DNA from: Gemmatimonadota bacterium
Lineage (GTDB): Bacteria; Gemmatimonadota; Gemmatimonadetes; Gemmatimonadales; GWC2-71-9
Assembly (NCBI GenBank): GCA_003221005.1
Contig: QHTZ01000067.1
Coordinates: 1-11,375, forward strand
Length of the DNA stretch: 11,375 nucleotides
Direction of reading: 5' to 3'
Shown here: in pieces, positions 1 to 11,375 of the stretch
Layout of the letters: each line of letters opens with the position of its first letter
How positions within the stretch are numbered: the first letter of the stretch is position 1
Program-made: the position numbers and the translations under genes
The notes under the pieces: model-generated
The model's database searches: none
What the model saw: the letters and a program-made list of their open reading frames with translations, nothing else
What the model was told of the DNA's origin: nothing

Positions 1-54
1 CTGGGTGCGGCCGAAGAACTTGAGCGCTGAGCAGCGAGGGCAGCGTAAGACCAT
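1..54 (-). CDS. N-terminus of a gene running off the window edge (MVLRCPRCSALKFFGRTQ...), product unknown
   Basis: ATG at 54-52 with AGGAG 11 nt upstream (gaaAGGAGcagaaacccgcATG), open to the window edge, and preceded by a sigma54-type promoter. Only 18 codons are visible. Confidence 0.6.
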   Translation of the reverse strand, partial: MVLRCPRCSALKFFGRTQ

Positions 55-86
55 GCGGGTTTCTGCTCCTTTCGCCCGCGCAGGAG

Positions 87-102
87 GGCAGGTCCTGTGC
101 CC
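87..102 (-). promoter_or_regulatory. sigma54 (-24/-12) promoter of the gene starting at 54
   Basis: Minus strand reads gGGCACAGGACCTGCc: GG(101,100)-N10-GC(89,88), matching TGGCAC-N5-TTGC. Predicted start of transcription ~76, leaving room for the Shine-Dalgarno. Confidence 0.65.
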
Positions 103-188
103 CCTGCAGCCAGATCGCGTAACTAGCTTGTGCTGTGTGGGTTACGACATCTGGGCCAGGCTGGAGTTGGCCCCGAGACGAACGCCGT

Positions 189-217
189 CGTTACCGTGCG
201 GTAACGCGGGGAGTAAC
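189..217. promoter_or_regulatory. Palindromic upstream activator (bEBP) site, copy 1
   Basis: CGTTACCG-tg-CGGTAACG perfect 8-bp inverted repeat (189-206) plus an extra GTAAC half-site at 213-217. Centre is ~120 bp upstream of the predicted sigma54 start. Matches copy 2 at 1581-1610. Confidence 0.65.
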
Positions 218-237
218 GCTTTGGCGGGAGTAAGCGC

Positions 238-1470
238 CTACCGTATCTGCGCGACGAGCTGCAGGGTTCCGGTGTTGTTGGGAGCGGTGGAGCTCAAGGG
301 ATTCTGCAAGCGCCACCGGATGCGGTTCACGCATCCGTCGAAGCCCGCCGGCGCGCCGCACACGCCGCTCACAGGAACGTAGGTCCACGTCGCGCCGCCG
401 TTGTTCGAATAATCGACCACCACCGACACGCCGGCGGGCAGAGTGTTCACGATGCTCCCCACCTTGAAGAAGACAGCCGCGGGGAGGGTGTCCACCACCA
501 CGACGCTCTCCGCGTTGCTGCTGCCGATGTTGCTGAGGGCGACCGTATACGTGAGGTTCGCACCGGGTAGCTGAGTGCCAGCCGGGCTTACGCTTTTGGT
601 CATCGTCATCGTCGGCCGGAGCACGGTGACCGTCAGCTTCCCTGTGTCAGCTGTCGCGGGACTCAGGACGGCGCGGGCTTTGAAGACCAGCGTATCCTTG
701 GCGCCCGACGCTGCCATCGCGACCCAGTAAGCGACGGTCGCGGTGGCGGAGGCGCCTGCGAGCAGGTTCGTCAGGCGCGCGCTGTCGGGGTTCGCGCCCT
801 GCGTAATCCCCGCCCCGACGATCGACAAGGTCGAGATCACGGTGCCGGGCCGCTTGGTCGTCAGCAGATCGTAGCTGGTGGAGCCATTGCCCGTGTTCGT
901 CACCGTGAAGGCCACGGTGTAGTTGAGCCCGTTGCTCGGCAGCTGGCTCGTAGTCGTAGCGTGAGGGGCGACGAGCACCGCATAGACCTTGGCAGAGATA
1001 ATCTTCGTGCGGGTATCGTTCGCAACGACCGCGCCGCCCGACTTCTCAATCAGGCCCAGGCTGGCAGGCCCCGAGGCGGCCGTGAAGCTCGTGAACTTGA
1101 GCCCTGAGATGACGACAGTGTCGGCCGGTCCGAAATTCGAGAGCACGTTCAAGACCACAATCTTGCTGGCGGACTCATAGGGGAGCAGAATCGGGCTCAC
1201 CTTGGCGGCGGACCTTCCCGTGACCGTTACCGTGGCGACCGTCGCGTCCCAGACCATGGCGAGGGCGGCGGGGATCTGGATCCGGAGGTCGTTGTTGAAC
1301 TTGAGGTTGCGATCGACAATCGTGATGGCGCTCGCAGCCGTGCTCGGATCCGCTACCACCAACGTCTGATTGGCAGCCGAGGAAATCGTCTGGGCGGCGA
1401 GCGGCGACACTGCGCCCCCGACGCCGAGACAGGCGAGCAGGATGCCGCCGAGCGAGATACGGGTCTTCAT
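238..1470 (-). CDS. Secreted beta-rich Ig-like protein with C-terminal DUF11 (conserved repeat) domain
   Basis: ATG at 1470 gives a Sec signal peptide (MKTRISLGGILLACLGVGGAVSPLAA/Q). Thr/Val/Ser-rich body. The C-terminal TKSVSP..PGANLTYTVALSNIG..A..VVVVDTLP..F..GS matches the DUF11 signature. The longer TTG start at 1524 overlaps the sigma54 promoter. Confidence 0.8.
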   Translation of the reverse strand: MKTRISLGGILLACLGVGGAVSPLAAQTISSAANQTLVVADPSTAASAITIVDRNLKFNNDLRIQIPAALAMVWDATVATVTVTGRSAAKVSPILLPYESASKIVVLNVLSNFGPADTVVISGLKFTSFTAASGPASLGLIEKSGGAVVANDTRTKIISAKVYAVLVAPHATTTSQLPSNGLNYTVAFTVTNTGNGSTSYDLLTTKRPGTVISTLSIVGAGITQGANPDSARLTNLLAGASATATVAYWVAMAASGAKDTLVFKARAVLSPATADTGKLTVTVLRPTMTMTKSVSPAGTQLPGANLTYTVALSNIGSSNAESVVVVDTLPAAVFFKVGSIVNTLPAGVSVVVDYSNNGGATWTYVPVSGVCGAPAGFDGCVNRIRWRLQNPLSSTAPNNTGTLQLVAQIR

Positions 1471-1485
1471 GTCAACCAGACTAAG

Positions 1486-1501
1486 GGCAAGCAGCGTGCC
1501 C
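1486..1501 (-). promoter_or_regulatory. sigma54 (-24/-12) promoter of the DUF11 gene
   Basis: Minus strand gGGCACGCTGCTTGCc: GG(1500,1499)-N10-GC(1488,1487), near-consensus GGCACG-N4-TTGC. Confidence 0.8.
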
Positions 1502-1531
1502 ACCGACCCCAGACGCAGCCGCAATTATGCC

Positions 1532-1544
1532 AATCAGTTAGCTA
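1532..1544 (+). promoter_or_regulatory. Possible IHF binding site between enhancer and sigma54 promoter
   Basis: AATCAG-TTAG-CTA versus WATCAR-N4-TTR (1 mismatch), in an AT-rich patch at the position typical for sigma54 promoters. Confidence 0.4.
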
Positions 1545-1580
1545 GCTTGCTCGCGTGTCGCGAACCGACTGGGGAATGGT

Positions 1581-1610
1581 CGGTTACCGCTTGGTAACCG
1601 CAACGGTATC
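1581..1610. promoter_or_regulatory. Palindromic upstream activator (bEBP) site, copy 2
   Basis: CGGTTACC-gctt-GGTAACCG perfect 8-bp inverted repeat (1581-1600) plus an extra GTATC half-site at 1606-1610. Centre is ~115 bp upstream of the predicted sigma54 start. Confidence 0.65.
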
Positions 1611-3006
1611 ACCCCGGCTCCCCAGTGTCGGAGCTGGGCTCCAGCAACCCGTACTTCTTGCGCTTCTCCCACAGGTTCTTGCGCGAAATACCCAGGATCT
1701 CCGCGGCCCGCTGGATGTTGCCGCCGGTGTCCTCGAGGGTGTGGCGAATGTATTCGCGCTCGGCGTCAGCGAGCGACAGCCGCCTCGGCAACTCGAACTT
1801 GTCGGGACGAGCGTCTGCGCGCGCCGCGCCGTCGAGCCGCCCGAGCGCCGGCAAGTCCGTGCGTTTCAGGCTGGGCCCGTCGCTGAAGATCATGCCGCGC
1901 TCGATCACGTTGCGCAGCTCGCGTGCATTGCCCGGCCAGTCCCAGGCCTGGAGCGCTTGCAGGGCGTCTGCGTCGATGGCGGCGACGTGCTTCTTGAACT
2001 CCCCGTTGAACCTCTCGCGGAAGTGATTGGCGAGGACCGGCAGGTCGCTCTTGACCTGGCGGAGTGGGGGCAGCGTCACGGCGGCGACACTGATCCGATA
2101 AAACAGGTCGGCCCTGAATTTGTTGGCCTGGACCTGCTGCTCGAGGTCGCGGTTCGTGGCGGTGACGAGACGGAGACCGACCTCCATTTCGTCGGTGCCA
2201 CCGAGGCGCCGGAAGCGCCGACTCTCGAGGACATTGAGGAGCTTTGACTGCAGCTCCGCGCCCAGCTCGGCGATTTCATCCAAGAACAGGGTCCCGCCGT
2301 CGGCGACCTCGATGAGCCCTCGCTTCGCCTCGCGTGCGTCCGTGAAGGCGCCTTTCTTGTAACCGAACAGCTCGGCCTCGAGCAGGTTGGCGGGCAGCGC
2401 CGAGCAGTTGATTTCCACGAACTGCCCCGCGGAGTGGGGGCTGGAATAGTGAATCGCCCGCGCCACGAGATTCTTCCCCGTCCCGCTCTCACCCAACAGG
2501 AGCACGGTCGGGCGAGGGATGGCCGCCATGCGCCGCACGAACGCCCGCACCTCTTCGATTTTCGGGTGTTGGCCCAGGATCGCTTGAACCGAATACTCCC
2601 GGCCCCGCGCCTGCTCGAGCGAGGCCCCCGCTTCAAGCAGCGGGCGCTCCGCCAGGGCGCGCGTGAGGAGCGTGGTCAGCTCGTCGATGTTGACCGGTTT
2701 GGTGAGGTACTCGGTCGCGCCAGCCTTGAGCGCCTCGATGGCCGTGGCGATGTCGGCGTGCCCCGTCAGCACGAAAATGGGCAGGTGGCGGTCGACCGTG
2801 CGCAGCCGGCGTGTCACCTCAACGCCGTTCAGCTCGGGCATCACGAGGTCGGTGATCACGGCGTCGGGAGGCTCCTCGGCATGGCGCGCCAGCAGCGCGT
2901 CCGGGTGGCCGAACACCTGGGTTCGGAACCGCCCCGGACCGAGGTTCCCAGCCACGAGCTTGGCGTGCACTAGATCGTCGTCGAGGATGTAGACTTTGGG
3001 AATCAT
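1609..3006 (-). CDS. sigma54-dependent response regulator, NtrC/AtoC family (REC-AAA+-Fis HTH)
   Basis: REC (ILDDD...ITDLVMP...LTGH...KP), Walker A GESGTGKN, GAFTDA loop (2335-2352), Walker B LFLDEI, FRADLFYRI, WPGNARELRN, and C-terminal HTH GNIQRAAEILGISRKNLWEK. Start is probably ATG 3006 (MIPKVYIL); ATG 3048 is an alternative. Confidence 0.95.
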   Translation of the reverse strand: MIPKVYILDDDLVHAKLVAGNLGPGRFRTQVFGHPDALLARHAEEPPDAVITDLVMPELNGVEVTRRLRTVDRHLPIFVLTGHADIATAIEALKAGATEYLTKPVNIDELTTLLTRALAERPLLEAGASLEQARGREYSVQAILGQHPKIEEVRAFVRRMAAIPRPTVLLLGESGTGKNLVARAIHYSSPHSAGQFVEINCSALPANLLEAELFGYKKGAFTDAREAKRGLIEVADGGTLFLDEIAELGAELQSKLLNVLESRRFRRLGGTDEMEVGLRLVTATNRDLEQQVQANKFRADLFYRISVAAVTLPPLRQVKSDLPVLANHFRERFNGEFKKHVAAIDADALQALQAWDWPGNARELRNVIERGMIFSDGPSLKRTDLPALGRLDGAARADARPDKFELPRRLSLADAEREYIRHTLEDTGGNIQRAAEILGISRKNLWEKRKKYGLLEPSSDTGEPG

Positions 3007-3010
3007 GAGT

Positions 3011-3042
3011 CCAATATTTTCCCGTGCGCCCGCTAATATTGG
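3011..3042. promoter_or_regulatory. AT-rich inverted repeat in the divergent promoter region
   Basis: CCAATATT-N16-AATATTGG within a 63-bp divergent intergenic gap. It includes a TAATAT -10-like hexamer (3034-3039) on the + strand. Confidence 0.45.
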
Positions 3043-3069
3043 CGACATCTCCCCGCGCAGCCAGGAGCT

Positions 3070-3441
3070 ATGGCCCGCCCGTTCCGGGCGTTGATCATCG
3101 ACGATGACCGCGACCTCGCCCTGCTCGTGCGGCGGACGCTCGAGTTCACCGCCGGCTGGGAGGTGGTCACGGCCGCATCGGGGGCCAGCGGCATCGAACT
3201 CGCCCGGAGCGCGGCGCCGGACGTGATCCTGGTGGACCTCATGATGCCGGAGCTGGACGGCTACGAAGTGTGCCGGCGCCTGAAAGCGGACCCGGCGACG
3301 GGCGCGGTGCCGATCGTGCTGCTTACCGCCCGCCGCGACTTGGACCAGCGCCGGCTCGCCGAGAGTGGCGCCGCCGGGGTTGTCTTCAAGCCATTCCAGC
3401 CGGACGACCTGGCCCGGGAGGTCCGGGCGCTGTGCTCATGA
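3070..3441 (+). CDS. Single-domain response regulator (CheY-like receiver)
   Basis: LIIDDD...ILVDLMMPELDG...LLTA...FKPF with all catalytic residues present. AGGAG lies just upstream. The stop overlaps the next start (ATGA). Confidence 0.93.
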   Translation: MARPFRALIIDDDRDLALLVRRTLEFTAGWEVVTAASGASGIELARSAAPDVILVDLMMPELDGYEVCRRLKADPATGAVPIVLLTARRDLDQRRLAESGAAGVVFKPFQPDDLAREVRALCS

Positions 3442-6188
3442 CGGTTCCCGATCCCCTGGCTGAAGTGCGGGCGGAGTTCGCGGCCGGGCTGGCCCAGCGC
3501 ATCGACACGATGCGGGCGGCGCTCGCAGCGCTCGAGGCGGGGTTCGGTGTCACGGACGCGGAGGCGTTGTACCGGGCAGCGCACTCGCTCGCGGGGACGG
3601 CCGGGAGCTTCGGAGCCGAGGGGCTGGCGCACGTCGCGAGCGATCTCGAGGCGCTGGCGCGCGGCTGGCTGGCGCGCCGACAGGCCGCCCCCGAGGAATG
3701 GCGCATCGCCAAGGCGGCCGTCACCGAGCTCGAGGCGGCCGCGCGGGAATACCGAGCAACCACGCCGTCCGGCGTGCTCCGCTCCCCAGCCGCCCGCCTG
3801 GCCGTCGTGGGTGAGCTCGCATCGCTCATCAATGCCGCCGTCGACATGCGCGAGATTTTCCAGGGCGCGATTCTCAAAGTCCATCGCGTGCTGGACTTCC
3901 GACGGGCGAGCGTGGTGCTCCTAGACGACACGGCGGCCCACTACTACCTCCACACCCTGTTCGACAAGGAGCGGGGCGGGTTCGTTGCCGGCGCAGCGGT
4001 CTTTCCGATCAATCAGGGAGTCGTAGGCCAAGCCATCCGCACGGGGCGGCCCATGCGGGTGAACGCCCTCCCCGGCACCGAAGGCATTCTGTTGCAGCAG
4101 GGCAAGCGTGTCTCGGCGATGATCGTACCCCTGCACGTGGGCGACCGGGTGATCGGCGCGCTGAACTTCGGACATGAAGACCCGGAGCACTACACCGAAG
4201 AGGATCTCGACTGGGCGGTCGTCTTGGGCCGACAGATCGAGACCTCCCTGTACTATTCCAAGCTCCTGAGCACCATCGCCGAGCAGCGGGAGGCGTTGGC
4301 ACGCGAGCACGCGGCCGTGCAAGGCCAGCGCAACCAGCTCGAAGCGCTGATCGACGCCAGCGACGCCGCGATCATGCTCGTCGGCCCCGATCGCCGGATC
4401 GCCCACGCGAACGCCGAAATGGCCTGGCTGGTCGGCATCCCGAGAGAGGCGGTGCTCGGGGCCGGGCTCGACACGGTGCACCGCTTTCTCGGCAGCTCCT
4501 TCCTCGATCCGACCGCGCTACCTGTGCAGGAACATGCCCTCTCCGGAGACGTGGCGCTGCGGGATCGCGTCGAGCTCTCGTTCCCTCGGCGCGCCGTGTA
4601 CCAGCGGGTCGTTGCCCCGGTGCGGGAAAGCGGCGGCTCCCTTCTGGGGCACATCGTGTTGTACCGCGACGTGACCCACGAGGTAGAAGTGGAGCGGGCG
4701 AAGTCCGAGTTCGTCTCGGTGGTGAGCCACGAGCTCCGCACCCCGATGACGTCGGTGAAGACGTCGTTGTCCCTGTTGCTCGCCGGAGCCGCAGGGTCCC
4801 TCGAGAGCGCATCGCGAGAGCTGCTCGAGATCGCCCTCCGCAACGCCGACCGCCTGATCCGGCTGGTGAACGACCTGCTCGACCTTTCGCGCCTTGAGGC
4901 CGGGCGCATGGAGTTCCAGCTCGAGCCGGTGTCACTCGAAGACAGCATCGCGGCGAGCCTTGAAGCGGTCGCGGCATTCGCGGCCGAACAGGGCGTGACG
5001 ATCGCCACCCGGCCGCCGCCCGAGCCTCAGGCGGTGCTCGGCGTGCCCGATCGCGTCCTGCAGGTCGTCGTCAACCTGCTCGCGAACGCGATCAAGTTCT
5101 CGCCCCGGGGTGGCCGAGTCGAGGTCGCCTGGCGGCGCGAGGACGGCGACGCCGTGACCGAAGTGTCGGACCAGGGGCCGGGGATCCCGGCCGACAAGCT
5201 CCAGGCCATCTTCGAGCCGTTCCGGCAACTCGACAGCTCCACCACCCGCGAGCACGGTGGGGCGGGCTTGGGGCTGGCGATCAGTGAGGGGATCGTGGAA
5301 GCGCTGGGGGGCCGATTGTGGGCCGAGAGCGAGCTCGGTGCAGGCTCGCGATTCTTCGTCCGGTTGCCCCTGGCGGCCGCGTCGCCGTCACCGGTAGGCT
5401 CCAGTCGCCCGTCCCCGCCGAAGCCTCAGGCCGCCACCGTGCTGCTCGCCCACCCCGATCCCGACTGGCAGCGTCTGGTGGCGGTGGGCGCCCGACCGGA
5501 AGGCTGGCGCATCGTGCCCGCGGCCACCGGAGCCGAAGCATTGGCGCACCTCCGTGCGGCGCCGGTGGATCTCGTCGTGCTGGCGCTCGAGCTGCCCGAC
5601 ATGCACGGGCTCGCCCTGTTGCAACAGCTGCAGCTCGAGCCTCGGCTGTGCGACATCCCCGTCGTTATGGCCGGCGAGCCGGACCACCTCGCCGGGGCTG
5701 AGGAGGGGACCGCGGTGGCGCCGACGGCGGAGGCCGTCGTCGAGCGGGGGCGGCAGTTGCTCGCGGCTCCACCCCGCCCAGTCGTGCTACTCGTCGACGA
5801 CGATCCGGCGGCGCGCCGTTCCCTCAGCAAGGTGCTACGGCGGGCCGGCTACGCCTGCCTCACGGCGACCGATGCCCGCCAGGGACTCGAGCTCGTGCGC
5901 GCCCGGAAGCCGCGCCTCATCATCACCGATTACGCAATGCCCGGGATGGACGGCCTGGCGTTCCTGCGGGAGCTCCGAGGGGATCCCGCCTTGAAGGTCG
6001 TGCCAGTGATCGTGCTTACCGGCCATGCGACGCGTGGTCTGGCGCGCCAGGTCGGCGACCTGTCGGCTCAGCTGTTTTCAAAGCCGGCTGATCGGAAGGG
6101 ATTGCTCGCCGAGGTCGAGCGGCTGCTCAAGGCAAGTGCATCAATTGTTGCTTCAGGGGGTCGGGGAGCAAAGGAATGGCCTGCTTGA
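3438..6188 (+). CDS. Cytoplasmic hybrid sensor histidine kinase: Hpt-GAF-PAS-HisKA-HATPase_c-pseudoREC-REC
   Basis: ATGA-coupled start at 3438 (MTVPDPL). Hpt AAHSLAGTAGSFG, GAF (SAMIVPLHVGDRVIGALNF..YTEEDL), PAS (LIDASDAAIMLVGPDRRIAHAN..RDVT), H-box SHELRTPM, N-box NLLANAIKFS, G1 DQGPGI, F-box IFEPF, G2 GAGLGL, then two receiver folds. No transmembrane segment seen. Confidence 0.93.
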   Translation: MTVPDPLAEVRAEFAAGLAQRIDTMRAALAALEAGFGVTDAEALYRAAHSLAGTAGSFGAEGLAHVASDLEALARGWLARRQAAPEEWRIAKAAVTELEAAAREYRATTPSGVLRSPAARLAVVGELASLINAAVDMREIFQGAILKVHRVLDFRRASVVLLDDTAAHYYLHTLFDKERGGFVAGAAVFPINQGVVGQAIRTGRPMRVNALPGTEGILLQQGKRVSAMIVPLHVGDRVIGALNFGHEDPEHYTEEDLDWAVVLGRQIETSLYYSKLLSTIAEQREALAREHAAVQGQRNQLEALIDASDAAIMLVGPDRRIAHANAEMAWLVGIPREAVLGAGLDTVHRFLGSSFLDPTALPVQEHALSGDVALRDRVELSFPRRAVYQRVVAPVRESGGSLLGHIVLYRDVTHEVEVERAKSEFVSVVSHELRTPMTSVKTSLSLLLAGAAGSLESASRELLEIALRNADRLIRLVNDLLDLSRLEAGRMEFQLEPVSLEDSIAASLEAVAAFAAEQGVTIATRPPPEPQAVLGVPDRVLQVVVNLLANAIKFSPRGGRVEVAWRREDGDAVTEVSDQGPGIPADKLQAIFEPFRQLDSSTTREHGGAGLGLAISEGIVEALGGRLWAESELGAGSRFFVRLPLAAASPSPVGSSRPSPPKPQAATVLLAHPDPDWQRLVAVGARPEGWRIVPAATGAEALAHLRAAPVDLVVLALELPDMHGLALLQQLQLEPRLCDIPVVMAGEPDHLAGAEEGTAVAPTAEAVVERGRQLLAAPPRPVVLLVDDDPAARRSLSKVLRRAGYACLTATDARQGLELVRARKPRLIITDYAMPGMDGLAFLRELRGDPALKVVPVIVLTGHATRGLARQVGDLSAQLFSKPADRKGLLAEVERLLKASASIVASGGRGAKEWPA

Positions 6189-8064
6189 CTGGTACCGAGA
6201 GCGCAAACCCGGGGGCTTGGGGGAGTCCGGCGCGGTGGATCGAGATCACTTCACCGTCGGCGTTGAAGAGAGGACTGCCCGAAGAGCCGCCGATCGTCAT
6301 GCCGTCGAACTGAATCAGGTCATCGGTGACCCGGGAGATGATCCCCGCGGTCATGGACGTGCGCACCGCCGCCGAGCGTGACCCCGCTCGAGCGAAGCCG
6401 GCGCCAGCCGGATAGCCGATGAGGGCTGCTGGTTCACCTTGCCGCGCCCTGGCACCCCCCCAATCGATTCCCGTCACGTAAGGGCCCTGATACCCGCGGA
6501 TCTTGAGGAGCGCGATGTCGCGCGGCTGCGAGGCGGCGATGACGTCCGCGAAGCGCGCGTCTGCATGATCCGCCATCGTCACCCAGATGGTGTCGGCTCG
6601 CGCGTTGTTCGAATCGGCCACGACGTGCCAGTTGGTGAGCATGTAGCCGTCCGGGCTGATCACAAACCCCGACCCGCTGTAGTACTGGCGACCGAGCGAG
6701 ACCGTGATCAGGCCTACGGCACCCTGGTCTCGTTGCGCCATGCTCGCGAAATCGGTGCCGCGGATGGCGCGCAGTTTGGCCTCAACGCCGGCGGTCTGCT
6801 GCTCCGCGGCCGTGACGGCGTGTCGCAAGCTGTCAATGAGCCCCGGCGACGGAGCCCGGCGCTCGGCCGCCGCCAGTTCGTCGCGTAGCCGCTGCACTTC
6901 GCTTTGAGCCGCGACCCGGCGTGCCTCGCCTGCGGCGAGCTGCTCGGAGACCGCGGCTTGGGCGCGCCCCAGCGCGACCCCCAGCTCGGCGGTGCGCGCC
7001 TGTGCCGATTCGAGCTGGGCTCGGAGGCTGTCCACCCGCGCCGCTGGCGCGGCCGCCGCCCGGGCCGCTGCGAGCTCCTGCCGCAGCCGCTCGGCCTCGG
7101 CGCGCGTCGAGTCTCCGGCGCTACGCTGCTGCGCCGCACTCGCCGCGACTTCCCCGGAAAGGAGCCAGTAGACGGCGTAGACGGCGCCGCCCAGCAGCAG
7201 CACCAGGACGAAGGTGAGCGCCGCGAGCCAGCGGAGCTTGCGACGCGAATCATGGCCCATTTCCGCAGCCAGCGCCCGCAGGAACGCAGTCGATCTCCGG
7301 CCGCCTCGCCGTCGTTCCTCGCGCGCCCGCGTCAGCGCAGCGCCGATCATGCCTCGCAACGGGCGGCCCGCTCGCCCGGGAATCCGAGCCGCCGCCATGG
7401 GGGCGGTGCCGAGCCCCTCGACGATCAGCACAGGCCCGCTCCGGCCGAGCGTGATGTGGTCGCCCAGTCGCAGCGGGAGCAGACCCGTCACCCGGTCGCC
7501 ATTCACAAAGGTGCCGTTCTTGCTGCCGGCATCGCGGATCATGAGCCCGCCCGACTGCCCGATTGTGAGCTCGGCGTGCACACGAGACACGATGGCTTCG
7601 GCTTCCCCCGCCAGCTGGATCTCGCACTCGCGCCCGCGGCCGAGCCGGATGCGTGTGCCCCGCCCCTCGTAACGCCCGCCGGTGGCGGCGTGAAGCAGCG
7701 AGACCGCGTACGCCCGCATCTCGATCGCGGGGTGCTCGGCCACGGTCGGAGCCACCTCCTCGGTGACTGCCGCGACGGTGAGCTTGGGACCCGAATCGCC
7801 CAGGGAAATCTTGTCGCCGACCTTGAGCGGGACGGCGCCGGTCACGCGGGCCCCGTTCACAAGGGTGCCGTTACGGCTGCCAAGGTCGACCAGGTGCCAT
7901 CCGCCACTCGTGTGGCGGACTTCGGCGTGACGCGCCGAGACGACGTTGGCTTCGTCACCGCTGAAGACGATGGTGGAGCCGGGATCGCGGCCGAGCCGCA
8001 CGACGGGTTCGCGGGCCTCGATGGAGCGCCCGGTCGCGAGAGCGACAAGCTTGAGGTACGGCAC
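6127..8064 (-). CDS. Membrane-anchored trypsin-like (S1/HtrA-like, no PDZ) serine protease with two N-terminal FHA domains and a coiled coil
   Basis: Two FHA motifs (LGR...VSxxHA...DxGSxNGTxVNG), a hydrophobic TM (WLAALTFVLVLLLGGAVYAVYWLL) after a basic patch, an Ala/Glu/Arg coiled coil, and the triad TNWHVV / DIALLKI / GSSGSPL. GTG start. Confidence 0.9.
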   Translation of the reverse strand: MPYLKLVALATGRSIEAREPVVRLGRDPGSTIVFSGDEANVVSARHAEVRHTSGGWHLVDLGSRNGTLVNGARVTGAVPLKVGDKISLGDSGPKLTVAAVTEEVAPTVAEHPAIEMRAYAVSLLHAATGGRYEGRGTRIRLGRGRECEIQLAGEAEAIVSRVHAELTIGQSGGLMIRDAGSKNGTFVNGDRVTGLLPLRLGDHITLGRSGPVLIVEGLGTAPMAAARIPGRAGRPLRGMIGAALTRAREERRRGGRRSTAFLRALAAEMGHDSRRKLRWLAALTFVLVLLLGGAVYAVYWLLSGEVAASAAQQRSAGDSTRAEAERLRQELAAARAAAAPAARVDSLRAQLESAQARTAELGVALGRAQAAVSEQLAAGEARRVAAQSEVQRLRDELAAAERRAPSPGLIDSLRHAVTAAEQQTAGVEAKLRAIRGTDFASMAQRDQGAVGLITVSLGRQYYSGSGFVISPDGYMLTNWHVVADSNNARADTIWVTMADHADARFADVIAASQPRDIALLKIRGYQGPYVTGIDWGGARARQGEPAALIGYPAGAGFARAGSRSAAVRTSMTAGIISRVTDDLIQFDGMTIGGSSGSPLFNADGEVISIHRAGLPQAPGFALSVPVKQAIPLLPDPLKQQLMHLP

Positions 8065-8070
8065 GGGGCG

Positions 8071-8099
8071 ATAGTAGGAACGCGCCGCCGTGCCGTCAA
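8071..8099 (-). promoter_or_regulatory. sigma70-type promoter giving a leaderless transcript of the FHA protease
   Basis: TTGACG(8099-8094)-N17-TACTAT(8076-8071)-N6-GTG(8064). No Shine-Dalgarno. Confidence 0.75.
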
Positions 8100-8111
8100 C
8101 GGAGCGGGGTG

Positions 8112-8363
8112 CTACACCACCGGGAAGGGTCCGGAACGCCTGCGGCGATCGGGTACGATGCGTCGGGCGATGCCGCTGCGACGAACGACGCGGCGCCGCT
8201 CGATCCCGCTGCGGCGGTCACCCCCGGAGCGGCGATCGACCGCGGCCGCGAGCGCCTGTTGACGACGCTCGCGGCCAGCCCGGCGCTCCTCACCCGAACG
8301 GCGGTCCTGGAGCGCGCGGCGGTCGGGGTTCCTGCGGCGGCCGGGCAGCGCGGGCGGGCCCAC
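8112..8363 (-). CDS. Small Arg-rich (D/E)RR-repeat protein A, hypothetical
   Basis: 83 aa, 27 Arg, mostly in a 6-residue period (DRRALQ DRRSGE ERRAGR ERRQ..V DRRSGG DRRSGI ERR). It fills the gap between co-oriented genes and is similar to 8937-9185. Start uncertain. Confidence 0.7.
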   Translation of the reverse strand: MGPPALPGRRRNPDRRALQDRRSGEERRAGRERRQQALAAAVDRRSGGDRRSGIERRRVVRRSGIARRIVPDRRRRSGPFPVV

Positions 8364-8398
8364 AGGCGGGCCAACCTACGGGCGGGCCAGCCGGCGCG

Positions 8399-8788
8399 CT
8401 AGTGCGCGCGGAGCCGCACGTCGAGGTCGGTGACAACCGCGCGCGGCGCCTCATGACGGACCCAGCCACGGTGGCGGCCGCGATCCCGTACTTCTGCGAC
8501 ACTGCGGACCGCCACGCGCTGACCCTGCGGCGTCACGAACAGCCGGACGACTTCATCATCGCCGCGCCGCGCCCAGATGACGCGGTTCGGGCCGCGCCGA
8601 GCCACGTGGTAGACGACATACCCGCGGCTCACCAGCACTTCGCGGGAGACCACCACTACCCGGTCGACCGGTACCTCATAGACCGCGACGGGCGGCTCTG
8701 CGTACACCACCTCGGCGCTCATGTAGCCACCACCGGACAGGCAAGCCGTCGCCGCCAGCAGCAGCGGCAAGGGAAGGAGCCGTCTCAT
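8399..8788 (-). CDS. Small hypothetical lipoprotein
   Basis: GGAGG 5 nt before ATG 8788. MRRLLPLPLLLAATA/C forms a signal peptide II with lipobox. Val/Arg-rich mature part, 129 aa. Confidence 0.75.
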   Translation of the reverse strand: MRRLLPLPLLLAATACLSGGGYMSAEVVYAEPPVAVYEVPVDRVVVVSREVLVSRGYVVYHVARRGPNRVIWARRGDDEVVRLFVTPQGQRVAVRSVAEVRDRGRHRGWVRHEAPRAVVTDLDVRLRAH

Positions 8789-8886
8789 GAAGCCTCCACT
8801 TCTAGAGCGTACACCTGCTTGGGCTTCATAAAGACCCCGGGACCCGGTCGGTTGTTGCTTGGTTCCGGCGGGTGACGCGGTCCCCC

Positions 8887-8902
8887 CGTGACGAAGGTCA
8901 CA
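8887..8902. promoter_or_regulatory. CRP/FNR-family binding site upstream of the lipoprotein gene
   Basis: Minus strand TGTGA-ccttcg-TCACG, a 9/10 match to TGTGA-N6-TCACA. Intergenic, ~100 bp upstream of ATG 8788. An extra GTGACG lies at 8872-8877. Confidence 0.55.
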
Positions 8903-8936
8903 CTGCGTGCCCACGCGTGCGGGGCTCGGCGGCGGG

Positions 8937-9185
8937 CTAGTCGAGGAGAAGGTCGGGGAACGAGAGGCCCGACCGGCGGCGATCGACGGGCCCGCGTCGC
9001 GGCGTCGGGCTACGCCGCTCCGCGAGCGTCCGTCGGTTCACCGCTCCTCGCCGGTTCACGAGCACTGCGGCGTGCACCTGGCGACGCTCGAAGGTGCGGC
9101 GGTGAAGACCCCGCCGGCGGTCGCCCAGGAGCCGCCGCTCGACGATATGACGCGGCTCGAAACGGCGTGCGTCCACGAGCTGCAA
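8937..9185 (-). CDS. Small Arg-rich (D/E/N)RR-repeat protein B, hypothetical
   Basis: 82 aa, 23 Arg: ERRLLG DRRRGL HRRTF ERRQVHAAVLV NRRGAV NRRTLA ERRSPT PRRGPV DRRRSG. Colinear with protein A. Start is TTG 9185 or GTG 9176. Confidence 0.7.
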   Translation of the reverse strand: MQLVDARRFEPRHIVERRLLGDRRRGLHRRTFERRQVHAAVLVNRRGAVNRRTLAERRSPTPRRGPVDRRRSGLSFPDLLLD

Positions 9186-9203
9186 TTTGTGGCGCGCGCC
9201 CGG

Positions 9204-10235
9204 TCAACGCCAGCGGAAGATGCGCAGCGCGACGCTGAAGCTGGCGAGACCCCACGCGGCGACGATCGCGAGCGGCACGCCCAGCGCCGCGAGTGACACG
9301 CCATCGATCATCACAGCGCGGAGCGAATCGTTCAGCGCGGTGAGCGGCAGCGCGCGGACGAACGGCTGCATCGCGTCGGGAAACCGGGCGTAGGAAAAGA
9401 ACGTGCCGGAGAGGATCCACATCGGCAGCATCACCAGGTTCATCAGGCCGGAGACCGCCTCGACGGTCCGTGCGCGGCTCGCCACGAGCATGCCCAAGCC
9501 GGCGAACGACAACGCGCCCAGCACCGTGACCAGCGCGAGCGCCGTGACCGAGCCGCGGATGCCCACTCGAAACATCACCCACCCGAAACCGACGAGCGCG
9601 GCGATCTCGACCACGAGGAAGACGAGCCGCGACAGGATGAACGAGAGCAGGTAGTCGCTCCTGCGCATCGGGGTCGCCATCAAGCGCTTGAGGAGCTTCT
9701 TCGATCGCGCCTGCACCACGGCGAAGCCCACCCCCCACAACCCGCTCCCCATCAAGTTCATGCCGAGGAGCCCCGGGATCAGGAAGTCGATGTAGCGCGA
9801 GCCCGGCTCAGTCACCCGTTCGTCGCGCACCGCCGCCGGATCCGTACGCCCGCGGGCGCGCTGCAGGACCTCGTCCACCTCGAGGCGAGCGAGACGGCTC
9901 TCGGTGCGCGTCGAGTCGTAGCGGTAGACGACCGGCTCCCCCGGCGCGACCAGAAGCGCGATCCGGCCCGCGCGGAGGGCCGCGCGCGCCTCCGCGGGGT
10001 CGAGCACCCGTGCGGCGAGCGCCGGGGAGTGGTCGAGCACGGCGGCGATGCTGGAATCCCCGGGCCCCGGCGCCACACCGACGCGCAGCTCCCCGGGCCC
10101 GCGGTTACGGAACGCGATGCCGAGCGCGAACGCGAGCACGATCGGGAACCCGAACACCCAGAAGATTGCCTCCGGCTCGCGGTAGAACTCGCGCATGCGG
10201 GCCAGGGTCAACTGGCCGAGGGGGTGGTCACGCAT
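9204..10235 (-). CDS. ABC-2 type exporter permease
   Basis: N-terminal REFYREP + TM, an extracytoplasmic loop, YIDFLIPGLLGM, LKRLMATP, five further TMs and LSGTFFS...LPLT. Overlaps the ATPase stop by 8 bp. Confidence 0.93.
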   Translation of the reverse strand: MRDHPLGQLTLARMREFYREPEAIFWVFGFPIVLAFALGIAFRNRGPGELRVGVAPGPGDSSIAAVLDHSPALAARVLDPAEARAALRAGRIALLVAPGEPVVYRYDSTRTESRLARLEVDEVLQRARGRTDPAAVRDERVTEPGSRYIDFLIPGLLGMNLMGSGLWGVGFAVVQARSKKLLKRLMATPMRRSDYLLSFILSRLVFLVVEIAALVGFGWVMFRVGIRGSVTALALVTVLGALSFAGLGMLVASRARTVEAVSGLMNLVMLPMWILSGTFFSYARFPDAMQPFVRALPLTALNDSLRAVMIDGVSLAALGVPLAIVAAWGLASFSVALRIFRWR

Positions 10236-11169
10236 CGCGCAGCTGCCGCCCCGTGAGAGAGACGAAAACGTCCTCCAGCGTGGCGTGGTGCGTCGTGAGC
10301 AGCGACAGGGCGGCGCCGCGCCGCTCCAGCAAGGCGAGAAGCGCGGGCACCGTGCGATGGACTTCGGTCACGGTGAGCGCGGTGCGTTCCGGCCCGGTGC
10401 GCACCGCGCGCACACCGGGTAACGCGGCGAGGTCTGCGGTGAAGAGCCCGGCCGCCGCGCCGTCGGCGAGCGCAAACTCCACGACGTGCTCAGCGCCGAG
10501 CGTGGCGACGAGGCTCGGAGGCGAGCCGAGGGCGATGACGCGCCCGTGATCCATGATTGCTACGCGGTCGCACAGGCGCTCGGCCTCTTCCATGTAATGC
10601 GTGGTGAGAAGCACCGTGCCGCCCGCCTTGCGGAACCGGCCGATGACCTCCCACAACTCGCGCCGCGAGTGCGGGTCGAGCCCCGTAGTGGGCTCGTCAA
10701 GGAACAGGAGCTCGGGCTGGCTCACGAGCGCGCAGGCCACCGACAGCCGCTGTTTCTGCCCGCCCGAGAGCTTGCTCACCCAGGAGCGCCGCTTGTCCTC
10801 GAGGTCGACGAGACGCAGCACCTCGTCCACCGAGTGCGAGCGGCGGTACAAGCTCGCGAACAGCCGTACCGTCTCCTCCACGGTGAGCTTGTCGGCGAGC
10901 TGGGTTTCCTGGAGCTGAATGCCCAGCCGCTCCTGGAGCGCGCGCCCGCCGGCGCCTTCCCGGTCGGCCCACGGGACGCCCAGCACCTCCACCTCCCCGG
11001 CATCGGGCGAGGTGAGGCCCTCGAGAATCTCGATGGTGGTGGTCTTGCCGGCGCCGTTCGGCCCGAGCAGGCCGAAGCATTCGCCCAGCTCCACGGCGAG
11101 ATCCAAGCCGGCCACGGCGACCACGTCGCCGTAACGCTTGACGAGCCCCGCGCAGCGGATCCCGAGCAC
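10228..11169 (-). CDS. ABC transporter ATP-binding protein (DrrA/NodI-like exporter family)
   Basis: Walker A GPNGAGKTT, signature LSGGQKQR, Walker B LFLDEPTTGLD, H-loop TTHYMEEAE, C-terminal TLEDVFVSLTG. Confidence 0.96.
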   Translation of the reverse strand: MLGIRCAGLVKRYGDVVAVAGLDLAVELGECFGLLGPNGAGKTTTIEILEGLTSPDAGEVEVLGVPWADREGAGGRALQERLGIQLQETQLADKLTVEETVRLFASLYRRSHSVDEVLRLVDLEDKRRSWVSKLSGGQKQRLSVACALVSQPELLFLDEPTTGLDPHSRRELWEVIGRFRKAGGTVLLTTHYMEEAERLCDRVAIMDHGRVIALGSPPSLVATLGAEHVVEFALADGAAAGLFTADLAALPGVRAVRTGPERTALTVTEVHRTVPALLALLERRGAALSLLTTHHATLEDVFVSLTGRQLRDA

Positions 11170-11171
11170 CC

Positions 11172-11375
11172 TCAGGCGCGCTTGTCGCCGGCCCGCTTGG
11201 GCTCGGGAGTGGACGCGATCTTGCGCGCTTGGTCGAGCTGCATGACCAGGCTGTTCACGCCTTCGGTGAGGCCGCGGATCTTCATGTTGATGCCGCCCCC
11301 CCGCCCGGCCATCACCGACATCGCTCCTGCGACGTCGGCGATCGTCCCGATGTTGGAGGTGATGGCGCGCTGCCG
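11172..11375 (-). CDS. C-terminal part of a hypothetical protein (5' end outside window)
   Basis: Open frame ...RQRAITSNIGTIADVAGAMSVMAGRGGGINMKIRGLTEGVNSLVMQLDQARKIASTPEPKRAGDKRA* with GC-rich third positions. Stop is 2 nt before the ABC ATPase GTG. Confidence 0.75.
   Translation of the reverse strand, partial: RQRAITSNIGTIADVAGAMSVMAGRGGGINMKIRGLTEGVNSLVMQLDQARKIASTPEPKRAGDKRA

Follow-up and report, generated by a model that had tools for sequence, protein, structure and literature searches.

A predicted sigma-54 mini-regulon with a conserved operator for cell-surface proteins in an uncultured Gemmatimonadota bacterium

The window analysed here, a stretch of 11,375 nucleotides from a soil Gemmatimonadota bacterium, starts at base 1 of contig C45 and holds, behind a sigma-54 activator gene, two promoters of the sigma-54 type with a common rare and strongly conserved motif. 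The original prediction had placed a promoter of the form GGCAC-N5-(T/C)TGC ahead of each of two consecutive minus-strand genes (starts 1470 and 54) and an NtrC-family protein at 1609-3006 next to the motifs; the promoters were found at 1487-1500 and 88-101, and the protein has Pfam matches to REC, AAA+ and HTH_8 domains. The gene starting at 54 runs off the contig end. The features, in window coordinates, are as follows.

1-54, minus strand: small Zn-ribbon protein, first 18 codons (MVLRCPRCSALKFFGRTQ), cut by the contig end
66-72, minus strand: Shine-Dalgarno sequence AAAGGAG before the Zn-ribbon gene, from the sequence
88-101, minus strand: promoter P2, sigma-54 type, GGCAC-AGGAC-CTGC, score 8/11
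190-217, minus strand: UAS2, predicted enhancer 2, minus-strand reading GTTAC-N7-GTTACCGCACGGTAAC
238-1470, minus strand: secreted DUF11-repeat protein, 410 aa, signal peptide MKTRISLGGILLACLG... (Pfam DUF11, NCBIfam TIGR01451)
1487-1500, minus strand: promoter P1, sigma-54 type, GGCAC-GCTGC-TTGC, score 9/11
1583-1610, minus strand: UAS1, predicted enhancer 1, minus-strand reading GATAC-N7-GTTACCAAGCGGTAAC
1609-3006, minus strand: sigma-54 enhancer-binding protein, NtrC-family response regulator, 465 aa, with REC, AAA+ (GAFTDA) and C-terminal HTH_8
3070-3441, plus strand: stand-alone receiver protein, 123 aa (Pfam Response_reg, 6.9e-25), divergent from the activator
3438-6188, plus strand: soluble hybrid histidine kinase, Hpt-GAF-PAS-HisKA-HATPase-REC-REC (Pfam domains)

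Promoters were scored by their match to TGGCAC-N5-TTGCW (GG-N10-GC), with a maximum of 11. The genome has 25 copies of GGCAC-N5-TTGC and 46 of GGCAC-N5-CTGC, counting both strands, and from these numbers the chance expectation is ~2-3e-4 per 40-bp oriented window. Transcription from P1 and P2 would be expected to start at about 1475 and 76, respectively. Only 16 nt separate the -12 GC of P1 from the ATG of the DUF11 gene, so the predicted leader is very short. In nine of 12 related loci the start chosen was an ATG at 13-16 nt from the -12 GC, and two more have an ATG at the same distance; this conserved spacing of the first target's start codon from the -12 element suggests sigma-54 transcripts that are almost without a leader. 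The AAAGGAG before the Zn-ribbon gene is also found in four relatives (G000, G003, G002 and G005), with GAGAGGAG in G001; AAAGGAG was not seen in G019, and the contig of G006 stops short of the region.

Each copy of the motif consists of a palindrome and a third half-site offset by exactly 12 bp, as had been described. In UAS1 the palindrome GTTACCGCTTGGTAAC occupies 1583-1598 and the third half-site, GTATC, 1606-1610, where it overlaps the TGA stop codon of the activator gene; in UAS2 the palindrome GTTACCGTGCGGTAAC is at 190-205 and the third half-site, GTAAC, at 213-217. The putative operator has a 28-bp consensus, GTTACC-N6-GTTACCG-NN-CGGTAAC, made up of one inverted repeat and, one helical turn upstream of it, a third half-site. 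The centres of UAS1 and UAS2 are 90.5 and 96.5 bp upstream of the -24 GG of P1 and P2, respectively. A second 8-mer common to both regions, CTAGCTTG (123-130 and 1542-1549), was taken as chance: its distances to the two promoters differ and relatives do not conserve it.

A scan of the genome and of its relatives for GTTAC-N6-GTAAC followed by a promoter had been proposed; it showed a motif that is rare in the genome and tied to sigma-54 promoters. The exact motif occurs four times in 2,793,158 bp (2.79 Mb), against ~0.08 expected from pentamer counts. The same arms spaced by N4, N5, N7 or N8 do not occur in the genome, nor do other arm orientations. Allowing one mismatch adds only seven sites, none of which has a promoter at the usual 70-110 bp, with one weak match at 148.5 bp. 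One of the four exact copies lies inside a UbiA-like gene, a coding location that would suit a chance similarity or a dispersed repeat without a regulatory role. Such an origin is effectively refuted by the excess of copies over expectation and by the persistence of the motif in both positions across dozens of genomes with diverging flanks; the shared sequence also spans only 16-28 bp, with no longer repeat unit. The remaining copy, C68:12460, has the same three-half-site layout and lies between convergent genes beside a tRNA-Arg (by eye); no sigma-54 promoter was found at it. Neither this orphan site nor the copy in the UbiA-like gene is explained by the regulon reading.

We compared 40 relatives, eight of which have an orthologous activator and 32 of which do not. 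The motif (exact or with one mismatch) and a promoter are kept after the activator stop codon in all eight orthologue-bearing relatives, and before the Zn-ribbon gene in seven of them, G009 being the one in which they were not seen. The exact motif is absent from 28 of the 32 relatives without the orthologue. The Zn-ribbon gene itself is found in 7/9 orthologue-bearing genomes, compared with one marginal hit in the 32. Motif, activator and target genes co-occur across the relatives. In alignments of the two intergenic regions, IG1 (nine genomes) and IG2 (seven genomes), the mean column identity is 43-49%. The three half-sites and the GGCA/(C)TGC boxes account for nearly all invariant columns; in IG2, the others belong to the 3' end or the stop codon of the DUF11 gene upstream, apart from two or three that stand alone. 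P1 has invariant GGCA and C.TGC across the nine genomes, and P2 has invariant GGCA and CCTGC across the seven, where all three half-sites of UAS2 are also invariant. UAS1 is conserved right after the activator stop codon in orthologous loci.

The same arrangement is seen in public data. Of 61 orthologous Gemmatimonadota loci returned, 51 were analysed (482,136 bp), and 41 of these have at least one exact site; the other ten have none, though several of them carry one-mismatch forms. In total there are 56 exact sites, each in a distinct 76-bp sequence. The genomes are related MAGs, so counts of sites and loci overstate the independent support. All 56 are on the downstream side of the activator gene: 36 are no more than 300 bp away, the other 20 are 1.4-3.4 kb away, and the first is usually within 60 bp of the activator stop. 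No exact site was found in the ~5 kb upstream of the activator gene in the 51 loci. The expectation that the motif would be conserved upstream of orthologues was thus borne out, both here and in the eight relatives with the activator. A promoter scoring at least 8/11 is found at 56-156 bp from 45 of the 56 sites; among the remaining 11, seven have GGCAT/GGTAT-N5-(C/T/G)TGC by eye, two have weak promoters, one has no promoter and the last is too near the end of its locus. Complete larger genomes also contain remote copies of the motif, with a sigma-54-like promoter, before paralogous Zn-ribbon genes. No activator gene was found near these remote sites in the complete genomes, as is expected for a trans-acting regulon. 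The two-promoter mini-regulon originally proposed thus stands for the promoters in the window, each with its motif, but its extent is somewhat wider, given the orphan site and the remote sites in larger relatives.

At the public sites with such a promoter, the -24 GG is 82-84 bp away from the centre of the UAS in 22 cases, 90-96 bp in ten and 100-108 bp in 12, with one case at 70 bp. The distances in the public loci cluster near 83, 94 and 106 bp, i.e. with a phasing of ~11 bp, and such phased distances fit looping with a face-of-helix constraint. This spacing, like the conserved third half-site, would be left unexplained if the inverted repeat worked as a hairpin, in RNA or DNA, to end or stabilize the upstream transcripts (those of the activator and the DUF11 gene) rather than a protein-bound enhancer. 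A hairpin would suit the position of both copies directly after a stop codon, and an RNA stem of 7-8 bp is possible. We nevertheless regard it as very unlikely: no T-run follows the repeat and no terminator-like site was called there, the folding is not better than that of shuffled sequences (z = -1.9 and -1.7) and there is no match to an Rfam family. In addition, the arm sequence itself is kept in every locus and is identical in both intergenic regions, beyond mere complementarity, and variants in one arm (GTTACC..GGGAAC, GTTCC..GGTAAC and ..GGTAAT) are uncompensated.

The adjacent protein has the domains of a sigma-54 activator: an N-terminal Response_reg domain (PF00072, E = 2.3e-23), Sigma54_activat at residues 143-310 (PF00158, E = 2.9e-62) and a Fis-type HTH_8 at residues 411-452 (PF02954, E = 5.8e-16; all Pfam). 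Among 51 activator orthologues, Walker A (GESGTGK) is found in 48, Walker B ([LIV]xLDEI) in 50 and the receiver phospho-acceptor Asp motif ([VIL][VIL]TDLxMP) in 48. The sigma-54 contact loop L1, at residue 219, reads GAFTDA and not GAFTGA; this form is conserved in 50 of the 51 orthologues and a loop of this type is also found in two other AAA+ matches of the genome, in one of them as GSFTDA. GAFTDA is among the GAFTGA variants expected to keep activity in the part of Kazakov et al. (2015; PMC4641369) that deals with them. The protein reaches none of the NCBIfam equivalog cut-offs and is therefore a family member but no named equivalog: it scores 403.2 bits for AtoC (cut-off 714), the best match, 354.9 bits for PrsR (TIGR02915; cut-off 502.6), the second best, 344.1 and 283 bits for NtrC (cut-offs 558.6 and 620) and 307.2 bits for ZraR (cut-off 760). 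Each of five complete chromosomes has exactly one orthologue (69-72% identity), the next best protein being at most 45% identical. The same genome contains rpoN (PF04552 match, 215.8 bits, C125:20180-20656).

The palindrome could be the site of another factor encoded elsewhere, either a second enhancer-binding protein or a repressor that belongs to some other family, with the promoters and the motif both real and the adjacent activator using a different site or no specific site. The genome has eight other sigma-54-type AAA+ matches, the orphan site at C68:12460 lacks a sigma-54 promoter, and relative G031 has two tandem GTTACC-N4-GGTAAC sequences in what by eye is a TetR-type divergent promoter that has no relation to sigma-54; the palindrome alone is thus not diagnostic. 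Against another factor, every one of the 56 exact sites is downstream of an orthologous activator gene, motif and orthologue co-occur across the 40 relatives, and a position 80-108 bp from the -24 element with helical phasing is the placement of an activator site and not of a repressor site. The HTH of the activator (LGISRKNLWEKRKKYG, helix ISRKNLWEKRKKYG) is near-invariant among the orthologues compared, whereas the HTHs of the eight other AAA+ matches differ from it, in line with the co-conservation of motif and helix for which a test had been proposed. We thus consider binding by another factor improbable and infer that the motif is bound by the activator encoded at 1609-3006. Taken together, the adjacent NtrC-family activator, the 28-bp operator and promoters P1 and P2 probably form a sigma-54 mini-regulon in this uncultured Gemmatimonadota bacterium; this interpretation is well supported, and all of the computational tests named in the original prediction came out in its favour.

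The activator would probably be phosphorylated by way of the divergent receiver and the hybrid kinase (3070-6188), and the kinase is the likely sensor. The receiver gene is divergent from and adjacent to the activator gene in 39 of the 47 orthologous loci with enough upstream DNA, and the kinase is conserved upstream in orthologous loci. The kinase domains were called on a longer frame, 3270-6188; the frame from 3438 to 6188 is open and its ATG overlaps the stop codon of the receiver gene (ATGA). The C-terminal HTH_8 of the activator would then bind the 28-bp operator, which occurs twice: directly behind the stop codon of the activator gene (1583-1610) and behind the gene that follows it (190-217). 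The AAA+ ring, assembled ~90-97 bp upstream of the -24 element, would contact the sigma-54 holoenzyme via DNA looping and open P1 (1487-1500) and P2 (88-101). P1 would serve the secreted DUF11 protein; P2 would serve an operon of the small Zn-ribbon protein, two DUF11 proteins and a DUF11 protein of ~1,900 aa. In relatives, the Zn-ribbon protein is ~46-66 aa long and heads an operon of this composition. The C-terminal part of the ~1,900-aa protein may be an outer-membrane barrel, although this is a weak lead.

NtrC (NR-I) at glnAp2 of enteric bacteria is a REC-AAA+-Fis-type HTH protein that binds inverted repeats ~100-140 bp upstream of a -24/-12 promoter, with the consensus TGCACC-N5-GGTGCA, and activates by looping and ATP hydrolysis. 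The activator here has the same architecture, and the half-sites end in ACC/GGT in both. Its predicted operator differs, as GTTACC-N4-GGTAAC forms one palindrome with a single extra half-site where NtrC has two full dimer sites; its predicted targets are genes for secreted DUF11 proteins rather than nitrogen-assimilation genes, and the candidate partner is a soluble Hpt-GAF-PAS hybrid kinase with a stand-alone receiver. PrsR, the PEP-CTERM-box response regulator associated with exported-protein and exopolysaccharide systems, is likewise a sigma-54 response regulator, but the activator is below its cut-off and by eye the target proteins have no PEP-CTERM tail, ending in ...LVAQIR or ...FIARVR. 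AtoC-like (type Ia) activators have the same domain order; the score is far below the AtoC cut-off, however, and there are no acetoacetate genes near the locus. The activator is an NtrC-family enhancer-binding protein of a known kind, and its predicted operator is new.

Francke et al. (2011; PMC3162934) see sigma-54 as controlling the exterior of bacteria, and the genes presumed to be regulated here, which encode exported or surface proteins, match that theme as the part of the article covered here presents it; the sole mention of Gemmatimonas in that part is in a figure legend on phylum ordering. Enhancer-binding-protein regulons of Desulfovibrio vulgaris have been predicted computationally, each activator having few target operons (Table 1 of Kazakov et al., 2015; PMC4641369). 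The logic of an activator with a small set of target operons is the same here, while the phylum, the motif and the target set differ and the orthologous group is absent from the portion of that study considered. Full-text literature searches found no sigma-54 regulon described for Gemmatimonadota. The predicted regulon for cell-surface proteins is small, of an ordinary type and previously undescribed.

The products of the regulon may have a role in a surface structure. As a tentative and rather doubtful extension, the whole module could be an undescribed lineage-specific system that builds a DUF11-based surface structure of Gemmatimonadota, with the Zn-ribbon proteins as dedicated co-regulators or feedback partners of the activator. 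Its parts would be the hybrid kinase, the receiver, the GAFTDA activator, the 28-bp '1.5-site' operator, the near-leaderless transcripts, the Zn-ribbon protein heading each further operon, the DUF11 subunits and the ~1,900-aa protein.

The mechanism proposed for the mini-regulon follows the textbook scheme for enhancer-binding proteins and so extends current knowledge rather than changing it. Of wider interest are the three-half-site operator, the ~11-bp phasing between enhancer and promoter and the conserved 13-16 nt gap from -12 to the start codon. Gemmatimonadota are abundant in soils and little cultured. An operator, two promoters, a presumed cognate activator and a candidate sensor can be read from the sequence and are conserved in dozens of genomes, which makes this a defined, testable regulon, and one that would provide a handle on uncharacterized DUF11 surface proteins and small Zn-ribbon proteins.

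The genome under study (G000) comprises 2.79 Mb in 141 contigs with 69% G+C, and the window takes up the first 11,375 bases of its contig C45 (133 kb). Every promoter, enhancer and gene described in the original prediction was found in place. The activator, DUF11 and Zn-ribbon genes are three consecutive minus-strand genes, and both promoters, read on the minus strand, have the form GGCAC-N5-(T/C)TGC that had been claimed for them.

Features of the window (plus-strand coordinates; enhancers written in the direction of transcription)
Start at 54, minus strand: Zn-ribbon gene, 18 codons (MVLRCPRCSALKFFGRTQ), then the contig end
88-101, minus strand: P2, predicted sigma-54 promoter of the Zn-ribbon gene, GGCAC-AGGAC-CTGC
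217-190, minus strand: putative enhancer 3' of the DUF11 stop, GTTAC-N7-GTTACCGCACGGTAAC
238-1470, minus strand: DUF11-repeat protein, 410 aa, classical signal peptide
1487-1500, minus strand: P1, predicted sigma-54 promoter of the DUF11 gene, GGCAC-GCTGC-TTGC
1610-1583, minus strand: putative enhancer 3' of the activator stop, GATAC-N7-GTTACCAAGCGGTAAC
1609-3006, minus strand: activator, 465 aa, REC / sigma-54-interaction AAA+ / HTH_8
3070-3441, plus strand: stand-alone receiver, divergent from the activator
3438-6188, plus strand: soluble hybrid kinase, Hpt-GAF-PAS-HisKA-HATPase-REC-REC, its ATG overlapping the receiver stop
6127-8064, minus strand: FHA/protease protein, 645 aa, two FHA domains and a C-terminal trypsin-like protease domain, an ordinary neighbour
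9204-11169, minus strand: ABC-2 permease and ATPase pair, an ordinary neighbour

Measured from the -24 GG of its promoter, each palindrome is centred 90.5 or 96.5 bp upstream, and the predicted starts are ∼115-121 bp away; the original estimate was ∼115-120 bp. The proposed genome scan for GTTAC-N6-GTAAC finds the exact motif four times against ∼0.08 expected, and no copy was found at N4, N5, N7 or N8 spacers or with other arm orientations. Tolerating one mismatch adds merely seven sites, none of which has a sigma-54-like promoter within the usual 70-110 bp range (the site at C34:828 has a weak match at 148.5 bp, scoring 8/11 in the simple consensus count used as the promoter score). G000 has a sigma-54 gene. 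On both strands it holds 25 copies of GGCAC-N5-TTGC and 46 of GGCAC-N5-CTGC, and the odds of such a match in a given 40-bp oriented window are a few in ten thousand. The motif-promoter pattern is far from chance.

A third intergenic full three-half-site operator, GTTAC-N7-GTTACCGTGTAGTAAC, is found at C68:12448-12475 (site C68:12460, L135). It lies 5 bp past the 3' end of an apparent tRNA-Arg gene (by eye), with a convergent gene ending ...RYQF on the other side, and no sigma-54 promoter was found within 170 bp on either strand.

An activator orthologue with 65-80% identity is present in eight of the 40 nearest genomes (G001, G002, G003, G005, G006, G009, G017 and G019); below these come matches of at most 47%, which are paralogues. 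These tallies include G020 (flagged unpublished), which is counted solely as lacking the orthologue, the motif and a Zn-ribbon match. The conservation expected of the motif is borne out: in IG1, the intergenic region after the activator stop, all eight relatives carry each of the half-sites with at most one mismatch, and a GG(C)A(C/T)-N5-(T/C/A)TGC promoter 79.5-96.5 bp beyond them. In IG2, the region before the Zn-ribbon gene, half-sites and promoter are both found in G001, G002, G003, G005, G006, G017 and G019 (on a separate contig in G002 and with an N5 spacer in G019). The mean column identity is 43% for IG1 (nine-genome alignment) and 49% for IG2 (seven-genome alignment), and the invariant columns fall nearly all within the half-sites or the GGCA and (C)TGC boxes; the exceptions in IG2 belong to the upstream DUF11 gene (its 3' end and its stop codon) or are isolated columns, two or three in number.

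The exact motif is present in seven of the nine orthologue-bearing genomes, G000 included. Six of the eight relatives have it at the orthologous locus; G017 lacks it, and the sole exact copy in G019 is elsewhere. Among the genomes without an orthologue it is absent from 28 of 32, the other four being G007 (six copies), G016 (one), G029 (one) and G031 (four); none of the six in G007 has a promoter scoring at least 8/11. The window-type Zn-ribbon gene occurs in seven of the nine orthologue-bearing genomes, compared with one marginal match (E = 0.002) among the 32 others.

A search for related public loci returned 61, of which 51 were analysed. Those dropped were L062 and L101 (truncated match), L081 (a Chlorobi-like MAG with a 43% match) and L112-L116, L118 and L119 (39-40% matches in Clostridia and Brevibacillus). 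Close relatives with public records are uncultured Gemmatimonadota or Gemmatimonadales MAGs throughout, and three of the 51 loci apparently coincide with G002, G003 and G017. The 51 loci (482,136 bp) contain 56 exact motifs, with at least one in 41 of them, although locus and genome counts are not independent because the genomes are related MAGs. All 56 follow the activator gene, 36 of them no more than 300 bp past its end and 20 at 1.4-3.4 kb, and the ∼5 kb upstream of the activator scanned in the same loci contain none. The 76-bp sequences around the sites are all distinct. A promoter scoring at least 8/11 follows at 56-156 bp in 45 cases. Seven of the remaining 11 sites have GGCAT- or GGTAT-N5-(C/T/G)TGC by eye, in five cases with a Shine-Dalgarno-like AAAGGAG or GGAGAG and then the Zn-ribbon start codon; the last four comprise two weak promoters, one locus that is too short and one site without a promoter.

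Taken together, the sites give the operator consensus G(t)TACc-N6-GTTACCg-NN-cGGTAAC. Its third half-site is GTTAC in 30 of the 56 cases, GATAC in 11, ATTAC in four and GTAAC in three, and in IG1 it commonly overlaps the TGA stop of the activator (TGATACC). The distance from palindrome centre to -24 is 82-84 bp (22 sites), 90-96 bp (10), 100-108 bp (12) or 70 bp (one); the three groups are spaced ∼11 bp apart, as predicted if the activator acts by looping and has to face one side of the helix. The excess of copies in G000, the invariant half-sites of IG1 and IG2 and the confinement of the public-locus motifs to one side of the activator exclude chance or a dispersed repeat as the origin of the motif. 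It is very improbable that the inverted repeat acts as a hairpin or terminator: the repeat lacks a T-run, no terminator is called there, folding is not superior to that of shuffled sequences, and the arm sequence itself is conserved, with one-arm variants that lack compensation; nor would a hairpin explain the third half-site and the phasing. An Rfam search of the window gave no family matches.

Two further candidate elements were examined. The shared 8-mer CTAGCTTG (123-130 and 1542-1549) was rejected: it lies at differing distances from the two promoters and is unconserved in the IG1 and IG2 alignments. The spacer between enhancer and promoter is locally AT-rich, G000 has two HU/IHF-family genes and some IG2 copies carry GTAA(C/A/G) ∼41-54 bp upstream of -24; across the 56 sites, GTAAC/GTTAC counts in the spacer are low and scattered, no fourth half-site emerges in the consensus and no column is conserved, so we make no claim for a fourth half-site or an IHF-like element.

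We infer from converging evidence that the adjacent activator is the probable binder of the motif. The two are physically linked in dozens of genomes. Co-conservation of motif and HTH had been proposed as a test, and the activator HTH (LGISRKNLWEKRKKYG) is near-invariant among the orthologues displayed, while the other eight sigma-54-type AAA+ matches in G000 have C-termini unlike it. The five complete chromosomes carry a single orthologue each (69-72% identity; next best at most 45%) and two to six exact motifs. Both copies in G042 are at the locus; in the other complete chromosomes extra copies lie remote from any activator gene, ∼96-99 bp upstream of TGGTA(T/C)-N5-CTGC, namely at G043:C1:1038230 (L120), G044:C1:3023171 (L123), G041:C1:2764482 (L129) and G045:C1:3298192 (L134). 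The L129 site has TGGTATGCCCCCTGC at a similar distance, the promoter being read by eye. These remote copies and promoters head a second, paralogous family of small Zn-ribbon ORFs, MRCPHCHNVG...CQFCQRRVRWTEVQAKYL... (MRCPHCHNVG...CQFCQRRVRW), and it seems that transcription units of the regulon repeatedly begin with a small Zn-ribbon gene.

What makes binding by another protein possible, if unlikely, is that the palindrome also serves an apparent TetR-type promoter in G031; the three-half-site copy beside the tRNA-Arg gene in G000, which has no sigma-54 promoter, points the same way. Two of the four G031 copies (G031:C5:363398-363448, L043) are tandem GTTACC-N4-GGTAAC palindromes 35 bp apart within what by eye is an apparent divergent promoter of a TetR-family gene; on this reading, another family of the order uses the same palindrome for regulation of an unrelated kind. 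Separately, at G043:C1:2597678 (L121) and G044:C1:3627161 (L125) several additional GTAAC/GTTAC half-sites crowd the stretch from the palindrome to a strong TGGCAC-N5-TTGCC promoter preceding an apparent lipoprotein-type gene of roughly 400 aa, which may be one more regulon member whose sites are arranged differently.

By domain content the activator belongs with the textbook NtrC-type enhancer-binding proteins and would share their working scheme. It scores below the cut-off of each curated equivalog compared (AtoC, PrsR, NtrC and ZraR) and therefore represents an orthologous group without a name. The sigma-54-contacting loop of the activator (window 2350-2367, residues 219-224) reads GAFTDA, not GAFTGA; this is kept in 50 of 51 orthologues and is found in three of the nine sigma-54-type AAA+ matches of G000 (once as GSFTDA). 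A passage of PMC4641369 counts GAFTDA among the tolerated GAFTGA variants. Among the matches listed in the open-access full-text literature, nothing concerned the operator motif or Gemmatimonadota sigma-54 regulons, and those to the operator arm sequences were of primer type only.

P1 is predicted to drive a secreted DUF11 protein and P2 four genes. In G000 the P1 product has 410 aa; its counterparts in relatives range over 360-1,130 aa, and PATR repeats occur in some of them. The P2 operon is intact on a G003 contig, where its genes encode a 60-aa Zn-ribbon protein (below every Pfam and NCBIfam family cut-off), two secreted DUF11 proteins (169 and 407 aa) and a protein of 1,897 aa with N-terminal DUF11 and isopeptide-type domains and a long C-terminal part ending ...FWRARF. 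In the ESM Atlas this C-terminal part matches unnamed clusters, one with Porin_4 in 33% of its members, and the Zn-ribbon protein matches unnamed clusters alone (∼0.90), with Zn_ribbon_Brz at 0.89; both resemblances are leads only. In G000 the operon is broken by the contig end; its probable continuation is the reverse strand of the last ∼5.7 kb of C37, the remainder of the Zn-ribbon gene and the two small DUF11 genes being inside the assembly gap. On C37 the large DUF11 gene appears as two ORFs (676 and 672 aa, ∼1.6 kb apart); a frameshift, misassembly of a repeat-rich gene or decay to a pseudogene may account for the split.

The DUF11 ATG (window 1470-1500, minus strand) lies 16 nt after the -12 GC of P1 and is followed by a clear signal peptide. 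An ATG 13-16 nt past the GC is the chosen start in nine of 12 related loci and an ATG at the same distance exists in two more (short-gap loci L059, L060, L061, L064, L066, L074, L084, L087, L088, L091 and L117), while the intervening bases vary. This gap, together with the lack of a fitting Shine-Dalgarno sequence, suggests that P1-type sigma-54 transcripts have a predicted leader of ∼5 nt or less; the P2 transcript, by contrast, has a normal AAAGGAG.

On the sensor side, the divergent receiver and hybrid kinase adjoin the activator in 39 of the 47 loci with enough upstream sequence, and the natural reading is a putative phosphorelay from kinase through Hpt to the activator receiver. The 63-bp gap between activator and receiver contains a perfect inverted repeat, CCAATATT-N16-AATATTGG (3011-3042), whose activator-proximal copy stops 4 nt short of the activator ATG; a CCAATAT stretch apparently lies just 5' of the activator start in relatives too (upstream-ORF translations read ANIS in L032, L005 and L035). 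The repeat may consist of two divergent -10-like boxes, in which case the activator mRNA would be leaderless, or it may be an operator.

The mechanism is unsurprising; the proposed regulon is solid, conserved and directly testable. A passage of PMC3162934 puts forward, as a generalization, that sigma-54 controls the cell exterior, and the exported, repeat-rich targets predicted here fit that view.
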